A stretch of 64,000 nt of DNA from Alphaproteobacteria bacterium (GTDB taxonomy: Bacteria > Pseudomonadota > Alphaproteobacteria > Rs-D84). The number at the start of each line of letters is the position of its first letter. Positions within the stretch are counted from its first letter, which is position 1. Below are positions 1-64,000 of this stretch, in pieces. The DNA lies in contig WRCA01000002.1 of assembly GCA_009784275.1 (NCBI GenBank), positions 4,783 to 68,782 of the forward strand, written 5' to 3'. Under the pieces are notes generated by a model. That model had not been told where the DNA came from, made no database searches, and saw only the letters and a program-made list of their open reading frames with translations. Position numbers and translations under genes: made by a program.

Positions 1-1190
1 TTTACGATCACCTGTTGCATCCAGGGCGTCCGCGCCAGCAGATGACGGCCGGTTTTATCCGGGCCTTCGACCAGGCAAGACATTGTTTTTCCAATACAGC
101 TTTCATTAAACTGGCGATTGTTTTCGGTCAGGATGTCATCCAGGATTTTTAAGCGTTGTTTTTTGACGCTTTCAGGAATCTGGTCTTTCATCAGCGCGGC
201 GGCCGTATGCGGACGGGGGCTGTATTTAAAGCTGTAGGAATTTATATATCCGATCTTTTGCGCGATATCGCAAGTCATTTCGAAATCGCTATCCGTTTCC
301 CCAGGAAAGCCGACGATAAAATCGCTGGAGATTTGAATGTCCGGTCGCACAGACCGCAGCTTATTAACAATATCTATATATAGATCCAGGTTATACGGGC
401 GATTCATTCTTGTCAATACATCAGGCGACCCGCTTTGTATAGGCATGTTTAAAAATGGCAAAAGTTTGGGCTCTGTTCCGAATAACGCAATCAAGTCATC
501 AGACATTTCAGTGGGATAGCTGGATGTGAATCTGATTCGTTTGATCGAATCAATTTTTGCCGTTTCCCGGATAAGATTTGCCAGTGAGTTTTTATATCCG
601 TTAACATTTTGCCCCAGAAAGCAAATCTCGATCGCACCATTGTCGGCGGCGTCAAGGACGTCGCGCATAACATCATCGAAGTCGCGTGATAATTCCCGGC
701 CGCGGGTGTATGGGACTATGCAATAAGTGCAGCAATGGTCACAGCCTTCTTGAATAGGAATATATGCAACCGCTGGCGATTCGGTACTGGGGGGCAGGGC
801 ATCGAATTTTTCAAGCCCGCTTAAGTCCACATTCAGCAAGCGTGCATCAGGGTTATCCAAAATTTCCGGCAACTTGTGATAGCTCTGCGGCCCCAGAACA
901 AAGTTTAATTCGGGAATCCGGCGGAAAGCATTTGCGCCTTCTTCGCGCGCGACACAGCCGACTATGCCGAACAAAGCATCAGGTTTTTTCCGATCGCGGA
1001 TACGCCCCAATTCCGAAAAGACTTTGTTGCTGGCTTTTTCGCGAACGGCGCAAGTATTAAGAATAATCAGGTCAGCCGTGGCAACGTTTTCGGTCTGTAT
1101 CAGGCCGCGCCCACACAGCATGGACACGATCCGTTGTCCGTCATAGACATTCATCTGACAACCAAAAGTTTTGATATAAAAGGTTGGCAT
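1..1190 (-). CDS. miaB: tRNA-i6A37 methylthiotransferase MiaB (radical SAM), N-terminal about 395 aa; C-terminus beyond window start
   Basis: Reverse-strand translation begins MPTFYIKTFGCQMNVYDG (MTTase N-domain), then IQEGCDHCCTYC radical-SAM Cys motif, then conserved MiaB blocks (FTSSYP, NMPIQSGS, FIVGFPGETD). Not in the ORF track because the stop lies outside the window. ATG at 1188-1190. Confidence 0.8.
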   Translation of the reverse strand, partial: MPTFYIKTFGCQMNVYDGQRIVSMLCGRGLIQTENVATADLIILNTCAVREKASNKVFSELGRIRDRKKPDALFGIVGCVAREEGANAFRRIPELNFVLGPQSYHKLPEILDNPDARLLNVDLSGLEKFDALPPSTESPAVAYIPIQEGCDHCCTYCIVPYTRGRELSRDFDDVMRDVLDAADNGAIEICFLGQNVNGYKNSLANLIRETAKIDSIKRIRFTSSYPTEMSDDLIALFGTEPKLLPFLNMPIQSGSPDVLTRMNRPYNLDLYIDIVNKLRSVRPDIQISSDFIVGFPGETDSDFEMTCDIAQKIGYINSYSFKYSPRPHTAAALMKDQIPESVKKQRLKILDDILTENNRQFNESCIGKTMSCLVEGPDKTGRHLLARTPWMQQVIV

Positions 1191-1544
1191 CTATCTGCGC
1201 CGCCCCAGTTTTTCGGCTACGAACTGGTTCAATCGCGTAACGCTGTAACTGGTATTTGCGATAGATTGTATATATCTCGAAAATCCTTCGGAAACCGCAT
1301 AAAGGCTAGAATTGGTATAAAATTTCTCGGAAAAGTCACCCCAGTGTTTTGCAAAGAACTTTTCTGGCTGATCCCTCAACAATTTAAAGTCTTCATAACT
1401 TAAATTTTGTTGGGAGTTATTACCCGAGATCCGGGAATACGGTTGTGTTTGATTGTTGCCTTTATTATTTTTCAAGGTTCCTTTTTTCTCTTGTCGTCTA
1501 ATTCTTTCCAAGGCTTTTCTTTTTTGATTTGTTGCCCTTGCCAT
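1191..1544 (-). CDS. hypothetical basic protein (117 aa), translationally coupled to miaB (TAGATG junction)
   Basis: ORF track; Lys/Arg-rich N-terminus; its stop codon abuts the miaB ATG. Confidence 0.4.
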   Translation of the reverse strand: MARATNQKRKALERIRRQEKKGTLKNNKGNNQTQPYSRISGNNSQQNLSYEDFKLLRDQPEKFFAKHWGDFSEKFYTNSSLYAVSEGFSRYIQSIANTSYSVTRLNQFVAEKLGRRR

Positions 1545-1587
1545 GTTTATTCCTTTTGGGTTGCTTCTCTCTCGCTTGTCCCTCTGG

Positions 1588-3066
1588 TTAAATTAGTTTT
1601 TCTTTCAAAATCTCATTCACCGCCGCAGGGTTGGCTTTGCCGCCAGTCGCTTTCATAACCGCGCCGACAAAGAATCCCAGCATGCCTGTCTTGCCGGACT
1701 TATATTCTGCGACCTGGGCGGCGTTTGCGGCCAAGACCTCTGCGACTGCTTTTTCAATCGCGCCGGTATCCGTGATTTGCTTCATGCCGAATCGGTCTGC
1801 GATTTCTTTCGGGTTGCCTTTTTCGCCATCTAACATCTTGATAAAGATGTCTTTTGCTTGTTTTCCATTAATCTCTGCCGCGGCAATCATGTCGACGAGT
1901 TCCGACAGGTCGGCCGGTTTCATTTCAAATTCTGGATGAGCAAACAGTTCGCTTATCATCCAATTTGCCACAGGCTTTGCGCGGGCAGGTTTGTCCCCAA
2001 CCGCGGATTCAAACCATTTGGAGACCTCGACCGATTCGGTAAGTCGCGCGGCATCATATGCATTCAGGCCCAATTCGCCCATATACCGCGCACGCTTTGC
2101 GGCCGGCAGTTCAGGCATTGTCTCTCGGATTTTTTCTATCTGATCGTCCGTAATAATTAATGGCAGTAAGTCCGGATCTGGGAAATAACGATAATCCAGC
2201 GCGTCTTCTTTCGACCGCATAACGCTGGTTGTGCCGCGATCTTGGTTAAAGCGCATCGTATCTTGGGAAACTTCGTCGCCCGATTCATAAATTTCGATTT
2301 GACGACGGGCTTCGAACTCAATTGCAGTTTTAATAAATTTAAAGCTGACCATGTTCTTGGTTTCAGTACGGGTGCGGAATCCTGTTTCGCCGACCTTACG
2401 AACCGATACATTCACATCGGCGCGCATAGAACCTTCTTCCATATTTGCATTGCTGACACCAGTTGCGCGAGCAATTTCACGAATTTGACGCAGATAGCGC
2501 TCCGCTTCGTCCGGGGAGGTTATATAGGAATTATTTTCAGGATTCTTTATATCCAGGAATGTCACGATTTCAAGTAAGCAGACACCGCTGCGGTTTAAGT
2601 CCACAAAAGTTTTATTTGGATGTTTGTCATGAAAACTTTTTCCTGCGTCTTGTTCCATATGCGCGCGTTCAATCAAGATTTTTTTCACGCTGCCGTTATC
2701 TGATTCGATTTCGAGCCATCCGCGACCGACAACTGGCGGTTCTTCTGCTGGCTGGGAAATCTGATAGCCTTGGGGCAGGTCGGGGTAAAAATACTGCTTG
2801 CGCGCAAAGATACTACGCTTGGAAATTTCTGCATTGATTGCCAAGCCAAACCGAATTGCTTGGTTTACGCATTCGCGATTAAGCGTGGGCAGCATTCCCG
2901 GCATCGCGGCATCAACAAATGAAACCTGGGTATTTGGCGCAACAGTCGGGTTATAGTCGGCAGACGCGCCGCTGAATAATTTCGAATGCGACAGAACTTC
3001 GATATGGGTTTCCAGCCCAATAACCAATTCCCAGTCACCTGTTTTGCCTTTGATTATGTATGTCAT
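1588..3066 (-). CDS. gatB: Asp-tRNA(Asn)/Glu-tRNA(Gln) amidotransferase subunit B
   Basis: 492 aa; N-terminal WELVIGLETHIEL-like block, YFYPDLPQGYQISQ, and a C-terminal GatB/YqeY-type domain. Confidence 0.93.
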   Translation of the reverse strand: MTYIIKGKTGDWELVIGLETHIEVLSHSKLFSGASADYNPTVAPNTQVSFVDAAMPGMLPTLNRECVNQAIRFGLAINAEISKRSIFARKQYFYPDLPQGYQISQPAEEPPVVGRGWLEIESDNGSVKKILIERAHMEQDAGKSFHDKHPNKTFVDLNRSGVCLLEIVTFLDIKNPENNSYITSPDEAERYLRQIREIARATGVSNANMEEGSMRADVNVSVRKVGETGFRTRTETKNMVSFKFIKTAIEFEARRQIEIYESGDEVSQDTMRFNQDRGTTSVMRSKEDALDYRYFPDPDLLPLIITDDQIEKIRETMPELPAAKRARYMGELGLNAYDAARLTESVEVSKWFESAVGDKPARAKPVANWMISELFAHPEFEMKPADLSELVDMIAAAEINGKQAKDIFIKMLDGEKGNPKEIADRFGMKQITDTGAIEKAVAEVLAANAAQVAEYKSGKTGMLGFFVGAVMKATGGKANPAAVNEILKEKLI

Positions 3067-3713
3067 TATTTCCCCGCCTTTATTTCTTTATATTTTTTCA
3101 CGATTTCCGGAATTATGCTTTCGTAAGGATAGTCGTGCCCGTTTACGCGACATTCAGCCTCTAGATATTTTATCCTGACGCCCGCCGCCGCATAGACTTT
3201 ATAGCAATCGGCATATTCTTTCGGCAAAATACAGTCGCCAATTCCCGCAACCCAGATTATAGGGGTGCCGGTGAATTTTATATCCCGCTGAATCAGGAAC
3301 GCTGGGTCTTGACCGCAAAGAGATATCACGCACTTAACAGGCTGATGCTGCAAGGCCATGCGCGCCGCTTGATCCGCGCCTTGGGAATGACCCGCGAAAA
3401 TAACATCGGACCAATCAAGATTCAGACGTTTTAATTCTTTTTTCGTTTCCTGGATTATATGCTGCGCGGATGCTGGCAGCTCTGCCAACGCTTTCTTTAT
3501 GGCTGCTGGCGTGGCTTTATAAACGCCGTTTTCAGCCACCGGGACATCATGCCACATAAATCCGCCGCGCGGCCGGCTGCCCGGATGTGGCGCGTCGATA
3601 TTCAACAAGTGCACGTCCAAGGCATTCACCAACTCCGTGCGAAATTTAGTATCACGATTATGGTCGTAACAAAATCCGGCAAGCCAAACAAGTAGCGGTT
3701 TTTTATAGGCCAT
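3066..3713 (-). CDS. alpha/beta-hydrolase, phospholipase/carboxylesterase-family esterase
   Basis: 215 aa; nucleophile elbow GHSQG (FAGHSQGADQAA) and a late His; stop overlaps the gatB start (TAATG). Confidence 0.75.
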   Translation of the reverse strand: MAYKKPLLVWLAGFCYDHNRDTKFRTELVNALDVHLLNIDAPHPGSRPRGGFMWHDVPVAENGVYKATPAAIKKALAELPASAQHIIQETKKELKRLNLDWSDVIFAGHSQGADQAARMALQHQPVKCVISLCGQDPAFLIQRDIKFTGTPIIWVAGIGDCILPKEYADCYKVYAAAGVRIKYLEAECRVNGHDYPYESIIPEIVKKYKEIKAGK

Positions 3714-3714
3714 T

Positions 3715-4296
3715 TTATTTTACCCCTCTTAAATTTTCGAAAAAGTTTTTATGCGTTGCGCCAAACCAAAGGGTTTCTTGTTTTTTGCTTTCCACGAAGG
3801 CCTGCGCAGCTTTTGCGGCCTTTTTCTGCTGAAACGGCCCAGGAAAGAAATCCGTCGATATTATCAATATCTGGAATCCGTTTAATTCTCGTAATAATCT
3901 GCACTGTTTCTTCGACACCGGGCTTTCTGCAAGCAAATCGTCGGAATGCTTATTCGCATATGCTGTTTTGATACCGGAACCTCCGATTAATATATGGAGG
4001 TCGTTCGGAAAGGCTTCATAAATTTTAAATGCTTTCAAAATTATATCTTGCCAGCCATATCCTTTAATTCCGTAATTATCTTTTTCTTTGAAGTAGTCTT
4101 TCTTACAGCCTATATGCACCGGCCGGAAATTTGCATGATCATCTTTGCTGGCCAAATGATTTAAATATTCATAAATCTTTTTTGCAAAAGCTTCATCCGC
4201 GCCACGGTCGTTCTGAACCCAAACAAGCTGTTGATCGCGGTCGCGCGCAAGTGTTGCTGCCTGTTTTAAGTCATAAAATTGTTCCAATATAAGCAT
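3715..4296 (-). CDS. hypothetical protein (193 aa), possible Rossmann-like nucleotide-binding fold (GGSG loop)
   Basis: ORF with gene-like codon usage, packed between the NUDIX and esterase genes (3-nt and 1-nt gaps); no recognisable family by eye. Confidence 0.55.
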   Translation of the reverse strand: MLILEQFYDLKQAATLARDRDQQLVWVQNDRGADEAFAKKIYEYLNHLASKDDHANFRPVHIGCKKDYFKEKDNYGIKGYGWQDIILKAFKIYEAFPNDLHILIGGSGIKTAYANKHSDDLLAESPVSKKQCRLLRELNGFQILIISTDFFPGPFQQKKAAKAAQAFVESKKQETLWFGATHKNFFENLRGVK

Positions 4297-4299
4297 GAT

Positions 4300-4923
4300 T
4301 TATTCTTTTGTCAGTCCCATTAATATTTGCTCTGCCTTTTGGCCGTATTTGTTATAGATGTCTTCGTCTCCGACGAGCGTGAAGTCTTGTCCGCCGACCG
4401 TGATGTTCTGTATCTCGCGACCATCGAATTCCAATGCTGGAATTGAACCAATAGGCTTACGGGCAAACGCGATAAATTCTTCCAGGTCTATTGCAACTAT
4501 GCTGTCCACTTCTCCGTCAGTGAATTTAAAGTCTGATAATTCCCCCGCATAAGACGCGTAATAGACATTCGCAAATACTCGATCAAGGAATGGCTTGCCA
4601 TCAGTTTTTGTAAAGTCACCAATCCATACAGTTTCATAAAGGTGTTTCGGATTATCTGCTTTAACACCGATTTCTTGTGCAATTTCACGGCGGAAAGCGT
4701 CTTCTAAACTTTCACCGGCGGAGACATGCCCGCTGGCAGTTGTATATAATTTACCTGGGTTGCTGTCCAATTTGCGGGATCGCCGCTGAAATAACAGCTT
4801 TCCGTTCCAGACCAGCCAACAATGAACAGTCTTATGCCACAGGCCCATCGCGTGCACTACATTTCTGTCCGCAGTGCCAATATGTCGACGGTTTGCGTCA
4901 TAAACATCCAGCATTTCTGTCAT
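4300..4923 (-). CDS. NUDIX hydrolase
   Basis: Nudix box GHVSAGESLEDAFRREIAQEIGV (GX5EX7REUXEEXGU). Confidence 0.85.
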   Translation of the reverse strand: MTEMLDVYDANRRHIGTADRNVVHAMGLWHKTVHCWLVWNGKLLFQRRSRKLDSNPGKLYTTASGHVSAGESLEDAFRREIAQEIGVKADNPKHLYETVWIGDFTKTDGKPFLDRVFANVYYASYAGELSDFKFTDGEVDSIVAIDLEEFIAFARKPIGSIPALEFDGREIQNITVGGQDFTLVGDEDIYNKYGQKAEQILMGLTKE

Positions 4924-5747
4924 GCAACGCTCCTTGTTTTATCCCAACCGTTGCATGCGATATCCACCATCTTACGGGCATGGAGTGTTGTGGCATCGTA
5001 TACTTTGATAGCCTTTGAATCTCGGAAATCGATAAAGCTGGGCAAGGTATACAGATATTGAAATTCTTTATTTTCATCTACCTTGCAATTTGGTGGGATC
5101 AGTTTTTTTACCTCTCCACAGCCATAAACGACCCCTTTGGCGCCAGCATGCATTAATCTGGAAACAATCCTGATAAACTCGTCCCTGGAGTTAGAATTTA
5201 TTTTTCCCAACTTTAATTCGGTTAATATGATTTTGTTCATAAGCTCTATATCTTCATCGCTGGGCACGATTACATTTACGCCCCAGGCTTTGAGCTTGTC
5301 CTTGAAAAAATCCCAAGTCATTATTTTTTTAGTAGCCAGCAAACCCACGGTTTTATTGTCGTCTTTTTTAGCGGTCTCTGCCGTGACCGTTGCGGCATTC
5401 AATACAGGAAGGCCAACTTTATATTCAACCTCGTCCGCATAGATATGCGGCAAGTTAGGGGTAAGGTTGATGAAATCTGCGCCCATGTCTTTCAACTGCT
5501 TTGCAGTATCGATTATTGTATTGCGCCATTGGTTGTCTTTAGAAAGCAAATCTGTTTGCAACCATTCGTTTACTCTGTTTTCAGGCAAATGCGCCAGTCT
5601 GTATCCCATGTTATGATTTTGGGAATATTTCGCGCTAAAGTACGTGCCAGCCAGATTCATGAACTCATCTGTTGATTTCGCAGACAACGCGCCTATGATT
5701 CCCGGGGTTAAGATTTGTGTTTCTAGAAGAGATCGCATTTTATTCAC
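4920..5747 (-). CDS. Asp/Glu/hydantoin racemase-family protein (aspartate-racemase-like)
   Basis: 275 aa; two-Cys architecture typical of the family (N-terminal ILTPGIIGALSAKST block; second catalytic-region YGCGEV); overlaps the gatA stop by 8 nt and the NUDIX start by 4 nt. Confidence 0.65.
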   Translation of the reverse strand: MNKMRSLLETQILTPGIIGALSAKSTDEFMNLAGTYFSAKYSQNHNMGYRLAHLPENRVNEWLQTDLLSKDNQWRNTIIDTAKQLKDMGADFINLTPNLPHIYADEVEYKVGLPVLNAATVTAETAKKDDNKTVGLLATKKIMTWDFFKDKLKAWGVNVIVPSDEDIELMNKIILTELKLGKINSNSRDEFIRIVSRLMHAGAKGVVYGCGEVKKLIPPNCKVDENKEFQYLYTLPSFIDFRDSKAIKVYDATTLHARKMVDIACNGWDKTRSVA

Positions 5748-7212
5748 CCATTATTGTTGTCGGCCTGTTGTCCAGGGCGGCAAAGGCTTCGATATGTTTC
5801 GCCAATTGTAGCACGCGCTTGTCATCAAATCTGCGGCCTACGGTTTGCAGTCCCAATGGCAAGCCATTCTCTGCGCGTCCTGCGGGAACACTGCATGCAG
5901 GCAATCCTGCTAGATTCATTGGAACAGCAAACAAATCCAAAGCATATGATTCCAGCGGAGTTAATTTATCTGATTGGGGGAATGCCGTACCCGCCGCCGC
6001 AGGGCAGACAATAAGATCGCATTTTTCAAATGCTGCGGAAAACGCATTGTCAATCATACGGCGAATGCGCGCGGCCTGCATAAAGTATACTTCGTACGAT
6101 TCGGATGACAGCACTGCAGTGCCAATAACCATTCGGCGCTGAACTTCTTCGCCAAATCCAGCCGCGCGGGTTTTCTTGTAAGTATCAATTAGGTCTTTAC
6201 CATCTACCCGCAAACCATATCGCATCCCATCATAACGGGCGAGGTTACTGCCGGCTTCTGCCGGCGCGATAATATAATATACTGCCAAAGCATCCAGGAT
6301 ATTTGGAATTGAAATTTCAATTATTTCCGCGCCGCCGGCTTTCAAATTTTCGATATGTTTTTCTTGTGTCGATTTCATATCAGCAGATATTTCGGCATTC
6401 TCGAATTCTTTCACGATTCCGATTTTAAGCCCGGTTAATGGAAGCGGCGTCAAGGTTTCAGTCAGCGAAGATGCGATTTCATCTGCTTGCGGTGCGCTGG
6501 TAGATTCCTTTGGATCGTGGCCGGCCATTGCGCTTAACATCAGCGCGGCGTCATCCACTGTACGCCCGACCGAACTGGGGGTATCGAGGCTGCTGGCAAA
6601 TGCGATACAACCAAACCGCGAACATATTCCATAGGTAGGCTTCATACAAACCAAGCCCGTGATAGACGCTGGAAATCGGCCGGAACCGCCGGAATCCGTG
6701 CTGGTCGCGACCAAGGCAAGTCCGCCCGCGACCGAAGACATTGTGCCGCTGGAACTTCCGCCTGGGGTTAAGCGACGCTCACGCTGATAAGGACTTATCG
6801 CCGGACCAAAATAACTTGTCGCGCCCGTCTGACCCATTGCAAATTCATCCAGATTAAGCTTGCCCAATAATACGCATCCTGCATCCGCCAGTTTTTGTGA
6901 AACTGTTGATTCATATTCTGGGATAAAATTTTCCAGCATGCGTGATGCGGCCGTAGTGCGGATTCCCTTGGTCGCAAACAAGTCTTTCATCCCAATCGGA
7001 ATTCCTTCTAGCGGACGCGCAGTGCCATTCGCATATCGCCGGTCGCTTTCCGCAGCGTCCGCCAATGCGCGCTCTGGTGTTACGGTGATATAGCAATTAA
7101 GCTCCTTTCCGAATTTTTCAATTCGGTCGAGATAAGCGCGGGTCAACTCTGTCGCGGTAATTTCTTTCGCGCGGAGTTTTTGCAGTGCTTGGGTAAGGGT
7201 AAGGTCAATCAT
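5740..7212 (-). CDS. gatA: Glu-tRNA(Gln)/Asp-tRNA(Asn) amidotransferase subunit A
   Basis: Amidase-signature GGSSSGT...; N-terminus MIDLTLTQALQKLRAKEITATEL typical of GatA. The ORF-track start at 7287 is probably an upstream in-frame extension. Confidence 0.93.
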   Translation of the reverse strand: MIDLTLTQALQKLRAKEITATELTRAYLDRIEKFGKELNCYITVTPERALADAAESDRRYANGTARPLEGIPIGMKDLFATKGIRTTAASRMLENFIPEYESTVSQKLADAGCVLLGKLNLDEFAMGQTGATSYFGPAISPYQRERRLTPGGSSSGTMSSVAGGLALVATSTDSGGSGRFPASITGLVCMKPTYGICSRFGCIAFASSLDTPSSVGRTVDDAALMLSAMAGHDPKESTSAPQADEIASSLTETLTPLPLTGLKIGIVKEFENAEISADMKSTQEKHIENLKAGGAEIIEISIPNILDALAVYYIIAPAEAGSNLARYDGMRYGLRVDGKDLIDTYKKTRAAGFGEEVQRRMVIGTAVLSSESYEVYFMQAARIRRMIDNAFSAAFEKCDLIVCPAAAGTAFPQSDKLTPLESYALDLFAVPMNLAGLPACSVPAGRAENGLPLGLQTVGRRFDDKRVLQLAKHIEAFAALDNRPTTIMGE

Positions 7213-7222
7213 GGCAAATCTT

Positions 7223-8047
7223 TTATTTCTTTTTCTTATTAGTATTGTTTGCCCGTAAGGCGTTGGTTTTAACTTTTTCAATATCAAATTTTTGTAACAG
7301 TATGTCGATTGGATTTCCTTTGAAAGCAGCCTCTTGCAAATTCATTGAAAGCATTATTGTGTCTATCATGTGATTTGGGAACGTTGCCAAAACTTTCTTT
7401 ATTTGTTCATCCGATTTGCCGGCTTTACGGGCTTCTTTAACAATACTGCTGATAGTTTCAATGACTTTTTTAGCAATTCTTTCACGTCCCCCGGCAAATG
7501 CGTTACGATACACTTCATCAAGCTTTTCATTATGAAGTTGCTGCCTTTTTGGCATCATGATTTCTTTGTGAAGAATATCCATAAAAATCATATATTTCTC
7601 ATGCACGCCAATGCGAGAGTTGAAAACCTTGCAATGAGGATTTTCAGGTGCCCAAAAAATAGATTTAATTGCTTTTTTAAATGATGTTTTCGGCATGTAA
7701 TTAGTAAACGCGTACTTCATAGCAATTAATATTGCATCGCGATGAGTGTCCAATGTTGAAAGATCCTGGCGCATCAAAATTTGTTTTACCGATTCTATAT
7801 CTCCGTTTTTAAGGAAGTCAGCAACTATTTCTTGGATAAATGGTTCAGAAGATAATTCTTTTACATGAGCCGGTGCGATGTTAATCTGCTTTATGGGCTT
7901 TGATCCTGGGATGATTGGTTTTGACCCCAAAGCTTTTCTCGCACGTTCTGCGATTTCATCGAACTGTTTCTCGTCAAATTGTGTAAGTTCGGATTTATCA
8001 ATCTTTGTAAGAGCGTCGGTATTCAAGGGCGTTACTGGAACTTTCAT
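7223..8047 (-). CDS. hypothetical protein (274 aa) with PGSKPI direct repeat and Lys-rich C-terminus
   Basis: ORF track; sits between gatC and gatA, 10 nt upstream of the gatA start; no recognisable motifs. Confidence 0.55.
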   Translation of the reverse strand: MKVPVTPLNTDALTKIDKSELTQFDEKQFDEIAERARKALGSKPIIPGSKPIKQINIAPAHVKELSSEPFIQEIVADFLKNGDIESVKQILMRQDLSTLDTHRDAILIAMKYAFTNYMPKTSFKKAIKSIFWAPENPHCKVFNSRIGVHEKYMIFMDILHKEIMMPKRQQLHNEKLDEVYRNAFAGGRERIAKKVIETISSIVKEARKAGKSDEQIKKVLATFPNHMIDTIMLSMNLQEAAFKGNPIDILLQKFDIEKVKTNALRANNTNKKKK

Positions 8048-8058
8048 TTTACATCCTT

Positions 8059-8508
8059 TTAACTTGCATCACGCAGTTTGTTCTGGGGCGATAAATCCCG
8101 CAGGGCGATTTTGAGTTTGCGTTTCGAACGCTCATGGTTTTCCATGACGGCGAATTTATATTTATCCGGGAATAAAATCGCGCCGATATTATATGCCATA
8201 ACCGGACATTTACACTCCCCAGCCAATAATTTATTAATACAGGCACTTAAAAAGAAATGGTTATTGTTAGATAGATCCATACCGCAATGAGATATTTTTA
8301 GGGAATTAAATGACGGGCTTAACTTCAAAAAATCTCCTTTGATGGAAATATCGAAATATCGCATGCAGCAGCGGGGCTTTAAAAAAGCAGGCATATTGTG
8401 CAGAATAGATGCTATTCTGACCAACCGATTAAATTGTTCATCCGTGGCAAAGTCCAATAAATAGTCGGTGTTCGAAATATCTTCAGTTTTTAAATATACT
8501 ATTTTCAT
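8059..8508 (-). CDS. hypothetical Cys-rich protein (about 150 aa; CC...HC...C...CxC pattern, possible metal-binding)
   Basis: ORF track 8059-8628 trimmed to the internal MKIVYL start, preceded by a purine-rich RBS 25 nt after the gatC stop. Confidence 0.45.
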   Translation of the reverse strand: MKIVYLKTEDISNTDYLLDFATDEQFNRLVRIASILHNMPAFLKPRCCMRYFDISIKGDFLKLSPSFNSLKISHCGMDLSNNNHFFLSACINKLLAGECKCPVMAYNIGAILFPDKYKFAVMENHERSKRKLKIALRDLSPQNKLRDAS

Positions 8509-8533
8509 TTTACGCTCTTTGAGGTTGCCTCTC

Positions 8534-8827
8534 TCACTCGTCAATGACTTTCGGCACGGCGAAATATCCACGGCTTTTGCCCGCGTCATCCGGGATGTTC
8601 GCCAGCACCGCATCACGCATATTCCCATCCGTTACCACATCTTCGCGCAGGGGCAGGGCATGTTCCACCGGCGTCAGCATCGGCCGAACACCCTTTGTAT
8701 CTATTTTTTGCAATTTATCAATCCAATCTATGATTGAATCAACTTTCATCTCTGCAAGTTTTTCATCCTCGATTTCTATCCTGATAAGATGGGCGAATTT
8801 TTGAAGCTGTGCTTTTGTGAATGACAT
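8534..8827 (-). CDS. gatC: Glu-tRNA(Gln) amidotransferase subunit C
   Basis: 97 aa; a C-terminal conserved GatC-like block (...VPKVIDE). Confidence 0.85.
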   Translation of the reverse strand: MSFTKAQLQKFAHLIRIEIEDEKLAEMKVDSIIDWIDKLQKIDTKGVRPMLTPVEHALPLREDVVTDGNMRDAVLANIPDDAGKSRGYFAVPKVIDE

Positions 8828-8876
8828 TGTTGCGTTCCATGTTTGCTATTTGCGGAATTATGGCTATAATCATACT

Positions 8877-9317
8877 ATGATATTGCCAGAATTCAAGGAT
8901 TTTGTAGCGTCTTTGCCGTCCCATGGGGGGCGCCTTTTGGGCATAGATTGGGGGTCAAAGCGGATGGGGCTGGCTGTATCCGACGACCTGCAGGATTTCG
9001 CATTCCCGCGCGCAAATATATTAAGCAAAGATGTTATGGAGCAGATTGTTGAAATCGTTGTTGCCGAAAAAATTGTTGGCATTATCCTGGGCTTGCCGAC
9101 GCACGAAGACGGAACCGATTCGGATACCACGCGGCAAGTGCGGAACTTCGCTGAAAAATTGGCGGTAACAGTGGCAACGCCAATAGGATTCATCGACGAA
9201 AAATTCACCAGCTGGGAAGCGAACGAAAGGAACCCCCGCGCAAAACTTCTTGATAAACATGCGGCTGCGATAATACTTCAAGATGCTATTTCCATGATTA
9301 AAAAGGTAAAGCGATGA
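8877..9317 (+). CDS. ruvX: Holliday-junction-resolvase-like RuvX/YqgF (pre-16S rRNA nuclease)
   Basis: LLGIDWGSKRMGLAVSD N-terminal RNase-H-like motif; start taken at MILPEF. Confidence 0.8.
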   Translation: MILPEFKDFVASLPSHGGRLLGIDWGSKRMGLAVSDDLQDFAFPRANILSKDVMEQIVEIVVAEKIVGIILGLPTHEDGTDSDTTRQVRNFAEKLAVTVATPIGFIDEKFTSWEANERNPRAKLLDKHAAAIILQDAISMIKKVKR

Positions 9318-10270
9318 GTAAAGAAAAGATTGATTTATTGGTTCGGAAGATCACAGCCGCAAAGTCCATTCTGATTTTTGGGCATAAAAATCCTGATGGC
9401 GACTCGTTGGCCTCTGTATTGGGATTGCGTCATTTAATCGCTGACAATTTCGGCAAGACCGCTGACATCATTTATGATGGAAATTTACCGATAAGCTATG
9501 ATTTCTTACCCGGGCGCATGGATTTTGTATATGCCGAAAAATTGCCGGACAAGAAATACGATTTGGTTATTATTTCGGATACCGGCTCCTTTGTTCAGCT
9601 AGATTCGATGCAGCAAAAATTCTTTGATTCCGCGACGAATACAATAAAAATCGACCATCATAAGACTATGGATCTTTTGGCGGATGTCGATATTGTCGAT
9701 ACCGATGCTTCATCCGTGTGCGAAATAATTTATGAGATCGCCCATGCTGCAAAATGGAAGATCAATGCTGATGCCGCTACGTGCCTTTACTCTGGGATTT
9801 ATACCGACGCCCAGGGATTTTCTTTTATAGATGACAGCAAGCCCCTGTTAATTGCAGCGGCTTTGGTCGATTTGGGCGCCAAGCCTCGCAGTATTTCCGA
9901 AGGATTGAAAGTTGCAACACGCGGCGACATAATGGCCCAGGCAGAGGTTTTGGCAGACGCGGAGTTCTTTTATAACGGACAGTTGGCTGTGGCAAGTATT
10001 CCAAAGGCGCTTTATAAAAATCTAGATTCGGGTGAGACGGAAATCGTCTTGTTCCTGCGTCGAATCAGGGGCGTGGAATGTATCGCCATTTTAAAGGAAG
10101 CACATCCGGAAGAAATCAGGGTTTCTTTGCGGTCGGGAAAAATCTCGGTCAGGGAAATTGCAGAAAGCTTTGGCGGTGGTGGACATGACTTGTCTGCTGG
10201 TATGAAAATTTTTGCCAATTTGCCGAAAGCGAAAAAAATAATCGTCGAATCTTTCAAGGGGATTTTATAA
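9314..10270 (+). CDS. nrnA: DHH/DHHA1 phosphoesterase (NrnA-like oligoribonuclease / pAp phosphatase)
   Basis: GHKNPDGDS, DHH (IDHHKT) and C-terminal GGGGH DHHA1 motifs. Confidence 0.8.
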   Translation: MSKEKIDLLVRKITAAKSILIFGHKNPDGDSLASVLGLRHLIADNFGKTADIIYDGNLPISYDFLPGRMDFVYAEKLPDKKYDLVIISDTGSFVQLDSMQQKFFDSATNTIKIDHHKTMDLLADVDIVDTDASSVCEIIYEIAHAAKWKINADAATCLYSGIYTDAQGFSFIDDSKPLLIAAALVDLGAKPRSISEGLKVATRGDIMAQAEVLADAEFFYNGQLAVASIPKALYKNLDSGETEIVLFLRRIRGVECIAILKEAHPEEIRVSLRSGKISVREIAESFGGGGHDLSAGMKIFANLPKAKKIIVESFKGIL

Positions 10271-10272
10271 CT

Positions 10273-11322
10273 CTAAAATAGCAATCTAAGTCGCAGACCA
10301 ATATCTACAATGTTTAAAGTTCCACTTTCTCGCCAGTCCGGCAAATGCTGTCTGCCGGTGCCATCGGCCGGCTTTTCCGAGCCAGGAAGGGGAATTTGCT
10401 CTGTTCCTGTTGCTATGTACTCGGTTTGAGACAAGAATATGCCGCTGGTTTCCACACGTCCCAGATTCGCCCAGCGAACGAAAAAGTCCAACAATAATCT
10501 TTCATCCAAACTATATGTGGCCCCGCCTTCAAACATGTAGACCGTATTTTTAGTCGACTTACCCAAATGACGCGCAAAAATATCGGTTATTGCAGTTACT
10601 GTTCCAGGCGACGGAGTAGTGCCTTCTACGCCCGGCATTCTATAAAAATTCCCGTCATGGACTACATAATCCGAAATAGTATTTTTTCCTATACCGATTC
10701 CGGCCCCGATATACGGGCGCAACTTGGCATTCTGCAAGTATTGGATAATGTGATCCAAATTATAATAAACATTGACCATGTTCGCATTGCTTGAAACATC
10801 TCCGCCTATTAACCGAACCGGAATATAACCATCGGCCCACCAGTGTTCTGCCGTCATAACCGTTCTCGGCATGAATATATTGAAGTATCGCAGGTGTGAA
10901 ACATCAACACGAAGATAATCGGTTATCTCCGCGCCGATCGAGAACTGAATCGCCGTTGCGCCATCGTCTTGGAACTCCGATTTTTTGAATGATCCGGGCG
11001 CTATCCATGCCCAATGCTGATCCGTATAATTCGCCTTCATCCCGCCGTTGATCTGTATGGTTTTTCCCAATGAAAATCCGGCATAGAACGGCCTCGTCTT
11101 TTTCGCGTTATCGCTGGTTTTATCATCATCGCTTGCGGACGGATGGCACCATATGAATTCTCCGTTGAAGGTTCCGCACCGCACCCAATCAGTTGGGACA
11201 ATATTCTTGGGACATGGTTCTACGCCCCCATACGGCTTTTGACACCAGTTATTCGCACGGGCAGGAACAGACAGCAACATGAAAAAAATAAAACCTGTGA
11301 AAACTTTGATTTTTATGGACAT
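10273..11322 (-). CDS. outer-membrane beta-barrel protein (signal peptide; C-terminal ...LRLRLLF)
   Basis: N-terminal signal peptide, alternating amphipathic strands, terminal aromatic residue. Confidence 0.55.
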   Translation of the reverse strand: MSIKIKVFTGFIFFMLLSVPARANNWCQKPYGGVEPCPKNIVPTDWVRCGTFNGEFIWCHPSASDDDKTSDNAKKTRPFYAGFSLGKTIQINGGMKANYTDQHWAWIAPGSFKKSEFQDDGATAIQFSIGAEITDYLRVDVSHLRYFNIFMPRTVMTAEHWWADGYIPVRLIGGDVSSNANMVNVYYNLDHIIQYLQNAKLRPYIGAGIGIGKNTISDYVVHDGNFYRMPGVEGTTPSPGTVTAITDIFARHLGKSTKNTVYMFEGGATYSLDERLLLDFFVRWANLGRVETSGIFLSQTEYIATGTEQIPLPGSEKPADGTGRQHLPDWRESGTLNIVDIGLRLRLLF

Positions 11323-11388
11323 TTTTTCCTCCGCCTTTGTATTGATGATATTATAGACTGCTCTGCAAGGGCAAGAGGAAAAGAGAGG

Positions 11389-12327
11389 TTAAACTTTATT
11401 CGTGCTACGCATGATATCTTTTATTTCGTCCACATAAAGCTGTGTCATTTTTTCGCGGGCTGCGCCAAGTGGTTTGCGTGGGTCAAAATCGCTGGGGACC
11501 TTGCCCAGCTGTGTCCGCACGGCGGCCATCCATGCCAAACGCGCGTCCGAATCGATATTCACTTTGCATATATTCAGCCTAACCGCTTTGCGAATTTGCT
11601 CGGCCGGAATGCCCATCGCGCCCTTTATCTTTCCACCATTTGCATTTATTTCGGATATAAACTCTTGTGGAATTGTTGAAGCGCCATGCAAGACCAGCGG
11701 AAAATCCGGCAGAAGTTTTGCAATTTTTTTCAGAATATCGAAACGCAATTCTTCCGATTCATTATGTCTTTTATAAGCCCCATGACTGGTGCCAATTGCA
11801 ACCGCCAAGGAATCACAGCCTGTTTTGCGGACGAATTTCACAACATCATCAGGATTTGTATAAACGGTTTCATCCGCATGAACATCATCTTCTATGCCGG
11901 CCAGCGCGCCTAGCTCGGCCTCTACACTGACGCCATATTTATGCGCATATGTTACGACGCGTTTTGTTAATTTGATATTTTCTTCAAAGGGCAGGGCGCT
12001 GCCGTCAATCATCACGCTGGAAAATCCCAGATTAATCGCCTCCTTGCAGCTTTCATATGTATGCCCATGATCAAGGTGTAATGCGATTTGTTTGCCGTCC
12101 AACTTTGCCCCCAAAATCATTCCCATCAGCAATTCGCCGCCAATATATTTCAAGGCCGATTCGCTGATCCCAAGTATCACAGGGCTGCGTGCTTGGGATG
12201 CAGCCACCATAATCGATTGCAGGCTTTCCATATTATAAAAATTGAATGCCGGAATGGCGTACCCGCCCAAAAGCGCGGATTTCAGCATTTTTTCAGTACC
12301 CACAAGGCCAAATTTTTTGTACTTCAT
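11389..12327 (-). CDS. fbaA: fructose-bisphosphate aldolase, class II
   Basis: 312 aa; the characteristic HLDHG metal-binding motif plus conserved class II FBA blocks throughout. Confidence 0.85.
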   Translation of the reverse strand: MKYKKFGLVGTEKMLKSALLGGYAIPAFNFYNMESLQSIMVAASQARSPVILGISESALKYIGGELLMGMILGAKLDGKQIALHLDHGHTYESCKEAINLGFSSVMIDGSALPFEENIKLTKRVVTYAHKYGVSVEAELGALAGIEDDVHADETVYTNPDDVVKFVRKTGCDSLAVAIGTSHGAYKRHNESEELRFDILKKIAKLLPDFPLVLHGASTIPQEFISEINANGGKIKGAMGIPAEQIRKAVRLNICKVNIDSDARLAWMAAVRTQLGKVPSDFDPRKPLGAAREKMTQLYVDEIKDIMRSTNKV

Positions 12328-12423
12328 AAATGTAATTATATCATAAAAGCAGCTGAAAATAAAACCTTGACAATGGAAAATTATGTTCTACTATTTTGTC
12401 AATTACCAAAAAAGGAATTACTC

Positions 12424-12729
12424 ATGAAAAAATCAATTTTGGCTTTGTCTGTTATCGCTTTGCTGGCAGGCTGCTCTCATACTCACTATTCCAAGTCTGA
12501 AAAATATGTTCAGAGCTATGATGATTGTGTCGTAACAACCAGCGAATATGGCGTTGTTGCGAAAAAGAACGTCAATGAAAAATCTCGCACTGTTCATCCA
12601 AACACCGCTTGCGCCGAGCTGACGGCAAAACCGGCCACGAAGACTGTTTATTCCGAACCGACCGTCCGCACTGTGAAACGCGTTTATCTGCGCAGCGGCT
12701 GCCCGACTTCTTATGGTTCTTGGTGCTAA
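12424..12729 (+). CDS. small lipoprotein (LAGC lipobox)
   Basis: MKKSILALSVIALLAGCSH...; TTGACA-N17-TACTAT promoter about 40 nt upstream; followed by a terminator hairpin. Confidence 0.55.
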   Translation: MKKSILALSVIALLAGCSHTHYSKSEKYVQSYDDCVVTTSEYGVVAKKNVNEKSRTVHPNTACAELTAKPATKTVYSEPTVRTVKRVYLRSGCPTSYGSWC

Positions 12730-12731
12730 TT

Positions 12732-12759
12732 AAAAAATCCCGCGAAAGCGGGATTTTTT
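12732..12759. terminator. bidirectional intrinsic terminator AAAAAATCCCGC-GAAA-GCGGGATTTTTT
   Basis: Perfect 7-bp GC-rich stem flanked by an A-tract and a T-tract; lies between convergent genes. Confidence 0.8.
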
Positions 12760-14773
12760 ATATATCTAAATCTTTCACAAACTTTGCATGTTCGGTTATG
12801 AACTTAAATCGGAACTCTGGCTTTTTGCCCATTAATTCCGAAACCAGGGTGCGCGTTTTTTCCGCGTCTTCCGCGCCTTCCTCCGTTTTTGGCGGCAATT
12901 CCACACGTATCAAGCGGCGTGTCTTTGGATTCATTGTGGTTTCTTTCAACTGATTTGGCATCATTTCACCAAGTCCTTTGAACCGGCTGATTTCTACCTT
13001 TTTGCCTTTGAATTTCCCGGTGCGTAATGCTTCCAATTCTTCATCACTATCAACATAAATCGATTCGGTTCCTGCAGTGACTTTATATAATGGGGGGCAG
13101 GACAGGTACAGGTGTCCGTTATGAATTAGCTGTGGCATAATATTATAGAAATTCGCCATCAGCAGGGAGGCTATGTGGCTGCCATCAACGTCCGCATCGG
13201 TCATGATAATAATTTTTTCATAGCGCAATTTCGATTCGTCCCAGTCTTTCGCAGTGCCCGCGCCGATAACATCGATTAACTCGTTCATCTCTTTATTATC
13301 GGCCAATTTTTCAGACGAATTAGAAATTACATTCAAGACTTTTCCGCGAAGGGGCATAATTGCTTGGATTGCGCGATCGCGCGCTTGCTTTGCGGTGCCG
13401 CCCGCAGATTCACCTTCGACTATAAACAGTTCCGTTCCCGCAACTCCGTGCTTGCCACAATCTGCTAGTTTATGCGGCATGCGCGCGCGCTTTGTTGGCG
13501 TTTTGCGCGCGATATCTTTGACCTGTTTTGTTTTGATACGCGCCGCCGCCAGATTATTTACGAACTCCAACAACGCGGTCGCAGTTTTCGGGTCAGATGC
13601 CAAAAACATTTCCCATGGATCGGAAAGAGCTTTTTCCACATATCGCGCAACTTCGGGATTAGACAGCTTTTCTTTTGTCTGACCCAGGAACTGCGGAGTC
13701 TTATAGAATACGCTGACAATGGCGCAGGCCGAATCGAATACATCATCGGCGGTGATTAATGCAGCAGACTTGTTATTAATTTTTTCGCCGTAATTCTTCA
13801 AACCTTTTGTAATTGCGGTGCGAAAACCCGATTCGTGTGTGCCGCCGTCAATTGTCGCGATGGTGTTGCAATAACTGGCAAAGAATCCATCATCAGACGC
13901 TGCGCCATTTTCATCGGTCAAAACTGTTAATGCCCATTCTACACGTCCCGAATCGTCCGGGAATTCTACCGTTCCGCTGAAAAGCTTTGGCAGCAGGCGC
14001 GGCTTTGTCGCGGTTTTTTGTTCCAGAAAGTCTGCAACCCCGTTCGGATAATAGAAAGTTTCAGTCGCGGGCAGGTTCATGTCTTCGGTCAATAACGACG
14101 TGTCGCATTTCCATTCAATCTTTACGCCGCGTGTCAAGAAAGCCTTTGCTCGTGCCATACGATAAATCTTTACCGGCTTGAATGCGGCCGCGGCGCCGAA
14201 AATCTGATCGTCCAAGGTAAAGCGCACGGTTGTGCCATGCTCCTTGGTAGCTTCACCCTTTATTAATGGTGAAATAGTCTTCCCGCGGGAAAATTCCTGG
14301 GTCCAAAAATATCCATCGCGCGCCACACGTACAATTGTATGCGCCGCCAAGGCATTAACAACCGCGGCACCGACGCCATGCAAACCGCCCGATGTCTTAT
14401 AAACATTATTGTCGAATTTGCCGCCGGAATGCAGCATTGCGAATATGATTTCCAGCGCGGATTTGCCCGGATATTTAGGATGTTCATCAATCGGGGCACC
14501 GCGACCGTCGTCAGAAATTTCTATTGTCTTGTTATCTATTAAACTGACTGTGATTTTCTTGGCAAAGCCGGCAACGGCTTCGTCCACCGCATTATCCAGA
14601 ATTTCGGTCGGCAAGTGGTGCCAAGCCTTTTCATCTGTGCCGCCGATATACATTCCGGGGCGCAGACGTACAGGCTCCAGCCCTTCAAGGACTTGGATAT
14701 CAGACGCATTATAAGAGTTAGAGGTTTTTGGTGCCACGGCGGGCAGGGTAGCTGAAAATAAAAAAGATTTCAA
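12758..14773 (-). CDS. parE: type IIA topoisomerase ATPase subunit, topoisomerase IV subunit B-like (671 aa)
   Basis: GHKL ATPase, Toprim EGDSAGG, PLRGKVLNV, (I/L)MTDADVDGSHI; the length fits ParE rather than GyrB (about 800 aa). Confidence 0.75.
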   Translation of the reverse strand: MKSFLFSATLPAVAPKTSNSYNASDIQVLEGLEPVRLRPGMYIGGTDEKAWHHLPTEILDNAVDEAVAGFAKKITVSLIDNKTIEISDDGRGAPIDEHPKYPGKSALEIIFAMLHSGGKFDNNVYKTSGGLHGVGAAVVNALAAHTIVRVARDGYFWTQEFSRGKTISPLIKGEATKEHGTTVRFTLDDQIFGAAAAFKPVKIYRMARAKAFLTRGVKIEWKCDTSLLTEDMNLPATETFYYPNGVADFLEQKTATKPRLLPKLFSGTVEFPDDSGRVEWALTVLTDENGAASDDGFFASYCNTIATIDGGTHESGFRTAITKGLKNYGEKINNKSAALITADDVFDSACAIVSVFYKTPQFLGQTKEKLSNPEVARYVEKALSDPWEMFLASDPKTATALLEFVNNLAAARIKTKQVKDIARKTPTKRARMPHKLADCGKHGVAGTELFIVEGESAGGTAKQARDRAIQAIMPLRGKVLNVISNSSEKLADNKEMNELIDVIGAGTAKDWDESKLRYEKIIIMTDADVDGSHIASLLMANFYNIMPQLIHNGHLYLSCPPLYKVTAGTESIYVDSDEELEALRTGKFKGKKVEISRFKGLGEMMPNQLKETTMNPKTRRLIRVELPPKTEEGAEDAEKTRTLVSELMGKKPEFRFKFITEHAKFVKDLDI

Positions 14774-14790
14774 GTGGCTTGATATAACCG

Positions 14791-14843
14791 CTTGACAAAA
14801 TAATTGACAAATAATGTTATTATGTTATAGTCCATCCGAATCG
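14791..14843 (+). promoter_or_regulatory. sigma70-type promoter (TTGACA-16-TATAGT) plus conserved initial-transcribed block CCATCCGAATCGA
   Basis: Read from sequence; about 80% identical to the 15214-15267 module. Hand-indexed coordinates may be off by 1 nt. Confidence 0.6.
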
Positions 14844-14859
14844 AAACAAGGATATTAAA

Positions 14860-15150
14860 ATGAAAGTCTGGCAAAATGCTCCGAAGTGGGCGAAAAATGT
14901 TATCACTTATGGCACAACCTTTATTGTAAGCGCGGGCATAACCATCGCTGTTTATGAAATTAAGCTCGCCAATGCGATAAAAGAACAGAGAAAGGAAGCC
15001 TCTTGGAATTTTAATGCGCATTGCGAAGATGACGTAAGCCGCGAATTATCAATGAAGTATTGGGGCGAATACCACAAAAATCTGGCCGCCATTAAAGCAT
15101 TAAAACAACAGAGCTGTTTTAATTATGGCAAACAAATGGGTGAAGATTAG
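14860..15150 (+). CDS. small membrane protein (96 aa, one TM)
   Basis: ORF track; hydrophobic segment TYGTTFIVSAGITIAVY; own promoter and own terminator (15185-15208). Confidence 0.5.
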   Translation: MKVWQNAPKWAKNVITYGTTFIVSAGITIAVYEIKLANAIKEQRKEASWNFNAHCEDDVSRELSMKYWGEYHKNLAAIKALKQQSCFNYGKQMGED

Positions 15151-15184
15151 TATTCGTTTTTACTTGCCGTTTATTATCCGACAC

Positions 15185-15208
15185 AAATCCCCTGCAGAGG
15201 GGATTTTT
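15185..15208 (+). terminator. intrinsic terminator AAATCCCCTGCAGAGGGGATTTTT
   Basis: Hairpin plus T-tract. Confidence 0.7.
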
Positions 15209-15213
15209 ATTCT

Positions 15214-15267
15214 TTGACAAAAATTATGGACAAATAAATTTATAATGCTATTATCCATCCGAATCGA
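15214..15267 (+). promoter_or_regulatory. sigma70-type promoter (TGGACA-16-TATTAT) plus the same conserved CCATCCGAATCGA leader block
   Basis: Read from sequence; paralogous to the 14791-14843 module. Confidence 0.6.
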
Positions 15268-15285
15268 GACAAAAAAGGAAAAAAT

Positions 15286-15759
15286 ATGCAAAATAACACA
15301 AAAGCAATCGTCGAATTAAACGAGAATACGCTGTATGAAAAAATCAAGGCAATAACATGCGATAAACTTAATCGGGATGAAAAAGAAGTTGATCTTGATA
15401 AAAGCTTCGTAAATGATCTGGGGGCGGATTCTTTGGATACAGTAGAGCTTTTGATGGTATTTGAACATGAATTTAAATTAAAGATTCCTGAAGATGTGCA
15501 AGAAAGAATCAGTACGGTTGGTGATGCTTTTAAATATATTGCCAATGGTTTGGGTATAAAACTTACTGGAAAATTAACAGGCGACTATCGCGGTAAAAGC
15601 CCCAATGTAACCGGAACAGCTGTCACAAACAATACCCCGAAAACTACGCCAGAAGTTGTATCTTCCGTAAAACCTGAAGAAACGATTGCAAAAGTGGAAA
15701 AAATTAAGAAAAATCGTTTTGGTTTGAACTTTAAAAACTTATTCGGAAGAAAAAAATAA
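15286..15759 (+). CDS. acyl carrier protein paralog with a roughly 70-aa Lys/Thr-rich C-terminal extension
   Basis: [19 protein letters not shown] phosphopantetheine-attachment motif; 157 aa versus 93 aa for the canonical acpP at 59126. Confidence 0.7.
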
Positions 15760-15786
15760 AAAATCCCGCCAATCGGCGGGATTTTT
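15759..15786. terminator. intrinsic terminator AAAAATCCCGCC-AATC-GGCGGGATTTTT
   Basis: Hairpin plus T-tract. Confidence 0.75.
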
Positions 15787-15832
15787 GATGGGGCTTGATT
15801 TTTACCTGCACTTCATTATATTCTAGGACACC

Positions 15833-16966
15833 ATGAATAAAAATCCTTATGAAATTCTGGGCGTTGCAAAAGATGCCAATGAGGCGGATATTAAAAAGGC
15901 TTATCACAAGCTGGTTATGAAATATCATCCTGATAAAAATCCCGGCGACAAATCTGCAGAAGAAAAATTCAAAGAAGTTAATAACGCTTTCGAGATTCTA
16001 AAAGATCCGCAAAAGCGCGCCGCATACGATCAATTCGGCTCTGCCGCGTTTGCCGGGGGCAATGGTGCGTCTGCTGGCGGAAACCCATTCGGAAATATGG
16101 GCGGCGGAGAATTCCACTTCAACATGGGCGGCGGGAATATGGAAGATATCCTGCGCGAGGCAATGAAGTCTTTCGGGTTTGCCGGTGGAATGGATGATTT
16201 CGGTATGGGCGGCGGCGCACGTGGCGCTCGCGCCGAGGCTTCGCATGCTGGACGTGATTTGTTGCATGATGTTGTGATTTCATTGCGCGATGCTTATTTC
16301 GGAAAGATGGAAACAATTAAATTCACAACTAATGTCGCGTGCGAAAAGTGCGGTGGACATGGCACCGCGGACGCCAAGGAAGCACCCATTTGCAAAACTT
16401 GCCGTGGCGGCGGCACTGTGCGTTCTCGTCGTGGATTATTCTTATCTGAATCCGTATGTCCCGACTGCCAAGGACTGGGGCGCAAGATTTCAAAAAAATG
16501 TCAGGCTTGCGAAGGACTGGGCGTTGTTGGCAAGCGCCGCGAAATCAAAGTTGAAATTCCAGCGGGTGTCTCTGACGGCACTCGTTTGCGTTTACGCGGA
16601 CAGGGCGAGGCTGGTATTCTGGGCGGACCAACGGGTGATTTCTATGTAGATATTCATATTCAACCGGACCAAAGATTCGAACGATTCGGTGAAGATTTAT
16701 TAATGCGCAAAGCCATTCCGTTTGCGACCCTTGCGCTGGGTGGAGAAATCGAAGTCGAAACAATCGATGACAAAAAAATTAGCGTAAAGATTCCGGCAGG
16801 AACCCAGATTGGTGAAAGACTACGGGTTCGCGGCCGCGGAATGCCGTCCGGCGACCTGTATATCGAAATTGCAACAGAAATTCCGACGAAGTTAACGGAT
16901 AAGCAAAAAAAAGCTTTGGAAGAATTTGCGGGCTCGACCGGCAAGAAAAAACGTGGGTGGCTTTAA
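15833..16966 (+). CDS. dnaJ: molecular chaperone DnaJ
   Basis: J-domain with HPD, G/F-rich linker, four CxxCxGxG zinc-finger repeats; no dnaK adjacent. Confidence 0.93.
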   Translation: MNKNPYEILGVAKDANEADIKKAYHKLVMKYHPDKNPGDKSAEEKFKEVNNAFEILKDPQKRAAYDQFGSAAFAGGNGASAGGNPFGNMGGGEFHFNMGGGNMEDILREAMKSFGFAGGMDDFGMGGGARGARAEASHAGRDLLHDVVISLRDAYFGKMETIKFTTNVACEKCGGHGTADAKEAPICKTCRGGGTVRSRRGLFLSESVCPDCQGLGRKISKKCQACEGLGVVGKRREIKVEIPAGVSDGTRLRLRGQGEAGILGGPTGDFYVDIHIQPDQRFERFGEDLLMRKAIPFATLALGGEIEVETIDDKKISVKIPAGTQIGERLRVRGRGMPSGDLYIEIATEIPTKLTDKQKKALEEFAGSTGKKKRGWL

Positions 16967-18024
16967 TCCCCTTCCTTTTCAGGAATTTCGCCGTTGGCGG
17001 AAAGAAGCACTGCTATCCATCTGGTTCTGTCGAACTGCGCCGTGATTATAAATGTTCCAACCAGCAAAGGCACACTGAAGAACGCCCCCGCCGCGCCCCA
17101 CAACATTCCCCAAAATACCAAGTTCACCAGAATTGCCAATGTCGACAGGTTTAATGTTCTTCCCGTCAGCCTCGGTTCCAACAAATTGGAAAATACTATT
17201 TGCAGAGTTATTAAACCTGTTGCAACCAATATCGGAGTGTTCAGCGCGCTGGCGGTAGCCAACGAATACAATATAGGTAATGTGACCGCTATGATAGATC
17301 CGAATGTCGGTATATAATTCATTATGAATATGATAAACGCCCAGACGCTTGCGAATTCTACATTCATATAACTTAACCACAGATAAGAGCATATCGCAGT
17401 CGCCGCCGAGATAAATGTTTTCATAAACATGTATTTTTTCATATTCTCGTCGATGCTGTTCAGGATAAAGCGCATTTTATTAAACTGTTTTTTCTCTGGG
17501 AATAATGATGACAGCTTTTTACCGAATGTACTTTGCTCTATAAACATAAACAAGATATAGATCAGAACTAATCCCAAGACCATCGTCGCGCCCGCAGCGC
17601 TGGATCCGATCGATGCAGCGATGGTTGTAAAGTCTGGCAAGTGATCAGGGTTTATTGTAAAACCAAACGAATTTGAAAGATAATTCAGCAGCAGATGAAT
17701 CTGAAACTGGATTTCAGGCAAGCGAGCGCTTAACTGCACCGCCATCGGGCGAATTTGGGTAATAAAGGCATAGACCAGTCCGCCGATAGTTGCGAAAGAC
17801 AATAAAAGCGCCAGCCCGTCAAAAAGACGGCAAGTTAATGGCGACATAACGCTGGAAAATTTTGTTAGCTTGCATTCTCTGCTGAACGGCATGATTTTTC
17901 TGTAATAAGCCGAAATCGCGTTTATCAAATACCACAAAAATCCCGCAATCAACAAAGGTACGAAGATCGCCCGCCCGACAAACAGCAGGAATAAAATCCC
18001 AAGAAAGATCATTAATCCATTCAT
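16963..18024 (-). CDS. AI-2E family transporter (PerM/UPF0118)
   Basis: 353 aa polytopic membrane protein with a characteristic family block (LLEPRLTGRTLNLS...). Confidence 0.7.
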   Translation of the reverse strand: MNGLMIFLGILFLLFVGRAIFVPLLIAGFLWYLINAISAYYRKIMPFSRECKLTKFSSVMSPLTCRLFDGLALLLSFATIGGLVYAFITQIRPMAVQLSARLPEIQFQIHLLLNYLSNSFGFTINPDHLPDFTTIAASIGSSAAGATMVLGLVLIYILFMFIEQSTFGKKLSSLFPEKKQFNKMRFILNSIDENMKKYMFMKTFISAATAICSYLWLSYMNVEFASVWAFIIFIMNYIPTFGSIIAVTLPILYSLATASALNTPILVATGLITLQIVFSNLLEPRLTGRTLNLSTLAILVNLVFWGMLWGAAGAFFSVPLLVGTFIITAQFDRTRWIAVLLSANGEIPEKEGD

Positions 18025-18941
18025 TCGTTATTTGTGGTTTCAGTGATTGTTATTTGCTCTTGAAGTACTTGCACTTTTGGTTTTGGTGTCATCGCCGCTG
18101 ACCAAATCAGCGCGACTATTACCCCGATATTCAGCGCGACTGCAAAGGTGGCATACCAAGTGCCGACATTATCACGCAGCTTTTTCCACATCACAAAGCC
18201 CAGCATCAATATCAAGGATACGACCGCGAATCCGACAGCCATTCTTATGCTGTTCATCATTACCAGGGCATCTACTATTATTATCGCCGAAAAAGCGATG
18301 ATCGTATTGCGTCCGCTTGCCACTATCCAGTCGCCCAGCTTGTTCAATAATTTTGATTTCATGCCGATGGCTTGATTTTTATTCTTTCCATCTTTAATCA
18401 AAAAGCCAGGGTACCAGAACAAGCTGATACCGAACGGTATGGACCACAGCAGTTTCCAGCGTGGAACGCCTTGCATCCGCGCGCGGCAATAGATTGATTT
18501 CAGAAACAGAACCCAGATCGCGGAAAGGAAAATCAGTAATAATAATGCGATCGCGCCCAGGAATATCAACTGGTTTAATGATCCATTATGGACAGACAAA
18601 GCGATCAATCCCGCCACTGCCATCAAGGCTATTGATAATACGCCTTGGGTGATATTCAGTATGGCAAAGCTTTTCTGATCCAAATTATCATCCGGCGTCC
18701 AGCGTATTAATTTGTAAAGACTGAATGCCCCGCCGATAGATAATAATAGGAATATAAAGCGCGGTGCCCAGATAAAGGAATATATGGATTTTGCGCTGAA
18801 AAGCAAGTTCGCCAGTACCAGCACCAAGGCAAAAATGACAACGAACAACCCAGTAAATTTCATCGGGGCGTTAAAAAGCCAATTACTTAATGTGGAAGGC
18901 GCGGCTACCTTTTCGGTTTTCTTGATTATTTTTTTTGGCAT
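18021..18941 (-). CDS. hypothetical polytopic membrane protein (306 aa)
   Basis: ORF track; six or more hydrophobic helices; sits where sufD/sufS would be expected. Confidence 0.5.
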   Translation of the reverse strand: MPKKIIKKTEKVAAPSTLSNWLFNAPMKFTGLFVVIFALVLVLANLLFSAKSIYSFIWAPRFIFLLLSIGGAFSLYKLIRWTPDDNLDQKSFAILNITQGVLSIALMAVAGLIALSVHNGSLNQLIFLGAIALLLLIFLSAIWVLFLKSIYCRARMQGVPRWKLLWSIPFGISLFWYPGFLIKDGKNKNQAIGMKSKLLNKLGDWIVASGRNTIIAFSAIIIVDALVMMNSIRMAVGFAVVSLILMLGFVMWKKLRDNVGTWYATFAVALNIGVIVALIWSAAMTPKPKVQVLQEQITITETTNNE

Positions 18942-18965
18942 GACAAATCCTTTTTTATGGCTTCT

Positions 18966-19643
18966 TTATTCTATCATAATTTTGCCATTTGACAAAGTCG
19001 AGATTGCGGTTGGCGCGATTAATTCCGTGAATTTCTCTTGGTGAGATATAAATAGGAATGTTGTCTTTGTCATCTCGTTAATAACCTGTGCGAACAGCTT
19101 TTGCGCGGTGGCGTCTGCGCCTGAATCAGGCTCGTCCAGAATCGCCAGTTTCGGCTGCGTCATTAATAATCGCAAAAACATCAATCGCTTGCGCTCGCCC
19201 CCGCTGAAGCCCACATTAATGCTGCGGTTAAGCCATTCTTTTGGGATATCCAATCTTTCACGCGCAGCTTCTAATTTTTCCAGGAACTCCGCCATAGACA
19301 TGTTTTTGCCAGTTTGAAAATGCGTATGCGCGGCCAGCGAATGCTTTAGAAAGCTTACAACTGTTAGCCCTGGAATTTCCGGCACATTCTGCGCACCGAT
19401 AAAAATACCAAGTAAAGCTCTTGTTGTGGCATTTTCATTCGTTATGTCACGACCTTCAAAAATTATCTGGCCGGATTCGATTTTATAATCCGGATTTCCG
19501 GCGATAGTCTGCGCAAGGGTGGTCTTGCCGCTGCCATTTCGGCCACGAAGCAGATGCCGTGTCCCGTTCACGATTTCCAGATCAATATCATGCAGCAGGA
19601 TTTTCCCACCGAATGAGACAGTAAGGTTTTGTATTTTTAACAT
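18966..19643 (-). CDS. sufC: Fe-S cluster assembly ATPase SufC
   Basis: ABC ATPase with Walker A GRNGSGKTT and LSGGE signature; immediately downstream of sufB. Confidence 0.8.
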   Translation of the reverse strand: MLKIQNLTVSFGGKILLHDIDLEIVNGTRHLLRGRNGSGKTTLAQTIAGNPDYKIESGQIIFEGRDITNENATTRALLGIFIGAQNVPEIPGLTVVSFLKHSLAAHTHFQTGKNMSMAEFLEKLEAARERLDIPKEWLNRSINVGFSGGERKRLMFLRLLMTQPKLAILDEPDSGADATAQKLFAQVINEMTKTTFLFISHQEKFTELIAPTAISTLSNGKIMIE

Positions 19644-20932
19644 TTTAACGCCATTTGTATAAGTTGCTTTGATTCTACCAGGAATTCCATCGGCAGGCGT
19701 TGCAGCACTGGCGACGCCATTCCGCCGACAATCAATGCCGTTGCTTCGTCTTCCGGTATGCCGGACTGCGCCAGATAGAGCAGGGCGGAAGCATCGATTG
19801 CGCCTGTTGTTGCTTCCCAGCTTTGGTCATTTTCCCCATTGCCATGAATTATTGTTGGCAAGGTATTAAGTACAGCTGAATTTCCAATCATACGGCTGTC
19901 GCACTTTGCCGCACTTTTTGCACTATGTGTTTTCGGTGAGAATGACACAAGCGAGCGAAAAGTCTGCTGTGAATTTTCCATCGCAATTCCATAGGATACT
20001 ATATTGGAGCTCGTGCTATCTCCGATATGAATCATTTTTGTGCCGGTATCGGCTTGTTGTGTGCCGCGGGTAATGCCCAGTGAATAAAAGTCTGACTGTG
20101 CGTCATCGCCCGCCAAAATTGTCGACGGATATTTCCAAGTCTTTGCGCTGCCGATTTCTACCTGTGTCCAGAATAATTTTGCATTCTTGTCACACCGTCC
20201 ACGTTTTGTTACAAAGTTATAAATATTTTGCGCCCAATTTTGTACCGTCGCATATTTTACCAATGCATTGTCATGCGCGATAATTTCAACCACTCCGCTG
20301 TGCAGCTGGTGATTTGGGCGGCGCGGCGCGCTGCATCCCTCCAGATAAGATAATTCTGCGCCTTCATCGGCAATAATAAGGGTACGTTCAAACTGGCCGA
20401 TTTTCGCAGTTTCTATACGAAAATAAGACGCCAGATCAATCGGGCATTTGGTATTTTTGGGAATGTAAACAAAGGTTCCATCTGAAAATACTGCCGCATT
20501 TAATGCCGCGAAAAAATTATCTGTGTTGGACACTACCGTTCCCAGATATTTTTTTATTAACTCGGGATGTTTTTCGACTGCTTCGGAAAAAGGCAGGAAT
20601 ATAATGCCCAGTTTTTCCAACTCCGCGGTATAGCTGGTATGCACGCTGCGGCTGTCTATCACCGTATCTGTCGCCATTCCCATCAGCGCTTTTTTTTCAA
20701 TTTCAGGCAAACCCATCGCATCATAGACTTTTTCCAAATCGGAATTATCAATCGGCGCGGATTCTTTGTAATAATTTAACGAGTTATAATCGATCGGGTC
20801 ATAATCTATTTCGCCCCAATGCGGTTCCTTCATCTTTTGCCAGGCCGCAAAGGCCGCAAGACGCCAATCGGTCAACCACTTTGGTTCGGAACGTTTTTGG
20901 GAAATATCCAAGATTGTTTGTTTTGATAACAT
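19637..20932 (-). CDS. sufB: Fe-S cluster assembly scaffold SufB
   Basis: 431 aa; conserved SufB/SufD-family C-terminal beta-helix region. Confidence 0.8.
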   Translation of the reverse strand: MLSKQTILDISQKRSEPKWLTDWRLAAFAAWQKMKEPHWGEIDYDPIDYNSLNYYKESAPIDNSDLEKVYDAMGLPEIEKKALMGMATDTVIDSRSVHTSYTAELEKLGIIFLPFSEAVEKHPELIKKYLGTVVSNTDNFFAALNAAVFSDGTFVYIPKNTKCPIDLASYFRIETAKIGQFERTLIIADEGAELSYLEGCSAPRRPNHQLHSGVVEIIAHDNALVKYATVQNWAQNIYNFVTKRGRCDKNAKLFWTQVEIGSAKTWKYPSTILAGDDAQSDFYSLGITRGTQQADTGTKMIHIGDSTSSNIVSYGIAMENSQQTFRSLVSFSPKTHSAKSAAKCDSRMIGNSAVLNTLPTIIHGNGENDQSWEATTGAIDASALLYLAQSGIPEDEATALIVGGMASPVLQRLPMEFLVESKQLIQMALKC

Positions 20933-20935
20933 TCT

Positions 20936-21460
20936 CTAGTTATTGGCGGCCAGTTGTTTCGCCTGCGCCAGCAGAGTCATCGTTTGCCCCAGCAATCCGT
21001 CCGAGAAAGTTGCCGCCAGCAATCCATCTGAATCTGCCGTTGCCAAGTAAGTTAAAAACTTCGATGCATGATCCGAATAGCTGTCCGTTGCGCGCGCGAC
21101 AGTTGAATCCAATTTTATCGCTTGGCGAATTTGTTCCAGTATGTATGGATTTGCGGCATACTCATCCATCAGTCCGCCCGCCCACTGCCAAAGTGGATGT
21201 TCCGGTGTTTGTCGTGGTGTAACGTTTGCGGCCTTGGCGATTGGGATTAAATGTTGCAGCAGGTCTTGATAGATTATTTCTGCGTTCTGGGCAACGGCAT
21301 TTGTTGCCGCGCGAGATTTCAGCGCGCTTTGCATTTTTCCAATCGCGGCGGTCTGCAGCGCCAGTTTTGTATTTAGTGCGTTTATCTTGCGCAAGGTGAT
21401 CACGATTAAAATCGCTGATAGAAATCCGACCGCAGCTGCGAGTATTGAAAATATGTCCAT
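20936..21460 (-). CDS. hypothetical membrane-anchored protein (174 aa; N-terminal TM, Ala/Gln-rich helical periplasmic part)
   Basis: ORF track; divergent from the pilus-module promoter. Confidence 0.45.
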   Translation of the reverse strand: MDIFSILAAAVGFLSAILIVITLRKINALNTKLALQTAAIGKMQSALKSRAATNAVAQNAEIIYQDLLQHLIPIAKAANVTPRQTPEHPLWQWAGGLMDEYAANPYILEQIRQAIKLDSTVARATDSYSDHASKFLTYLATADSDGLLAATFSDGLLGQTMTLLAQAKQLAANN

Positions 21461-21534
21461 ATTGAAACCCTTTTGCTCGATTTTAACACAAATTTTCTTA
21501 ATCGCAAATAACTAGCGACAAGACACTTTAAGCC

Positions 21535-21564
21535 TTGACGGCGATTCGCACAAATTGCTATAAT
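21535..21564 (+). promoter_or_regulatory. sigma70 promoter TTGACG-18-TATAAT
   Basis: Read directly; about 30 nt upstream of the 21597 start with AAGGAAGG RBS. Confidence 0.65.
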
Positions 21565-21596
21565 TAGTTCAGTTATAAGGTTGCAAAGGAAGGATT

Positions 21597-22418
21597 ATGT
21601 TCCGAAAGTTCTTAATTTTCGCGCTTTTCGCGACAGCGTGCGGTTATGTTTTTGCGTCAGAATATGCGCCAGTATGGCCCGCCCCAGGCGATGAAGCGGA
21701 TATTCAGGTCATTAATGTCCCGATGGATTTCGATCCGGCCAGTGGTGTCGGAAACGAATTTTATTCAGATGATGCGGATAATGTTCGCATAGTTTCAAAG
21801 ATTGGCGCAGACTTGGTTGTTGAAAATAATTTCAATATGGCCGGCCGCGGCGAAGGCTTTTGGTCCGGCGGCGCTGATTTGACCCAGATATACCAAGCAC
21901 CTCCCGGATTCAATATGTATGAAGGTCAGGCAGAAATGCCGTTGATGCATGCCGAAATGATGGAAGATGATGGCGGTGCGGTTTTGGCTATGTCCCGATC
22001 CGACAGGGATAGAAGAAGCGCGAGAAGTCTTGATGCCGCAGGTGTGTATGCTGGCGGCAGGGCATCATCCGGCATGTTTATAGGGTCAAGCGATTCCGGT
22101 GATGATTTTGAATTCGAAGTCGAAGATTCTGCGGACCTTGGCAAAGCCGGCGCGGCAAAAGATCAGGTGCGCAGCTGGGTTGTTGCATCAGGACAGACTT
22201 TGCGGTCAGTTCTGCAAGAATGGTGTGATAAAGAAGGCTGGGATTTGGTGTGGAATACCGCGCGCGAATATCCAATTGCCGCATCTGCTGTGTTCAAAGG
22301 ACGCTTTATGGATGTATCAAGCGCATTGGTACGCAACTTCAGCCGCGCTGATCCCATTCCGTATGCAAAGTTTTACAAAGGCAACCGCGTTCTAGTTGTA
22401 ACAACTAATGAAGAATAA
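21597..22418 (+). CDS. secreted protein with TcpQ-like C-terminal domain (putative secretin partner/pilotin)
   Basis: Signal peptide; acidic low-complexity middle; C-terminal VASGQTLRSVLQEWCDKEGWDLVWN block reminiscent of the TcpQ/BfpG family; immediately upstream of the secretin. Confidence 0.5.
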   Translation: MFRKFLIFALFATACGYVFASEYAPVWPAPGDEADIQVINVPMDFDPASGVGNEFYSDDADNVRIVSKIGADLVVENNFNMAGRGEGFWSGGADLTQIYQAPPGFNMYEGQAEMPLMHAEMMEDDGGAVLAMSRSDRDRRSARSLDAAGVYAGGRASSGMFIGSSDSGDDFEFEVEDSADLGKAGAAKDQVRSWVVASGQTLRSVLQEWCDKEGWDLVWNTAREYPIAASAVFKGRFMDVSSALVRNFSRADPIPYAKFYKGNRVLVVTTNEE

Positions 22419-22452
22419 TAAATAGCCTGTGGTCAAAAGCTGGGAGAGATAA

Positions 22453-24009
22453 ATGAAAAAATTATTAAAACCAAGTTTACTTACTTTGGGCTTTGGGCTT
22501 TTGGCAGTGAGTTTGCTTTTTGGTTGCGCGAAAAAAGAAAGCGCGCAAGTCGCGGCAACTGTGGATCAAGATTTTATAAATGCTCATGAAGCTTTCGAGT
22601 TGTCCAAAGGTCCAAAAGCGCGGGTTTCCAATGATACGATTTCCACCAGCGAAGGCGTATGGTTGGGCAACAGGTCGACCATATTAGAACATAGAAATAA
22701 TCTGCCTGCGGAATTTGAAGACGATACAGGAATTACGATCATGCTGACCGAGCCTGTATCCTTGCAAGTCTTAGCCAATAATATTTATTCCATAACCGGA
22801 ATTCCGGTGAAAATAGACAGCCAAATAAACGCGGAAAAATTAAAGAAGACCATGGGGGTCGCTTATACAGGCAGGCTGTCGGGGCTGATGACCCAGGTTG
22901 CGACTGACTTGGATTTGCTGTGGTACTATGACAAAAGCAGCATTGTGTTTTATGAAACCGAAACGAAAACATTCACGCTTTTTGCGCTGGGGACGGATGT
23001 AAGTTATCAATCCAGCGTTCGCACGGAAGATGGTAATCAAGTTTCTCTGGAATCTAACTTGCGCGAATGGGAAGAAGTTGAGCACACATTGGAATCCATC
23101 ATAGGTGGCAACGGTGATGCGAAATTTACTGTATCACGCTCTTTGGGAACAATCACGGTTACGGCGCCCCCGTCGGTTCAAGCGCGTGTGGGCGACTATA
23201 TTAACAAACAGAACAAACGCTTGTCACAATTGGTGGCCATTGATGTAAAAGTTTTACAAGTATCGATTCAAAATTCATCGGCGTTTGGGTTGAACCTGGG
23301 CGCAGCGATCAGCACGGTTTCGGGATTGAATGTTGTGGCCAGTCCGACGACCCCGGTCAGCTCTCCGGAAGTAAGCGCGTTAAGTGTTGCGGTTCTTGCA
23401 ACCAGCGGCAGCTTGTCCAATCTTGATGGCAGCCGCGCACTGATAGAAGCATTGGCAAAGCAGGGCAAGATTTCCCTTGTCACGAATGTCGGCGTAACAA
23501 CCCGCAATAATCGTATCGCACCTGTATCAAATACTCGCAGCACCGGATATATCAAACGATTCGAATCGCGTAACTTTACTACGGTTGAATCCAGTACCGT
23601 TGATCAGGCTGATTTGGAAACAGGATTCTCGATGCAGCTGCAGCCGAATATATTGGAAAATGGAAAGATTCTGTTGCTTTTCAGAATGAGCGTGCGCGAG
23701 CTGATAGCGATGGGAACAACTAGAATCGGCGAAGTGACATTGCAATTACCTGATGTGGAAGAACGCAGCTTTATGCAGGAAGTTGTTATGGAATCCGGAC
23801 AGATGCTTGTGTTGTCGGGCTTTGAAAGACAAACGAATAATGATCAACGCTATGGGCTGGGTGATCCGAACTTTATGGCGTTGTCTGGGTCACGCGAATC
23901 CAGCAGCAATCGTGATGTGCTGGTTGTGATGTTGACGCCGCAAGTGCTTGTTTCCCCGATGGATGCTGAAAGAAGTATACAGCAACACTGGGGCGCCCCG
24001 CTTAATTAG
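22453..24009 (+). CDS. lipoprotein secretin (type IVb pilus / T2SS-type outer-membrane channel)
   Basis: Lipobox LLFGCAK; C-terminal secretin domain (VAIDVKVLQVS...; VLVVMLTPQVLV). Confidence 0.8.
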   Translation: MKKLLKPSLLTLGFGLLAVSLLFGCAKKESAQVAATVDQDFINAHEAFELSKGPKARVSNDTISTSEGVWLGNRSTILEHRNNLPAEFEDDTGITIMLTEPVSLQVLANNIYSITGIPVKIDSQINAEKLKKTMGVAYTGRLSGLMTQVATDLDLLWYYDKSSIVFYETETKTFTLFALGTDVSYQSSVRTEDGNQVSLESNLREWEEVEHTLESIIGGNGDAKFTVSRSLGTITVTAPPSVQARVGDYINKQNKRLSQLVAIDVKVLQVSIQNSSAFGLNLGAAISTVSGLNVVASPTTPVSSPEVSALSVAVLATSGSLSNLDGSRALIEALAKQGKISLVTNVGVTTRNNRIAPVSNTRSTGYIKRFESRNFTTVESSTVDQADLETGFSMQLQPNILENGKILLLFRMSVRELIAMGTTRIGEVTLQLPDVEERSFMQEVVMESGQMLVLSGFERQTNNDQRYGLGDPNFMALSGSRESSSNRDVLVVMLTPQVLVSPMDAERSIQQHWGAPLN

Positions 24010-24032
24010 TGATTTTCAAATCGGAACGCATT

Positions 24033-24091
24033 GCGCGGATTAACGGGGGCTCATGTACGCTTTTGTACACTACGCCCCCGCTAATCCGCGC
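24033..24091. repeat. 18-bp imperfect inverted repeat (GCGCGGATTAACGGGGGC / GCCCCCGCTAATCCGCGC) with nested 5-bp mini-hairpin in a 23-nt loop
   Basis: Read from sequence; 17/18 complementary; no downstream T-tract. Confidence 0.7.
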
Positions 24092-24141
24092 AGTCGGCAC
24101 AATTAATAAGAATGATTTAATTTTTTAGAAAGGAGAAAACT

Positions 24142-24615
24142 ATGTTTTACAAAATCGGATTTTTTGTTTTATTAGCAATCGTTATTGCGGGGGTATTTGT
24201 ATTTATACGCAGCAATCCTATGAAAAACGAGGGCGCGGCCAGCTGGACGGAATTCTATTCCAATGCGCCCGAGGAAACTATGAAGTTCCTTTCCGACAAT
24301 TTCGGAATCAAATCTGAAAAATTTGCCGACGGGGCAGAGAACAATGGTATGGATTATTTCAGCTTGAAAGCAAAAGGTCAATTTTGGCCGTTCGCCGGTG
24401 TCATGGATAATACTAAATTGCCAGTCGAAGGAAAAGTACCGCCGCATACAATGGTTTATTTGACTGTGAAAGATTATGATGCCACTCATGCGAAGATTGT
24501 TGCCGCTGGGGCGAAACCATTATTGGAAAGTCAATATGCGGCCGGTATGAAGTTCGGAATTTATGAAATTCCTGGTGGATTAACAATCGGTGTCGCACAA
24601 TATGGTGTGAAATAA
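24142..24615 (+). CDS. membrane-anchored VOC/glyoxalase-fold-like protein (157 aa)
   Basis: N-terminal TM; C-terminal MVYLTVKDYDATHAKIVAAGAKPL... beta-alpha-beta-beta-beta-like pattern. Confidence 0.45.
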   Translation: MFYKIGFFVLLAIVIAGVFVFIRSNPMKNEGAASWTEFYSNAPEETMKFLSDNFGIKSEKFADGAENNGMDYFSLKAKGQFWPFAGVMDNTKLPVEGKVPPHTMVYLTVKDYDATHAKIVAAGAKPLLESQYAAGMKFGIYEIPGGLTIGVAQYGVK

Positions 24616-24708
24616 AAACCGCGTCTGGGGGCGTAATTTTTATATTTTCATATTTTATTGTATTTTTTACTTGGAGTTTTTTCCTTTTTGTAATAAAATA
24701 ATCTCGTT

Positions 24709-25206
24709 ATGAGAGAGGAATTTTCACGTAAGTTCGCAATTTGTTTTGTTTCAGGCGCATTATTCGCGATGCCGTCTTTTGCGGACGAACCCCTCAAGGT
24801 TGCAAGCAAGCAATATGTTGATAGCATAGTGACGGTTTTGTCACAGCAACCGGATTGGAATCAGACAAATATAGGCAAACGCGATTATATAAAGAACAAG
24901 CCGACACTGGGCACCGCATCCGCTGCTGATACTTCTGACTTTGCAACTGTGACCCAGGGTACAAAGGCTGACACTGCGGTTCAGCCCGCGGCATTAAATA
25001 ATTATATTCCCATCTCGCAAAAAGCTGCTGCAAACGGGGTTGCATCGCTGGATGTTGGTACGAAAGTTCCGATTGCGCAGTTGCCAACAGGCACCAGCGC
25101 CACAACCATCGCAATGGGGAATGATTCCAGGTTCGATGCCGTGCCGACTTCGCAGCCTGTTGGCACCGCCCCCAGTGGATACGCTTGGATTTATTTGGAG
25201 TTATAA
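24709..25206 (+). CDS. secreted protein with phage-tail-fibre motifs (165 aa)
   Basis: Signal peptide ...AMPSFADE; motifs KRDYIKNKPTLG and ASLDVGTKVPIAQLP that resemble the YNDLxxKP and GKIPxxQLP blocks of phage tail fibres. Confidence 0.6.
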   Translation: MREEFSRKFAICFVSGALFAMPSFADEPLKVASKQYVDSIVTVLSQQPDWNQTNIGKRDYIKNKPTLGTASAADTSDFATVTQGTKADTAVQPAALNNYIPISQKAAANGVASLDVGTKVPIAQLPTGTSATTIAMGNDSRFDAVPTSQPVGTAPSGYAWIYLEL

Positions 25207-25230
25207 CAACCGTCGCATATGTGGCGATTT

Positions 25231-26085
25231 TTAATCAAGGGTTGCGTTTGCAAGACTGCCCGATCTTTTGAAAGCTTCTAATACATCTGCAGAAAGGGTA
25301 AATGATGGGACAGCATCAACTGCTGTCGCCGTAAATGTCGGTGTTCCGCCGCTGGTTTCAGTGCGCCCTTTCGAGAAAATACATGATTCGAAGTCAACTT
25401 GCGATGAAGAAATTCCCCCGCACTCTATGAAAGCAGACGCTGGGATTTTCAAGATAGTTCCGGCTGGTGCAAACGGTACCGCAGATACAGAAAGGGTTGG
25501 GGTGGTCGTCGGTGTTGTTGCTATACTTTCACAACCTGTCTTGGCGGAGTTCAATTTATAACCGCCTTTGCAGTCAAAGCTCCAGCAACCTGAACCGCGC
25601 CTTTCTGTCGCATTCGCCGGGAGACTTGCGACCGAGCTTGATACATCGTTGCACAATACCCTTTTCCCTTTCCATAAAGTAAAGCGGCTCATCCTGGGGC
25701 TGCATTCGCAACACTTCGCGACATAGGGGAATCGTAAATGCTCCGTTTGGTTAAGCTCATGCAGAATTTTATTGGGATTAGAAACAATCTGGCCACGGAT
25801 ACATTTAATTTCATCATTATTATATCTAGTTGTATAAAATTCAGTAGTTTTTGTTACCCCACCCATCATACTGTTATCTTTATCCGCAGCGATCACATCG
25901 AAGTTTTGACCCGTATGCATTATATTTCCATCTTCAAATCCGCCGCAGTATGAAAAACTTGTGCATACTGTAAGATCATTCTTTATGCTTATCAAATCGG
26001 AAGGAGTCAAATTTCCCGCGCACATTCCATCCATCGGCGCAAGTGCCATTAAAATTAAGAATATCAGGAGTTTATTTTTTAACAT
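25231..26085 (-). CDS. secreted Cys-rich, Thr/Pro-linker protein (284 aa)
   Basis: Signal peptide; 17 Cys; TTPTTTPT linker. Confidence 0.5.
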   Translation of the reverse strand: MLKNKLLIFLILMALAPMDGMCAGNLTPSDLISIKNDLTVCTSFSYCGGFEDGNIMHTGQNFDVIAADKDNSMMGGVTKTTEFYTTRYNNDEIKCIRGQIVSNPNKILHELNQTEHLRFPYVAKCCECSPRMSRFTLWKGKRVLCNDVSSSVASLPANATERRGSGCWSFDCKGGYKLNSAKTGCESIATTPTTTPTLSVSAVPFAPAGTILKIPASAFIECGGISSSQVDFESCIFSKGRTETSGGTPTFTATAVDAVPSFTLSADVLEAFKRSGSLANATLD

Positions 26086-26184
26086 TTCCTCTTTCCACTG
26101 GGTTGATTATACAAACAAATAATTTTTCAGGCAATGAGATATGAGGCTTAATATTAAATATATAATATATCCGTCAAATAAAAT

Positions 26185-26213
26185 ACAGGGGCGAATTATC
26201 ATTCGCCCCTGTG
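26185..26213 (-). terminator. intrinsic terminator for rpsT (CACAGGGGCGAATGATAATTCGCCCCTGT + U-tract on the minus strand)
   Basis: Hairpin plus T-tract directly 3' of rpsT. Confidence 0.7.
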
Positions 26214-26226
26214 TGATTCAAATTTT

Positions 26227-26487
26227 TTATGCGATTTTATTTGCTTTTTTGGCCAGGCGCGAAACTTTGCGCGCTGCGCGCTTTTTCGGCATGACTTTGC
26301 CAGCCGCTTTCATCAATTTGCTTTCCGCTGCGCGGGTTGCGGCAATCGCCACCGCTTTATCGCCGCTATCAATTGCCTTAACCGCTTTTTTTATCGCGGT
26401 TTTTGTGGCGCTGCGGCGCGCGGTATTAACCGCGTTTTTCTTTTCCGTTACCAGAATTCTTTTTTTAGATGACTTATGATTTGCCAT
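26227..26487 (-). CDS. rpsT: 30S ribosomal protein S20
   Basis: 86 aa, MANHKSSKKR..., Lys/Ala-rich. Confidence 0.9.
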   Translation of the reverse strand: MANHKSSKKRILVTEKKNAVNTARRSATKTAIKKAVKAIDSGDKAVAIAATRAAESKLMKAAGKVMPKKRAARKVSRLAKKANKIA

Positions 26488-26552
26488 AGTTTTTGTCCTT
26501 TTAATTATTGCAAGATTGGTGCTATTCTATATTCAATAAAGGAGAAAATCAA

Positions 26553-27209
26553 ATGATTTATGTGATTTTATTGGCGGCCGCTTATCTTTTGGGCAGCATC
26601 CCGTTCGGGTGGCTGATGGTGTGGCTGATGGGTAAAGGAGATATTCGCAAAGTTGGCACCAGTGGGGGAACCGGCGCGACAAATGTCGCCCGTGTTATAG
26701 GAATGCCGGGATTTTTATCAGTTTTCGCACTGGATATGGCCAAGACTGTTGCTGCGGTTTTATTGGGCGCTCACTTTGGGACACCCGCGTTTGGCGCTTT
26801 GTGCGGATTTGTTTCAATTGTCGGGCATTGCTTTCCCATTTGGCTTAAATTTAAAGGCGGAAAAGGTAACGCTAGCATGTTTGGTGTTTTATTGGCGGTA
26901 AATCCAGTCATGTTTGTTGTGGTCGGAATTGAATGGTTGATGGTTGCAATAGCTACAAAGTATTCCAGCCTGGGCGCGCTTGTCGGATTCCTGATAATGC
27001 CAGTTCTGGGCTTTGCAATGAGTTTCAAGATTGGTTTGATTTTTATCGCGATCGCGGTACTGTGCTTTTGGACACATCGCGAAAATATACAAAGATTGCT
27101 GAATGGCACGGAGTCAAAAATTCAAATGAATGTAAAAAAGCTGGCGATCGCGCTGGTTCTGATTGGATTATTGGCTTTGGGGCTGATCGTGGTATTCAAT
27201 GTTTTGTGA
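26553..27209 (+). CDS. plsY: glycerol-3-phosphate acyltransferase PlsY
   Basis: LGSIPFGWL...GSGxxGATNV motifs. Confidence 0.88.
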   Translation: MIYVILLAAAYLLGSIPFGWLMVWLMGKGDIRKVGTSGGTGATNVARVIGMPGFLSVFALDMAKTVAAVLLGAHFGTPAFGALCGFVSIVGHCFPIWLKFKGGKGNASMFGVLLAVNPVMFVVVGIEWLMVAIATKYSSLGALVGFLIMPVLGFAMSFKIGLIFIAIAVLCFWTHRENIQRLLNGTESKIQMNVKKLAIALVLIGLLALGLIVVFNVL

Positions 27210-28221
27210 AGCGCTTTTTCATAAACTCTTGATATTGAGGACGCCGGGTATCGGGCCTGTGAAGTATGCGCAGCTGCTCGAACGATTCGGATCCGTCGCA
27301 CTCGCAGTTGAATCGTTGCGCGCGGATCAGGCGCTTGTTGATTCTGTTCGGAGAGAGATGGATTTAGCGCAGCAACTGGGCATCATATATATATGTGATG
27401 ATCAACCAGAGTATCCGAAACTATTAAAGAATATAAAAAATCATCCGCCTGTTATTTCCGTGCGCGGAAATACTAATGCTTTGCGAAAGCCTGCGGTTGG
27501 AATTGTTGGCACGCGGCATGCCACTGCTGCTGGGATGCGATTCGTGCACGAGCTTGCATGCGGATTCGCATCGCACGGATACACGGTTGTATCAGGCATG
27601 GCCATGGGAACCGATACAGCGGCGCATAACGGTGCCTTGGCCGCACATGGTAACGAAAACACTATTGCTGTGTTGGCGGCAGGGGTTGATTATATATGGC
27701 CACTTGAAAATGAAAGGTTGTATCACTATATACTGGAACGCGGAGCAGTAGTCAGCGAAATGCCCGTGGGCAGCAAGCCGATCGCGAACAATTTTATCCA
27801 ACGCAACAGATGGGTTGCGGGAATTTCCGAAAAACTAATACTGGGGGAAGCAGATTTAAAATCAGGCAGCATGGCGACTGCCGAATTTGCACATGATTAC
27901 GGGCGTCCGGTCTTTGCAATACCCGGTCATCCATCCGATGCGCGTTCGTCAGGGCCGAATCGACTGATAAAACAGGGCAAAGCGATCCTTTGCGGAGGGA
28001 TTTTTGATTTTTTTGACGATGAAATGCAAAAACCGAAACCAAAAGCGCAAGAATCAAAAACTGAAAATCATGTGCTGGATAAGATTGGAAATATACCTGT
28101 GTCGGAATCTGTATTGACGGAACTTGTCAAAAAAGATATAGCAGAGATAAAACGAGAATTGGTAGTATTAGAACTGGCTGGAAAAATCAAAAAACTTGAC
28201 GCCGGATATGTGAAAATTTAA
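27199..28221 (+). CDS. dprA: DNA processing protein DprA (Smf)
   Basis: GIVGTRHATAAGMRF..., GxAxGxDxxAH Rossmann motifs. Confidence 0.85.
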   Translation: MFCEALFHKLLILRTPGIGPVKYAQLLERFGSVALAVESLRADQALVDSVRREMDLAQQLGIIYICDDQPEYPKLLKNIKNHPPVISVRGNTNALRKPAVGIVGTRHATAAGMRFVHELACGFASHGYTVVSGMAMGTDTAAHNGALAAHGNENTIAVLAAGVDYIWPLENERLYHYILERGAVVSEMPVGSKPIANNFIQRNRWVAGISEKLILGEADLKSGSMATAEFAHDYGRPVFAIPGHPSDARSSGPNRLIKQGKAILCGGIFDFFDDEMQKPKPKAQESKTENHVLDKIGNIPVSESVLTELVKKDIAEIKRELVVLELAGKIKKLDAGYVKI

Positions 28222-28410
28222 TCTTTCATATGTCTATACAGTGTCTATACATGCGGCAGAAAACCGGGTAAAAACCGAATCGGACGCAAGAAAAAAAATT
28301 TGAAAAAATCCCTTAAAAAAATTTGCTATTGGTTTTTTTTGCGATAACTTCCTTGTCGTAAGAATGTGTTTGACCAAAATCTCTTTCAATGGAAGGAAAG
28401 GAGGATTGTG

Positions 28411-29688
28411 ATGCGGGTAGCAGTGCAGACAAGAACGTCGGTAACTCCGGCGATTATAAGAGAGCTTGTCGCAGCAAAAATGCCGCCCGCCGCATTTGAA
28501 TCCTGGATCGCCCCTTTGAAAATTTCTGTCTTTGAAAATACCCTTAATATAATCGCGCAAAATCAATTCTCTGCAGACTTTATCAAAAGAACTTATCTTA
28601 ATATTTTGGAATCGGTTGCGGGCGAATGCGGGCTGTTTTTGTTCGTCGGCGTCGGACGCGCGACGCAGACAGTCGATGCGTCTGTTAATGATAATGCTAT
28701 GGCTGAATTTCATCTGGCAAAAAATTCTCCTGCATCTGCTGGCTTTGATGATTTCATTGTTTCAGAAGAAAATTCTTTTGCTGTATCGGCGGCGAAAAAA
28801 TTGGCATCCGGCGCGGTTAATTTTTCTCCGCTGTTTATATATGGTGCGCCGGGATCGGGAAAAACATTGCTGGCAAATTGCATTGATTCATCGACATCTG
28901 CGCGGACTTTGATGATGACTGGTGCGCGGTTTGTTTCAGAATTTTTGCGGGCTATAAACGAAAGGTCAGTTTTTGCATTCAAAGACTTATGCCGTAATTG
29001 CGATATGTTTATCATGGATGATATGCAAGCATTGGCGGGCAAGCGCGCTTGTATGGATGAATTTTTATCATTGCTTATGGATTTGATAAAAGACGGAACG
29101 AATGTCGTTCTGACGGCGAATGCCGCGCCCGGTGCGTTGGGTGGGTTTGATCGCCGTATGCAGTCTGTCTTTGCAAGTGGTTTGGTTGTTGATCTGGCGC
29201 TGCCTTCAAAAGCTGTTCGCCATACGATGTTGCTGCGCGCAGGCGTGCCATTGGATGTTGCGGATGATTTGGCACCGCGTGTTTCGGCAAATGGACATTT
29301 AATTGCGGGTGTTGCAAAAAAGATTGCGGCTTATACAGAATTAATGGGAAGTGGAATTAATGCAGAAATCGCGGGATCTTTGCTGGCGGATACATTGCAA
29401 AAAAATAAAACTCCGCTGTCGATGGTCCGCGCTATGTGTGAAAAAATGGGTGTCTCTTTTGATGAAGTGTGTTCTGCATCACGCATGCGTGCAGTTGTGC
29501 GGTCCCGTCAGATAATGATGTTCGCGTTAAAGTCGACAACGAAATTGTCGCTGGCGGAAATAGGACGCTTGATCGGAGATCGCGATCATGCAACTGTGTT
29601 ATACGGAATTGCACAGATTGAAAGGTCGCGTAAAACGGATCTGATGTTGAATGCAGAAATCGACCAGATGATAATTGAATGTAAATAA
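28411..29688 (+). CDS. dnaA: chromosomal replication initiator DnaA (divergent)
   Basis: N-terminal ESWIAPL / FSADFIKRTYLN, Walker A GAPGSGKTLL, Walker B MDDMQ, sensor/box VII region, C-terminal DHATVLYG DNA-binding signature; GGAGG RBS before the ATG at 28411. Confidence 0.8.
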   Translation: MRVAVQTRTSVTPAIIRELVAAKMPPAAFESWIAPLKISVFENTLNIIAQNQFSADFIKRTYLNILESVAGECGLFLFVGVGRATQTVDASVNDNAMAEFHLAKNSPASAGFDDFIVSEENSFAVSAAKKLASGAVNFSPLFIYGAPGSGKTLLANCIDSSTSARTLMMTGARFVSEFLRAINERSVFAFKDLCRNCDMFIMDDMQALAGKRACMDEFLSLLMDLIKDGTNVVLTANAAPGALGGFDRRMQSVFASGLVVDLALPSKAVRHTMLLRAGVPLDVADDLAPRVSANGHLIAGVAKKIAAYTELMGSGINAEIAGSLLADTLQKNKTPLSMVRAMCEKMGVSFDEVCSASRMRAVVRSRQIMMFALKSTTKLSLAEIGRLIGDRDHATVLYGIAQIERSRKTDLMLNAEIDQMIIECK

Positions 29689-29716
29689 AAATCGCCGCGT
29701 TCGCGGCGATTTTTAT
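29687..29716. terminator. bidirectional terminator AAAAATCGCCGCG-TT-CGCGGCGATTTTT
   Basis: Between convergent dnaA and pgsA. Confidence 0.8.
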
Positions 29717-30306
29717 TTCTTAATTTTCTTTTTAAAGTCCAGTGTGTAATTTACCGCTGACCACAGGCTGGTGCCCATTGCAATCCACAGTCCATATATT
29801 GCGATAAACGGCAGTATATAGATAATGAACATTATTATGCGGCTGGTCATCCCTGGTGTTAATGAAGAACCCAACGCGAACATAAACAAGAATGCGCCAA
29901 TGGCAATAACTTGCAAAGTGTTCTTTATTTTAACCAGCGAAAAGCGCGGGTTCGGAACAGGCAGTCCAACTTTCTGATCCCCCAAGGCTTCGCGAAGGCC
30001 GCTGACATAAATCTCACGTCCTATCATCAAAAGCGCCGGTACGAACACAAACCAGGCATGCAGCATGACGGATATCATAACCAGCATGTTCACGACCAAG
30101 AACTTATCAGCGATATGATCAAGCACTGCGCCGACCTTGCTGACGACTTTGTATTTTTTTGCAAGCCAGCCATCAAAGAAATCGCTGATAGCTGCCAATG
30201 TAAATACAATAAATGCCAGCCAGTACATTTGATACATCAGCATCGGAACAATGGCAAACGCTGCCAGAATTCTGAATATTGATAAAGAGTTTACGAATGT
30301 CTTCAT
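29713..30306 (-). CDS. pgsA: CDP-diacylglycerol--glycerol-3-phosphate 3-phosphatidyltransferase
   Basis: CDP-alcohol phosphatidyltransferase motif DFFDGWLAKK...GAVLDHIADK. Confidence 0.85.
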   Translation of the reverse strand: MKTFVNSLSIFRILAAFAIVPMLMYQMYWLAFIVFTLAAISDFFDGWLAKKYKVVSKVGAVLDHIADKFLVVNMLVMISVMLHAWFVFVPALLMIGREIYVSGLREALGDQKVGLPVPNPRFSLVKIKNTLQVIAIGAFLFMFALGSSLTPGMTSRIIMFIIYILPFIAIYGLWIAMGTSLWSAVNYTLDFKKKIKK

Positions 30307-30447
30307 CTTTTTTCTCCTGTGTTAGAAGTTTGTTGCAACAGAACGATGCATCCTCACGACGCGCATTACGATTTTTTGCTTACGCCGCAAAAAACCTAAT
30401 GCTTATACGCTCGGATTCATTTTGAATCCTTTTTTTGTGCCCTGTAA

Positions 30448-30984
30448 TTATATCACTTTTTTGTATCTTTTTATACTATCCATTATTATTTTGTCGGCTT
30501 TTTCACGGTTGCCCCATCCGATGACTTTTGACCAAGATTTTGGCTCCAGGTCTTTGTAGTGTTGAAAGAAGTATTCAATCTTGGCCTTTAAAATCGGTGG
30601 CAGTTGGTCGATGAAATGGGAGTTTGTATGAAATGGGTCAACTTTGTCCGTTGGAACGCAGATAATCTTCTCGTCTCCGCCGGCATTGTCTTTCATCAAT
30701 AGAACTCCGATTGGGCGAACTTCAATTAAAACTCCGGGACGCAAAGCGGCGTTGCAGACAACTACGCAGTCAAGCGGATCGCCATCATCACCCAACGTTC
30801 CGGGGAAATAACCATAGTTCGCGGGATAGGCCAGGGGAGTGTGCAAGATTCTATCAACGCGCAGCAAGCCGGTTTCTTTATCAATTTCATATTTCACAGT
30901 TCCATTTTCCGGTACTTCAATAATAGCGGTCATAATTTTCGGCGGCTTTGCCCCCGGCGATAATTTTTCGATTGGCATTCTCAT
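30448..30984 (-). CDS. ppa: inorganic pyrophosphatase
   Basis: Family I PPase blocks (EIPxGS, KYEIDKETG, DGDPLD). Confidence 0.9.
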   Translation of the reverse strand: MRMPIEKLSPGAKPPKIMTAIIEVPENGTVKYEIDKETGLLRVDRILHTPLAYPANYGYFPGTLGDDGDPLDCVVVCNAALRPGVLIEVRPIGVLLMKDNAGGDEKIICVPTDKVDPFHTNSHFIDQLPPILKAKIEYFFQHYKDLEPKSWSKVIGWGNREKADKIIMDSIKRYKKVI

Positions 30985-31135
30985 TCCTTTTTATTGCTCA
31001 CCCCCAGGATATCACAAAAAATATGCGAATCGTAGGGGCGGGAAACCTTCTGGCTTTTGTTTGTAAAACGTCTTGACAAATATATTATGTAGTTTACAAT
31101 CCTAAAAATATTATTTGTCAATAAGGAATTCTGGT

Positions 31136-31453
31136 ATGTCAAAATTCAAATGCACTCATTGCGGAGATTGCTGCACTCTGGCCCCGTTCGAGGAAGTGGA
31201 AAAAGACAGAGTTTTAAGGTTTTATAATATAGAATTTGTGCGGTCGGCGACCCCTGGCGGACATATATTTTATTTATTGAAAGCCGCTGTTGAGACATCC
31301 AGGTGTCCTTTTTTCGTAAAAAATGAAAATGGCTGGGGCAAGTGCGAAATTTATGACATCAGGCCGAAAATTTGCCGAGGATTCGGGAAAGGCCCAAAAG
31401 ATATGTCTTGCCCGCATATCAAAAGATCCAATAAAAGAAATTTTCAGAAATAA
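31136..31453 (+). CDS. YkgJ/UPF0153-family Cys-cluster protein (CxxCxxCC)
   Basis: MSKFKCTHCGDCCT... plus a second Cys cluster; TTGACA-16-TACAAT promoter at 31073-31100. Confidence 0.6.
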   Translation: MSKFKCTHCGDCCTLAPFEEVEKDRVLRFYNIEFVRSATPGGHIFYLLKAAVETSRCPFFVKNENGWGKCEIYDIRPKICRGFGKGPKDMSCPHIKRSNKRNFQK

Positions 31454-31565
31454 AGTCCGCCGTTTGGCGGTTTTTTCTTTTCGCTTATGCAATCAATATT
31501 TCTGTCAAACAACTTGACGAATTAAAATATTATGCTATATTTTAGGCACACAAAAAGAGTTATTT

Positions 31566-31937
31566 ATGAATCACGAAGATACTATTTGTAATGGTTGTTT
31601 AAATGCGAAAATACCTAGATTTGGCTGTGGCGCGAAACTTGGTTATTCATGCGGATATAATTTCAGAAACTTGTCTGAATCCAAACTGTCCTGTACTGAT
31701 AAAAAGATTTACCTCGGGACGTCGTCATATTGTAACTATGGCGGCGGGCATTTTGGCAATTTTAAAAATAATTTTCCAGAGCCTTGTGTTAATTGTCAAT
31801 CAAACCAATATTCTGCCGGCCCGGGCGAAGACCGGATTGATTATCATGACTGTGTGCATCCGGAAGTAACTTTCTTCATGATAGAAGACCTGAAGGCAGG
31901 GCGTTTGGAAATATGTCCGTTTCAGAGCGTAAAATAA
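31566..31937 (+). CDS. hypothetical Cys-rich small protein (123 aa, 14 Cys)
   Basis: ORF track. Confidence 0.45.
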   Translation: MNHEDTICNGCLNAKIPRFGCGAKLGYSCGYNFRNLSESKLSCTDKKIYLGTSSYCNYGGGHFGNFKNNFPEPCVNCQSNQYSAGPGEDRIDYHDCVHPEVTFFMIEDLKAGRLEICPFQSVK

Positions 31938-31947
31938 GGATACGAAG

Positions 31948-32319
31948 ATGAGATATAATTCGCCTGAAGAAAAAGTAACAAAGAGAATAAGAAATTGGGG
32001 CGTGGGATTATTTGCCACCGGTGTCATTGCATTTTTTGTTGCGATCGGGCTTGATATAGTCGGCCAGCAAAATGAGATGGATGCGAAACTTGCAAAATTA
32101 GAAACGGGCGTTTCTGACGGTATGTTCTTGAGGGGGGTAGAAGACTCATTTGATATCGCTTATAGAGAAGATATGAAAAAAGTAGCTAAAAATTTATCTG
32201 AAAAATCTGAAAAGCAAAGAACTGCCGCATTGTGGACTTTGTATTCAAGCCTTTTTCTGATGGGCACGGGCGGGACAGGGCTTTTTATCGCACATCAACG
32301 CAAAAAGAATGGGATGTAG
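31948..32319 (+). CDS. hypothetical membrane protein (2 TM)
   Basis: ORF track; hydrophobic helices. Confidence 0.45.
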   Translation: MRYNSPEEKVTKRIRNWGVGLFATGVIAFFVAIGLDIVGQQNEMDAKLAKLETGVSDGMFLRGVEDSFDIAYREDMKKVAKNLSEKSEKQRTAALWTLYSSLFLMGTGGTGLFIAHQRKKNGM

Positions 32320-32323
32320 GGAA

Positions 32324-32611
32324 ATGAAGAATTTTAAAAATTATGCACTTATCTTATTCGCCAGCTTGATTATGTCGGGTTGTGCTGATTTATGTAAAAA
32401 TCTAGATACATCAATAAAAGTCGAAGAAGAAGCATATAACGATTATAAAGAGAGCTATGAAATGCTGATGGGTGAAAAAGCAGCAACTAATAATCCAAGA
32501 ATGATACAATTTTATGATGGACAAGCTAAAAACGCTGAATTCCAAATGAAACAAGCACGAGAAAATATAAGAGCATTTAAGAAAACGAAAAAAGATTGCA
32601 ACTGTAAATAA
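32324..32611 (+). CDS. small lipoprotein (IMSGCAD lipobox), ends ...KKDCNCK
   Basis: ORF track trimmed to MKNFKNYALILFASLIMSGC. Confidence 0.45.
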   Translation: MKNFKNYALILFASLIMSGCADLCKNLDTSIKVEEEAYNDYKESYEMLMGEKAATNNPRMIQFYDGQAKNAEFQMKQARENIRAFKKTKKDCNCK

Positions 32612-32623
32612 AAAAGGTAGATC

Positions 32624-32908
32624 ATGAAAAACAGAAATTTGGTTAATAATGTGAAGAGTTTTGTATTGCTTACATTAATCGATGCAGCAGCGCTTGTTCC
32701 GGTTATTTTATTTCCTTGTAATGGTGCTATATCAAAAGGTGCGCTTATTGCGCTTTGCATAGGAACTCCGTTAGTTTCCGGTGCTATGACGCAAGGACTT
32801 ATTTCAATTGGGGGTTTAACTGACACTGTTGCTTCGGGGTTTGATGCTGTTTTTATAAACCCTGTAAAAAAACTGGCTAATAAAATTTATAGCGGAAAGC
32901 CGAGATAA
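32624..32908 (+). CDS. small membrane protein (94 aa)
   Basis: ORF track; two or three hydrophobic helices. Confidence 0.45.
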   Translation: MKNRNLVNNVKSFVLLTLIDAAALVPVILFPCNGAISKGALIALCIGTPLVSGAMTQGLISIGGLTDTVASGFDAVFINPVKKLANKIYSGKPR

Positions 32909-32936
32909 AAAATCCCGCTTTCGCGGGATTTTTTAC
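32906..32936. terminator. bidirectional terminator AAAAAATCCCGC-TTTC-GCGGGATTTTTT
   Basis: Between convergent genes. Confidence 0.8.
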
Positions 32937-34051
32937 ATTCTTATTGGCATCAAGACATACAATGAATCCGTTTTCTTTTCCTTGGACTTCATAATAGTCG
33001 GGCTTAACGGATCTTGCATTTCGATTTGGAACTTGTCCCCTTCGACCTGGGCCGCGATATCCAGCAAGAACTTTACATTAAACGCAATCGCAAATGTTTC
33101 ATCGCCATTGTATTCAACATCTATTTCTTGTGTCGCAGCGCCGGCATCCGGGCTGGATGCGCTGATAACCAATTTGTTCATAGAAAATTCCAATACTACG
33201 GACTTTGTTCTATCCTGGCTGGCAACCGATACCAAGTCAACCGCGGATACGAACTGCTTTCTGTCCAAGATCGCGATTTTATCATTACCTTTTGGAATCA
33301 CCACGCGGTAGTTCGGATACTGCGCATCGACCAACTTGCTGGTAAGCGTTGCGCTGCCCACTGTAAAACGTGCCTTGGTATCCGACAATTCAACCGTGAC
33401 ATCATCAACTGTTGCGTCTTCCAGCAATTTCGAAAGTTCCCCGATGACGCGGCGTGGCAGAATTACAGATGGCATTTCGGCAGAACCCTCTGGCGCCGGC
33501 ATCAAGCACATAGCCATACGCTGGGAGTCTGTTGCAACCGCCGTAAGCATTTTGTTTTTGCCTTCTTCGGTTATGTGAAAATAAATTCCGCCCAAGTGAT
33601 AACGCACATCATCGGTTGGGATCGCGAATTTCGTTTGGTTAATCAGATGCGCCAGGTCGCCAGTTGTCATCTGGAACTTTGTTGTCAGATTTGCATTCGC
33701 CATCATCGGGAAGTTTTCCGCCGGCAATGTTGGCAGTCTGAACACTGCGCGTCCGCTGGACACAACCAGCTGGTCGCCCGCTTGTTTGAACTTTATTTCC
33801 GAATCTTCGGGCAGCTTGCGCGCGATATCATACAGCATCTGCACAGGTACCGTGATTTTTCCAGGCAGTGTGATATCCGCCGCGACATGTTCTATCAATT
33901 CCAGGTCGACATTGGTCGCAGACAGCACCAAATCATCTTTGACCTCTATCTTGACGTTCATCAAAATCGGCAGGGTTGCGCGCTTTTCAACAATAGACTG
34001 CATATGGCCGAGAGTCTTGATTAAAACCTGGCGAAATACTGAAAATTCCAT
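32933..34051 (-). CDS. dnaN: DNA polymerase III beta sliding clamp
   Basis: 372 aa, three-domain clamp pattern, N-terminal MEFSVFRQVLIKTL... Confidence 0.9.
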   Translation of the reverse strand: MEFSVFRQVLIKTLGHMQSIVEKRATLPILMNVKIEVKDDLVLSATNVDLELIEHVAADITLPGKITVPVQMLYDIARKLPEDSEIKFKQAGDQLVVSSGRAVFRLPTLPAENFPMMANANLTTKFQMTTGDLAHLINQTKFAIPTDDVRYHLGGIYFHITEEGKNKMLTAVATDSQRMAMCLMPAPEGSAEMPSVILPRRVIGELSKLLEDATVDDVTVELSDTKARFTVGSATLTSKLVDAQYPNYRVVIPKGNDKIAILDRKQFVSAVDLVSVASQDRTKSVVLEFSMNKLVISASSPDAGAATQEIDVEYNGDETFAIAFNVKFLLDIAAQVEGDKFQIEMQDPLSPTIMKSKEKKTDSLYVLMPIRM

Positions 34052-34145
34052 AACTAATTCCTTTATTTACTATATATCTGGGTGAAATTTTACAAAAATC
34101 GGCGATTCGGAGCAAGAGTAAAAAAACCGGCAAAAGCCGGATTTT

Positions 34146-35036
34146 TTATTTACGGTTCAAATACGCCACGGCGTCCATTGCGCAGTCGCATCCCGTCCCG
34201 ACCGCGGTCGCGATTTGCATCTTTAGCCCTGAACGGACATCGCCCGCAACAAACATGCCCGCTGGCAATTCTTCGGGGATTAATCGGCCAAGTTCATCAC
34301 GTTTTATAGATTCAGGCAGATAATCAGTATTTGCTTCGTGCCCAATCGCGACAAAGACCCCGTCGCAGTCGATTTTATCACCACCGGTCGTGGTTGCAAA
34401 TGTCACACCCGAATCGTCGCCGCCGACCTCTGCTAATTCGGTGTTCCACATAACGAATATATTCTCGGTTGCATTTACTCGGTCGATCAAGACTTTTTCT
34501 GCGCGCGCGAATGAATCCTTGCGATAAAGAATTTTGACAGATTTCGCAATATTCGCAAGATACAGCGCGTCGTTTAATGCCGAATTTCCACCGCCAATCA
34601 CCAAGATATTTCTGCCACTGTAAAAGAATCCATCGCAAGTCGCACAGTATGAAACCCCACGTCCCATAAATTCGCGGGTTCCTGCAATTTCAAGTTTCCG
34701 TGGGCTGGCGCCGGTCGCGATAATAACCGCGCGTGATTCATATTCTTTACCATCGTCTGTAATAACTGCAAATCCGGATTCTTTGTTTTTAATAACTTTT
34801 ACGCTGGCGAAAATAACCTTTGCGCCGAACATTTCGGCTTGGGATTTCATTTTTTCAGAAAGGGCTGCGCCGCTGCCCAAGAATCCCGGATAATTTTCCA
34901 ATTCCGCAATTGTCGACATTTGTCCGCCCAGGGTATTACCGCCCAGCACTAGGGTGCTTTTCCCGGCACGCGCGCAATACAAAGCCGCCGTTAATCCGCC
35001 AGGCCCGGAACCCAGAATTATAACATCATTCATCAT
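34146..35036 (-). CDS. trxB: thioredoxin reductase
   Basis: FAD motif GSGPGG; redox-active CATCDG. Confidence 0.9.
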   Translation of the reverse strand: MMNDVIILGSGPGGLTAALYCARAGKSTLVLGGNTLGGQMSTIAELENYPGFLGSGAALSEKMKSQAEMFGAKVIFASVKVIKNKESGFAVITDDGKEYESRAVIIATGASPRKLEIAGTREFMGRGVSYCATCDGFFYSGRNILVIGGGNSALNDALYLANIAKSVKILYRKDSFARAEKVLIDRVNATENIFVMWNTELAEVGGDDSGVTFATTTGGDKIDCDGVFVAIGHEANTDYLPESIKRDELGRLIPEELPAGMFVAGDVRSGLKMQIATAVGTGCDCAMDAVAYLNRK

Positions 35037-35157
35037 TTTCCCTTTATTAGCTGAAAGAGCATAGCAGAAAAAAAGAAGGGGGAAAAGGGAAAAGAAAATA
35101 ATTTGACAAATTATGGGGTTTGTTTAAAATGAACAAGATTTTTTAAAGGAAAAGTTA

Positions 35158-35409
35158 ATGCTTCATATTGATCCGAGAGATAAACTTGTAAATAAAAAAG
35201 TATTTCACGCATGGCTGGTTGTTGCTGGTGTTGTTGTGATGGCTATTTTATATCGATTATGCGACCGCAATGGCCTTTTACCAAAAGAAAACGAAGACAG
35301 AATGCATAATTCCGATACAAATTCAACAGGACAAGATAGTGTCAGCAAAGAAACTACCCAACCATTCGATTACTCGCAATTTTTTGGAGAGCTTGGGAAA
35401 AGTAGGTAA
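35158..35409 (+). CDS. small hypothetical membrane protein (83 aa)
   Basis: ORF track; TTGACA-16-TAAAAT promoter upstream; terminator downstream. Confidence 0.4.
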   Translation: MLHIDPRDKLVNKKVFHAWLVVAGVVVMAILYRLCDRNGLLPKENEDRMHNSDTNSTGQDSVSKETTQPFDYSQFFGELGKSR

Positions 35410-35436
35410 AAAAACCCGCGAAAGCGGGATTTTTTA
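35408..35436. terminator. bidirectional terminator AAAAAAACCCGC-GAAA-GCGGGATTTTTT
   Basis: Between convergent genes. Confidence 0.8.
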
Positions 35437-36000
35437 TTTTGCACGCTCTACATACTCCAGCGTTTCGGTATTAACCACTATCTTTTCGCCCATTTCAACA
35501 AAGACTGGAACCGAGACGCGAACGCCATTATCCAAGATCGCGGGCTTGCCGCCGCCGGCCGCAGTTTGGCCTTTTAATGCAGGCTCGGTTTCTTCCACGA
35601 TTGCAATTACTGTTTTCGGTAACGAAATTGAAACCGGGTGGCCTTCGACAAAATTTGCCTTTACCTTCATTTCAGGCTGCAAAAATTTTACCTGTTCGCC
35701 CAATGCGTCATTCGGCATTGTAAATTGTTCATAATCATTAAGGTTCATAAAGTACGAATCGGTGCCATCGCTGTACAAAAACTGGCATTCGATATCCTCG
35801 ACCATCAATTTCTCAACTTTATCTTCTGAACGCCAACGGTCGCCGCCTTTGTTCCCAGTATCGATATCACGCAAGTCTGCCTGGACGAACGCGCCGCCTT
35901 TACCAGGTTTGACTTTTGTTATCGATGTTATGGAATACCTTTTGCCATTGTGGGAAATAACCCAACCCACGCGCATGTCATTTGCGGAATAACTTGCCAT
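35434..36000 (-). CDS. efp: elongation factor P
   Basis: 188 aa, KPGKGGAFV (conserved Lys loop). Confidence 0.9.
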   Translation of the reverse strand: MASYSANDMRVGWVISHNGKRYSITSITKVKPGKGGAFVQADLRDIDTGNKGGDRWRSEDKVEKLMVEDIECQFLYSDGTDSYFMNLNDYEQFTMPNDALGEQVKFLQPEMKVKANFVEGHPVSISLPKTVIAIVEETEPALKGQTAAGGGKPAILDNGVRVSVPVFVEMGEKIVVNTETLEYVERAK

Positions 36001-36051
36001 ATTAACACCTCTTGTTGTAACCCGCGGATTATAAAGAAAAATAGCGGCTTG

Positions 36052-37452
36052 TCAATGAAAGTGCGCGTAAATCTTTTGCGCGACAGCTTTTGAAATTCCA
36101 GGCGCACGCGCCAAATCAGCCGGCGAAGAATCCGCAATTTGCCGGACAGACCCGAAATGATGCAGCAAAGCCCGTTTGCGCGCAGCGCCAATTCCTTCGA
36201 TTTCATCCAATGCACTGGTAATTGCAGACTTTGCACGTGTGCGACGATGAAATGAAATTGCAAACCTGTGCGCCTCATCACGGACGCGGCGCAGCAGCAG
36301 AAAAATCGGAGAATCTTTGGACAAGTTTCGTTCTATCTTGCCATCTGGCATAATAAAGTGCTCGTCCCCGTCACGGACTTCGCCCTTGGTAATTCCCAGC
36401 ACGATAACCGAATCGTCCAGGACTTTTTTTGCGATATTCCATTGGGCTTTGCCGCCGTCGACAATGACCAGACCGGATGCTTTGCTGCGTTTTAAAAACT
36501 CTTCCATCATGCTGATGTCATTACCGGCACGAGCATTATCACGCAGCTTGAAATGCCTGTATTCGGATTTTATAAATCCAGTGCGGTCAAAGACCACCAT
36601 CGCGCCAACTGGATTTTTCCCAAACAAGTGCGAATTATCAAAAACTGAAACCCGTTCAATCTTGAACCCCAGCCAGTTTTCCAGCGCATCAAATGATTTC
36701 ATCCAATCGGGGCCTGGGTTTTTATCCGAACGTTTGCCACTTTTTATAGTTGCTGACAAGTCAGAAATTTTATCGCGCAACTCTGCGGCCAATTCATAAT
36801 TCATTTGATTGCTGGCGGCGGTCATTTGTTCAGATAATTCTTTTACCGCCGACTGGGTATCGCCAGATAAAATCTTTCGGGCAAGTTTTACATTCTGGTC
36901 ATAAGTGCCTTTATCTTTATTTATACACGGCGCGGAACATCTGCCGATTTGATGCAGCAGGCAAGGGCGCGCGCGGTTATTCATAAATGAATCCGTGCAA
37001 GTTCTTACTTGGCAGACTTTTTGGATTTGCTTTATTGCGCTGTTCAGTGCACTGACCGAAGGATAAGGGCCGAATACATCTTTTTTCTGAACGGGACGTG
37101 CGCGGAATTTCACAAGGTGTGGAAATTCATGCCCCGTCAGCATCAGCATCGGGTACATTTTGCCATCTGTCAGAATAATATTATATTTCGGCTTTTGGGT
37201 TTTTATCAAATGCTCTTCCAAAACCAGCGCATCAGATTCAGTAGCCGTTGTTGTCCATTCCACGCGCGCGACCAGGCTGCGCATCACCCTTTTATGCCAT
37301 TCCAATTTAGATATGTCATTATATTGTTTCAGCCGAGCGTTCAAATTCTTGGCCTTGCCGACGTACAACAACATTCCATCGGCGTCATACATAAGATAGA
37401 CACCCGGTGCTTTGGGACTATTTTCAATAAGGCTTGAGAATTGAATAATCAT
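36052..37452 (-). CDS. uvrC: excinuclease ABC subunit C, compact form (466 aa)
   Basis: N-terminal GIY-YIG (GVYLMYD...YVGKAKNL), Cys cluster, UVR-like helical hairpin (YELAAELRDKI), C-terminal EndoV-like and HhH (IEGIGAARKRALL). Confidence 0.75.
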   Translation of the reverse strand: MIIQFSSLIENSPKAPGVYLMYDADGMLLYVGKAKNLNARLKQYNDISKLEWHKRVMRSLVARVEWTTTATESDALVLEEHLIKTQKPKYNIILTDGKMYPMLMLTGHEFPHLVKFRARPVQKKDVFGPYPSVSALNSAIKQIQKVCQVRTCTDSFMNNRARPCLLHQIGRCSAPCINKDKGTYDQNVKLARKILSGDTQSAVKELSEQMTAASNQMNYELAAELRDKISDLSATIKSGKRSDKNPGPDWMKSFDALENWLGFKIERVSVFDNSHLFGKNPVGAMVVFDRTGFIKSEYRHFKLRDNARAGNDISMMEEFLKRSKASGLVIVDGGKAQWNIAKKVLDDSVIVLGITKGEVRDGDEHFIMPDGKIERNLSKDSPIFLLLRRVRDEAHRFAISFHRRTRAKSAITSALDEIEGIGAARKRALLHHFGSVRQIADSSPADLARAPGISKAVAQKIYAHFH

Positions 37453-37499
37453 AATAATTATGATACAATTCGGAAAGAAAAAAGCAAATGGGGATTAAA

Positions 37500-37982
37500 A
37501 TGAAGTTTATAAATCAAGAAAGTGGGCGCAGCATGATCGAAATGCTGGGGGTTTTGGCAATTATGGGTGTTATTACAGTCGGCGCGATTACTATGATTTC
37601 TGCCGCTATGCGCAGCCAAAAGCGAACCGCATTACAGGACGAGGTAGCGCAGCTGGTCACAGGCGTGCGAACTATACTCGGCGAATATGATGATTTTTCC
37701 AATTTGGATAATGCCACGATTTTTGCAGCGGTTGGGATGTCTGACAAGAATCCTTATGGCGGAAAATATTCGCTGATGGTTAACCCCAGCAATACGCGGC
37801 AGTTTATTTTGACCATAGATGGTTTGAGTTCTTCTGACTGCAAATATTTCCAGGCAAAGGCTTGGTCTGATTCTGTCGGTTTTGCAATGTCTGGCGGTCG
37901 TACAGGCGGCGCTGTTGCCATGCCGAACGATTGCGGTGGCGCCAGCGGTCAGAATGCTGTACAAATAACTTATGGCGAATAA
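37500..37982 (+). CDS. type IV pilin / pseudopilin (prepilin with class III signal peptide)
   Basis: Short basic leader ending in G, then RSMIEMLGVLAIMGVITVGAI with Glu at +5; two C-terminal Cys (D-region). Confidence 0.65.
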   Translation: MKFINQESGRSMIEMLGVLAIMGVITVGAITMISAAMRSQKRTALQDEVAQLVTGVRTILGEYDDFSNLDNATIFAAVGMSDKNPYGGKYSLMVNPSNTRQFILTIDGLSSSDCKYFQAKAWSDSVGFAMSGGRTGGAVAMPNDCGGASGQNAVQITYGE

Positions 37983-38952
37983 TCAGACTGTTTCACAGAC
38001 CGAAGATGGCATCCGTCTGAAAAGATGGGTAAAGCGACACTATCCGAAATTATCGGATGGCGAATTTCACAAGCTGTGCAGGTCGGGTCAGTTGCGGGTA
38101 AATTCTGCCCGATGCCGTGGGGATGAAATTCTGCATTCCGGCGATGCTTTGCGTCTGCCGCCATTCATGGAACCCCTGCAGCAGGAAGCGGGCGGAAAAA
38201 AGCAAGAAACAGGCGACAGGTTTTCGCTGGGGGATTTGGAAAAGCTGCGCAAAAGGATCATTCATGATGATCCGGATATAGTTGCTTTTGACAAACCTGC
38301 GGGTTTGGCGGTTCAGGGTGGCACGGGGATAAAAAAATCGCTTGATAAAATGGCGGCGGCGTTGTTCCCTTATGATACTGTTCTGCCGGTTCATCGGCTG
38401 GACAAGGAAACCAGCGGCGTAATCGTGTTCGCCAAGAATCAACGCGCGGCGCAACATTTGGCTTCGGAATTTCAAAACAAATCCGCAGTGAAAGAATATA
38501 TTGCTTTATTGCGCGGCGCGCCAGCGCAAAAGCGCGGCGTGATAGACAACTTTATAGTGAAAGGAAAAGTTTTATCGGAAAAAGAGGCGGAAGAGTTTCG
38601 TCGTGAAACGGGAACCAGACCGCAGAGGGCGATAACTAATTATGAAATTCTGGGTCGGTTGCCTGGAATTTTATCATGGGTTCGATTCAGTCCTCAAACC
38701 GGGCGAACACATCAGCTGCGCTTGCATTCGGCTTTCTCGCTGAACGCGCCGATCGTGGGCGATTCTATTTATGGGGTTGGGGGAAGTATAATGGATCCCA
38801 CATTGGAATCCATCATATCGACGAATAAATTATTTTTATTCGCGCAAAGATTGTCTTTTCGTCATCCAAAGACAAAGAAAACGATAACAATTCATGCGCA
38901 GATGCCGGACTTTATGACAGGGGTCGCGAAATTTTTGGAGTTTAAGTCTTGA
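37972..38952 (+). CDS. RluA-family pseudouridine synthase (RluC/RluD-like) with S4 domain
   Basis: HRLDKETSGVIVFAKN catalytic motif; N-terminal S4-like region. Confidence 0.8.
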   Translation: MANNQTVSQTEDGIRLKRWVKRHYPKLSDGEFHKLCRSGQLRVNSARCRGDEILHSGDALRLPPFMEPLQQEAGGKKQETGDRFSLGDLEKLRKRIIHDDPDIVAFDKPAGLAVQGGTGIKKSLDKMAAALFPYDTVLPVHRLDKETSGVIVFAKNQRAAQHLASEFQNKSAVKEYIALLRGAPAQKRGVIDNFIVKGKVLSEKEAEEFRRETGTRPQRAITNYEILGRLPGILSWVRFSPQTGRTHQLRLHSAFSLNAPIVGDSIYGVGGSIMDPTLESIISTNKLFLFAQRLSFRHPKTKKTITIHAQMPDFMTGVAKFLEFKS

Positions 38953-41042
38953 TAAGAATGTTATTCCGAGGACATCTTTTTTTCAGGATTGCGCGAATAT
39001 GCGCCATGTTCTTTATCGGGCTGGCCGTGTCGATGGCCATTGCGCTGTCCCAGGTTGATTTGGAAACTTTGCGCGGACAAGTTGTTTCCACACTTAATCG
39101 CGCCACTGGAATGCCGGTAGAGGTTCGGGGCAATATCAAATGGAAATTTTCTTTGACCCCGACCATTGCTTTATCCGATGTCGTGGTTCAATCAAAAGAC
39201 TGGGCGAAGAATAAGGAAGGCGTCCAAATAGATACTGTGGAAGTGAAAATCAATTTGTTGTCCATATTCAGCAGCTCTGCAACTATTCGCAATTTGGTCC
39301 TGATAAATCCGATGGTTTACTTGGAAGAAAATTCCAAGGGTGAATATTCTTTGTCGTCTTCGCGCTCTACAAGCATTGCGACGGAAAATGGCACGCCGGC
39401 AAAATTTCCCTTTGATACGGATTGGGGAATCGATTCCATTCGGGTGGAAAACGCGAAGTTCGTATTTATAGATGCATCCGGCGAGACGGAGTTCAACTTG
39501 AAGGGGGCTTTGTTAAAATACAAAAGAAACGATGATTTTATAGAGTATGGCGGACAGGTTACGATTGACGGAAACGATTATTCCTTTATCACAACTTTAT
39601 CTCCGCTGGATACAGAACGCAGGGTGTATCCTGTTCGCATAGCCATTGCCAGCAGGTTGATGCCGGTCACCGCGCACATTGCGCTGGAGCAGACCAGCAA
39701 GTTGCCCATAGATTTCAGGATCCGGGGAAATATTTCGGACATTCACGCCATCTTAAAATTCTGGGAACCCGATATTCCGAAAATTGCGCCGATGACGATA
39801 AATCTTGCCGGCGGCATGGGTCAGCAAGGAAGGATAACTTTGCATCAGTCAACGATTTCATTTGGCAAAAGTGATCTTACTGTTTCAGGGACTTATATAT
39901 GGAGCGGTAGAAAACCAAATATTACATTAAATCTGAAGTCAAAAAGGTTTATTCTGGGCGAAGTATTTCCAGAACTATATGGCGGCGTAAGAACACCATG
40001 GAAACGCCCTAACCGTGAACTTAATGTATTTAAAGATACGCCATTGTATTCGCATTATCTAAACCTTGCCAATGCGGACGTTTCGCTTAACTTTGCCCGA
40101 TTGGATATATACCGAAATCTTTCAGCTGAAAACATAGATGCAAATGTAACAGTAAGAGATGGGTCTGTTTCTGCGCGTACAGAAGCAACGTTTGCCAAAG
40201 GACGCATCAAAGGTGTCGTTTCTGCATATGACGACAATGGCGTTCTTGTTGCAAAAGGAGCAGGAAGAGGACAGCGCATTGTTACTGGAGAAATTCTAAA
40301 AGCCATAGGCGAAAACAATGTTATCAGGGATTTGCCTACTAATTTCGAGTTTTATCTGCAGGGCAGGGGACGCGACTTATCCGCGCTGATGGCATCTGTA
40401 ACAGGACCTATTTATATTTATTCGGTAGGAGGGGGAATTGCTTTGCCCGATGCTGCTGCATATATATTGGGCGCAGACTTTTTGACTTCAGTTCGACATA
40501 GTGTTCAAGATATGGTAACCAGCAGGGACAGGTATGACCGAATAGCGATATCTTGCGCCGTTGTTAACTTGAAGATTCGCGAAGGCGTTACCGAAACAGA
40601 ACGCGGTGTTGCTATGCAATCCAACACAGTTAACATGCGTCTTGCGGGAACTGCAGATTTGGGAAATGAAACTATAAATGCTTCGATTGTGTCGACGCCG
40701 GTCAGGGGATTGAAAATAAGTTTTTCTGGTAATATAGTAAACGCTATGGAATTCACTGGGAATATGGCAGAACCTGACTTTAGGATAAATGGCAGAAATT
40801 TGGCAGGACGCGCGCTGACCGCGACGGGAATAGGGTTGTTGTTGGCGCCATTTACAGGCGGGCTTAGCTTGGTTGCTGGCGCAGGTGTCGGATTTTTGGC
40901 TGGGGACTTGCTGACTAATTGGCTGGCGGATGACAATCCATGCAGGACCGCATCATCAGAACGTGGGGCACCATCCATAAAAGGAGATCCAGAATTTTTA
41001 GGCAGGCCTGTTAGCGAGTTGATTGAAGAAATGGGGATTTAG
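38949..41042 (+). CDS. AsmA-family protein (outer-membrane biogenesis / lipid transport-like)
   Basis: 697 aa, N-terminal TM anchor then a long beta-rich repetitive region typical of the AsmA/TamB-like family. Confidence 0.55.
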   Translation: MIRMLFRGHLFFRIARICAMFFIGLAVSMAIALSQVDLETLRGQVVSTLNRATGMPVEVRGNIKWKFSLTPTIALSDVVVQSKDWAKNKEGVQIDTVEVKINLLSIFSSSATIRNLVLINPMVYLEENSKGEYSLSSSRSTSIATENGTPAKFPFDTDWGIDSIRVENAKFVFIDASGETEFNLKGALLKYKRNDDFIEYGGQVTIDGNDYSFITTLSPLDTERRVYPVRIAIASRLMPVTAHIALEQTSKLPIDFRIRGNISDIHAILKFWEPDIPKIAPMTINLAGGMGQQGRITLHQSTISFGKSDLTVSGTYIWSGRKPNITLNLKSKRFILGEVFPELYGGVRTPWKRPNRELNVFKDTPLYSHYLNLANADVSLNFARLDIYRNLSAENIDANVTVRDGSVSARTEATFAKGRIKGVVSAYDDNGVLVAKGAGRGQRIVTGEILKAIGENNVIRDLPTNFEFYLQGRGRDLSALMASVTGPIYIYSVGGGIALPDAAAYILGADFLTSVRHSVQDMVTSRDRYDRIAISCAVVNLKIREGVTETERGVAMQSNTVNMRLAGTADLGNETINASIVSTPVRGLKISFSGNIVNAMEFTGNMAEPDFRINGRNLAGRALTATGIGLLLAPFTGGLSLVAGAGVGFLAGDLLTNWLADDNPCRTASSERGAPSIKGDPEFLGRPVSELIEEMGI

Positions 41043-41044
41043 TA

Positions 41045-41827
41045 ATGGATTTTTTTATACATCATCTTATTAATATATTGCAAGTTGTGCTTATAGCCAT
41101 TGCGTGCTGGCTGTTTTACAAGCGTTTTATCAAGAATACAAATTCCGAAAGATTAGTGCGCGGTATTTTGGGTTTGGTTGTGCTGTGGTTGTCCAGCTGG
41201 TTATTCTTGTATCTGAAACTGGGGATATTGGGCGAGTTCACAAGACTGATCGCTATAGTTTTGTCCATAGGGACGGTTGTCGTATTTCAGCCAGAGCTCC
41301 GCAAGTTTTTCGCAATGATGGGGCATATGAGATTCCTTCGGATTTTGTTTTCCCCCAGCGCTACGTCGGATGCTGCGACCAAGGCAAAAATTCAGCATGA
41401 TTTGGATGAAATAGTAAGCTCTGTGGCATATATGTCCAAAAGACATACCGGTGCGTTGATTGTATTTCGTAACGAATTTGATGGGACAATTGAAAACCTG
41501 GGCACGAAAATAAATGCTGAAATTTCCAGCGAATTAATCTTAACGATATTCTTTGATAAAACACCACTGCATGATGGCGCGATGATTATAGGAGGAGGAC
41601 ATATCTTGTACGCGGGCGCTGTATTGCCATTAACACAGAAAAGCGATTTAAACTGGCGATATGGCACGCGCCATCGCGCCGCAATCGGAATGTCCGAGGC
41701 AAGCGATTCAGTCGTGCTGGTCGTATCGGAAGAAACAGGAACAATCTCTATCGCCGAAAATGGCAAGCTGACAAAGTATGATGATATGAAAAAACTGAAG
41801 GCAAGACTGGAAAAAGCGATTAATTAG
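41045..41827 (+). CDS. cdaA: diadenylate cyclase CdaA (c-di-AMP synthase)
   Basis: Three N-terminal TM helices, then a DAC domain with DGA (LHDGAMII) and RHRAA motifs. Confidence 0.85.
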   Translation: MDFFIHHLINILQVVLIAIACWLFYKRFIKNTNSERLVRGILGLVVLWLSSWLFLYLKLGILGEFTRLIAIVLSIGTVVVFQPELRKFFAMMGHMRFLRILFSPSATSDAATKAKIQHDLDEIVSSVAYMSKRHTGALIVFRNEFDGTIENLGTKINAEISSELILTIFFDKTPLHDGAMIIGGGHILYAGAVLPLTQKSDLNWRYGTRHRAAIGMSEASDSVVLVVSEETGTISIAENGKLTKYDDMKKLKARLEKAIN

Positions 41828-41947
41828 TAATTAATAACTATAATTAAATTGCGCGTTTGCGCAATTTTTTTTATCAAAATATAACATTGACAAAAGGAGG
41901 GATTTGTTTATTATGTACAACATAAGTATAAGAAAGGTTGAAAAATA

Positions 41948-42400
41948 ATGTTTAGAAAATCAGTCACTATTCCCGCAGCTGCGATTAAGGTTAAAGGCAG
42001 GGATATTCCAATCGAAATGAAGAAGTGGTTTGATGTAAAATTTGCGGATCATGGGATTGCGTTAAAGAAAGTTTGTATAATGCCTATTTCTAAAGATGCC
42101 CCGCATGCAGGCGATATTGCGACAGATTTGGTATATGATAAATATGGCACGAAGTATGCTATATCACTTGGGTGGATGAAGAAAAACAGAAAGGGAAGGC
42201 CTGTTTACCCTATGAAGTATCTCAAGAATGTGCAAGATAGCCTCGTTTGGATTATTATAAATAATTTACGCAAAGAAGATGGTGAAGAAGTGGTTAATCC
42301 CCAGAAGTATTTGGATGAATTAAACTTTCTTTTCAAAATGCGCTCTTGGTTGCCAGGCGTAGTGTACCCAGTAGTAAAAGAAGCATTAAAAGTAAAATAA
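41948..42400 (+). CDS. hypothetical protein (150 aa)
   Basis: ORF track; TTGACA-16-TATTAT promoter at about 41889-41916; terminator follows. Confidence 0.45.
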   Translation: MFRKSVTIPAAAIKVKGRDIPIEMKKWFDVKFADHGIALKKVCIMPISKDAPHAGDIATDLVYDKYGTKYAISLGWMKKNRKGRPVYPMKYLKNVQDSLVWIIINNLRKEDGEEVVNPQKYLDELNFLFKMRSWLPGVVYPVVKEALKVK

Positions 42401-42426
42401 AATCTCGCGCAAGCGAGATTTTTTAT
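42398..42426. terminator. bidirectional terminator AAAATCTCGCGC-AA-GCGAGATTTTTT
   Basis: Between convergent genes. Confidence 0.75.
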
Positions 42427-43133
42427 GCGCTGTGGCGTCCTATTGCCTCTGCGATTTCTGCCATTGATGCTGTGCTGGGCAGCAGGGGTTCGAACCATAC
42501 ATTCGCGGTGCCCGATTTCATTTTTCCCCGCTTTGGCCAATAGAGTCCCGAATCTGTACCAACCGGCAAAATCGGCAATTTCAAATTTTCCGCAATAAAT
42601 AATAATCCGCGTCTTAACTTGACCCCTGCGCCAGGTTTTACCCTTGTGCCTTCCGGGAAGATGATGAGTATCATGCCTTGCTTTATTTTTTCCGCAACGC
42701 TATCGGCCAGCTTTTGCATATTGGTCGCGCCCTTTGCACGATTAACAGGCAACATTCCAGCCCTCCAGAAAGCCCAGCCATAGACCGGAATCCACATCAA
42801 TTCCCGCTTTATAATAAAAAAACAATTCGGCAGGTGTTTTGCCAAGACCGCAATTTCCAAAATAGACATGTGTTTTGCCGCGACAATTGCCTTTCCATCC
42901 GCACGTGTATAATTGCTGGGCATAATCGGAATTCCGTCTTCGCTGATCGCAGGATAATGAATCTGATATTTTATTCCGGCGATTATACGAACCAACCAAA
43001 GTACCCCCATCGCGCACCAAGCAACCATGCGCCTCATAAATGATCCCCCCAATGGCAAAGCAATCAAAATAAGCGGTACCCACAGAATAAACCACAGGCC
43101 AAGGCAGATGTTAAAAAATATAGTCTTCAGCAT
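42423..43133 (-). CDS. plsC: lysophospholipid (1-acyl-glycerol-3-phosphate) acyltransferase family
   Basis: Membrane anchor; acyltransferase blocks including FPEGTR. Confidence 0.75.
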   Translation of the reverse strand: MLKTIFFNICLGLWFILWVPLILIALPLGGSFMRRMVAWCAMGVLWLVRIIAGIKYQIHYPAISEDGIPIMPSNYTRADGKAIVAAKHMSILEIAVLAKHLPNCFFIIKRELMWIPVYGWAFWRAGMLPVNRAKGATNMQKLADSVAEKIKQGMILIIFPEGTRVKPGAGVKLRRGLLFIAENLKLPILPVGTDSGLYWPKRGKMKSGTANVWFEPLLPSTASMAEIAEAIGRHSA

Positions 43134-43147
43134 TTTCTATGTATCCA

Positions 43148-44458
43148 TTACGGCAATTTAGGCGACCATGTTGGCTCCAGCCCGTTAACATTATCCGGCA
43201 GTTTTATATCATAAACATTCTGCCCCATTATATCCACGCTGCGAATATGGCTGACACGCTCTGTATCATCTTGCTTTTCCGTTTCATAATAAACAAGGCG
43301 ACGGGATCCGGGCGCCCAAGATGGCGTTTCCATAAACCAACCGCCAGCCAAGATTTTCTCGTTCTTGCCACGCGGAGACATTACACCTATATAAAAGGTA
43401 TCATCCGCTATCTTGGTAAATGCGATGTAGTTTCCGTCTGGCGACCATGCTGGCGTAGCATAGCGTCCTGAACCGAATGTAATACGGCTTTCAGACAGAT
43501 TACCCAGATCCAGTACGTGAATCTGCTGGGTACCCGATTTGTTTGAATTAAATACAAGCCGTTTGCCATCTGGAGAATACGAAGGCGAAGTATCAATTAC
43601 ATCACCAAAGGTCAACTGGCGCAGTTTGTTTGTCTCCAAGTCGAGCTCATACAGGTTTGTGCTTCCATTTTTCACCAGTGACAAAGCTACCTTTGTTCCA
43701 TCCGGCGAAAAGCGCGGCGCAAAAGTCATACCGCCAAATTGCCCCAGTCGCCTTTGCGCGCCTGTATTCAAATCCAGCGACCAGACCATCGGGTCATCAT
43801 CGCGATAAGACAAGAACACAATCGTTTGCATGTTCGGCGAAAAGTGCGGCGACATCACCATACTTTTCCCGTCCGAAATATAGCGGAATCCAAATCCGTC
43901 GCTGTCCATGATGGCCAGTCTTTTTGTACGGTTCCTCATATCCCCGGTTTCTGTTGTCATAACTATTTGGGTGTCGAAATATCCGACTTCACCGGTCAGG
44001 CGCTCGTAAATAGCATCTGCCATAATATGCGCCAGGCGGCGGGCTGATTTTTTAGGCGCGACCAAAACTTGCGCTTCGATTTGCTCCTTTCCATTTATAT
44101 CCCAGACATAGAATTGCAGCTTGTATTTTCCATCACCATCGTCGGATAATTTGGCTTGTACCAAAACTTGCGCCTTTATCGCCATCCAATCACTAAACCG
44201 GGGCATATCATCCATCTTTACATGTTGGGGATGGGCGCTTAATTTTATTATTCGGAACAACCCGGTTGACTTTAAGTCGTTCTCAACGACTTCGCGCAGC
44301 ATTTCAGCAGTCTTGGCGTCAGCCTTGGCCGCATCGAATTTTTGAATAGCAATCGGCACAGGCGAAACATTGCCAGCGATAATATCGACTTTTAATTCTG
44401 CATGCGCCCACAAAGGCAAAAGACAAAAACAAACAGATAAGAGTAATTTTTTTAACAT
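43148..44458 (-). CDS. tolB: Tol-Pal system periplasmic beta-propeller protein TolB
   Basis: Signal peptide, TolB N-domain, repeated PxWSPDG propeller blades; start trimmed to MLKKLLL. Confidence 0.88.
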   Translation of the reverse strand: MLKKLLLSVCFCLLPLWAHAELKVDIIAGNVSPVPIAIQKFDAAKADAKTAEMLREVVENDLKSTGLFRIIKLSAHPQHVKMDDMPRFSDWMAIKAQVLVQAKLSDDGDGKYKLQFYVWDINGKEQIEAQVLVAPKKSARRLAHIMADAIYERLTGEVGYFDTQIVMTTETGDMRNRTKRLAIMDSDGFGFRYISDGKSMVMSPHFSPNMQTIVFLSYRDDDPMVWSLDLNTGAQRRLGQFGGMTFAPRFSPDGTKVALSLVKNGSTNLYELDLETNKLRQLTFGDVIDTSPSYSPDGKRLVFNSNKSGTQQIHVLDLGNLSESRITFGSGRYATPAWSPDGNYIAFTKIADDTFYIGVMSPRGKNEKILAGGWFMETPSWAPGSRRLVYYETEKQDDTERVSHIRSVDIMGQNVYDIKLPDNVNGLEPTWSPKLP

Positions 44459-44518
44459 ATGGTTTCCTTTCCTTGGCTTGGAGATTTTATTAGGTAGAGA
44501 CGGAAAAAGCAACTTTTA

Positions 44519-44962
44519 TTATGGGCACCATCCGCCGCGCTTTCCACCGCCGTATGGCACCGCTAGCTTCTCTTTCAACATTATAGTGCTGACGTCAACG
44601 CCGTCCGACATTTTCACATATGCATCAATTCGACCAAGATACTTGTCATCTTTTATACTGGAAAGCCAGATGGTAGAGCCCTCTGGTAAAAGTTCCATCA
44701 ATCTATCACGTGCCAAGAATGCGCGCTGGATTTCCGATTCGCATTCTCCATGAATTTCCGGTGCGTCGATGCCGAGTATTCTAACACGTACGGAAACTTG
44801 AACATCATTTTCTAATTTCACAATCGCGGCAAAAGTATCACCATCAATGACATAGCCGGAAATAGCCTCTACAGATACCGCCGAATGCGCGTTTGCGCAA
44901 ATAGAAATTAGCAGAAAGCAAGATACAAATAATTTTTTCAGCATGGGTTTTATTTTATTCAA
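44519..44962 (-). CDS. secreted staphylococcal-nuclease-like thermonuclease
   Basis: Signal peptide; SNase motifs RILGIDAPE..., KYLGRIDAYV. Confidence 0.7.
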   Translation of the reverse strand: MNKIKPMLKKLFVSCFLLISICANAHSAVSVEAISGYVIDGDTFAAIVKLENDVQVSVRVRILGIDAPEIHGECESEIQRAFLARDRLMELLPEGSTIWLSSIKDDKYLGRIDAYVKMSDGVDVSTIMLKEKLAVPYGGGKRGGWCP

Positions 44963-44982
44963 CCGGGCAAGAAAAAAGAAGT

Positions 44983-45011
44983 AAAAAATCCCGCGTGTGC
45001 GGGATTATTTT
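44983..45011. terminator. terminator AAAAAATCCCGC-GTGT-GCGGGATTATTTTT
   Basis: Downstream of the giant fibre gene. Confidence 0.7.
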
Positions 45012-48000
45012 TATCTGGTAATCAGTTCCCAGAAGAAACCCTTTGGCGCCGTCGATGGAGTATACGCGCAGTTTGCAGTACTAGGAGGAGTGGTGCCAGG
45101 AATATAACCAATTCCAAGTCCAGTTGAGGGAAGATTAGGACAATATTGTCCATAGTTCAATGAACATGATACGTTGTTTCCATCGCATGCAAAGGGAACC
45201 TTTGGTATAAGACCATTCGAACCACCATTACCTGCCGAGGTTTCAGCAGTCGCAACTGGTGGAACAAATCCAATCGCTTGCCAGTTGGTTCCATCGTAAA
45301 TAAACTCATAAACAGCAGCGTTTAATGGATTGTTTGCGCTAACTGCAGCGTCATTTACAAATATGGGTCTGGCGGTAAGATTGACGCCACTGGCGGTAAC
45401 ATTTAAGGTTGCAGCAGCAGTCGCGGTGCTATGAATCTTCGCAACCACGCGTCTGCCAGTTGCCAGAGAAGGTATGATCTTTGATGTGGCAAGAGTATAT
45501 GTTGGTGCAGTTCCAAGAGTAGTTCCGTCAAGGTAGTTGAATATTGGATCGCTTTCTGGCATCAGCTCCCAAGCGGCCCCGTTATATACGAAATTATAAG
45601 TTTGTCCTGCACGCAACAGACCCGCTGCAATCGGGGCAGACCCCATATACTGAATTGTTTTTGCACCAGTGATGTTATTTATATTAATTGTTGATCCGCC
45701 GGTATTTGTATTGATGAATGTTGCTACTAGATGGGAACCTTTGGTCAGCATATCAGCGGTGAAATTTGTGAATCCATTTGCTGTCAAAGCGTAACTGTTT
45801 GTGCCGGATGCTGTTCCAGTAAATACGTTATCAGCAGTACCAATTATTTTGGCATTCCAATTAGTTCCATCATATGTAAATGAATATGTCGTACCTGCTA
45901 TCAATAAATTTGTAGTGCTTATAGCTGCCCCATTTTGAAATACCGGTCTGGGGGTTTGTCCACCTACGGATAAAGTTGTAGCGGCAGAAGAATTAGCATG
46001 CAGGGTAGCGAATACAACGGCACCCGATACCTGATCATTTGCGGTGAAGGCCGGGGCAAGAAAACTGGGAGAGCCGGTCGCAATAGTAAGCGCAGTGGCT
46101 GATCCGCCAGTTAATATTCCATTGAATGCCCTGGTAAGATCAGGCTTGTTAAGCAAATCATTATAACTTCCCGTCTTTGAAACTTGATGAAGTGTAATAT
46201 TACCACTCATCAATTCACCAGCACTGGGGGTTTGAGTACCTGTTGCATTAGTAATCAAAGTACCTGCTGGACCAATTGCACCTTGGTTTCCCTGGTTACC
46301 TTGCTGGCCGTTTGTACCAGCTGCGCCCTGATTGCCTTGCTGACCGTTCGTACCAGCTGTACCTTGATTACCTTGTTGACCATTAGTTCCAGCAGTACCT
46401 TGATTCCCTTGATTACCCTGGTTTCCTTGTTGTCCATTCGTACCGGCCGTACCCTGATTACCTTGATGGCCTTGATTACCTTGTTGTCCATTGGTTCCGG
46501 CAGTGCCCTGATTTCCTTGGTGACCCTGGAAGCCCTGGTTACCTTGATTCCCTTGTTGACCGTTGGTTCCGGCAGTACCTTGATTTCCCTGCTGTCCATT
46601 CGTGCCAGCTGTTCCCTGATTACCCTGGTGCCCTTGATTTCCCTGCTGTCCATTCGTGCCAGCTGTTCCTTGATTCCCTTGATGGCCCTGGAAGCCTTGA
46701 TTTCCCTGGTTACCCTGTTGACCATTCGTACCGGCCGTACCCTGATTACCTTGCTGTCCATTCGTACCGGCTGTGCCCTGATTTCCTTGATTGCCTTGGT
46801 TCCCCTGTTGTCCATTAGTTCCAGCAGTACCTTGATTCCCTTGATTCCCCTGGTTTCCTTGTTGTCCATTCGTACCGGCCGTACCCTGATTACCTTGATG
46901 TCCTTGATTACCTTGATGTCCTTGATTACCTTGTTGTCCATTGGTTCCTGCAGTCCCCTGATTCCCCTGTTGACCGTTTGTGCCGGCTGTACCTTGATTA
47001 CCTTGACTTCCTTGGTTGCCTTGCTGTCCATTAGTACCTGCGGTACCCTGATTTCCTTGGTGTCCCTGGAAACCCTGGTTGCCCTGATTCCCTTGCTGAC
47101 CGTTGGTTCCTGCTGTTCCTTGATTGCCTTGATGTCCTTGGAATCCCTGGTTGCCCTGATTACCCTGTTGGCCGTTGGTTCCTGCTGTTCCTTGATTCCC
47201 TTGATGGCCCTGGAAACCTTGGTTACCCTGTTGTCCATTAGTACCGGCTATACCTTGGTTCCCTTGCTGGCCGTTAGTACCGGCTGCACCTTGGTCTCCT
47301 TGGTTGCCTTGCGGACCATAAGAACCGTTGCCGTAAATTGTGACTGTGCCATCAGAAGCAGATGTGACAGTTACTGCCCCTGTACCTTTAATTTGGTTAG
47401 CAGATGTTACATTTCCACTTTCCACATGATTTAAATATGGATCGGTTGTAGCCCTGTTTACCAGAGCATTTGGGCCGGTAGTGGTATCAGTAAAAACAGA
47501 TATAGAACCATTTACAAGTTCTACATTCCCAGGTGTCCATAAGGTTATGCCAGGTTGATCGGCAATGAATCTGTATACTCGCCCATCTGTATAACGTACC
47601 AAGTCTCCAATAAAATAGTCTGATGTTATACTGAAAGCAGGAACATTTGTAGTGTCAAGTTTTTTCGCATGCCAACGTTTTGTTGTGGCGTCATATGTAA
47701 ACGAATATTTAGAGCCTGGGACTAATGGATTTGATGGGCTAACAGTTGATCCATTTTGGAATATGTTATATGAGTCGGTGTTATTGACATTCAACATGAG
47801 ACCTGACCAGAGACTTCCAGGAGGCATTGCGTGCAATGTAGCAAATACGACGGTTCCGTGCACAAGGTCATCTGCGGTAAAAGTCGGGTAAGTTATTAAG
47901 CTGTAGGACGGCAGAGTTCCGCTTGTTTTGTCCCCATTGAATGCCCTTGGCGCTGGGGGGCCGATGACAAGCGAGACATGTGCCATATCCCAAGCGCCGG

Positions 48001-48286
48001 CCGGATGCGCAGTAGTAAACCTATATACGCTTCCATTATAGACAACATGATCGCCAACAGCATATGCTGTGCCGGTAGAGAAATTAGGAACCCCAGTAAT
48101 TTTTTGACCTGACCCATCTGTCGCATATATTGCAATATTACCAACATTTGCTTGAGAGGTTCCAGATACGCTTGTTTTTCTCTCCACATAATTCATAGAT
48201 GTAATAATGTCAGTACCCGCCGAAAGTGCCGGCGTCGAAAACAACGCAATAATCAGCGCCGATATGCTGACTTTAGAGGCTTTCAT
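45011..48286 (-). CDS. giant secreted collagen-like / phage-tail-fibre-like protein (1091 aa)
   Basis: Signal peptide; about 117 Gly-X-Y triplets (GTAGTNGQQGNQG...); SYNDLLNKPDL tail-fibre motif; four copies of a roughly 70-aa domain ending Y(S/N/E)F(T/V/I)Y(D/N)G(T/A)(N/A)W; Cys-rich C-terminal tail. Confidence 0.8.
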   Translation of the reverse strand: MKASKVSISALIIALFSTPALSAGTDIITSMNYVERKTSVSGTSQANVGNIAIYATDGSGQKITGVPNFSTGTAYAVGDHVVYNGSVYRFTTAHPAGAWDMAHVSLVIGPPAPRAFNGDKTSGTLPSYSLITYPTFTADDLVHGTVVFATLHAMPPGSLWSGLMLNVNNTDSYNIFQNGSTVSPSNPLVPGSKYSFTYDATTKRWHAKKLDTTNVPAFSITSDYFIGDLVRYTDGRVYRFIADQPGITLWTPGNVELVNGSISVFTDTTTGPNALVNRATTDPYLNHVESGNVTSANQIKGTGAVTVTSASDGTVTIYGNGSYGPQGNQGDQGAAGTNGQQGNQGIAGTNGQQGNQGFQGHQGNQGTAGTNGQQGNQGNQGFQGHQGNQGTAGTNGQQGNQGNQGFQGHQGNQGTAGTNGQQGNQGSQGNQGTAGTNGQQGNQGTAGTNGQQGNQGHQGNQGHQGNQGTAGTNGQQGNQGNQGNQGTAGTNGQQGNQGNQGNQGTAGTNGQQGNQGTAGTNGQQGNQGNQGFQGHQGNQGTAGTNGQQGNQGHQGNQGTAGTNGQQGNQGTAGTNGQQGNQGNQGFQGHQGNQGTAGTNGQQGNQGHQGNQGTAGTNGQQGNQGNQGNQGTAGTNGQQGNQGTAGTNGQQGNQGAAGTNGQQGNQGNQGAIGPAGTLITNATGTQTPSAGELMSGNITLHQVSKTGSYNDLLNKPDLTRAFNGILTGGSATALTIATGSPSFLAPAFTANDQVSGAVVFATLHANSSAATTLSVGGQTPRPVFQNGAAISTTNLLIAGTTYSFTYDGTNWNAKIIGTADNVFTGTASGTNSYALTANGFTNFTADMLTKGSHLVATFINTNTGGSTININNITGAKTIQYMGSAPIAAGLLRAGQTYNFVYNGAAWELMPESDPIFNYLDGTTLGTAPTYTLATSKIIPSLATGRRVVAKIHSTATAAATLNVTASGVNLTARPIFVNDAAVSANNPLNAAVYEFIYDGTNWQAIGFVPPVATAETSAGNGGSNGLIPKVPFACDGNNVSCSLNYGQYCPNLPSTGLGIGYIPGTTPPSTANCAYTPSTAPKGFFWELITR
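46259..47314. repeat. near-perfect tandem DNA repeats (units of about 45-63 nt) encoding the Gly-X-Y collagen-like region
   Basis: Repeated units such as ggttaccttgattcccttgatggccctggaagccttgatttccctg are visible by eye; they generate long spurious antisense ORFs. Confidence 0.8.
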
Positions 48287-48436
48287 AGAGATTTTCTTTC
48301 CTACTTTTATTCCTATTTCCCGATTCTATCACAAATCTTCGAATCGTGTCTAGTGCAAAAAGAAGTCAAGCAGCAAAAACATGTATTTTTTAGGTGGGTG
48401 GACGTCCTTGCCAGTAACAGGTATGGGCACAAAAAA

Positions 48437-48468
48437 TAAATCCCGCATTTGCGGGATTTATTTTTTTT
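48437..48468. terminator. bidirectional terminator AAATCCCGC-ATTT-GCGGGATTTATTTTTTTT
   Basis: Between the promoter region of the giant gene and the 3' end of the RHH gene. Confidence 0.7.
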
Positions 48469-48685
48469 CTTCTTCTATGTTCGCAAGGGAAAATAAAACA
48501 GAGGATATTAAAGACTGATAGGGGACATGTTGCTTTTCAGCTAATTCTTTTATGCGGGTCAATATTTCTTCCGGAATTCGCATATTGATAACACAATTCG
48601 ATTTATTAAAGGCACGATAGGCAGCATACTCTTTTAACAGAGCTTCTATGTTCATCACAAAAATCTGCTGCATTACATTTGGCAT
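48458..48685 (-). CDS. BrnA-like ribbon-helix-helix antitoxin-family protein (75 aa), apparently orphan
   Basis: RIPEEILTRIKELAEKQHVPYQSLISSVL resembles the BrnA C-terminal region; no BrnT-like ORF adjacent. Confidence 0.45.
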   Translation of the reverse strand: MPNVMQQIFVMNIEALLKEYAAYRAFNKSNCVINMRIPEEILTRIKELAEKQHVPYQSLISSVLFSLANIEEEKK

Positions 48686-48886
48686 ATTTTGTCCTTACGT
48701 CCTGCAATACCGGCGCATATACTGGCAACTATACCATTGTATTTACACTTGTCAATACATTTGTGATGTCAGCTGTAATGGCGTGTGTAATGACCTACGT
48801 AAAGACAAGTGTATGCATAATAATGTTTGACAAACCGCGGGATAGGTGTAAGATTCTGGGAATAAAATTTATCAAGGGCTTGTAAA

Positions 48887-49621
48887 ATGTACTTTTTCCC
48901 AAAACGACATGCAAGGGCAGTTTTTCATGGTGAGCTGATCATGCCGTTTGGTCATATGACTCATGAACAATTAGTGGTATGTGTGGAAGAAGAACTGGCC
49001 GGAGAAGATCCTAATTACCAATTTGGGGATCTTTTTGAAGAAGCTTATGCCATTCAAGTTCTGCATGTTTTCAAGTATATTATTATGATTTCATTTGATA
49101 TTGCCGAAGACTATGAAATTTCCCTGAATAACTGGACGACAATAGCCGCTGAATTTTTGTGCGCGAAATATCTTGATTCCCTGGGGGGATATATGTTCCA
49201 GCGAACTTTTTCCGATGCTTTCAAGCTCGCGCTGGATAACTGGGAACGCATGTTGGAAGAATCCGAAGATTATGAAGAATTTGAATCTGATAAAATCCAA
49301 ATGGTTTCGCTAAAATCGGGAACTCGTAAACAATACAAAACATTAAATTGCAAAGATTGTCAGGTATTTGGGGCATGTAATCGCAAAAAGCCCAAGGATT
49401 GTGACTTTATCAATGCGGTTGAGAATAAGATCGGCGCTAAAAATATGATCAAGGCGCCGGAAGTCATCAATCGCCAAGATAATAAATTTTTAAAGAAAGA
49501 AGTAAATGTTTCGATGAACCCAAATGCGCTTAACAATGAAATGTTAAGAAAAGAGCTGGAAGGGGTTTGGAATTATTTTTATGCAAATAAAGTAGCAAGT
49601 AATAATCAGAATAAAAAATAG
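48887..49621 (+). CDS. hypothetical protein (244 aa, acidic)
   Basis: ORF track. Confidence 0.4.
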   Translation: MYFFPKRHARAVFHGELIMPFGHMTHEQLVVCVEEELAGEDPNYQFGDLFEEAYAIQVLHVFKYIIMISFDIAEDYEISLNNWTTIAAEFLCAKYLDSLGGYMFQRTFSDAFKLALDNWERMLEESEDYEEFESDKIQMVSLKSGTRKQYKTLNCKDCQVFGACNRKKPKDCDFINAVENKIGAKNMIKAPEVINRQDNKFLKKEVNVSMNPNALNNEMLRKELEGVWNYFYANKVASNNQNKK

Positions 49622-49642
49622 CCACTGATATGTGGCTTTTTT

Positions 49643-50170
49643 TTATGCCTTTTTTTCAAAGCCAAGAATTGTTGCGACATATTTAAGATATTCCAGTCCC
49701 CAGCGCGACAGCCTTTCAGAAGGAGGCATTTTCTGTAATCTGACGGGGCAGGGGATTACGGTCGCTTTTGGCATTTGCCGTTTTATCAGCAATAACGATC
49801 TGTTCATATGATCTTCGGTTGTGACGACTATGATTCGTTTTAGATTTTTTTCCCTTGCGATTTTTCGCACGGCCAATGCATTTTCGAAAGTGGATTTCGA
49901 ATCGATTTCTATATGAACCCGGCTTTTTACTTCTGTCGGGATCAGCGCGGCGTATTCATGGCCGCCAACGCCTATGATTTGCAATTTTCTATCCGCATGA
50001 TTTTCTAACAGGTTCATCGCATAAGGAATCCGTCTGATATCGCCGGTCAAGACAAACAAGGTATCATCCCCGCGCACTCTTGCGCAATTATTAGGCGTCG
50101 CTAACTTGAATGCGACTGCGCCGGCGGCAATAACAAGCAGGATCAGTAAAGATGGAGTAAGAAGTTTCAC
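49643..50170 (-). CDS. SanA/YdcF (DUF218) family membrane-anchored protein
   Basis: N-terminal TM; DUF218-like blocks (LTGDIRR...; SKSTFENA). Confidence 0.65.
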   Translation of the reverse strand: MKLLTPSLLILLVIAAGAVAFKLATPNNCARVRGDDTLFVLTGDIRRIPYAMNLLENHADRKLQIIGVGGHEYAALIPTEVKSRVHIEIDSKSTFENALAVRKIAREKNLKRIIVVTTEDHMNRSLLLIKRQMPKATVIPCPVRLQKMPPSERLSRWGLEYLKYVATILGFEKKA

Positions 50171-50292
50171 GATGCCATTTTAGAAAATAATCCCGCCGGA
50201 TTGAAAGATGTTTTTTACTGACCCGAATAAAATAAAGTTGCGGAAAAATATTTCTATTTGATTTTCTGGATTCGAGGAATAAAATCAGTCAG

Positions 50293-50970
50293 ATGATTAA
50301 AACCGCAAAAATTAAAAAGTTTTCAGCAAACGCGCTATGCGCGCTGATTCCATCGCGCAAGTGTCGACAAAAAGCTCGTGCTGCGATTTGCCAAAAGTCA
50401 ATTGAGGAAGCAAAGCCCATTAATTCTCGTCCAGGGTTTTTTCTGCAGCCACACAATGTGGGAAAATATTCTTACTATAATGCTGGCTTGACATGCTTGA
50501 GCCCTGATACAAAAATCGGAAAATATTGCTCCATAGCTGCCGATGTTGCATTGGGACCGAGCCAGCACAACAAGGAATTTCTAACAACTTCTCCGGTCGC
50601 CGTCAAGTCAGGATTCATGAATTTTCCCATGCCCAGTTTCAAAGGATTTAAAGGCAATGGGTATTCTCCTGCGCCGGTTATCGTTGGAAATGATGTCTGG
50701 ATAGGCCGGTGTGCCACGATAATGGACGGGATTAAAATCGGGGATGGCGCAATAATCGGCGCAAACGCCGTGGTAACGAAAGATGTGCCGCCCTATGCGA
50801 TTGTTGGCGGGGTTCCGGCAAGAATTATTAAATACAGGTTTGATAAGAAAACGATTCGTGAATTGCTGGAATTAAAATGGTGGGATTTAGAAGATTCAGT
50901 CGTTGCGACTTTGCCATTGAATGATGTTAAGCAGGCGATAGCTATGCTGAAAGAAATTCGCGGCTGCTAG
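50293..50970 (+). CDS. hexapeptide-repeat acetyltransferase (xenobiotic/CatB-Vat-like)
   Basis: Left-handed beta-helix hexapeptide repeats (IGDGAIIGANAVVTKDVPPYAIVGGVPARIIKYRF). Confidence 0.75.
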   Translation: MIKTAKIKKFSANALCALIPSRKCRQKARAAICQKSIEEAKPINSRPGFFLQPHNVGKYSYYNAGLTCLSPDTKIGKYCSIAADVALGPSQHNKEFLTTSPVAVKSGFMNFPMPSFKGFKGNGYSPAPVIVGNDVWIGRCATIMDGIKIGDGAIIGANAVVTKDVPPYAIVGGVPARIIKYRFDKKTIRELLELKWWDLEDSVVATLPLNDVKQAIAMLKEIRGC

Positions 50971-51815
50971 CTTCCCAGAATTTTCATCGTAGTGCGGTGC
51001 GCCAAGAATGCCGTCAGAACAACCATACCGATCGCCAGCACAACAATCGCAACCCAACCGCCGATCGGGATTCCCATCTGGGCCATCAATCCGATTCGTG
51101 TTCCTTGTGCCATCGCCATAATCAGGATCAGCATAGGTGTCGCCAATAACAGCCCGATACATGATGCAATTGCGCCGATTTTTAATAAGCGGCTGCGTAC
51201 TTCCCGCGCAACAAACGAATCGTTCGCACCGACCTGGGTCAGTATTTCCAATTCGCGCTTGTGCAGCATCGTTATATTTCTGGTGATATATAAAATGCAT
51301 AATGCTATTGCGCCCAAGACCATCAGCATTACCAATGCCGAAATGGTCATAATTTGCCAACCAGCCTTGGTGATATTTTTTGCGCCTGCTGCGTGTGTTA
51401 TAAACCTGACATTTGAAATTCCGCGCACTTGTTCCCCGAAAGTACTGGCGCTTGATTTTTTGTTAAATTCAACCTCTATCACTTTTGGCAAATATGCGGA
51501 CAAGGCATCGTTGCTGCCCAGCCATGGACGCAGCATTTTTTCTACTTCCGAATCAGGCAAGACTTGCGCGGATTTTATAGCGCGCTTGTTATCATCAATC
51601 AGTTTCGTTACCGCCGCCGAATCACCATTGGGCAGAATCTGAATCGTTGCAAAAGTATCCCAACGCGAATTCCATTTACCCACGCCGTTGCCAATTCCGA
51701 TTGTAATGCCCAGCGCCAAAATTGCCAAGAACGATAGCAGCGCCAACAAACCCGCCAAAAAAAGCATCTGGTCGCGGACGAAAGAAAACACCAAAGGACT
51801 TTTGCGCATAATCAC
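50967..51815 (-). CDS. ftsX: cell-division ABC transporter permease FtsX
   Basis: Four TM topology with a large periplasmic loop; downstream of ftsE. Confidence 0.8.
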   Translation of the reverse strand: MIMRKSPLVFSFVRDQMLFLAGLLALLSFLAILALGITIGIGNGVGKWNSRWDTFATIQILPNGDSAAVTKLIDDNKRAIKSAQVLPDSEVEKMLRPWLGSNDALSAYLPKVIEVEFNKKSSASTFGEQVRGISNVRFITHAAGAKNITKAGWQIMTISALVMLMVLGAIALCILYITRNITMLHKRELEILTQVGANDSFVAREVRSRLLKIGAIASCIGLLLATPMLILIMAMAQGTRIGLMAQMGIPIGGWVAIVVLAIGMVVLTAFLAHRTTMKILGS

Positions 51816-52633
51816 TTTTCATCCCCCGCGATTTTCGAGAATTGATTTTCCAAATCCAGCGAGAGCTTTGAAAAATAATTTTCTGGTTTTTTGCGCCCGG
51901 GATCGGCCGCGTTTGTCTTCAGTGTGCGTGCGCGTACAGGTTCTTCCCCGGTTGGATTATTTTGAAACATTACGTGCTTGTCTGCGACCAAGATTTTTGG
52001 GAACTTATAAGTCTCTATCAGCTTTGTGCTGTGTGTCGCCAGTATTATTGTTGTCCCAAAGTTTTTATTCATCTGCAAAAATAATTCCATCAGGCGCGCT
52101 GCCGAATCGTCGTCCAGGTTTCCAGTCGGTTCGTCCGCCAGCAAGATTTCAGGCTGAGTAATAATTGCGCGTGCAACCGAGACTCTTTGCTGTTGACCAC
52201 CGGAAAGGTTTAATGGTTTTTGATTTGCGTATTGCGCCAGCCCGACCCATTCCAGAGTTTTCGCCACCAGCTTTTTCACATATTTTTCATCCGCGCCGCG
52301 AACACGTAAGGGCAGGGCGATATTATCAAAAACTGACAAGTGTGATATCAGAGAGTATTCTTGAAATACGATCGCCATCTTGCGACGAAGGGCGGTGATA
52401 TCATCGCGTGACATACCGGCAGTAGTTTTCCCGAACAGTTTAATTTGTCCGCGCGATTGAGGATGCAGATGATAAATCAAACGCAATAGGGTCGTTTTTC
52501 CCGCGCCGCTGGCGCCAGTTAAAAAGTAAAACGCACCACCGCTGATATTGAAAGATACATCAGAAAGGACTTCGCGTCCGCCTTCATAGCGTGCGGCTAC
52601 ATTAGCAAAAGAAATGATTGTCCCCGTTTCCAT
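51812..52633 (-). CDS. ftsE: cell-division ABC transporter ATPase FtsE (with about 45-aa C-terminal extension)
   Basis: Walker A GASGAGKTT, LSGGQQQRV, Walker B LLADEP. Confidence 0.88.
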   Translation of the reverse strand: METGTIISFANVAARYEGGREVLSDVSFNISGGAFYFLTGASGAGKTTLLRLIYHLHPQSRGQIKLFGKTTAGMSRDDITALRRKMAIVFQEYSLISHLSVFDNIALPLRVRGADEKYVKKLVAKTLEWVGLAQYANQKPLNLSGGQQQRVSVARAIITQPEILLADEPTGNLDDDSAARLMELFLQMNKNFGTTIILATHSTKLIETYKFPKILVADKHVMFQNNPTGEEPVRARTLKTNAADPGRKKPENYFSKLSLDLENQFSKIAGDEK

Positions 52634-52674
52634 GTCTAGATTATAGAAAGTCGCCGGTCGTTAGTCAATAGTCG

Positions 52675-52884
52675 TTAGTCTTTTATTTCCACGAACCGCG
52701 GGCAGTTTATCCCAGGACGGACGATTTGGTCGGACCAATTTTTAGTCGGGCGAACCCAAATGCTGCCGTCTGATAATTCTTTATAAACAACCAGGTCTTC
52801 CAAGGTTTCGCAGTCTTTGGCAATATAAAGAACCTGGACTTCGATACCTTTGAAATGTCGATATTTCGCGCCGATTTTTACCAT
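52675..52884 (-). CDS. DUF1653-like small protein (69 aa)
   Basis: YRHFKGIEVQV... pattern. Confidence 0.5.
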   Translation of the reverse strand: MVKIGAKYRHFKGIEVQVLYIAKDCETLEDLVVYKELSDGSIWVRPTKNWSDQIVRPGINCPRFVEIKD

Positions 52885-53321
52885 TTTATGGAACCTTTCT
52901 TTACACTGAATTCTTTATAGAACTTATAATCCTCCGGAGTGAATTCCAATATGGAAAAGTCTCCGCCGTCTTTGCCATCCGGATAATACATTTTCCAAGA
53001 ATCGTCCCAAAGCGCATCTTTGGTCGCATCATCTATAATTTCTTTGACATGACCGGTTAACAGCAATCCATTAAAGCTGTCGTCATAGCAATAAATTGAT
53101 GCGGCGGGATTCTTACGAATTTGCCCGATTTTGTCAGAGCTAGTATTAGTAATAAATAACAGCCGGTCGTCTTTTTTGAAAAGGGGGACCAAGTGTGGCG
53201 CGATGTTTCCATTACGGATATTAATCAGTGCGCGCATTACTGGTGTGCCTGTATTATCAATGGTGCTTAACATTACAATCGTTCGCGCGTCTATGAATTT
53301 AATTATTTCTTGTTTAGTCAT
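52878..53321 (-). CDS. pyridoxamine-5-phosphate-oxidase-like FMN-binding split-barrel protein
   Basis: 147 aa general-stress-protein-26-like pattern. Confidence 0.6.
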   Translation of the reverse strand: MTKQEIIKFIDARTIVMLSTIDNTGTPVMRALINIRNGNIAPHLVPLFKKDDRLLFITNTSSDKIGQIRKNPAASIYCYDDSFNGLLLTGHVKEIIDDATKDALWDDSWKMYYPDGKDGGDFSILEFTPEDYKFYKEFSVKKGSIKW

Positions 53322-53655
53322 CTTCTAACTCCTTTTCGATTCCCGCCAGTAATGCATCTATGCGTTCTGATTTTTCCAAAGTATCGTCGTATACGAATCG
53401 TAAGTCTGGGACATATTTTTGATCCATGCGCTGCGCCAGCTCGAACCGAATCGTATTTTTTTCCGCATCCAAGCGTTTCTGCATATCACGCGCGCCTTGC
53501 CAGTAGAGGCGTACAAACTGCAGTCCGCCATGAGATTCCGCGCCGACCAAGGTTACAGGGATTTCGCGCTCCCGCAGAATTTCCGCAACCAAGGCCTGAA
53601 CTTTGGCCTCTATGCGATCCGCACGCGCAAAAGATTTATTGTTTTGTTTTTTCAT
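53314..53655 (-). CDS. rbfA: ribosome-binding factor A
   Basis: 113 aa; RIEAKVQALVAEIL...VPDLRFVYDDTLEKSERIDALL matches RbfA conserved blocks. Confidence 0.7.
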   Translation of the reverse strand: MKKQNNKSFARADRIEAKVQALVAEILREREIPVTLVGAESHGGLQFVRLYWQGARDMQKRLDAEKNTIRFELAQRMDQKYVPDLRFVYDDTLEKSERIDALLAGIEKELEDD

Positions 53656-54239
53656 TTGTTTTTGTATTTTATTGCAGATTTGGTGCGTCTGCGTTTGCCA
53701 TTTACTTCATCAAGTATTTGTTCCGGAGTTTTTCGTCCGCTCCAACGCTTTTTCCTTGTCGGAAAATTGCTGGCAAGTTTTACATTATCACCTATGGCTT
53801 CTTTGACCGAATGTTCTTCAATATTACTTATTTCATAATCTTCAGTTCTTAAATAATGAAGGGCCTCTGACGGAGCACTCGTCCATTCGTGGGCAGCTTC
53901 CCCAATAAAGTAGAGGTTTATTGTTTTCTTATTGCAAAATTTTATTATCGTTTTGACGGTTTTAGGCGACAGTATCTGAAAATTTTTGATTATTATGTCA
54001 CCGGAGAATTTCGGCCCCAGAGTTTTTTCCAAATATTCATCTGAAATATCGGCATTGGCATAATTAACTGTATAATCACATGCGTTTTTTATAGACGCTG
54101 TTCCAGGGTATATGACTATCGGATTTGATCTGCCCAGTTTGTTTTCTTTATATTCTTGATCCAAGGTTTCGAGAAGGTTTTTAATATAATGCTCGATGGC
54201 TTTGAGGTTATTGCTAATCTTTACAATTATATTTGCCAT
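53652..54239 (-). CDS. hypothetical protein (195 aa) with basic C-terminal tail
   Basis: ORF track; overlaps the rbfA start. Confidence 0.4.
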   Translation of the reverse strand: MANIIVKISNNLKAIEHYIKNLLETLDQEYKENKLGRSNPIVIYPGTASIKNACDYTVNYANADISDEYLEKTLGPKFSGDIIIKNFQILSPKTVKTIIKFCNKKTINLYFIGEAAHEWTSAPSEALHYLRTEDYEISNIEEHSVKEAIGDNVKLASNFPTRKKRWSGRKTPEQILDEVNGKRRRTKSAIKYKNK

Positions 54240-54296
54240 AATAGGAATCCTTTTTGCGCTTTACTCTCCCATATAGATTATTATATACTGGCGTTC

Positions 54297-54869
54297 ATGA
54301 AACTTCAAGACTATCTTCTAAAGAAATCTTCCCATCCGGCAATTGTTTGGATAGTGGGTATTTTGACCATGTTCGAGAGTATTTTCCTATTTGTTCCACC
54401 CGAAGTCTTTATGACGCCGCCAATAGTCGCGGATAAAAAGCGCGCAGTACCGGTAGTCATTGCCGCAAGTATCGGCTCCCTCATCGGTGGCGCAATTTCT
54501 TATTTAATTGGAATGTGGGTTTTCAGTACCGTAGGTCTTTGGATTATAAATACATTCACAGGACCAGAACAATTTGCCATCGCCCAAGCAATGTTTGCGA
54601 AATATGGGATGCTTATAATATTCTTGTCAGCGTTTTCACCGGTGCCATATAAGTTGCTTGCGATGTGTGCCGGATTTTTGGGTTTTCCTGCTTTGCTGTT
54701 CTTGGGATTGTCAGGAATTTTCCGCACGGCCAGGTTTGCGATTGTCGGATTCTTGCTGTGGCGGTTTCAAGCACAAGCAAATGCAATCGTAAGAAAATAT
54801 TTCTGGCCTTTGACCATATTGGCGATACTGGTCGCAATATCAGGTATATTCTTATTGTTTTTATTTTGA
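54297..54869 (+). CDS. YqaA/DedA-like small membrane protein
   Basis: Four TM; PPEVFM motif region. Confidence 0.55.
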   Translation: MKLQDYLLKKSSHPAIVWIVGILTMFESIFLFVPPEVFMTPPIVADKKRAVPVVIAASIGSLIGGAISYLIGMWVFSTVGLWIINTFTGPEQFAIAQAMFAKYGMLIIFLSAFSPVPYKLLAMCAGFLGFPALLFLGLSGIFRTARFAIVGFLLWRFQAQANAIVRKYFWPLTILAILVAISGIFLLFLF

Positions 54870-54933
54870 TTTTTATGATTTTTATCACTTGAATCATTCC
54901 AAATACTAGTATACTATTGCCGCGAAAAAGGAA

Positions 54934-55158
54934 GTGGCCATGAGTCAATGCACAGGCGATTGTGAAAATTGTAAAAATGTTCCCGGGTCCACCAGTCCGG
55001 TGCAAGTCTACAATATTAAGTCCGGACTGAAAGACGTAGCAACTGTATTAGCTATTTTAGCTTTATATGTCGGATTTGTCGCAGCTTGGACTAACTGGGA
55101 TAAGCGTAAAGAAGAAAACAAGAATATAAACAAAATAGAAAACGTAAAACAACAATGA
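54934..55158 (+). CDS. small Cys-containing membrane protein (74 aa)
   Basis: ORF track; CxxxCxxC N-terminus plus one TM. Confidence 0.35.
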   Translation: MAMSQCTGDCENCKNVPGSTSPVQVYNIKSGLKDVATVLAILALYVGFVAAWTNWDKRKEENKNINKIENVKQQ

Positions 55159-55190
55159 ATCAAAAAAATGACAAAAAGAGGTGAATAGAA

Positions 55191-55352
55191 ATGAAAAAGA
55201 ATAAAATTGAAATTAATTTATCTAACGAGTTATTAAAAAAACTACTTATGGTAATAGGGACACTTGCGTTTGCCCTCGGGTGTATCAGTTGTAATAAAGA
55301 CAATGTACAAAAGCAGATAAAAGAAAAAATATGCAATGAAAGACAACATTAG
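55191..55352 (+). CDS. putative mini-lipoprotein (53 aa, FALGC lipobox) overlapping the lepA start
   Basis: Hand-translated: [53 protein letters not shown]; AGAGGTG RBS. Below the ORF-track length cut-off. Confidence 0.3.
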
Positions 55353-57129
55353 AAATTTTGCAATTATTGCTCATATCGATCATGGAAAGTCGACTTTGTC
55401 TGACCGGATTATCGAATACTGTGGTGGGTTGGAATCGCGCGAGATGAAGGCACAAGTCTTGGACAGCATGGATATCGAACGCGAACGCGGAATTACAATC
55501 AAAGCGCAAACCGTTCGCCTTAACTACAAAGCGAAAGATGGTCATACATATCAATTGAATTTGATGGATACGCCCGGGCATGTGGACTTTACTTATGAAG
55601 TATCGCGGTCGTTGGCGGCATGCGAAGGCGCGCTGTTACTGGTGGATGCTACGCAGGGCGTTCAAGCGCAGACTTTGGCAAATGCCTATCTGGCGATTGA
55701 TAATGATTTAGAAATTCTTCCCGTGCTGAACAAGATTGATTTGCCTTCCAGCGATGTTTGTTCCACACGTGATCAGATTGCGGATGTTATTGGGCTGGAT
55801 GCGTGCGACGCGCTGTGTGTTTCTGGAAAAACGGGTGAGGGCGTATCAGAGTTACTGGAAACAATAGTGCAGAAATTACCAGCGCCGCATGGAAATGTGA
55901 ATGCGCCGACACGGGCGCTGTTGGTGGATTCTTGGTATGATTCTTATTTGGGCGTTGTGGTCTTGGTGCGCGTGGTCGATGGCGCGTTAAAGCGTGGGCA
56001 AAAAATTAAATTCATTGCAACCGGTGCGGAATATAATATTGATAAAATCGGATACTTTACGCCGAAAATGGTGAATGTCGATACTCTGCACGCGGGCGAA
56101 GTCGGATTTATTATCACAGGCATGAAGACGATTCATGATTGTAAAGTCGGTGACACCATAACAGATTCAAGGGCGGAAAATATTCCTCCATTACCGGGAT
56201 TCAAGCCATCCATTCCTGTTGTGTTTTCTTCATTCTTTCCGGTAGAAGCGGATGATTATCCGACGTTGCGTGACAGCGCGGAAAAATTAGCGCTGAATGA
56301 TGCCAGCTTTGTATTCACTGTGGAAAAGTCATCTGCGCTGGGATTCGGATTACGCTGCGGGTTCCTTGGTCTGCTGCATATGGAGATTATTTCGGAGCGT
56401 TTAAGCCGAGAGTTTAATCTTAATCTTATTAATACGATTCCATCGGTGTTGTATAAATTGCACTTGCGTGGCGGAGAAATTATCGACTTGGAGAATCCCG
56501 CCGACATGCCTGATCCGGGGCGGATCGATTTTATCCAAGAACCTTGGGTGCGCGCGACAATCATGCTGCCAGAACAATACATTGGCGGCATTATGGCGCT
56601 GTGTTCGGAACGCCGAGGGATTCAGGAAAATATGAGCTATGTTGGGCGGCGCGCGGTTTTGACTTATCGTCTGCCACTGGCAGAAATAGTATTTGATTTT
56701 TATGATCGCGTGAAGTCATTAACATCCGGATATGCAAGTTTTGATTATGTGCTGGATGGATATGAAACCAGCGACCTTGTAAAAGTTTCTGTTTTGGTGA
56801 ATGAGGAAGTTGTAGAGCCTTTGTCATTCTTGTGCCATCGCAGTTTTGCGGAAAAGCGCGGCCGTCAGATTGTAGAAAAATTGAAGGATTTAATTCCTCG
56901 GCATCAATTCAAGATTCCTCTGCAGGCGGCGATCGGCGGAAAGATAATTGCGCGCGAAACCATCGCGGCATATCGTAAAGACGTAACAGCAAAATGCTAT
57001 GGCGGGGATATTTCCCGCAAACGTAAATTGTTGGAAAAACAAAAAGAAGGCAAAAAGCGCTTGCGTTCATTCGGCAATGTCGAAATCCCGCAAACCGCGT
57101 TTATAAATGCTTTGAAGGTTGGAGATTAA
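55336..57129 (+). CDS. lepA: elongation factor 4 (LepA)
   Basis: 597 aa; N-terminal [18 protein letters not shown]-domain and LepA C-terminal domain. Confidence 0.95.
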
Positions 57130-57595
57130 ATATATAGGGGGGAATATATATGAAACAAAAGGAAAAAAAGTGGGAATCGTAAGAATCATAAAGGCCGCAG
57201 TAAATTACTATCACGCAGAATCAAAATATCTTGATGCCTCAAGCAATTTGGAAAATGCCCGCCGTAAGATAATAGCCCCGATTGAAATAGTTAACGGGGA
57301 AGACTTTAATCGCTATAAGTCCGGAAATCATGACCGGCGCAAATATTACTTTTGCAAATATCCGATTTGTCATAAAGAGCTTTGGACTGTCGGGGATCAG
57401 GAAGCGTTCCATTTTAATCGTCATGATCTTGTTTGTGGAAATTTTGAAGACGGGAAGCCTTGTGAAAATAAAGATTGTGTAACTCGTCAAAAAGACAACC
57501 ATAAATATCAGACATGTTACAGCAATTATACCGCGGCCAAGACGCACAAGCAGAGATGCTGGAAGGCTATATTTACCAGAAACCCGAAAAAATAA
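57119..57595 (+). CDS. hypothetical Cys-rich protein, paralog A (ends [12 protein letters not shown])
   Basis: ORF track; the true start may be GTG at about 57169. Confidence 0.5.
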
Positions 57596-57607
57596 GAGGG
57601 ATAAAGG

Positions 57608-58009
57608 ATGAAATTTATAGAAACCATAAAAGACTACTTTTCCGCAAGGACCGCTTATCAGATCGCTTTGGGCAAGTTGGTAATTGCTGGTTATGAAATA
57701 AGAGGGTATCAGGACGTTTCCGAAGAAGAATTCAGAAGCTATAAGTCCAGAAAACAAAAACGAGATCATTGCATACATGTCGTTAATTATATAGAGGATA
57801 AGGATGATGGGGAATATAGGTGGTTTGAATCTCACGAATTGTTTTGCTACTGTGAAAATTTTGAGGGCAAGAAATTGTGTAAAGATAAAGAGTGCCCAGG
57901 CCATAAAAACTATCGTAGACACCACAGATGTTACAACAATTATATCAAGGCCGAGAAACACATGAAAGAATGCTGGAAGGCTATATTTACCAGAAATCCG
58001 AAAAAGTAA
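57608..58009 (+). CDS. hypothetical Cys-rich protein, paralog B (ends [12 protein letters not shown])
   Basis: ORF track; AGAGGG RBS. Confidence 0.5.
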   Translation: MKFIETIKDYFSARTAYQIALGKLVIAGYEIRGYQDVSEEEFRSYKSRKQKRDHCIHVVNYIEDKDDGEYRWFESHELFCYCENFEGKKLCKDKECPGHKNYRRHHRCYNNYIKAEKHMKECWKAIFTRNPKK

Positions 58010-58011
58010 GA

Positions 58012-59013
58012 ATGTCGCATCAATTTTTCTTTTCACCGCATATTATTGGAAGCTTGCCTGTGCCAGCGACTGGCTTTGATGTGGTGCAAGATATTGCAGA
58101 ACCACGCTTGCGCTTGTATATAACTTCGCGCGGGATTAAGACTTTTTTTACACGCAAGCGGGTTCGCGGGCGCGACGTTCGTATAATTATCGGCCGCTTT
58201 CCTGATGTTTCCGTAGAAGATGCCCGTAATGCGGTTTCGGAAAAGATCGCGGAATCCGCCGCACCGGTTAAAGTTCGCCGCAATCGTATCGTTTTCGACA
58301 GATTATTTGCCATTTATCTTTCCCGCAAAGTCAACAGGACCGAAGAAAGCCTGATGAAACTGAAACGCACCGCATCGCGTCATTGGGCATCCTTGATGCA
58401 GCGAGAAGTTGCAGATATCACTTCGGATGATCTGGCAGCGATACATGAAAAGATTTCCGAAACTGCTGGCATTGCGACCGCAAACCGCATGCTGGAAATT
58501 TTAAAGAGCATGTTCAAGTTTGCAATAGAGCAGGGACATATAACCAAAAATCCTGCTGCCGATCTGGAGAAATTTACCGAAAATCGCCGTCATCGTGATT
58601 TAACCAATGAAGAGTTTTCGCGTCTTATGAACGCCATCAAGAAAGAAAAGAATTATACTCTACGCTCGGCTTTCCTGATGCTGGTATTTGGGTTTGCCCC
58701 AAAGTCTGCTATTTTTGCCATGCGCTGGCGAGATTTTGATTTTAACAGTGATACCTGGCTGGATCGTCCCCTGTCCGACCCGGCGGTTGTATTATTGCGG
58801 AATGTTCCTCAATCTGGAACTTGGGTGTTCCCCAGTCGCGGACGGCACCTGACTGATCCGCGCAAGGCTTGGGCGGGTCTGGTGCGCAAGGCTGGCTTAT
58901 TGGATGTTCAAATGAACGATATTTACAAGCATTTATCCCGAAATCTTGCTTGGTCCGCCGATCGGGAGCAATTAAGGGCGAATATGAACGAGGTAATTGA
59001 CCATTTGTTATAA
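58012..59013 (+). pseudogene. tyrosine recombinase/integrase remnant (N-terminal SAM-like plus partial catalytic domain, truncated before the Tyr nucleophile)
   Basis: Integrase-like blocks (LTNEEFSRL, WRDFDF, VFPS, HxxR) present; Box I Arg replaced (GFAPK); the ORF ends about 20 aa before the expected catalytic Tyr. Confidence 0.5.
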
Positions 59014-59027
59014 TTTGTTATAAAACT

Positions 59028-59057
59028 TGACATGGGGGGCGGCAGAGTGGTATCTTA
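59028..59057 (+). promoter_or_regulatory. sigma70 promoter TTGACA-18-TATCTT for acpP
   Basis: Read from sequence. Confidence 0.55.
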
Positions 59058-59125
59058 TTCAAAGTCGCCCAAAAAAGATCAGATAAAAAGGGCACAAAAA
59101 ATTTAACTCTAACAAAGGATAAGAA

Positions 59126-59407
59126 ATGAGTACTTTTGACAAAGTTCAAGCGATAATAGTCGAAAAATTAGGCGTTCCAAAAGAAAAGGTCACCATGGAC
59201 GCAGAATTTATCGCAGACTTGGGCGCAGACTCGCTGGATACGGTCGAATTCATTATGGACGTTGAGAAAGAATTCAATATCACAATTCCAGATGATGCCG
59301 CTGCAAAGATGAAAAAGGTTAAAGATGCCGTCGACTATATCGATGCACATTCAAAGCCTGCTGGCGGTGCGAAAGCGCCGGAAGCAAAACCTGCTGCAAA
59401 AAAATAA
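59126..59407 (+). CDS. acpP: acyl carrier protein
   Basis: [10 protein letters not shown] motif; adjacent to fabF; Ala/Lys-rich C-terminal tail. Confidence 0.9.
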   Translation: MSTFDKVQAIIVEKLGVPKEKVTMDAEFIADLGADSLDTVEFIMDVEKEFNITIPDDAAAKMKKVKDAVDYIDAHSKPAGGAKAPEAKPAAKK

Positions 59408-59438
59408 AAAATCCCGCAAAAGCGGGATTTAATTTTTT
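59405..59438. terminator. bidirectional terminator AAAAAATCCCGC-AAAA-GCGGGATTTAATTTTTT
   Basis: Between convergent genes. Confidence 0.75.
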
Positions 59439-60092
59439 CTAGCGGAAATAAAGTCCCCCGCAAATTCCCCACACAAACAAGTTATGTCCGGAATATGTAA
59501 TAGAAGAATTGTCTTTTTTTCCATCAATCGCCATCCCAACATTCGTCGATAGGCCGATAAATAGGGCCGGCACTTCGCTGCTTTTCGGATTAATAATGAA
59601 TTTAAGATCAACAGGGATTGATAGTTGGTTTCTGTTACCAGCTTTTCCGATTTCTTTTGTATTTGATATAAACCGCCTGATCCCAGCGCCAGTGCTGATA
59701 TCTATCGCAATTATTTTGCCAAAGCCAAATTGCAATGCAGCCATCGGAACGAATTCTATGTACATGCCGTCAGTGTATCCCTCGCCAAAACTTCCGTCCG
59801 GGCAGGTAAAAGATGAAAATTCTGATCTGCTTCCAAAGCCGACTCTGCCGGCCAGGCCCCAATCAATATCGAACTTTCCTTTGCTTTTAGCGTTGACGTA
59901 ATAAATAGTTTCCAGCCGACCGGCGGTTTCTGACTTATTTTTATTTGTTTTGCCGAACAGCATTGATGGTCCGAAACAAAAGCCGGATTCTTTTCCTTTG
60001 AAAGGTTTTACATTTTGCGCATCCGCTTTCTTTGGGGCAAAGCTGAACAATACGATGAATGCCATTAATAAGGCTTTTTCAAAATTTTTCAT
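59439..60092 (-). CDS. outer-membrane beta-barrel protein (OmpW/OmpA-like small barrel)
   Basis: Signal peptide ...KKADA; amphipathic strands; ends GGLYFR. Confidence 0.5.
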   Translation of the reverse strand: MKNFEKALLMAFIVLFSFAPKKADAQNVKPFKGKESGFCFGPSMLFGKTNKNKSETAGRLETIYYVNAKSKGKFDIDWGLAGRVGFGSRSEFSSFTCPDGSFGEGYTDGMYIEFVPMAALQFGFGKIIAIDISTGAGIRRFISNTKEIGKAGNRNQLSIPVDLKFIINPKSSEVPALFIGLSTNVGMAIDGKKDNSSITYSGHNLFVWGICGGLYFR

Positions 60093-60209
60093 GATTGATA
60101 TAATATCCAAAATAATTAATTTGTCAATATTAATTTGATCTTTTACAAACTATTTGCGGGGCTGATATTTTCTGATAGTATTTGCGTAAGACCAATAAAC
60201 GGAGTTTTC

Positions 60210-61451
60210 ATGACACGCAGAGTAGTCATCACAGGCATGGGAATAGTGTCCCCTAACGGCACAGGAATAGACCATGCTTGGAAAAATATAGTCGCCGGTA
60301 AGTCCGGCATAGGCCTGATATCCACAATCGATGTTTCTGATATGCCATCGAAAATCGGCGGAGAGCCAACACTCGGCAAAGAACCAGGCGAATGCGATTT
60401 TGATAAAGTTGCAGATGCGAAAGAACAACGCAGATCGGATAAATCCATATTATATGCGCTGGTGGCTGCAGACGAAGCTTTGCACGATGCGGGCGACTTG
60501 GGCGATCCCGAACGCATAGGCGTTTGCATTGGAGGTGGAATTGGTGGGCTGCAGACCATTTATGATGCTTGTATGGAGCTGGATAAAGAAGGTCCGCGCC
60601 GTATAAATCCATTTTTTATCCCCAGTGCTTTGATTAACATGGCGGCCGGACAAGTTTCCATTAAATACGGATTCAAAGGCCCGAATATTTCCATCGTAAC
60701 TGCTTGCGCGACAGGAACTCATTCGATTGGCGAAGGCGCGCGTTTGATTATGCATGGCGACGCCGATGTGATGGTTTGCGGCGGAACCGAAGCAGGGATA
60801 TGTCGAATCGGACTGGCAGGATTTTGCGCTATGCGCGCTTTATCGACACGAAATGATGACCCGGCAGGCGCATCCCGGCCTTGGGACAAAGGGCGCGATG
60901 GATTTGTAATTGCCGAAGGCGCAGGCGTTTTGGTCTTGGAAGAATATGAACATGCCAAAGCGCGTGGCGCAAAGATTTACGCCGAAGTTGCGGGTTATGG
61001 AATGTCCGGCGATGCGCATCATATCACAGCGCCGGCTGAAGGCGGCGAAGGCGGGCTTCGCGCGATGAAGGCGGCATTAAAGGACGCGAGTCTTTCGCCC
61101 GAATCAGTGGACTATATTAATGCGCATGGCACCAGCACAGGCCTTGGCGATGTTGGTGAATTAACTGCGGTGCAAACATTGTTTGGCAATTTGCCGGTTT
61201 CTATGTCCAGCACGAAGTCTATGACAGGACACTTGTTGGGCGCGGCGGGTGCAGTAGAGGCGATTTTCAGTGTTCTTGCCATTCGCGATCAAATTGTTCC
61301 ACCAACGATTAATTTGACGGATCCAGAAGACATGGTTGGGAATTTCGATTTGGTGCCGAATGTTGCGAAAAAGCGCAAGGTTGATATTGCGATCAGCAAT
61401 TCGTTTGGTTTTGGCGGCACAAACGCGAGTGTATTATTTAAGAAAGTTTAA
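60210..61451 (+). CDS. fabF: beta-ketoacyl-ACP synthase II
   Basis: Active-site Cys (SIVTACATG), His-His (NAHGTST, HLLGAAG), C-terminal GFGGTNASVLF. Confidence 0.93.
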   Translation: MTRRVVITGMGIVSPNGTGIDHAWKNIVAGKSGIGLISTIDVSDMPSKIGGEPTLGKEPGECDFDKVADAKEQRRSDKSILYALVAADEALHDAGDLGDPERIGVCIGGGIGGLQTIYDACMELDKEGPRRINPFFIPSALINMAAGQVSIKYGFKGPNISIVTACATGTHSIGEGARLIMHGDADVMVCGGTEAGICRIGLAGFCAMRALSTRNDDPAGASRPWDKGRDGFVIAEGAGVLVLEEYEHAKARGAKIYAEVAGYGMSGDAHHITAPAEGGEGGLRAMKAALKDASLSPESVDYINAHGTSTGLGDVGELTAVQTLFGNLPVSMSSTKSMTGHLLGAAGAVEAIFSVLAIRDQIVPPTINLTDPEDMVGNFDLVPNVAKKRKVDIAISNSFGFGGTNASVLFKKV

Positions 61452-61468
61452 AATTAAACTCTTTTACT

Positions 61469-61491
61469 ATCCCCCTTATGGGGGATTTTTT
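61469..61491 (+). terminator. terminator ATCCCCC-TTAT-GGGGGATTTTTT
   Basis: Hairpin plus T-tract after fabF. Confidence 0.75.
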
Positions 61492-61576
61492 GTTATTGAA
61501 TTAATTTTTTGTCATGATTATAATTCGGTTCTCTTCCCTCGGAAGAAACACTAAACCAGAATAAATAGGAACTATC

Positions 61577-61828
61577 ATGCCAAATGAAACTACTATGAAA
61601 ACAGATGAAATCAGTCTTGGTAAAGGATTTTCCCCATCTTCGCCAAAACCTATATTTTTTATCGAAGGACGTAAATATCGCGCGCAAACTAATTCGAGTC
61701 CAGCCAAGTTGTACGAAACGGATAAAGAAGCCCAGAAAACTTTTGCAGCGTATGAGAATCGGGTAGAAGTAAATGTAAAATTACGCAAAGATGTTCGTTC
61801 GCAGGATTGTGTTGTCAGGAAAAAATAA
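61577..61828 (+). CDS. small hypothetical protein (83 aa)
   Basis: ORF track only. Confidence 0.3.
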   Translation: MPNETTMKTDEISLGKGFSPSSPKPIFFIEGRKYRAQTNSSPAKLYETDKEAQKTFAAYENRVEVNVKLRKDVRSQDCVVRKK

Positions 61829-61892
61829 AACTGTAAAACTTTTATCAAATCCCTTGCGCCGGGGCACTCGGCGCATTATTATTGCCTTTGAC

Positions 61893-62885
61893 ATGAAGAA
61901 AAAAAAGAAAACTATTAACAAGCAGAAAAATTATTATTTTTTAACTGCTATTTTTTCCCTGTTAATTGTGCTGTCTGCCTTGTGGTTTGTCGGTTTTCAC
62001 AGCGGGGTAAGGGGACCTGTTTCTTTTCAGATCACCAATGGTGCAACTGTTGGCGGCATTGCTTCGCAGCTGAAGGGCAAGGGATGGATCAGTTCTGCCG
62101 ACACTTTCAAGGTTATGGTTATGGGATTTGGCGGGCGCGTCCAAGCCGGCGAATATGATTTGCCTCGGGGCGCCAGCACTTGGCGAATCGCAAGGATGTT
62201 CGCAACTGGCGACATCGCCAGCACGACTATCATTATTCCCGAAGGTCTTACTGTGCGGCAAATTGTTGGTGTTCTGAATGAAAATAAATTCTTGAAAGGC
62301 GAAGCGTTAAAGGTAGAGATCAAAGAAGGCGAATTATTTCCTGATACTTACACCGTTGCCAAAGGAACGCAGCGTGCAGCTGTGATAAAACTAATGCGTG
62401 ACAAGATGCAGGATATTCAGCGTGGCTGGGAAGCATCCGGTCGCCATGCGCCAAAGCCTTTGAAGAATTGGAATGAAGTCATAACACTGGCATCGATTGT
62501 TCAAAAAGAAACACCAAAAAAAGAAGAGATGCCGACCGTCGCATCTGTTTATCTTAACCGGCTGCGCGTGAATATGAGGCTGCAAGCCGATCCGACCGTT
62601 GTGTATGCGATAACAAATCGGATGGGCGATATGGAAGGCAAGGCGCTGCTGACAGAACATTTGCAGGTAGAGCATCCTTTTAATACTTACAGGAATTATG
62701 GTCTTCCGCCGGCGCCAATCGCAAACGTAGGACGCGAGGCAATTGCTGCGGTTTTAAATCCTGAAAAAACAGATTATTTATTTTTTGTGGCAGATGGCAC
62801 CGGGGGGCATAACTTCTCGGTCGATTACGAAGGGCACAAGGAAAATCGCGAAAAATGGCGTGAAATAAAGAAAAACAGGAAATAA
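61893..62885 (+). CDS. mltG: endolytic murein transglycosylase MltG (YceG family)
   Basis: N-terminal TM; YceG blocks; conserved position downstream of fabF. Confidence 0.8.
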   Translation: MKKKKKTINKQKNYYFLTAIFSLLIVLSALWFVGFHSGVRGPVSFQITNGATVGGIASQLKGKGWISSADTFKVMVMGFGGRVQAGEYDLPRGASTWRIARMFATGDIASTTIIIPEGLTVRQIVGVLNENKFLKGEALKVEIKEGELFPDTYTVAKGTQRAAVIKLMRDKMQDIQRGWEASGRHAPKPLKNWNEVITLASIVQKETPKKEEMPTVASVYLNRLRVNMRLQADPTVVYAITNRMGDMEGKALLTEHLQVEHPFNTYRNYGLPPAPIANVGREAIAAVLNPEKTDYLFFVADGTGGHNFSVDYEGHKENREKWREIKKNRK

Positions 62886-62887
62886 TT

Positions 62888-62910
62888 CCGCGTCAAAAGG
62901 CGCGGTTTTT
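62888..62910 (+). terminator. terminator CCGCG-TCAAAAGG-CGCGGTTTTT
   Basis: Hairpin plus T-tract after mltG. Confidence 0.6.
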
Positions 62911-63014
62911 AATGTTAAATAATATAAAAACTTGTCAAATTTTTCTTACTAGTCAGTTTGGATGAGGTCTTTTTTGTGATATAATGTATTGACACAAACT
63001 AGGGAAAATACATC

Positions 63015-63935
63015 ATGAAAAAAACTTTTTTAATAGCGCTGGGCGTTGGAATGTTTTCCTTGCCCATTGCCCATGTTTCTGCCGCAAATACTGTGACGAA
63101 AACTTATTCTGGCGAAGGGGTTAAGGTCATAAATAACTTTAATTTGGCCGCCGAACCGATTCGGCCTGCTGCCGTTTACGCTGCGCCAACGCCGGTCTAT
63201 GTTGCGCAACCTGTGCCGATGTATACGCAAGCTCCGCCGCCTTATGCCGTGCCAGTAGCTATTGATCAAGACGAAGTTCGTCCGGCAGTGATAAGACGGG
63301 TAGAGGAACCGGAACGCGACTGGTATGCTGCGATCAAATACGTTCATACTCTTGCGACATTTACTTCTACACATCATACGGACGGGGTTTACTGCGTAGG
63401 TGGAAAGTACTGTGTTGATCATTTCAATCTTGTGCCGATGATGGGATTCGCGTTGTCTGCTGGAACAGTATACGGCGATGATTGGCGGTTCGAATTGGAA
63501 GCAGGATATACAGGACAATATTCTGATTCCGACGAAGACGTGCGATTCGGAATTTCCGCGCCTTATTTGACGTTCAATGCTCTTTATAATTTCGGCGGTG
63601 CAAAAAATAGCGGATTTTATTTCGGACCGGGAATAGGATTTGCATTCCCAACGACCGAGATTACCGCGGGTGATACGCTGGTGCATTTCTTGCATAAAGA
63701 TTCGCGCAGGACTGTATTTTCTCCGATGTTGGCGGCGCTGGCCGGTTTCCAATGGAAATTCACCGAACAGTTCGCTTTGGATATCGGGTACAAGTTCTAT
63801 ACCTTCAGCGGAACGGAGCATTCGCGCGATTTCCAGATAACATTAACCCCGCCTACTACGTCGCATAAGTTTACGAATAAGACAGGTTGGTTGGTAAATA
63901 ATGCGTTCAGCATCGGGTTGAGGTATTACTTCTAG
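63015..63935 (+). CDS. outer-membrane beta-barrel protein/porin-like (signal peptide; ends ...GLRYYF)
   Basis: Signal peptide ...AHVSAAN; C-terminal aromatic; extended -10 (TGTGATATAAT) promoter upstream. Confidence 0.55.
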   Translation: MKKTFLIALGVGMFSLPIAHVSAANTVTKTYSGEGVKVINNFNLAAEPIRPAAVYAAPTPVYVAQPVPMYTQAPPPYAVPVAIDQDEVRPAVIRRVEEPERDWYAAIKYVHTLATFTSTHHTDGVYCVGGKYCVDHFNLVPMMGFALSAGTVYGDDWRFELEAGYTGQYSDSDEDVRFGISAPYLTFNALYNFGGAKNSGFYFGPGIGFAFPTTEITAGDTLVHFLHKDSRRTVFSPMLAALAGFQWKFTEQFALDIGYKFYTFSGTEHSRDFQITLTPPTTSHKFTNKTGWLVNNAFSIGLRYYF

Positions 63936-64000
63936 CGAATAGCTATTTTATGAGAGAGAGAATTGAGATTTTTTATTAAATCTTTATCGATACTAGCTAT

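What the first reader, a model, noticed from the sequence alone, without database searches (positions are those of the whole stretch)
24709..25206. Small secreted protein carrying phage-tail-fibre signature motifs, outside any prophage
A signal peptide is followed by KRDYIKNKPTLG and ASLDVGTKVPIAQLP, motifs typical of phage tail-fibre repeats. The same YNDLLNKPDL-type motif recurs in the 1091-aa fibre protein at 45011-48286. No capsid, portal, terminase or baseplate genes are nearby. The gene lies just downstream of the secretin module. The simplest reading is a domesticated tail-fibre fold used as a host-cell adhesin or surface fibre.
Basis: partly seen in the sequence, partly recalled or inferred. 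Interest (0 to 1): 0.6.

Follow-up and report, generated by a model that had tools for sequence, protein, structure and literature searches.

The report
Secreted mini-fibre built from phage repeats
A small exported protein of an uncultured, tiny-genome gut bacterium is made of repeat units otherwise found in phage tail fibres, set between two family-specific end pieces; it is the shortest of at least ten secreted fibre-like proteins in that genome and most likely belongs to the cell's own surface-attachment equipment, not to a virus.

Summary
ORF 24709-25206 (+) encodes a 165-aa protein with a classical Sec signal peptide. Its internal motifs match phage tail-fibre and minor-tail families (PHROG E down to 8.7e-10). 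No phage structural genes lie in the window or out to the ends of the assembled contig held. The source is an Alphaproteobacteria MAG related to Candidatus Enterousia (order Rs-D84, genomes under 1 Mb). The protein belongs to an unannotated family of 79-646 aa. All members have a signal peptide, an N-cap ([IV]AS-x-x-YVD) at the mature N-terminus and a C-cap (GNDxRF..P.G.PP.G.xFIWF) at the C-terminus. The middle is a variable set of phage-type repeats. Cap-only members give no phage hits. The same MAG encodes at least ten secreted fibre-like proteins. One paralogue has the same N-cap plus a knob whose predicted fold matches phage tail-fibre tips. In 12 of 80 related species a family member directly follows the PilN-type secretin, so that linkage is recurrent but facultative. 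The best reading is a Sec-exported, probably trimeric cell-surface fibre, comparable in principle to Bdellovibrio MAT fibres but not a member of that family. Trimer formation, surface display, adhesion and use of the secretin are all inferred. The target's own fold could not be modelled (pLDDT 53).

The parts
24709..25206 (+). Gene for the 165-aa secreted mini-fibre (NCBI locus tag FWE50_01195, annotated as hypothetical protein)
   Evidence: ORF. It is 100% identical to P0001 from an Alphaproteobacteria MAG. It matches tail-fibre PHROGs.
24709..24783 (+). Sec (type I) signal peptide, residues 1-25, with predicted cleavage SFA|DE
   Evidence: Read directly from the sequence. An equivalent signal peptide with an A-x-A-type site occurs in all family members.
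24793..24843 (+). N-cap, residues 29-45 (LKVASKQYVDSIVTVLS), a family-defining motif at the mature N-terminus
   Evidence: Alignments. The N-cap HMM recovers family members and paralogue P0009. The 18-codon stretch ADEPLKVASKQYVDSIVT (residues 25-42, which contains the motif) shows 10 synonymous and 0 non-synonymous differences against P0009. Cap-only members give no PHROG hit.
24847..24903 (+). Repeat module A, residues 47-65 (QPDWNQTNIGKRDYIKNKP), a phage-fibre 'DW..DYIKNKP' unit
   Evidence: PHROG matches. The same unit is repeated in many long proteins found with the profile.
24904..24987 (+). Repeat module B, residues 66-93 (TLGTASAADTSDFATVTQGTKADTAVQP)
   Evidence: It is shared at 58-93% identity with repeat proteins P0010-P0014 and P0021-P0027, some of which carry Pfam Phage_tail_C.
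24988..25086 (+). Repeat module C, residues 94-126 (AALNNYIPISQKAAANGVASLDVGTKVPIAQLP)
   Evidence: tblastn hits at 65-89% identity to Streptomyces phage minor tail proteins and to the tail fibres of phages D6E and AP45. The unit occurs 5-11 times in P0002, P0029 and P0034.
25087..25203 (+). C-cap, residues 127-165 (core GNDSRFDAVPTSQPVGTAPSGYAWIYLEL, 25117-25203), a family-defining C-terminus
   Evidence: Alignments A3 and A4 have invariant D, R, F, P and G. The C-cap HMM finds members in 13 of 80 related loci. No PHROG, Pfam or PDB match covers the last ~15 residues.
25211..25226 (+). Terminator-like hairpin plus T-run, 5 nt after the stop codon
   Evidence: Consensus scan only.
21597..22418 (+). 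TcpQ/PilL-like protein (context; the association is inferred)
   Evidence: Pfam TcpQ, 1.1e-18. The pair with the secretin is conserved across the clade.
22453..24009 (+). PilN-family (type IVb) lipoprotein secretin (context; the association is inferred)
   Evidence: Pfam Secretin, 7.5e-14. TIGR02520 scores 243 bits, below its cutoff of 287.65. A lipobox LLFGC is present. A family member directly follows this gene in 12 of 80 species.

Best explanation
The gene encodes a Sec-exported mini-fibre. After signal-peptide cleavage, the ~140-residue mature chain consists of a short invariant N-cap (VASKQYVDS...), three repeat modules of kinds otherwise found in phage tail fibres and minor tail proteins, and an invariant C-cap ending ...P.G..P.G.xWIY/FIWF. 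It is the shortest member, in this genome, of a lineage-specific multigene family of secreted fibre proteins in Enterousia-like (Rs-D84) gut Alphaproteobacteria with genomes under 1 Mb. By analogy with the fibres these modules come from, I infer that three chains assemble into a thin fibre. The constrained N-cap would be the common docking end, and the C-cap a conserved registration or contact end. The number and type of phage-derived modules would set the length. I also infer that the fibre is displayed on the cell envelope as attachment or spacer equipment for a bacterium that must live off partners. Shown here: export signal, modular composition, phage origin of the modules, family membership, cellular and vertically inherited context, and purifying selection on the N-cap. 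Inferred: trimer formation, surface location, adhesive role, and any use of the adjacent PilN-type secretin as the outer-membrane route or anchor.
For: The gene and signal peptide are. The internal modules match phage tail families (the profile gives 4268 hits, mostly long multi-repeat proteins). The family has both caps at lengths of 79-646 aa, with modules varying in number and order: 24 of 184 fetched proteins carry both caps. Minimal members of 83-105 aa are essentially caps only. The context is cellular: housekeeping neighbours (sufBD, rpsT, plsY, dprA, dnaA) and the same slot in a lineage where the secretin is 72% identical but the fibre only 31%. It is a multigene family in the same MAG: P0009/FWE50_01965 (212 aa), P0043/FWE50_00055 (646 aa), tandem fibres of 335 and 324 aa, collagen-like proteins of 237, 267 and 1091 aa, and proteins of 334 and 407 aa, all with signal peptides. 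Against the paralogue, the N-cap shows 10 synonymous and 0 non-synonymous changes in 18 codons, whereas the next 24 codons show 11 non-synonymous changes. The paralogue with the same N-terminus carries a beta-sandwich knob (pLDDT ~75-85) that matches predicted phage tail-fibre and collagen-like proteins at E 1e-7 to 7e-5. There is a precedent for signal-peptide-bearing phage-like trimeric fibres on a bacterial surface in Bdellovibrio MAT proteins (PMC10769870). The host clade lacks the TCA cycle, respiration and standard transporters, which is consistent with dependence on partners (PMC12306168). A family member directly follows the secretin in 12 of 80 species, with gaps as short as 23-28 nt.
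Against: There is no direct evidence of trimerisation. The AlphaFold monomer model is poor (pLDDT 52.8) and its fold search is empty. No family member seen combines the caps with an obligately trimeric collagen stretch. The target has no distal knob, and its C-terminus is conserved rather than variable, which is unusual for a receptor-binding tip. No route across the outer membrane is established: no pilus or T2SS ATPase, platform or pilin genes occur in the window or its flanks. Most relatives lack a fibre next to the secretin, and several family members sit elsewhere in the genome. In the window a 157-aa gene and a weak hairpin separate the secretin from the fibre gene. No expression data exist.
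Confidence: 0.55

Rival explanations
1. It is an accessory or cargo of the secretin. On this reading the protein is functionally tied to the PilN/TcpQ outer-membrane channel, as its exported substrate, a plug or gate partner, or a fibre anchored in the channel, and it is not a free-standing adhesin.
For: A family member is the first gene after the secretin in 12 of 80 species, with gaps of 23-69 nt in 6 of them. The same slot elsewhere holds other signal-peptide-bearing proteins. The secretin pair is core in the clade (214 species-level hits), yet no pilus genes were seen around it, and type IV pili were not reported for this order (PMC12306168), so it needs some other client.
Against: About 27 of 58 informative loci have an empty slot. 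Family members P0002, P0003, P0009 and P0043 are encoded away from any secretin. Two fibre clusters in the same MAG instead follow an OMP beta-barrel gene. The slot may simply be a permissive insertion site next to a conserved gene.
Confidence: 0.2
2. It is a degenerate remnant of a prophage or gene-transfer-agent tail fibre, with no current cellular role.
For: The internal modules are homologous to phage tail proteins. An integrase-like gene lies 33 kb away. Alphaproteobacteria often carry GTAs (general knowledge).
Against: The protein has a Sec signal peptide, which virion proteins lack. The reading frame is intact and the caps are conserved across species at 31-59% identity. The syntenic position among housekeeping genes is conserved. 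The N-cap is under purifying selection. No capsid, portal, terminase, tape-measure or baseplate gene occurs in the window or its flanks.
Confidence: 0.04
3. It is a periplasmic or envelope structural strut (Lpp-like or nap-like spacer) with no ligand-binding role. The phage repeats would serve only as a length-setting rod between two docking ends.
For: Both ends are conserved while only the length and content of the middle vary. The target has no knob. Minimal members of 83-105 aa are too short to reach far beyond the envelope.
Against: The length range of 79-646 aa within one family, and even within one genome, is hard to reconcile with a fixed envelope spacing. A paralogue with the same N-cap carries a phage-type distal knob. 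The fast divergence (31% against 72% for the secretin) is more typical of exposed proteins.
Confidence: 0.15
4. It is an anti-phage decoy, a secreted mimic of tail-fibre shafts that interferes with phage adsorption or assembly.
For: The only support is the resemblance to phage fibres and a weak PADLOC hit (DpdF model, 20.8 bits).
Against: The PADLOC hit lies on the repeat region, and there are no dpd or other defence genes nearby. The modules shared with phages are shaft repeats, not receptor-binding parts. No known defence system works this way (general knowledge).
Confidence: 0.03

Closest known systems
Bdellovibrio bacteriovorus MAT (mosaic adhesive trimer) fibre superfamily (PMC10769870)
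   Same: Both are bacterial, not viral, genes with a signal peptide. Both are built from phage-tail-fibre-like elements. Both have many paralogues per genome sharing a conserved N-terminal end with differing remainders. In both cases the organism depends on contact with other cells, and the route to the surface and the N-terminal docking partner are unknown.
   Different: MAT proteins are roughly 600-1100+ aa and have a conserved ~130-aa beta-rich domain after the signal peptide and variable C-terminal tips, many with an S74 chaperone-protease. Here the N-terminal element is only ~17 residues, the C-terminus is conserved rather than variable in the cap-to-cap subfamily, the sizes go down to 79-165 aa, and no S74 domain was detected. 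No sequence relationship was shown.
Phage minor tail and tail-fibre proteins carrying 'GVASLD..GKVP..QLP' and 'DW..DYIKNKP' repeats (PHROGs 1446, 7389, 13892, 14726; Streptomyces phage minor tail proteins; tail fibres of phages D6E and AP45)
   Same: The three internal modules (residues ~47-136) show sequence homology to these proteins.
   Different: The phage proteins are long (200-3000 aa), lack signal peptides, sit in tail-gene clusters, and do not carry the N-cap or the terminal C-cap. No phage record covers more than 33% of the protein.
Collagen-like bacterial surface fibres with constant ends and a variable-length rod (Bacillus BclA, Streptococcus Scl1/2, Legionella Lcl)
   Same: The design principle is the same: an exported chain with constant terminal elements and a repeat region whose length varies between alleles and paralogues. 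A collagen-like representative is encoded in the same window (45011-48286; NCBIfam SclB/Lcl-type hits below cutoff).
   Different: The target has no G-X-Y repeats, no LPXTG motif and no C1q-like head. The comparison is by analogy and from general knowledge.
Type IVb pilus PilL/PilN (TcpQ/TcpC) outer-membrane module
   Same: The neighbouring genes are a TcpQ-domain protein and a PilN-family lipoprotein secretin.
   Different: The target is not a pilin, because it has a type I and not a prepilin signal peptide. No other pilus genes are nearby.

Membership tests
Phage tail fibre / minor tail protein (as a virion component) | Sequence match to tail-fibre or minor-tail families | tested here: met
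   phrog_1446 at 8.7e-10, phrog_7389 at 2.6e-8 and others, plus tblastn hits to annotated minor tail proteins. Only residues ~26-151 are matched, and no phage record covers more than 33%.
Phage tail fibre / minor tail protein (as a virion component) | Encoded within a phage, prophage or GTA structural gene cluster | tested here: not met
   The neighbours are sufBD, TcpQ, a secretin, rpsT, plsY, dprA and dnaA. There are no structural phage genes in the 64-kb window or in the flanks out to the ends of the contig held.
Phage tail fibre / minor tail protein (as a virion component) | No export signal (assembled in the cytoplasm) | tested here: not met
   A type I signal peptide is present and conserved across the family.
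Curated repeat families (Pfam Phage_fiber_2, PTR, Phage_tail_C, Collagen; NCBIfam) | Score above the curated threshold | tested here: not met
   The target gives no Pfam family at E<=0.1 and no NCBIfam family at E<=0.01.
Bdellovibrio MAT superfamily | Signal peptide | tested here: met
Bdellovibrio MAT superfamily | Conserved ~130-aa beta-rich domain immediately after the signal peptide (PMC10769870) | tested here: not met
   The mature chain starts with a ~17-residue N-cap and the repeat modules begin at residue 47, so there is no room for such a domain. No direct sequence comparison with MAT proteins was possible.
Bdellovibrio MAT superfamily | Many paralogues sharing the N-terminal element, with diverse C-terminal parts | tested here: met
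   The N-cap is shared by the 165-, 212-, 324-, 335-, 646- and probably the 407-aa proteins of the same MAG.
Bdellovibrio MAT superfamily | Trimeric fibre located on the cell surface | not testable with these tools
   Only monomer prediction was available (pLDDT 52.8), and there are no localisation data.
Type IV pilin / pseudopilin (substrate of a PilN-type system) | Prepilin (class III) signal with G|F/M-x-x-x-E and an N-terminal hydrophobic helix in the mature protein | tested here: not met
   The signal is type I with S-F-A|D, and the mature N-terminus DEPLKVASKQYVD is hydrophilic.
Trimeric autotransporter adhesin | C-terminal YadA-like beta-barrel membrane anchor | tested here: not met
   There is no Pfam hit, and the C-cap of ~29 residues is too short for an anchor domain.
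New cap-defined family (this report) | Signal peptide, N-cap [IV]-A-S-x-x-Y-V-[DNQ] at the mature N-terminus, and C-cap G-[ND]-D-x-R-F-(8)-P-x-G-(4)-G-x-x-[FW]-[IV]-[WY] at the C-terminus | tested here: met
   The target matches the family, N-cap and C-cap HMMs. 24 of 184 fetched proteins carry both caps.

The most novel reading that the evidence does not exclude
Ultra-reduced gut Alphaproteobacteria (Rs-D84/Enterousia) may use an orphan PilN/TcpQ secretin, without a pilus, as the outer-membrane exit or socket for a repertoire of Sec-exported fibres. These fibres would have invariant N- and C-caps as docking pieces for the channel or for tip proteins (the Gly-rich and Cys-rich partners encoded next to them), and interchangeable phage-derived repeats to set their reach. 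That would be a previously undescribed secretin-dependent, non-pilus surface-fibre system for attaching to partner or host cells.
Probability: 0.12. Interest if true: 0.8.

Novelty: new variant of a known kind. Interest (0 to 1): 0.5.

Why it matters
Enterousia-like bacteria are widespread in human and animal guts. They have genomes under 1 Mb without respiration or standard transporters, and nobody knows what they attach to or live from. A genome that small spending at least ten genes on secreted fibre proteins made from phage parts points to contact with other cells as central to its biology. It also gives concrete candidates (the cap-defined family, its partners, the orphan secretin) for finding the partner. 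More generally, it is a second, independent case after the Bdellovibrio MAT proteins of bacteria building their own surface fibres from phage tail-fibre modules. Here the architecture is different and minimal: two short caps with swappable repeats between them. The family has no Pfam or NCBIfam model.

Tried and rejected
1. Fold assignment of the target failed: AlphaFold2 with an 8-sequence alignment gave pLDDT 52.8, and Foldseek against viral models gave nothing below E=2.9.
2. Sequence searches against the PDB with the protein and with the family profile found nothing.
3. A scan of IMG/VR viral contigs with the protein found no relative.
4. A word-indexed search with the C-cap alignment returned only 6 short hits and was not useful as a census.
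6. The idea that the C-cap is a T4-fibritin-like foldon was rejected: hhalign probability 1%.
7. The idea that the 1091-aa collagen protein belongs to the same family was rejected as unsupported. Only a post-hoc regular expression (IITSMNYVE after its signal peptide) and one NKP motif link them, and the family, N-cap and C-cap HMMs do not detect it.
8. The PADLOC 'DpdF' hit (20.8 bits) was judged spurious.
9. The convergent 284-aa Cys-rich neighbour has no relatives in the other loci, and the Gly-rich and Cys-rich 'partner' family is absent from the window.
10. No family member combining the caps with collagen repeats was found, so this route to proving a trimer failed.

Full report
**The feature.** ORF 24709-25206 (+) encodes 165 aa. 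The first 25 residues (MREEFSRKFAICFVSGALFAMPSFA|DE) form a classical type I signal peptide, read directly from the sequence. Pfam and NCBIfam give no hit. PHROGs gives 13 families, almost all annotated tail, minor tail or tail fibre (phrog_1446 at 8.7e-10, phrog_7389 at 2.6e-8). tblastn against 50,697 GenBank phage records hits 60 records, including minor tail proteins of Streptomyces phages and the tail fibres of phages D6E and AP45. These hits cover only mature residues 60-106, no record covers more than 33% of the query, and neither end of the protein is matched. A family profile run against 1.84 billion representative proteins finds 4268 hits at E<=1e-3, mostly long proteins matching in many stretches. 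The motif observation is therefore real and far beyond chance. The phage-like signal belongs to the internal repeat modules.

**Source and context.** The protein is identical to FWE50_01195 of an Alphaproteobacteria MAG. The neighbours are housekeeping genes near the replication origin: gyrB, dnaJ, sufC and sufBD on one side, and rpsT, plsY, dprA, dnaA and dnaN on the other. Directly upstream are a TcpQ-domain protein (21597-22418) and a lipoprotein secretin of the PilN / type IVb family (22453-24009; TIGR02520 at 243 bits, below its cutoff). A 157-aa gene with an N-terminal hydrophobic segment and only a sub-threshold glyoxalase-family hit lies between the secretin and the target. I annotated the rest of the window and the 5-6 kb beyond both ends, up to the ends of the assembled contig held. 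I found no capsid, portal, terminase, tape-measure or baseplate gene, and no pilus or type II secretion ATPase, platform or pilin.

**The lineage.** A genome-collection scan with the secretin returned 214 species-level relatives at 70-76% identity. The 80 loci kept are labelled Candidatus Enterousia, Alphaproteobacteria or 'Rickettsiales' and come from animal and human guts. Two are complete chromosomes of 0.72 and 0.96 Mb. Enterousia belongs to the uncultured order Rs-D84, which has genomes under 1 Mb and lacks the TCA cycle, respiratory chains, standard transporters and flagella. Type IV pili were reported only for a different lineage in that study (PMC12306168).

**The family.** Homologues are few and short. 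Alignment shows a constant frame:
- a signal peptide cleaved at an A-x-A-type site;
- a mature N-terminus that starts almost at once with [DEN]-[IV]-A-S-x-x-Y-V-[DNQ] (the N-cap);
- a C-terminus G-[ND]-D-x-R-F-x-x-[IV]-x-(4)-P-x-G-x-(3)-G-x-x-F-I-W-F-[NEQ] (the C-cap).

Between the caps, the number, type and order of modules vary. P0002 has five GVASLD..QLP units, P0007 has the NKP unit after the QLP unit, and P0043 has more than ten units. Minimal members of 83-105 aa are essentially signal peptide, N-cap, a short linker and C-cap. These give no PHROG hit to either cap, and all PHROG hits of the 646-aa member are internal. The caps are therefore family-specific as far as can be detected, and the phage-derived material is the filling. 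No solved structure matches by sequence.

**Evidence that it is a maintained cellular gene.**
- In a lineage where the secretin is 72%, TcpQ 50% and the divergent 174-aa membrane protein 57% identical to the window's, the orthologous slot sufBD-174aa|TcpQ-secretin-[fibre]-rpsT-plsY-dprA-dnaA holds a family member that is only 31% identical. The gene is retained but evolves fast.
- The same MAG encodes paralogue P0009/FWE50_01965 (212 aa, between tatA and ftsK), whose signal-peptide end and N-cap are identical in protein sequence to the target's. At the DNA level, these 18 codons differ at 10 synonymous and 0 non-synonymous sites, whereas the next 24 codons carry 11 non-synonymous differences. 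This indicates strong purifying selection on the N-cap.
- P0043, a 646-aa protein with both caps, is FWE50_00055 of the same MAG. It lies in a tandem cluster: OMP beta-barrel, a 237-aa collagen-like protein, a 335-aa N-cap fibre, a 324-aa N-cap fibre, the 646-aa fibre, and a 1005-aa Cys-rich protein. Every complete protein in the cluster has a signal peptide.
- Just beyond the right end of the window, the OMP beta-barrel gene at 63015-63935 heads a second such cluster: a 267-aa collagen-like protein, a 334-aa fibre-like protein, and a 407-aa protein with IVASKSYVDK.
- Counting the 1091-aa collagen/CBM5_12 protein at 45011-48286, this genome of roughly 1 Mb encodes at least ten secreted fibre-like proteins.

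**Fold evidence.** The target's monomer model is poor (pLDDT 52.8), as expected for a chain that normally folds as part of an intertwined oligomer. Foldseek on it is empty. For paralogue P0009, the C-terminal 125 residues model as a beta-sandwich (pLDDT ~75-85, pTM 0.59). That domain matches 14 predicted viral proteins at E<=1e-3 and probability 1.0, among them an Aeromonas phage tail fibre and an E. coli phage collagen-like protein, but no PDB entry significantly. At the family level, the N-cap proteins therefore also carry phage-type distal knobs.

**Relation to the secretin.** A C-cap HMM finds family members in 13 of the 80 species-level loci. In 12 of them the member is the first gene after the secretin, with gaps of 23, 27, 28, 28, 50 and 69 nt in six cases, which is operon-like. 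The slot between the secretin and rpsT is hypervariable. Of 58 loci where both genes are visible, about 27 are empty. About 10 hold a C-cap fibre, which several loci show with a Gly-rich ~325-aa protein starting a few nt after its stop (3 nt where measured, in L012). About 15 hold large Cys-rich or other signal-peptide proteins. Other family members are encoded far from any secretin. In the window, a promoter-like site (11 of 12 matches) precedes TcpQ at 21535-21564, a weak hairpin follows the 157-aa gene at 24621-24634, and a hairpin with a T-run follows the target at 25211-25226. Co-transcription cannot be decided from sequence. The linkage is recurrent but facultative. It may reflect function, with the secretin as exit or socket for envelope proteins encoded next to it, or merely a permissive insertion site.

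**Mechanism proposed.**
- Shown: Sec export signal, modular build, phage origin of the modules, two constrained caps, multigene family, cellular inheritance.
- Inferred: three chains assemble into a thin fibre like the phage fibres that use the same modules. The N-cap, shared by paralogues with different distal parts and under strong purifying selection, is the common docking end. The C-cap is a conserved registration or contact end, perhaps for the partner proteins encoded downstream in other genomes. The repeats set the length. The fibre is displayed on the envelope of a bacterium that depends on partners.

The closest functional precedent is the Bdellovibrio MAT superfamily: signal peptide, conserved N-terminal domain, phage-like trimeric shaft, variable tips, 21 paralogues, and surface location shown experimentally (PMC10769870). 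The present family is not a member, because it lacks the ~130-aa N-terminal domain and, in the cap-to-cap subfamily, has a conserved C-terminus instead of a variable one. Rivals are a secretin-bound accessory or cargo (0.2), a non-adhesive envelope strut (0.15), a phage or GTA remnant (0.04) and an anti-phage decoy (0.03).

**Verdict.** This is a real, unannotated, lineage-specific family of secreted mini-fibres that reuse phage tail-fibre repeats between two novel caps. It is one element of a large fibre repertoire in an ultra-reduced gut alphaproteobacterium. I rate it a new variant of a known kind (bacterial surface fibres built from phage fibre parts), with interest 0.5. The adhesin role, the trimeric state and the dependence on the secretin remain to be tested.

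Noticed in passing
window 24010-26226; loci L015-L094 downstream of the secretin: The interval between the PilN-type secretin and rpsT is a hypervariable island across Enterousia-like genomes, ranging from 62 nt to 4.6 kb. It is empty in ~27 of 58 loci. Otherwise it is filled with C-cap fibres, Gly-rich proteins, Cys-rich secreted proteins of 463-1013 aa, or other signal-peptide proteins.
   Followed up: partly
L012:8372-9352, L010:7633-8610, L036:8266-9240, L062:8271-9248, L081:8287-9267, L084:8223-9200; L008:8810-9829; L006:8458-9677: A 'partner' family is encoded directly after the fibre gene in other genomes (3-nt gap in L012). It comprises ~325-aa proteins with 23-28% glycine and no signal peptide, and Cys-rich signal-peptide proteins. 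Both share an N-terminal motif SL[RK]xxDxxGxxYY, which recurs at the C-terminus of the 1005-aa Cys-rich protein in L095. This is reminiscent of phage fibre-plus-tip-adhesin gene pairs, but that was not tested. The family is absent from the window.
   Followed up: partly
window 45011-48286 (-): This 1091-aa secreted protein has a CBM_5_12 module, ~390 residues of G-X-Y collagen repeats, one SYNDLLNKPDL motif and four repeated ~100-aa domains. It is flanked by tolB, an acyltransferase and a CopG-type antitoxin gene, with no phage genes. It is not detectably related to the cap-defined family.
   Followed up: partly
window 63015-63935 (+) and beyond the right end (L098:10949-14265); L095:2-5412: There are two clusters in the same MAG in which an OMP beta-barrel gene is followed by several signal-peptide fibre-like genes: collagen-like proteins of 237 and 267 aa, and proteins of 324, 334, 335, 407 and 646 aa. 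The beta-barrel might be an anchor for these fibres.
   Followed up: partly
window 20936-21460 (-): A conserved 174-aa protein with one N-terminal transmembrane helix is transcribed divergently from TcpQ and the secretin. It is 56-58% identical in the distant lineage and has no Pfam, NCBIfam or PADLOC hit. It could be a third component of the secretin module.
   Followed up: no
window 57928-59013 (+) and 57119-58009: An integrase-like gene (Phage_int_M and Arm-DNA-bind_3 domains) sits with two small unknown ORFs between lepA and an acyl-carrier-protein gene followed by fabF. No other mobile-element genes were recognised, so this may be a remnant of an integrated element.
   Followed up: no
window 12758-34051: This is the replication-origin region. 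The cumulative GC skew minimum is at ~13-15 kb, next to an AT-rich kilobase (15-16 kb, 35.6% GC). gyrB is at 12.8-14.8 kb, dnaA at 28.4-29.7 kb and dnaN at 32.9-34.1 kb.
   Followed up: no
window 31566-32900 (+): Four small tandem genes of unknown function (123, 123, 95 and 94 aa) lie between a CxxCxxCC-domain gene and dnaN.
   Followed up: no
loci L015, L018, L052, L061: Public MAG records labelled 'uncultured Muribaculaceae' or 'Bacteroides fragilis' carry this alphaproteobacterial secretin locus at 71-76% identity. One is a 716-kb 'chromosome'. These are probably taxonomic mislabels or contaminated bins.
   Followed up: no
window 25231-26085 (-): The convergent neighbour is a 284-aa Cys-rich protein with a signal peptide and no detectable relative in any of the other loci or libraries searched.
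   Followed up: partly

Follow-up and report, generated by a model that had tools for sequence, protein, structure and literature searches.

EPclA and EPclB, side-tail proteins of Escherichia coli O157:H7 prophages, join a Gly-X-Y stalk to phage domains and a C-terminal trimerisation region, and EPclA has been found experimentally to be trimeric with a collagen triple helix (PMC3368898). The MAT fibres of Bdellovibrio bacteriovorus are trimeric, mosaic, phage-fibre-like proteins that bear signal peptides and are encoded by a chromosomal multi-gene family; a cell-surface location and glycan binding have been demonstrated for them (PMC10769870). Secreted or surface proteins in which a long Gly-X-Y stalk adjoins a non-collagen trimerising domain include Scl1/Scl2 of Streptococcus, Lcl, and BclA of Bacillus. 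The Lcl protein of Legionella comes from a Gram-negative host and has a Sec leader.

Here, we describe a fibre gene in a 64-kb window (the whole stretch of DNA analysed) from an uncultured alphaproteobacterium. The reading that we favour, at a probability of roughly 60%, is that its product is a Sec-exported, long homotrimeric fibre that would be displayed on or released from the cell, would act as an adhesin and belongs to a family built from phage-fibre modules.

The fibre gene and its expression signals

The gene is an intact open reading frame (ORF list and translation; Table 1), and an independent ENA assembly with identical DNA likewise calls a 1091-aa fibre gene. An earlier sequence-only reading of this DNA had described a signal peptide, a Gly-X-Y region, repeated domain copies, a SYNDLLNKPDL motif and a Cys-rich tail ending in FWELITR, all of which were confirmed in this frame; a promoter-like site and terminator hairpins of the gene's own were confirmed beside it. 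The promoter stretch, (T)AGACACGATTCG...TGATA(G/A)AAT, is kept upstream of the orthologues in the relatives L016/L003 and L027 (three lineages), and hairpins equivalent to the one past the stop codon also trail the orthologues in L016 and L027. The flanking genes were those already named: the SNase homologue matched Pfam (E = 3e-4) and a PHROG endonuclease (E = 1e-12), and the RHH gene matched CopG_antitoxin (E = 1e-9).

Table 1. Positions of the fibre gene, its expression signals and the modules of its product within the window.
Feature	Position	Strand	Basis
Terminator hairpin separating the RHH gene from the fibre promoter	48431..48466	.	17-nt arms, 100% complementary (I3)
Promoter-like site TAGACA-18 nt-TAGAAT (= TAGACA-18-TGATAGAAT), TG extended -10	48323..48352	-	Consensus scan
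Shine-Dalgarno-like AGGAAAG, ATG 9 nt downstream	48296..48302	-	Read from sequence
Fibre gene, 1091 aa plus stop codon, ATG start	45011..48286	-	ORF list
Predicted Sec-type signal peptide, aa 1-23 (MKASKVSISALIIALFSTPALSA then G)	48218..48286	-	n/h/c regions, hydrophobicity
Conserved N-terminal head, aa 24-65 (..YVERKTSVS..VGNIAIYATDGSGQKITG)	48092..48217	-	Alignment to relatives
CBM5/12-type module, aa 66-104	47975..48091	-	Pfam PF02839, E = 2.7e-8
Bead domain copy 1, aa 113-212	47651..47950	-	BLASTP and HMM
Second, degenerate CBM5/12-like motif, aa 219-257 (SDYFIGDLVRYTDGRVYRF..W)	47516..47632	-	Resemblance to aa 66-104
Linker module, aa 258-320 (..YLNHVESGNV..GTGAVTVTSASDGTVTI)	47327..47515	-	56% identity over 34 aa to P0079 aa 424-457
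Collagen-like stalk, aa 321-677, 119 Gly-X-Y triplets	46256..47326	-	Pfam Collagen and sequence
Module ..GNITLHQVSKTGSYNDLLNKPDL, aa 678-718	46133..46255	-	80% identical to P0006
Bead domain copy 2, aa 719-815	45842..46132	-	
Bead domain copy 3, aa 816-909	45560..45841	-	BLASTP and HMM
Bead domain copy 4, aa 910-1007	45266..45559	-	BLASTP and HMM
Conserved C-terminal Cys element, aa 1008-1091 (SAGNGGSNGLIPKVPFAC-x6-C-SLNYG ... FFWELITR)	45014..45265	-	Alignments A2, A6
Bidirectional terminator hairpin AATCCCGC(N4)GCGGGATT, directly past the fibre stop codon	44987..45006	.	Equivalents in L016 and L027

Modular architecture of the predicted fibre

In the N-terminus (MKASKVSISALIIALFSTPALSA, followed by GTD), a basic n-region is combined with a hydrophobic core whose Kyte-Doolittle value over 12 aa peaks at 2.44. 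The cleavage motif is LSA, and the leader contains no lipobox Cys. Equivalent leaders were seen by sequence inspection in L016, L027, P0079, P0064 and P0014. The head that follows is 55-59% identical to the matching region of L016 and L027, with a related motif recognisable in P0079 and P0064. A CBM5/12 module (aa 69-100) and a degenerate second copy (approximately aa 219-257) had been overlooked in the sequence-only reading. For the former, the PF02839 match scored 34.1 bits, above the Pfam gathering cut-off of 26.2, and weak PDB sequence matches pointed to the CBMs of chitin oligosaccharide deacetylases and chitinase A1. The latter has no Pfam match of its own and CBM5/12-like hairpins are found in phage-like proteins too (e.g., P0195), so sugar binding is uncertain. 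The linker module recurs in L027.

Four copies of a domain, here termed the bead, were recovered by its HMM (4/4, E = 1e-19 to 1e-24). In pairwise BLASTP, copies 1 and 2 are 43% identical (E = 6e-23), and matches were also obtained for copies 2 and 4 (E = 4e-16), 2 and 3 (E = 7e-11) and 3 and 4 (E = 4e-8). The copy number given by the sequence-only reading thus stood, whereas the size and the novelty that it ascribed to the domain did not: the unit spans about 83-95 aa, of which the reported ~70-aa motif is the C-terminal 70 aa, and its profile hits the gp47 tail fibre of Pseudomonas phage Pa193 (PDB 9b45, E = 3.3e-11) and 46,397 representative proteins. A Foldseek search, which that reading had suggested, returned 40 matches among phage tail-fibre and minor-tail models. 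Judged by these profile and model matches, the bead is a common phage tail-fibre domain and not a novel one. We found no Pfam or NCBIfam model for it, and without a Pfam model a reader of the sequence alone takes it for novel. The sole solved example of the domain is a 2024 cryo-EM fit. Beads 3-4 share ~50% identity with the final beads in P0079 (E = 3e-41), and copy 3 has a weak match to the tail protein phrog_4900. The module preceding copy 2, which contains SYNDLLNKPDL at aa 706-716, also occurs in the phage-fibre-like proteins P0002, P0017, P0018 and P0024.

The Gly-X-Y region, previously put at ~350 aa, comprises 119 consecutive triplets with zero breaks (Pfam Collagen PF01391, E = 6.5e-57), although its exact repeat number may be wrong because the sequence derives from a short-read metagenome assembly. 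If triple-helical, this stalk would be ~102 nm long. Its DNA repeats with periods of 36/54/108/162. Gln fills 65% of the Y positions, and Asn and Thr fill 34% and 30% of the X positions, respectively; Gln in the Y position is common among bacterial collagens. Pro occupies only 2 and charged residues 1 of the 238 X/Y positions, far from the average X/Y composition of viral and bacterial collagens (PMC3368898, Table 4), and a stable triple helix is therefore not assured. Collagen is absent from the fibres of every relative examined, and the stalk is best read as a spacer, a shaft variant specific to one strain.

The C-terminal element has four Cys (1034, 1041, 1049 and 1073), and in the family alignment the Cys count of the tail is always even, at 2 or 4. 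All six full-length tail-bearing proteins have a sequence-predicted signal peptide, and among the best 149 bead proteins a leader-like N-terminus is present in three, namely both tail carriers and one other. A search of 2.9 million viral contigs did not detect the Cys/WELITR element. It is predicted to form a beta-hairpin (pLDDT 70-78, a moderate confidence from a shallow alignment). The foldon of T4 fibritin is a C-terminal beta-hairpin trimerisation unit, to which the likeness is one of analogy only: the fibre tail has neither a sequence match nor a detectable structural match to it, and it has a predicted disulfide loop and a variable insert.

From these modules, the following assembly is proposed. 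A leader of 23 aa would be cut off and three chains would then associate, with the four beads and a small, putatively disulfide-bonded C-terminal hairpin keeping them in register, and the 119 triplets would form a triple helix of the collagen type, ~100 nm long and with the role of a spacer. The fibre of ~130 nm would exceed the periplasm, and hence its display on the cell or release from it is proposed; at the surface it would probably act as an adhesin, and the CBM5/12 module close to the N-terminus may be where it binds sugar of the chitin type. The earlier proposal of a secreted trimeric fibre is plausible. The fibre has no recognisable outer-membrane anchor or dedicated secretion signal: a YadA anchor, an LPXTG motif and a transmembrane helix at the C-terminus are all absent.

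Genomic context and variation among relatives

The gene lies near dnaA/dnaN, inside a housekeeping block that is syntenic in relatives. The window includes dnaA, dnaN, gyrB, TolB, FtsEX and LepA; the flanking housekeeping genes are AsmA, CdaA, PlsC, TolB / DUF218, FtsX, FtsE, RbfA, LepA, and these flanks are shared by relatives without a fibre gene. In these fibre-less relatives (L009-L014), the RHH gene is followed by a 58-bp spacer and then the SNase gene. The same site is occupied in L016 (723 aa), L017 (954 aa) and L027 (748 aa), where the promoter motif is kept and the fibre gene has its own terminators. A prophage location was rejected on the basis of these flanks, which fibre-less relatives also have, and because no phage structural gene is present in the window. 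No tRNA genes were found, nor any att-like repeats flanking the fibre gene, and the single integrase-like gene is syntenic in all relatives, whether or not they have the fibre. The description of the gene as chromosomal and self-contained holds, and the intact prophage tail module that would have refuted the earlier reading was not found.

Collagen-free versions of the fibre in relatives have 723, 748, 954 and 2175 aa. Compared with L016, neighbouring proteins of the window are 61-91% identical and the fibre is 25% identical with a different architecture; the fibre gene diverges fast. The paralogue search suggested by the sequence-only reading identified at least two paralogues in the relative GCA_009783145.1 and further ones in a Rickettsiales MAG, all in housekeeping contexts. 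The best reading of these sequences is that the fibre belongs to a small, undescribed, fast-recombining family restricted to uncultured alphaproteobacteria, whose members have the leader, the head and the Cys/WELITR tail in common and differ in their shafts, which are shuffled from phage tail-fibre modules.

Comparison with described fibres

The bead domain is common to the fibre, Pa193 gp47 and other bead-bearing phage fibres, but the leader and the conserved Cys element at the C-terminus of the fibre were not seen in the sampled phage bead proteins or in viral contigs. It shares homologous shaft domains with phage tail fibres, whereas it lies outside a phage structural module, carries an export signal and has no recognisable baseplate-attachment N-terminus. 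The resemblance to prophage collagen-like tail fibres seen in the sequence-only reading was upheld, in that a Gly-X-Y stalk stands alongside phage tail-fibre domains as in EPclA/EPclB. The EPcl proteins, however, are prophage-encoded and cytoplasmic, while the fibre is neither in a prophage nor leaderless; its stalk of 119 triplets and its flanking domains also differ. In EPcl collagen, Pro takes 48% of the X positions and charged residues are abundant (PMC3368898), compared with 1.7% Pro and 0.4% charged residues in the fibre.

The MAT fibres are the best functional analogue and the nearest concept. As in the MATs, a leader, a phage-fibre-like mosaic shaft and a chromosomal multi-gene family are found together, and the fibre, like them, would be a trimer. 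MATs differ in having a conserved beta-rich N-terminal domain of ~130 aa (the fibre head is about 45 aa), beta-prism/beta-helix shafts in place of beads and collagen, and variable C-terminal tips, often with an S74 chaperone-protease, whereas the fibre C-terminus is conserved and has no Peptidase_S74 match. No sequence match of the fibre to solved MAT fragments or tips was found, and Bdellovibrio is a predator, which the fibre host is not known to be.

The likeness to BclA and Lcl that had been proposed applied to the Gly-X-Y part and not to the anchors or C-terminal domains, which are absent. Legionella Lcl (NF046116) was rejected at 164 bits against a cut-off of 500, with only the Gly-X-Y region matched and no Lcl C-terminal domain present; a Pfam search found no C1q-like domain of the BclA type. 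The Scl1/Scl2 adhesins (NF038329/NF038330) were likewise rejected (SclB, 200 against 325 bits; SclA, 159 against 400 bits), with scores again driven by Gly-X-Y alone; the fibre also lacks an LPXTG motif and ends without a hydrophobic segment. A trimeric autotransporter adhesin was rejected because Pfam detected no YadA-like anchor (PF03895) in the fibre; in the relative L005, a separate neighbouring gene does carry PF03895.

Alternative explanations

All recognisable modules of the fibre are of the phage tail-fibre type, which would also suit a virion-type fibre or head spike of a GTA, tailocin or prophage with its structural genes clustered at another genomic site. In favour are the alphaproteobacterial host and the precedent of RcGTA, in which the fibre genes are unlinked to the structural cluster; a GC3 of 0.34 in the non-collagen parts of the gene, versus 0.44-0.48 in its neighbours, suggests foreign origin. 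We nevertheless consider such a particle very improbable: the conserved, cleavable-type signal peptide would carry the protein away from the cytoplasm, where these particles assemble, the window holds no phage structural gene, and its sole integrase-like gene is shared with fibre-less relatives. Moreover, the C-terminal element is missing from viral contigs and its Cys are paired, and the paralogues, at least two per genome, are scattered through housekeeping contexts. An exported fibre that is released, either scaffolding an extracellular matrix or biofilm or cross-linking particles (e.g., chitinous material) as a soluble, lectin-like fibre, instead of acting as a cell-surface adhesin, is an unlikely alternative for which several features can be cited, namely the predicted signal peptide without a recognisable anchor, the CBM5/12 module and the conservation of both fibre ends, which could be two binding ends; none of them tells it apart from a surface-anchored form. 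The adjoining gene encodes a secreted nuclease of the SNase type, a class often associated with matrices of extracellular DNA, but relatives without the fibre keep the SNase gene, so co-occurrence does not couple the two functionally.

That assembly error created the collagen block or even the entire chimera, either because a phage collagen gene was wrongly joined into an unrelated fibre gene in the metagenome or because a repeat was collapsed or expanded, would be in keeping with the short-read data, with the relatives' contigs, which are often broken within the fibre gene (L018-L021; an N-run in L003), and with the lack of collagen at this position in any relative. We regard this as very unlikely, given that the 3.3-kb frame is open, family modules flank the collagen on both sides and the stalk DNA units are only 63-85% identical and thus assemblable. 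Identical DNA was also obtained in two assemblies, though probably from the same reads, and phage proteins that combine collagen and beads do exist (P0139 and BFVD matches). With its phage-type modules, its hypervariability and its presence in some relatives but not others, the locus looks like those shaped by phage-driven selection. A surface fibre imitating phage receptor-binding proteins as a decoy or for defence, to block phage receptors or to compete with phages, was therefore considered; it seems highly improbable, as PADLOC defence models gave no match, no defence genes adjoin the fibre gene, and we know of no precedent for a phage-mimicking surface fibre of the decoy type.

Implications

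An exported adhesin fibre is thus the reading we retain. A bolder version, which we put forward only tentatively and think rather doubtful, is that gut-associated alphaproteobacteria use these proteins to build a cell-surface organelle of a class not described before, from domesticated phage tail fibres with a Sec leader, a new C-terminal disulfide-hairpin for trimerisation or anchoring, cassette shuffling at fixed chromosomal sites and, in this strain, a collagen shaft of ~100 nm that, being nearly devoid of Pro and charge, would be stabilised outside the known collagen-stability rules, by Asn/Gln hydrogen-bond ladders. The C-terminal signature that goes with this version is ..C-x6-C-x-L-x-YG...[FY][FY]WE[LV]I-x-R.

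The bead occurs in >46,000 representative proteins and yet lacks a Pfam model. If the exported adhesin reading is true, the stalk, rich in Asn/Gln and nearly free of Pro and charge, would be of interest to collagen biophysics and to recombinant collagen design. The locus would be a natural module-shuffling experiment, since one chromosomal site either has no fibre gene or encodes a fibre of 723-1091 aa, depending on the relative. The fibre would be the second independent case, after the Bdellovibrio MATs, in which phage receptor-binding hardware serves as a bacterium's own exported surface fibres, and it would extend such fibres to an uncultured alphaproteobacterial host.

The fibre gene and its product

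The fibre gene is an intact ORF of 1091 aa with an ATG start, preceded by the ribosome-binding site AGGAAAG (coordinates of this and other features are collected in the table). A second ENA assembly is identical in DNA over 20.7 kb, the fibre gene included; the exact fibre sequence was absent from the protein collection searched, whereas the proteins of its neighbours were present. Two ORFs overlapping the gene, 46184..47434 (+; 416 aa) and 46255..47238 (-; 327 aa), were discarded as alternative-frame or opposite-strand artefacts of the collagen repeat.

The leader reads MKASKVSISALIIALFSTPALSA and is followed by GTD; its n-region is basic, its core is hydrophobic (Kyte-Doolittle maximum over 12 aa, 2.44), and LSA is the cleavage motif. 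According to Pfam, residues 69-100 form a CBM5/12 module (34.1 bits; gathering threshold, 26.2), which the sequence-only reading had overlooked, and a degenerate second copy lies at about aa 219-257. The SYNDLLNKPDL motif occupies aa 706-716, four Cys fall within the last 58 residues, and the C-terminus reads FFWELITR. ORF translation, Pfam and pairwise comparison upheld what that reading had observed, namely the ORF, the collagen run, four copies of a repeated domain, SYNDLLNKPDL and the Cys-rich tail.

Full-length matches to PHROGs (tail fibre, E 1e-64 and similar) were driven mainly by Gly-X-Y; when segments were scanned separately, the sole match was a weak one between domain copy 3 and phrog_4900 (E 0.0017). 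A word-indexed search with the N-terminal 323 aa returned one weak match, the homologous protein P0195, and tblastn of 50,697 phage genomes returned none with the C-terminal 416 aa. The collagen block drew no match there either, probably because low-complexity filtering masked the query. P0006 shares the segment GNITLHQVSKTGSYNDLLNKP at 80% identity, and the segment also occurs in P0002, P0017, P0018 and P0024. The modules of the fibre other than the repeated domain are likewise of the phage-fibre type.

The Gly-X-Y run (aa 321-677; Pfam Collagen E 6.5e-57) comprises 119 triplets without interruption, a provisional copy number derived from a short-read assembly; its repeat units are only 63-85% identical at the DNA level, which makes correct assembly of the stalk plausible. 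Asn (34%), Thr (30%) and Gln (16%) make up most of the X positions and Gln (65%) most of the Y positions, and the 238 X and Y positions together contain 2 Pro and 1 charged residue. This composition is extreme: published averages for collagens of viruses and bacteria lie at 22-48% for Pro in X and at 10-38% for Lys/Arg in Y (PMC3368898 Table 4). The triple helix is putative. If triple-helical, the stalk would measure about 102 nm at 0.286 nm per residue. None of the fibre relatives examined contains a collagen segment. The combination of collagen and repeated domain exists in phage-like proteins such as P0139, with 27 triplets.

Positions of the fibre gene, its signals and other features in the window and in related loci (L-numbers)
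Feature	Position	Strand	Remarks
Fibre gene, 1091 aa	45011..48286	-	window
Promoter-like site TAGACA-18-TAGAAT	48352..48323	-	extended -10 TG
Conserved stretch GACACGATTCG between promoter elements	48323..48352	-	L016 about 6480-6530; L027 about 30-65
Terminator hairpins	48431-48466 and 44987-45006		either side of the fibre gene
CdaA-type diadenylate cyclase	41045..41827	+	PF02457 DAC; NCBI name CdaA
ORF, 244 aa	48887..49621	+	
ORF, 150 aa	41948..42400	+	
Two tandem 123-aa ORFs, then 95-aa and 94-aa ORFs	31566..32319 (tandem pair)	+	between CxxCxxCC-domain gene and dnaN
dnaA	28366..29688	+	window
dnaN	32933..34051	-	window
gyrB	12758..14773	-	window
TcpQ-like gene (PF10671) and adjacent secretin gene (PF00263)	21597..24009 (secretin 22453..24009)	+	about 21 kb from the fibre gene
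Integrase-like gene, Arm-DNA-bind_3 and Phage_int_M	57928..59013	+	near LepA and acyl-carrier-protein gene
P0079, 2175 aa	L005 9192..>14234		MAG GCA_009783145.1
P0064, 1026 aa	L029 8001..11081		MAG GCA_009783145.1
YadA_anchor trimeric autotransporter	L005 1567..3570		MAG GCA_009783145.1

The repeated domain is a common phage tail-fibre module

Pairwise comparison confirmed four copies of the repeated unit (hereafter the bead domain), with 43% identity and E 6e-23 between copies 1 and 2 and E 4e-16 to 4e-8 for the pairs 2/4, 2/3, 1/4 and 3/4; the unit is about 83-95 aa long, not about 70 aa as had been proposed. The C-terminal 416 aa used as a query retrieved only distant relatives, mostly phage-tail-fibre-like, with 1-4 tandem bead copies and in some cases Phage_fiber_2 or Mtd_N domains as well. 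The bead consensus is YGTCSTAAxTAAKTV..F.L.TGA.V.VKF...NTA..PTLNVN.TGAK.I.Y.G......AG....F.YDGTNW, and neither Pfam nor NCBIfam has a model for the domain.

A profile of 38 copies matched one solved structure, the Pa193 tail fibre gp47 (PDB 9b45 residues 247-333, E 3.3e-11). Residues 1-340 of gp47 form three "beads on a string" in a trimeric fibre (PMC11456595), and the stretch matched is bead III. The AlphaFold model of copy 2, built on the bead alignment, was confident (pLDDT 90.5), and Foldseek against predicted viral structures gave 40 matches at E <= 1e-3, including phage collagen-repeat proteins, hyaluronidase tail fibres, Pseudomonas and Xanthomonas phage tail fibres and mycobacteriophage minor tail proteins. 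When 1.84 billion representative proteins were searched exhaustively with the profile, 46,397 matched at E <= 1e-3 and 19,625 of them passed E <= 1e-10; a single protein can contain as many as 18 copies. Sampled best bead proteins match the tail-fibre PHROGs 4900, 11303, 1833 and 20242. The gp47 match, the Foldseek matches and the number of proteins refute the earlier claim of novelty: structure and distribution identify the bead as a very common phage tail-fibre shaft module that is unnamed in domain databases.

A leader, a head and a C-terminal element define the family

All family members share a Sec-type leader, a short head after it (..YVE/D..K...V/IA.V...DG.G..I.) and a C-terminal element. 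In the distant member P0014, the leader is present if translation is taken to begin at an upstream TTG that follows AGGAGG. The C-terminal element, which forms the tail of the window fibre (aa 1008-1091), follows the pattern SAGxGGxxGxIP[KR][IV]P[FY]AC-x6-9-C-x-L-x-YG, a variable loop, [FY][FY]WE[LIKV][IV]xR and the stop codon, and its Cys count is even in every member (2 or 4). Of the 149 best bead-domain representatives, 2 carry the tail, and an N-terminus resembling a leader is present in both of these and in 1 of the other 147.

The tail had no match in Pfam or PDB sequences, its alignment retrieved nothing in a word-indexed search, and no relatives of it emerged when 2.9 million viral contigs were scanned by pattern plus tblastn. 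Kinesin matches of the C-terminal region (phmmer against PDB) were dismissed as chance, and a tail match in a Duganella MAG (L004) was spurious, with no ORF. In an AlphaFold model from a shallow alignment, VSCSLNYG is predicted to pair with GFFWELIT as a beta-hairpin (pLDDT 70-78), with a disordered loop between them; Foldseek of a bead-plus-tail model against PDB gave no significant match.

The fibre gene is a cassette at a core chromosomal site

The window also holds dnaA, dnaN, gyrB, suf genes, gatCAB, TolB, FtsEX, RbfA and LepA, and thus represents core chromosome near the replication origin. Searches that probed with the tail and were anchored on the neighbouring RHH protein recovered the syntenic block from related genomes, which may come from termite guts; a metagenome scan with a three-sequence tail alignment recovered the P0079 contig and L027. 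L009-L014 share the order LepA-RbfA-FtsE-FtsX-DUF218-RHH-SNase-TolB-PlsC-CdaA-AsmA, with the fibre gene absent and the RHH-SNase gap reduced to 58 bp and one terminator. L016, L017 and L003 carry, at exactly this site, a fibre gene that encodes 723 or 954 aa, and L027 carries a 748-aa fibre upstream of SNase, the first 212 aa of which are 59% identical to the window fibre (E 8e-68). In L005 the site is empty and the member P0079 lies just past TolB; a second paralogue, P0064, adjoins mutL on a different contig of this genome, which therefore has at least two fibre-family paralogues in different housekeeping contexts. The YadA_anchor autotransporter near the RHH-SNase-TolB locus of this genome is a separate gene. 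The more distant P0014 comes from a Rickettsiales MAG, where its neighbours are rpsD, ffh and ftsJ.

Comparison of the window with L016 gives 61-91% identity for neighbouring proteins and 25% (38% over aligned columns) for the fibres, which also differ in module order. The contig CAYJAG010000001.1 (L003/L015), labelled "uncultured Muribaculaceae bacterium", is gene-for-gene syntenic with the alphaproteobacterial window and near-identical to the contig of L016, which belongs to the same lineage; mis-binning or mislabelling is probable. A run of N breaks its fibre gene.

The promoter motif (T)AGACACGATTCG-N9-10-TGATA(G/A)AAT is kept upstream of the window, L016/L003 and L027 fibre genes, each of which has its own terminator, so that the unit that comes and goes is a self-contained promoter-gene-terminator cassette. 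The stretch between the -35 and -10 elements is kept in the three lineages despite strongly diverged coding sequences, and may be a regulator-binding site.

Origin from a resident prophage was weighed against this setting. GC3 is 0.34 in the non-collagen parts of the fibre gene and 0.44-0.48 in neighbouring genes, consistent with a foreign, phage-like ancestry, and an integrase-like gene lies 10 kb away. That gene occupies the same position in every relative, whether the fibre is present or absent, and is therefore not a prophage marker. No att-like or direct repeats hinting at a mobile element flank the fibre gene, the window contains no tRNA genes or Rfam families, and PADLOC gave no match for the fibre. 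The housekeeping context and the synteny with relatives rule out a prophage.

Other genes in the window

Pfam, PHROGs and PADLOC assign no family to the 244-aa and 150-aa ORFs, each of which is alone in its 90% cluster; since both are missing from the relatives' syntenic loci, they are strain-specific insertions, like the fibre gene. All related genomes examined have the CdaA-type gene in this position; among Alphaproteobacteria, c-di-AMP cyclases are uncommon. The 123-, 123-, 95- and 94-aa ORFs, with no Pfam match, may form a small paralogous gene array.

Proposed assembly and display

The fibre would be exported by Sec, and its leader, whose features and conservation across the family are documented, would then be removed. 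Three chains would associate, because the bead is trimeric in Pa193 and Gly-X-Y requires a trimer for a triple helix. By analogy with C-terminally nucleated phage fibres and foldon, the chain register would be set by the three adjacent beads together with the C-terminal hairpin, which a Cys1034-Cys1041 disulfide formed in the periplasm probably locks, and the collagen would zip up from there. With four beads of about 5 nm each added to the stalk, the whole fibre would reach roughly 130 nm, which far exceeds the width of the periplasm, so it would have to end up outside the cell. Ligand binding or anchoring could plausibly fall to the N-terminal part (head, CBM5/12, bead 1 and second CBM-like motif). 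The TcpQ-like and secretin genes could encode an outer-membrane conduit for a pilus or folded secreted proteins, and are a possibility for the fibre's export route.

Comparison with known fibres

The window fibre shares its build with virion tail fibres, but differs in its non-phage gene context and its export signal. It also resembles EPclA-type prophage collagen-like proteins of E. coli O157, but its context, composition and flanking domains set it apart from them; EPclA was shown experimentally to be a trimer with a collagen helix (PMC3368898). Membership of the Scl, Lcl or BclA families was rejected. By analogy, the closest functional concept is the MAT superfamily of Bdellovibrio, whose members have a signal peptide, a conserved N-terminal domain, a phage-like trimeric shaft, mosaic tips, a surface location and glycan binding (PMC10769870). 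In the window fibre, by contrast, the conserved end is the C-terminus and the S74 domain is absent, and no sequence relationship between the two was detected. The fibre is thus apparently a member of an undescribed, lineage-restricted family of exported mosaic fibres built from phage parts, which is marked by a distinctive C-terminal element and, in the window strain, bears an unusual collagen stalk.

Follow-up and report, generated by a model that had tools for sequence, protein, structure and literature searches.

Gene Organization at the lepA–int-like Locus

The window, by which we mean the whole 64,000-nucleotide stretch of alphaproteobacterial DNA that was analyzed, carries on its forward strand lepA (EF4; 55336 to 57129), two small open reading frames designated OrfA (57170 to 57595, 141 aa) and OrfB (57608 to 58009, 133 aa), a gene for a 333-aa integrase homologue that we call Int-like (58012 to 59013), and acpP (59126 to 59407), which is preceded by a promoter-like site (59027 to 59056) and followed by a terminator-like hairpin (59409 to 59430). 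lepA and the Int-like gene are the conserved upstream and downstream anchors of a slot in which OrfA and OrfB lie as cassettes, and acpP is the next conserved gene; the order lepA, slot, int-like, acpP was found in 79 of the 84 loci fetched from relatives, the remaining five being on contigs that end before lepA or acpP. The limits of lepA and OrfB are those of the open reading frame list, in which OrfA begins at TTG 57119 and overlaps lepA; GTG 57170 (141 aa, MGIVRI...) is instead the likely start of OrfA, because it equals the public gene call (P0002) and gives the MGI... N-terminus of the relatives P0003 and P0004. OrfB is P0001 in the public annotation.

Terminator-like sites are absent from lepA to the end of OrfB, and the Int-like gene itself contains a single one, a weak stem of 5 bp. 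[quoted passage not shown]

As originally predicted, the two adjacent same-strand frames are diverged paralogs (35% identity, BLASTP E 2e-19), and both are intact and carry all residues conserved in their family. Neither gave any match in Pfam, NCBIfam, or PADLOC, and in PHROGs the best match, with a family of unknown function, reached no more than E 0.064; Foldseek likewise returned no significant match to anything characterized. A toxin role, one of the functions first suggested for these proteins, finds no support in these databases. No Rfam RNA family covers orfA, orfB, or the repeat formed by their tails.

A Cys4 Protein Family in One Chromosomal Slot

A family HMM assigns both OrfA (E 7e-24) and OrfB (E 9e-22) to an unannotated family whose proteins are small and basic, most of about 105 to 175 aa with a mean net charge near +8, and which was found only in this lineage. 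The hosts are small-genome gut and termite-gut Alphaproteobacteria (Candidatus Enterousia of order Rs-D84, and relatives). Across the 84 related loci and the window, 123 of the 138 slot ORFs of at least 90 aa belong to the family, which is present between lepA and the Int-like gene as zero to five co-oriented tandem copies. The slot occasionally holds other cargo, namely NUDIX, Fic/RhuM, S51 peptidase, and ACP-like genes and a gene for a four-helix-bundle protein.

Every family member that we found sits in this one slot. The loci were sampled mostly via the Int-like gene; P0127 and P0129, which were found with the family profile and not through the Int-like gene, also lie between lepA and int-like. 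An exhaustive search of 1.8 billion representative proteins returned only four relatives, all in the same slot (a fifth candidate, the repeat protein P0005, was spurious), and a word-prefiltered search of a 5.8-billion-protein collection with single proteins and with a 40-member profile gave almost only self-matches. With the family HMM, no further member was found in the rest of the window or in the flanks that were fetched.

In 15 of 80 genomes the Int-like gene is present and the family is missing altogether, so that the Int-like protein does not need the Cys4 proteins; since unrelated cargo also enters the slot, it could be the slot, and not the Int-like protein, with which the family is associated. 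In the copy-free genomes only 3 to 37 nt separate the lepA stop from the int-like start. Where cassettes are present, the spacers between them are 10 to 30 nt long and contain only ribosome-binding-like sequences, with no attC-like, inverted, or repeated element.

Cysteine Scaffold and Predicted Fold

The original prediction described a shared Cys/His scaffold, and the cysteine half of it extends to the whole family, whereas the listed histidines are not conserved across it. In OrfA the four cysteines span 57353 to 57478 (C62 at 57353, C89 at 57434, C98 at 57461, and C103 at 57476), and alignments place the OrfB equivalents in 57770 to 57895 (C55 at 57770, C82 at 57851, C91 at 57878, and C96 at 57893; repeat family D3). 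A comparison of 40 diverse relatives shows no exception at C89, C98, or C103 (OrfA numbering), and 38 of them have C62; the conserved spacing is C-x~26-C-x8-C-x4-C, and it is C-x26-C-x8-C-x4-C in both OrfA and OrfB. The earlier proposal of a zinc ribbon does not fit this arrangement: the classical fold is defined by two CxxC or CxxH knuckles on beta-hairpins, and in the family no CxxC knuckle is paired or conserved.

An AF2 model of OrfA, built on 8 sequences, has a pLDDT of 81.6 and consists of a helix (residues 2 to 34), a beta-hairpin (63 to 88, with strands 63 to 74 and 77 to 88 between C62 and C89), and a second helix (101 to 135). The four conserved cysteines flank the hairpin. In this model the N- and C-terminal helices are predicted to pair as an antiparallel stalk, with the hairpin and the four cysteines forming a head at its tip, most likely as a Zn(Cys)4 site. 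The C-terminal motif of the family ends the C-terminal helix beside the conserved N-terminal motif, and would therefore be predicted to close the stalk.

When 40 members were compared with Pfam, only scattered coiled-coil noise was obtained. Only one functional lead emerged, a similarity below threshold to the zinc module of phage T4 gp32. Against PDB sequences, the family profile reaches the gp32 zinc region at E 0.12 to 0.37, below significance, and hhalign gives P 3.5e-4 with a probability of 37%; in these nonsignificant alignments the three cysteines followed by N(+6), Y(+9), Y(+16), and (F/Y)W(+26/27)-x-N line up. The zinc ligands of T4/RB69 gp32 are reportedly His64, Cys77, Cys87, and Cys90, as described with the 1995 crystal structure. 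Both proteins are basic, and they have in common the order ligand 1, beta-hairpin, ligand 2, loop, ligand 3, short spacer, ligand 4, helix. The spacings differ, however, being C-x9-C-x2-C in gp32 and C-x8-C-x4-C in the Cys4 family, and the first ligand is a His 12 residues upstream in gp32 and a Cys 26 residues upstream here. No OB fold is predicted in the AF2 model, neither gp32 nor any OB-fold structure is among the Foldseek matches (the 50 best PDB matches listed), and the gp32 Pfam model is not among the families listed for any member up to an E of 1. A tblastn search of 50,697 phage genomes with two family members gave nothing meaningful.

The Identical C-Terminal Tail

The last 12 residues of OrfA and OrfB are the same, as had been noticed at the outset. 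The tail copies, each containing the dodecapeptide codons and the stop codon, occupy 57553 to 57597 (repeat family D1) and 57967 to 58011, the latter ending 1 nt before the int-like ATG. Their DNA identity runs on through the stop codon, with just two differences, both synonymous. The window contains two exact copies of the 35-nt core, against zero expected from 100 shuffles. Alignment of the relatives suggests that this shared tail is a local version of a C-terminal motif found throughout the family, [KR][KR]-N-F-W-x-N-K-F-x-x-V-K-stop, which is kept at a fixed distance from the stop codon and has variants that include RRAFVRGLFVRTK and RRECFCALFGKRR.

Two causes had been offered for the identity, gene conversion and strong selection, and the substitution pattern favors the second. 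Of about 30 nonsynonymous sites in the tail none has changed, compared with a pN of 0.40 in the rest of the gene. Codons at identical residues are themselves identical at 10 of 12 tail positions and at 27 of 36 positions elsewhere (Fisher P 0.71), so that synonymous likeness in the tail is no higher than at other conserved residues; selection on a motif held family-wide therefore explains the tail, and we dropped local gene conversion as unnecessary. Searches of metagenome contigs with the back-translated tail pattern gave 0 exact matches. A shorter pattern picked out 120 contigs with a single match each, which we regard as chance matches because the 80 with DNA examined hold no family member.

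Could the termini instead mark a cellular address? The basic aromatic ends (WFxYLxxTP at the N-terminus, FWxNKFxxVK at the C-terminus) might form a foot on the membrane interface, in the manner of a MinD-type amphipathic targeting helix, or they might serve as a C-terminal secretion signal, in which case the proteins would be effectors that an obligate symbiont displays on its surface or directs at its host. The tail has a net charge of about +4 and keeps a fixed distance from the C-terminus, and the two variants given above resemble amphipathic anchor helices. The N- and C-termini also covary, tail type and an aromatic N-terminal extension co-occurring in 50 of 65 cases against 4 of 43, a comparison that is confounded by phylogeny, and the lineage has been proposed to be symbiotic or parasitic (PMC12306168). 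Against this, the hydrophobic moment of the tail is modest (0.39; controls average 0.31, and their 90th percentile is 0.53), and the listed N-termini show no signal peptide by eye. Furthermore, in the predicted coiled coil the conserved residues of the tail occupy a/d positions, and on our reading a structural role would therefore be sufficient. We regard a membrane or export function as improbable, and retain the closing of the stalk as the preferred role of the tail.

The Int-like Protein Is a Conserved but Apparently Inactive Integrase Homologue

The Int-like protein has the three-domain architecture of lambda/P4-type integrases with degenerate catalytic residues, as judged from Pfam, Foldseek, and conservation within its family. 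Its Pfam Arm-DNA-bind_3 and Phage_int_M domains score above the cut-offs, the catalytic domain only at E 0.009, and the score with the XerD model is 33.6 bits against a cut-off of 329.6. Foldseek aligns the predicted structure with lambda Int (1z1b_A) at E 2.9e-8 over 336 columns; the integron integrase 2a3v was matched only at E 0.03 to 0.15, with no match standing out. The gene had been taken for a truncated recombinase, a description contradicted by the full-length fold and by lengths of 331 to 350 aa in the 120 listed relatives of 593 matches. Relatives lie directly after lepA in at least 249 genomes, each of a different species.

The column of lambda Int Arg212 is occupied by Pro230 in the Int-like protein, and across the family this Arg-I ('TGxR' box) position is not conserved, being P, R, C, or I, with Pro in most members. 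Box II HxxR is replaced by (N/D)-D-(V/I)-(Y/H/C)-K, and no conserved Tyr that could serve as the C-terminal nucleophile was found after residue 310 in 44 sequences; the Box II and Tyr positions were mapped by eye and by helix position in the model, because no HMM alignment reaches that region. A profile of the C-terminal domain recovered no recombinase or integrase among PDB sequences. The Int-like protein keeps its arm-binding and core-binding DNA domains with the catalytic residues lost, and it appears to be catalytically dead and domesticated, not decaying.

The original prediction saw OrfA and OrfB as possible cargo of a decayed integrative element beside a truncated integrase, with gene conversion as one of the causes offered for the tail. 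An Int-like protein devoid of catalytic residues, the near-identical tail DNA, and cassette remnants in some lineages, such as a stretch of 35 aa in L083 where the head motif is fused to the tail motif, speak for that view. Selection speaks otherwise: the Int-like gene has kept its length and fixed place in at least 249 species with omega values of 0.05 to 0.14, both ORFs of the window are intact with no conserved residue missing, and orthologous cassette pairs have omega values of 0.08 to 0.36, indicating purifying selection. The decaying duplicated pseudogenes without homologs that had been envisaged are not what we see, because further family members exist and are under such selection. There is no tRNA gene in the window and no flanking att site or direct repeat besides the two tails, the synonymous similarity of which is no greater than elsewhere in the gene. 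We give decay almost no credence; from their conservation, OrfA and OrfB are not debris of a dying mobile element.

Turnover and Exchange of Cassettes

Cassettes evolve about three times faster than the Int-like gene, and their content turns over quickly. The closest relative, whose Int-like protein is 89% identical, carries different cargo, and homology between the two loci begins exactly at the int-like ATG. In some pairs cassette dS is far below that of the neighboring Int-like gene (0.13 vs. 1.33; 0.25 vs. 0.98), which indicates exchange, and a mosaic breakpoint coincides with a cassette end. Lineages replace their cassettes or exchange them with one another.

One route to such turnover would be an integron-like platform, in which the Int-like protein is still a recombinase with noncanonical chemistry, or directs another one, and inserts promoterless cassettes between the lepA stop and its own start. 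The boundary between variable and conserved sequence at the int-like ATG, the close approach of lepA and int-like in copy-free genomes, the tight packing of cargo that is all co-oriented, and the movement of cassettes among lineages fit this idea, and as in integrons, small cassettes lie by a tyrosine-recombinase-family gene and their content differs among close relatives. However, integrons possess attC sites and an active IntI, whereas the slot has no attC-like or inverted repeat between its cassettes, and its recombinase homologue has mostly Pro at Arg-I, a replaced HxxR, no conserved C-terminal Tyr, and a C-terminal domain from which no PDB recombinase is recovered. The integron gene is divergent, while the Int-like gene is codirectional with and downstream of the cassettes, which, unlike those of integrons, are paralogs of one family. 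The mosaics are accounted for by homologous recombination through core genes on either side of the slot, and the prospect of an integron-like platform is slim indeed.

A second possibility is that the slot is an accessory hotspot resembling rAID-1, the recombinase-associated acquired interbacterial defense arrays of orphan immunity genes in gut Bacteroidales, with the Cys4 proteins as immunity, antitoxin, or antiphage factors in an arms race and with no functional link to the Int-like protein. The copy number of 0 to 5, the fast turnover even among close relatives, the low cassette dS relative to the flanks, the paralog omega of 0.57, the cassette GC below that of the flanks, and the presence of Fic/RhuM, NUDIX, and four-helix-bundle proteins in the same slot are consistent with conflict. 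The rAID-1 systems combine a conserved XerD-like recombinase with co-oriented low-GC gene arrays, and are defined by a 5' recombinase with 44% identity or more to BF9343_RS08045 that is followed by two or more co-oriented low-GC genes (bioRxiv 10.1101/471110). Like them, the slot belongs to gut bacteria and pairs a conserved tyrosine-recombinase-family gene with small, rapidly evolving genes in a co-oriented array that varies in copy number, is lower in GC, and bears marks of horizontal exchange; of the defining features, it has only co-orientation and lower GC. The rAID-1 recombinase is XerD-like, presumably active, and 5' of the array, whereas the homologue here is of lambda/P4 type with an arm-binding domain, apparently catalytically dead, and 3'. 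Mixed arrays of many immunity families with repeated intergenic sequences characterize rAID-1, in contrast to the slot, where arrays are almost wholly of one family and the 10- to 30-nt spacers lack a repeated element. PADLOC gives no match, and there is no toxin gene or remnant in the slots or in the few flanking kilobases fetched on each side. On balance we consider a conflict cassette somewhat unlikely.

Proposed Role and Comparison with Known Systems

We propose that orfA and orfB would be transcribed together with lepA and the Int-like gene, and that their products may act as zinc-stabilized nucleic-acid-binding accessory factors that work with, or modulate, an Int-like protein in which the DNA-binding domains are kept and the catalytic residues are gone. 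We infer for OrfA and OrfB the function of a basic, probably zinc-binding accessory protein that contacts nucleic acid or a partner and is coexpressed with the Int-like protein. Stalk and head would diversify among paralogs, with the terminal clasp staying constant; copy number may shift by unequal recombination between the conserved tail-coding repeats and by homologous exchange via the flanking core genes. This mechanism (coexpression, a zinc-dependent nucleic-acid-binding accessory role, and recombination-driven changes in copy number) is put forward tentatively when taken on its own. For the explanation as a whole, namely an unannotated Cys4 family in a single slot with a stalk/head fold and a role accessory to the Int-like protein, our confidence is slightly better than even.

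The arrangement recalls xis-int of phage lambda, in which the gene of a small basic protein is likewise immediately upstream of, and coupled to, a lambda-type Int gene, and the Int homologue here has the corresponding domains for arm binding and core binding together with the C-terminal one. Xis has a winged-helix fold in about 70 aa and is reported to lack cysteines, in contrast to the helical-stalk Cys4 proteins of about 105 to 175 aa that are present in zero to five copies in the slot; the Int homologue, unlike lambda Int, lies outside any mobile element and is apparently inactive. In a study of target selectors of Tn7-like transposons, a tyrosine-recombinase fold is said to have been kept for DNA recognition, not recombination. 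Those selectors belong to transposons, whereas the Int-like gene is part of a chromosomal core operon, and we know of no Cys4 protein array associated with them. A bolder scheme, which is a long shot in our estimation, would make the slot a DNA-transaction or gene-capture module: an Int homologue without canonical catalysis would still recognize the junction, and interchangeable gp32-like zinc single-stranded-DNA-binding stalk proteins would acquire, rearrange, or regulate cassettes, or act as a new defense system.

Small genomes normally lose useless genes. Here, a protein family without annotation or detectable relatives beyond one clade is tied to one chromosomal slot, and an integrase homologue is retained as a core gene across a small-genome bacterial order (about 0.7 to 1.6 Mb in Rs-D84; PMC12306168). 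A hypervariable array in so streamlined a genome is the mark of a function subject to conflict or to rapid adaptation. If it is true that the Int-like and Cys4 proteins cooperate, they would be a new example of the exaptation of recombination machinery, and the locus offers an entry point to the biology of the uncultured Rs-D84/Enterousia gut symbionts.

Organization of the lepA-acpP Interval

Three co-oriented genes lie between lepA (55336-57129, + strand) and acpP (59126-59407, + strand): OrfA (57170-57595, +; 141 aa), OrfB (57608-58009, +; 133 aa), and an integrase-like gene (Int-like, +; 333 aa), whose ATG at 58012 stands 2 nt past the OrfB stop codon. OrfA and OrfB are identical to the public gene calls P0002 and P0001, respectively; the source MAG is titled 'Alphaproteobacteria bacterium' and the locus tags are FWE50_01400 and FWE50_01405. 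The mechanical ORF of OrfA begins at a TTG (57119) within lepA; the GTG at 57170 has AAGGA 5' of it, and its MGI... start (N-terminus MGIVRI) agrees with the relatives P0003 and P0004. Some public gene calls place the Int-like start upstream at 57970 (P0006, 347 aa), overlapping the end of OrfB, but the family-wide start, which reads M(S/A)HQFFF, points to 58012.

Because no terminator-like site was found from lepA to the end of OrfB, and the sole one ahead of the Int-like gene end is a weak 5-bp stem within that gene (58062-58074), OrfA, OrfB, and Int-like are probably on one transcript with lepA. A promoter-like site (59027-59056) precedes acpP, and a strong bidirectional hairpin (59409-59430, within 59396-59443; AAATCCCGC-loop-GCGGGATTT, flanked on either side by T-runs) follows it; the hairpin separates acpP from a convergent outer-membrane-protein-like gene (59439-60110, - strand) and is likely a terminator common to both. 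An antisense ORF of 265 aa (57239-58036, - strand) covers OrfA and OrfB, with a 14-residue repeat that mirrors the repeated C-terminus described below; it is likely spurious. In the plus-strand frame the Cys motif is conserved and omega is below 1; the antisense ORFs of related loci are shorter. An alternative plus-strand frame (57514-57696 and 57928-58011) is also repeated (MLQQLY... plus 11 residues) because the underlying DNA is repeated. Upstream, a 74-aa ORF (54934-55158, +) has a Cys-rich N-terminus (MAMSQCTGDCENCKNV...), then a hydrophobic stretch and an end rich in Lys, Glu, and Asn, and is unrelated to the OrfA/OrfB family by the family HMM.

A Cys4 Family Found in a Single Slot

When 1.8 billion representative proteins were searched exhaustively, the only matches were OrfB, P0003, P0004, and a repeat protein that is spurious. 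Both P0003 and P0004 are placed as in the window, between lepA and a 331-aa Int-like gene, with acpP and fabF next. A scan with one genome per species found Int-like relatives in 249 genomes, and 80 loci were fetched. The order lepA, gap, Int-like, acpP holds at 79 of 84 loci, the contig ending short of lepA or acpP at the other five, and the gap spans 3 to 2285 nt. Among 138 plus-strand gap ORFs of at least 90 aa, drawn from these 84 loci plus the window, an iterative HMM search assigned 123 to the family. Copy number per genome (n = 80) runs from none (15 genomes) through one (34), two (16), three (11), and four (3) to five (1). The family HMM found no further members in the 64-kb window and, in the fetched flanks, only three matches outside the scored gaps, all directly upstream of Int-like on contigs without lepA; P0127 and P0129, retrieved via the family profile and not via the Int-like gene, also sit in the slot. 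The family is tightly coupled to the Int-like gene. No library searched has a name for it, and public records label its members hypothetical proteins.

Across 40 diverse members, three cysteines never vary (C89, C98, and C103 in OrfA numbering) and 38 members have C62; every member has an aromatic residue at position 92 (F in 35), and N110, Y113, and Y120 are frequent. The core motif is C-x2-F-x5-C-x4-C(P)-x4-N-x2-Y-x2-A-x3-Y. Of the shared Cys/His scaffold originally described for the two proteins, the cysteines thus hold, whereas the histidines are not conserved family-wide. Members also end in a common motif, [KR][KR]-N-F-W-x-N-K-F-x-x-V-K-stop, and in 55 of the 77 members with the W motif the stop falls exactly ten residues past the Phe. 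Mean net charge is +4 over the last 16 residues and +7.7 over whole proteins.

An unlikely rival reading takes the slot as an integron-like capture platform. Beside the family ORFs, the slot sometimes has unrelated cargo, always in the orientation of lepA, comprising NUDIX, Fic/RhuM, S51 peptidase, and ACP-like proteins, a four-helix-bundle protein, and a 234-aa unknown (jointly L086:1601-2581, L094:1261-3776, L001:6589-7101, L009:~3297-4004, L020:3594-3959, and L014:2979-3608 in the related loci). In another gap (L083:210-352), a 35-aa ORF, MKWFDYLRKTPVAQRFDGLKIVCAGYWANKFTRVK, fuses the family N-terminal aromatic motif directly to the C-terminal motif; it is either what an internal deletion has left behind or a 'termini-only' protein of minimal size. 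A 71-nt gap (L029:~143-213) consists mostly of GACAC/GACAG simple repeats and has no cassette.

Selection on the Tail and Turnover of the Cassettes

OrfA and OrfB are 35% identical (E 2e-19), and their last 12 residues (the tail) are identical. The tail DNA (57553-57597 versus 57967-58011) differs at two positions, both synonymous, with identity extending through the stop codon, which bears out the original description of tandem paralogs; its 35-nt core occurs at exactly two sites in the window, where chance predicts none. Outside the tail, identity is flat across codon positions (54, 61, and 57%), with dN 0.57, dS 1.0, and omega ~0.57. Across ~30 nonsynonymous sites the tail has no nonsynonymous change, compared with pN 0.40 elsewhere, for which we calculate a probability of ~3e-7 from the site count and that pN. 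The tail is under strong constraint, and the body of the pair has diverged quickly in protein, the tail being kept from changing.

Gene conversion had been offered as an alternative to selection here. Where the residues are identical, so are the codons at 10 of 12 tail positions, compared with 27 of 36 elsewhere (Fisher P 0.71); both counts are above the expectation for saturated synonymous sites (5.8, P 0.009; 17.8, P 0.001). The pair therefore still bears, over its full length, the trace of a moderately old duplication. The tail's synonymous similarity is no exception, and a conversion tract restricted to it is unnecessary. Compared with the family-wide ending, the dodecapeptide is a derived local form common to both paralogs.

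Among 22 orthologous cassette pairs, omega was computable for 20 (dS was saturated in two) and ranged from 0.08 to 0.36, compared with 0.05 to 0.14 for the adjacent Int-like gene in the same genome pairs. By these ratios the cassettes are working genes that evolve roughly three times faster than their Int-like neighbor, and these values, with Int-like in 249 genomes, contradict the reading of the pair as cargo of a decayed integrative element. All members found of this functional, fast-evolving Cys4 family lie in the one slot. Cassette dS can be far below that of a flanking core gene (0.13 versus 1.33 for L034/L047; 0.25 versus 0.98 for L014/L017), and in L034/L047 identity of 93-100% across the lepA 3' end and first cassette drops to ~55% from the cassette end, a rise and fall that indicates recombinational exchange. 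L085 is the nearest relative known for the window (Int-like 89% identical); its cargo differs, and DNA homology between the two starts precisely at the Int-like ATG.

Int-like as a Probably Inactive Integrase Homologue

Int-like belongs to a large and tight family with 593 matches; none of the best 120 falls below 49% identity, and their lengths run from 331 to 350 aa, except for P0024 (243 aa, 73% query coverage). Built from 44 sequences, the AF2 model (pLDDT 84) aligns with full-length lambda integrase across 336 columns at E 2.9e-8, so the gene is not the truncated recombinase it was first taken for. By Pfam, the arm-binding and central domains exceed their cut-offs, and the catalytic domain reaches only E 0.009. 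The lambda Arg212 column is Pro230 here and variable across the family, the helix of box II has (N/D)-D-(V/I)-(Y/H/C)-K in place of H-x-x-R, no conserved Tyr occurs near the C-terminus across the family, and a profile made only from the C-terminal domain found no recombinase among PDB sequences. Int-like is retained even where the slot is empty, the lepA stop then lying 3-37 nt from its start. The most fitting description is a domesticated homologue of integrases, probably inactive in catalysis and still DNA-binding.

The genomes that carry it are MAGs from gut, rumen, and termite gut, and many bear the name Candidatus Enterousia. This taxon is part of order Rs-D84, an order with genomes spanning 0.67-1.6 Mb and for which a symbiotic or parasitic lifestyle has been proposed (PMC12306168). 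The records of five loci (L005-L008 and L054), OZ246409.1 (a 716,531-bp chromosome) among them, bear the title 'uncultured Muribaculaceae bacterium' and have an alphaproteobacterial lepA/Int-like/acpP locus, their Int-like being 50-67% identical to the window's; for such a locus these names seem wrong, and the bins look mislabeled.

Predicted Structure and Proposed Role

The AF2 model of OrfA (8 input sequences; mean pLDDT 81.6, pTM 0.68) has a helix (2-34), a small strand and helix, a β-hairpin (63-74/77-88), and a final helix (101-135). C62 lies just before the hairpin and C89 after it, while C98 and C103 lead into the final helix, a placement that fits an antiparallel stalk of N- and C-terminal helices with a Cys4 metal site at its tip. 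Since conserved terminal residues sit at heptad-like spacings (N-terminal I..D..EY..L; C-terminal Y113, A116, Y120, F130/W131, F135), the tail may form the final layer of the core and act as a clasp that closes the predicted stalk. An aromatic N-terminal extension, x(W/V)FxY(L/I)xxTP, tracks the FWxxK tail (50/65 versus 4/43, confounded by subfamily descent), which fits contact between the termini. An unlikely rival reading has family members as membrane-anchored or exported factors.

Foldseek of the model gave no match at or below 1e-3 in PDB or BFVD; its best matches, ATPase gamma/D stalk subunits, have only the hairpin of terminal helices in common. The top matches of the family profile among PDB sequences were T4/RB69 gp32 (E 0.12-0.37, below significance), over the gp32 zinc region, and profile-profile comparison with seven gp32 sequences gave a probability of 37% (P 3.5e-4, below significance). 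Three Cys, N(+6), Y(+9), Y(+16), and (F/Y)W(+26/27)-x-N align; however, Cys spacing is x9/x2 in gp32 versus x8/x4 in the family, the first ligand is not the same, and the OrfA model contains no OB fold. We treat the resemblance as a lead, the only homology pointer, toward a zinc and nucleic-acid-binding module, and make no family assignment.

We tentatively propose, as a joint account that may well fail in one part or another, that the basic stalk proteins of the Cys4 family are zinc-stabilized, bind nucleic acid, and work with, or modulate, the Int-like DNA-binding protein; that paralogs diversify in stalk and head; and that copy number would be altered by unequal crossing-over between conserved tail-coding repeats (in the window, in direct orientation and 414 nt apart) and by exchange via flanking core genes. 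Alternatively, the genes could be independent conflict cassettes akin to the rAID-1 arrays of Bacteroidales (10.1101/471110). A variable array beside a tyrosine-recombinase homologue is an arrangement already known from integrons and rAID; here, by contrast, the recombinase homologue is probably dead, judging by its sequence, yet a core gene, the array is one family, and its position is fixed within the probable lepA operon of small-genome, putative symbionts.
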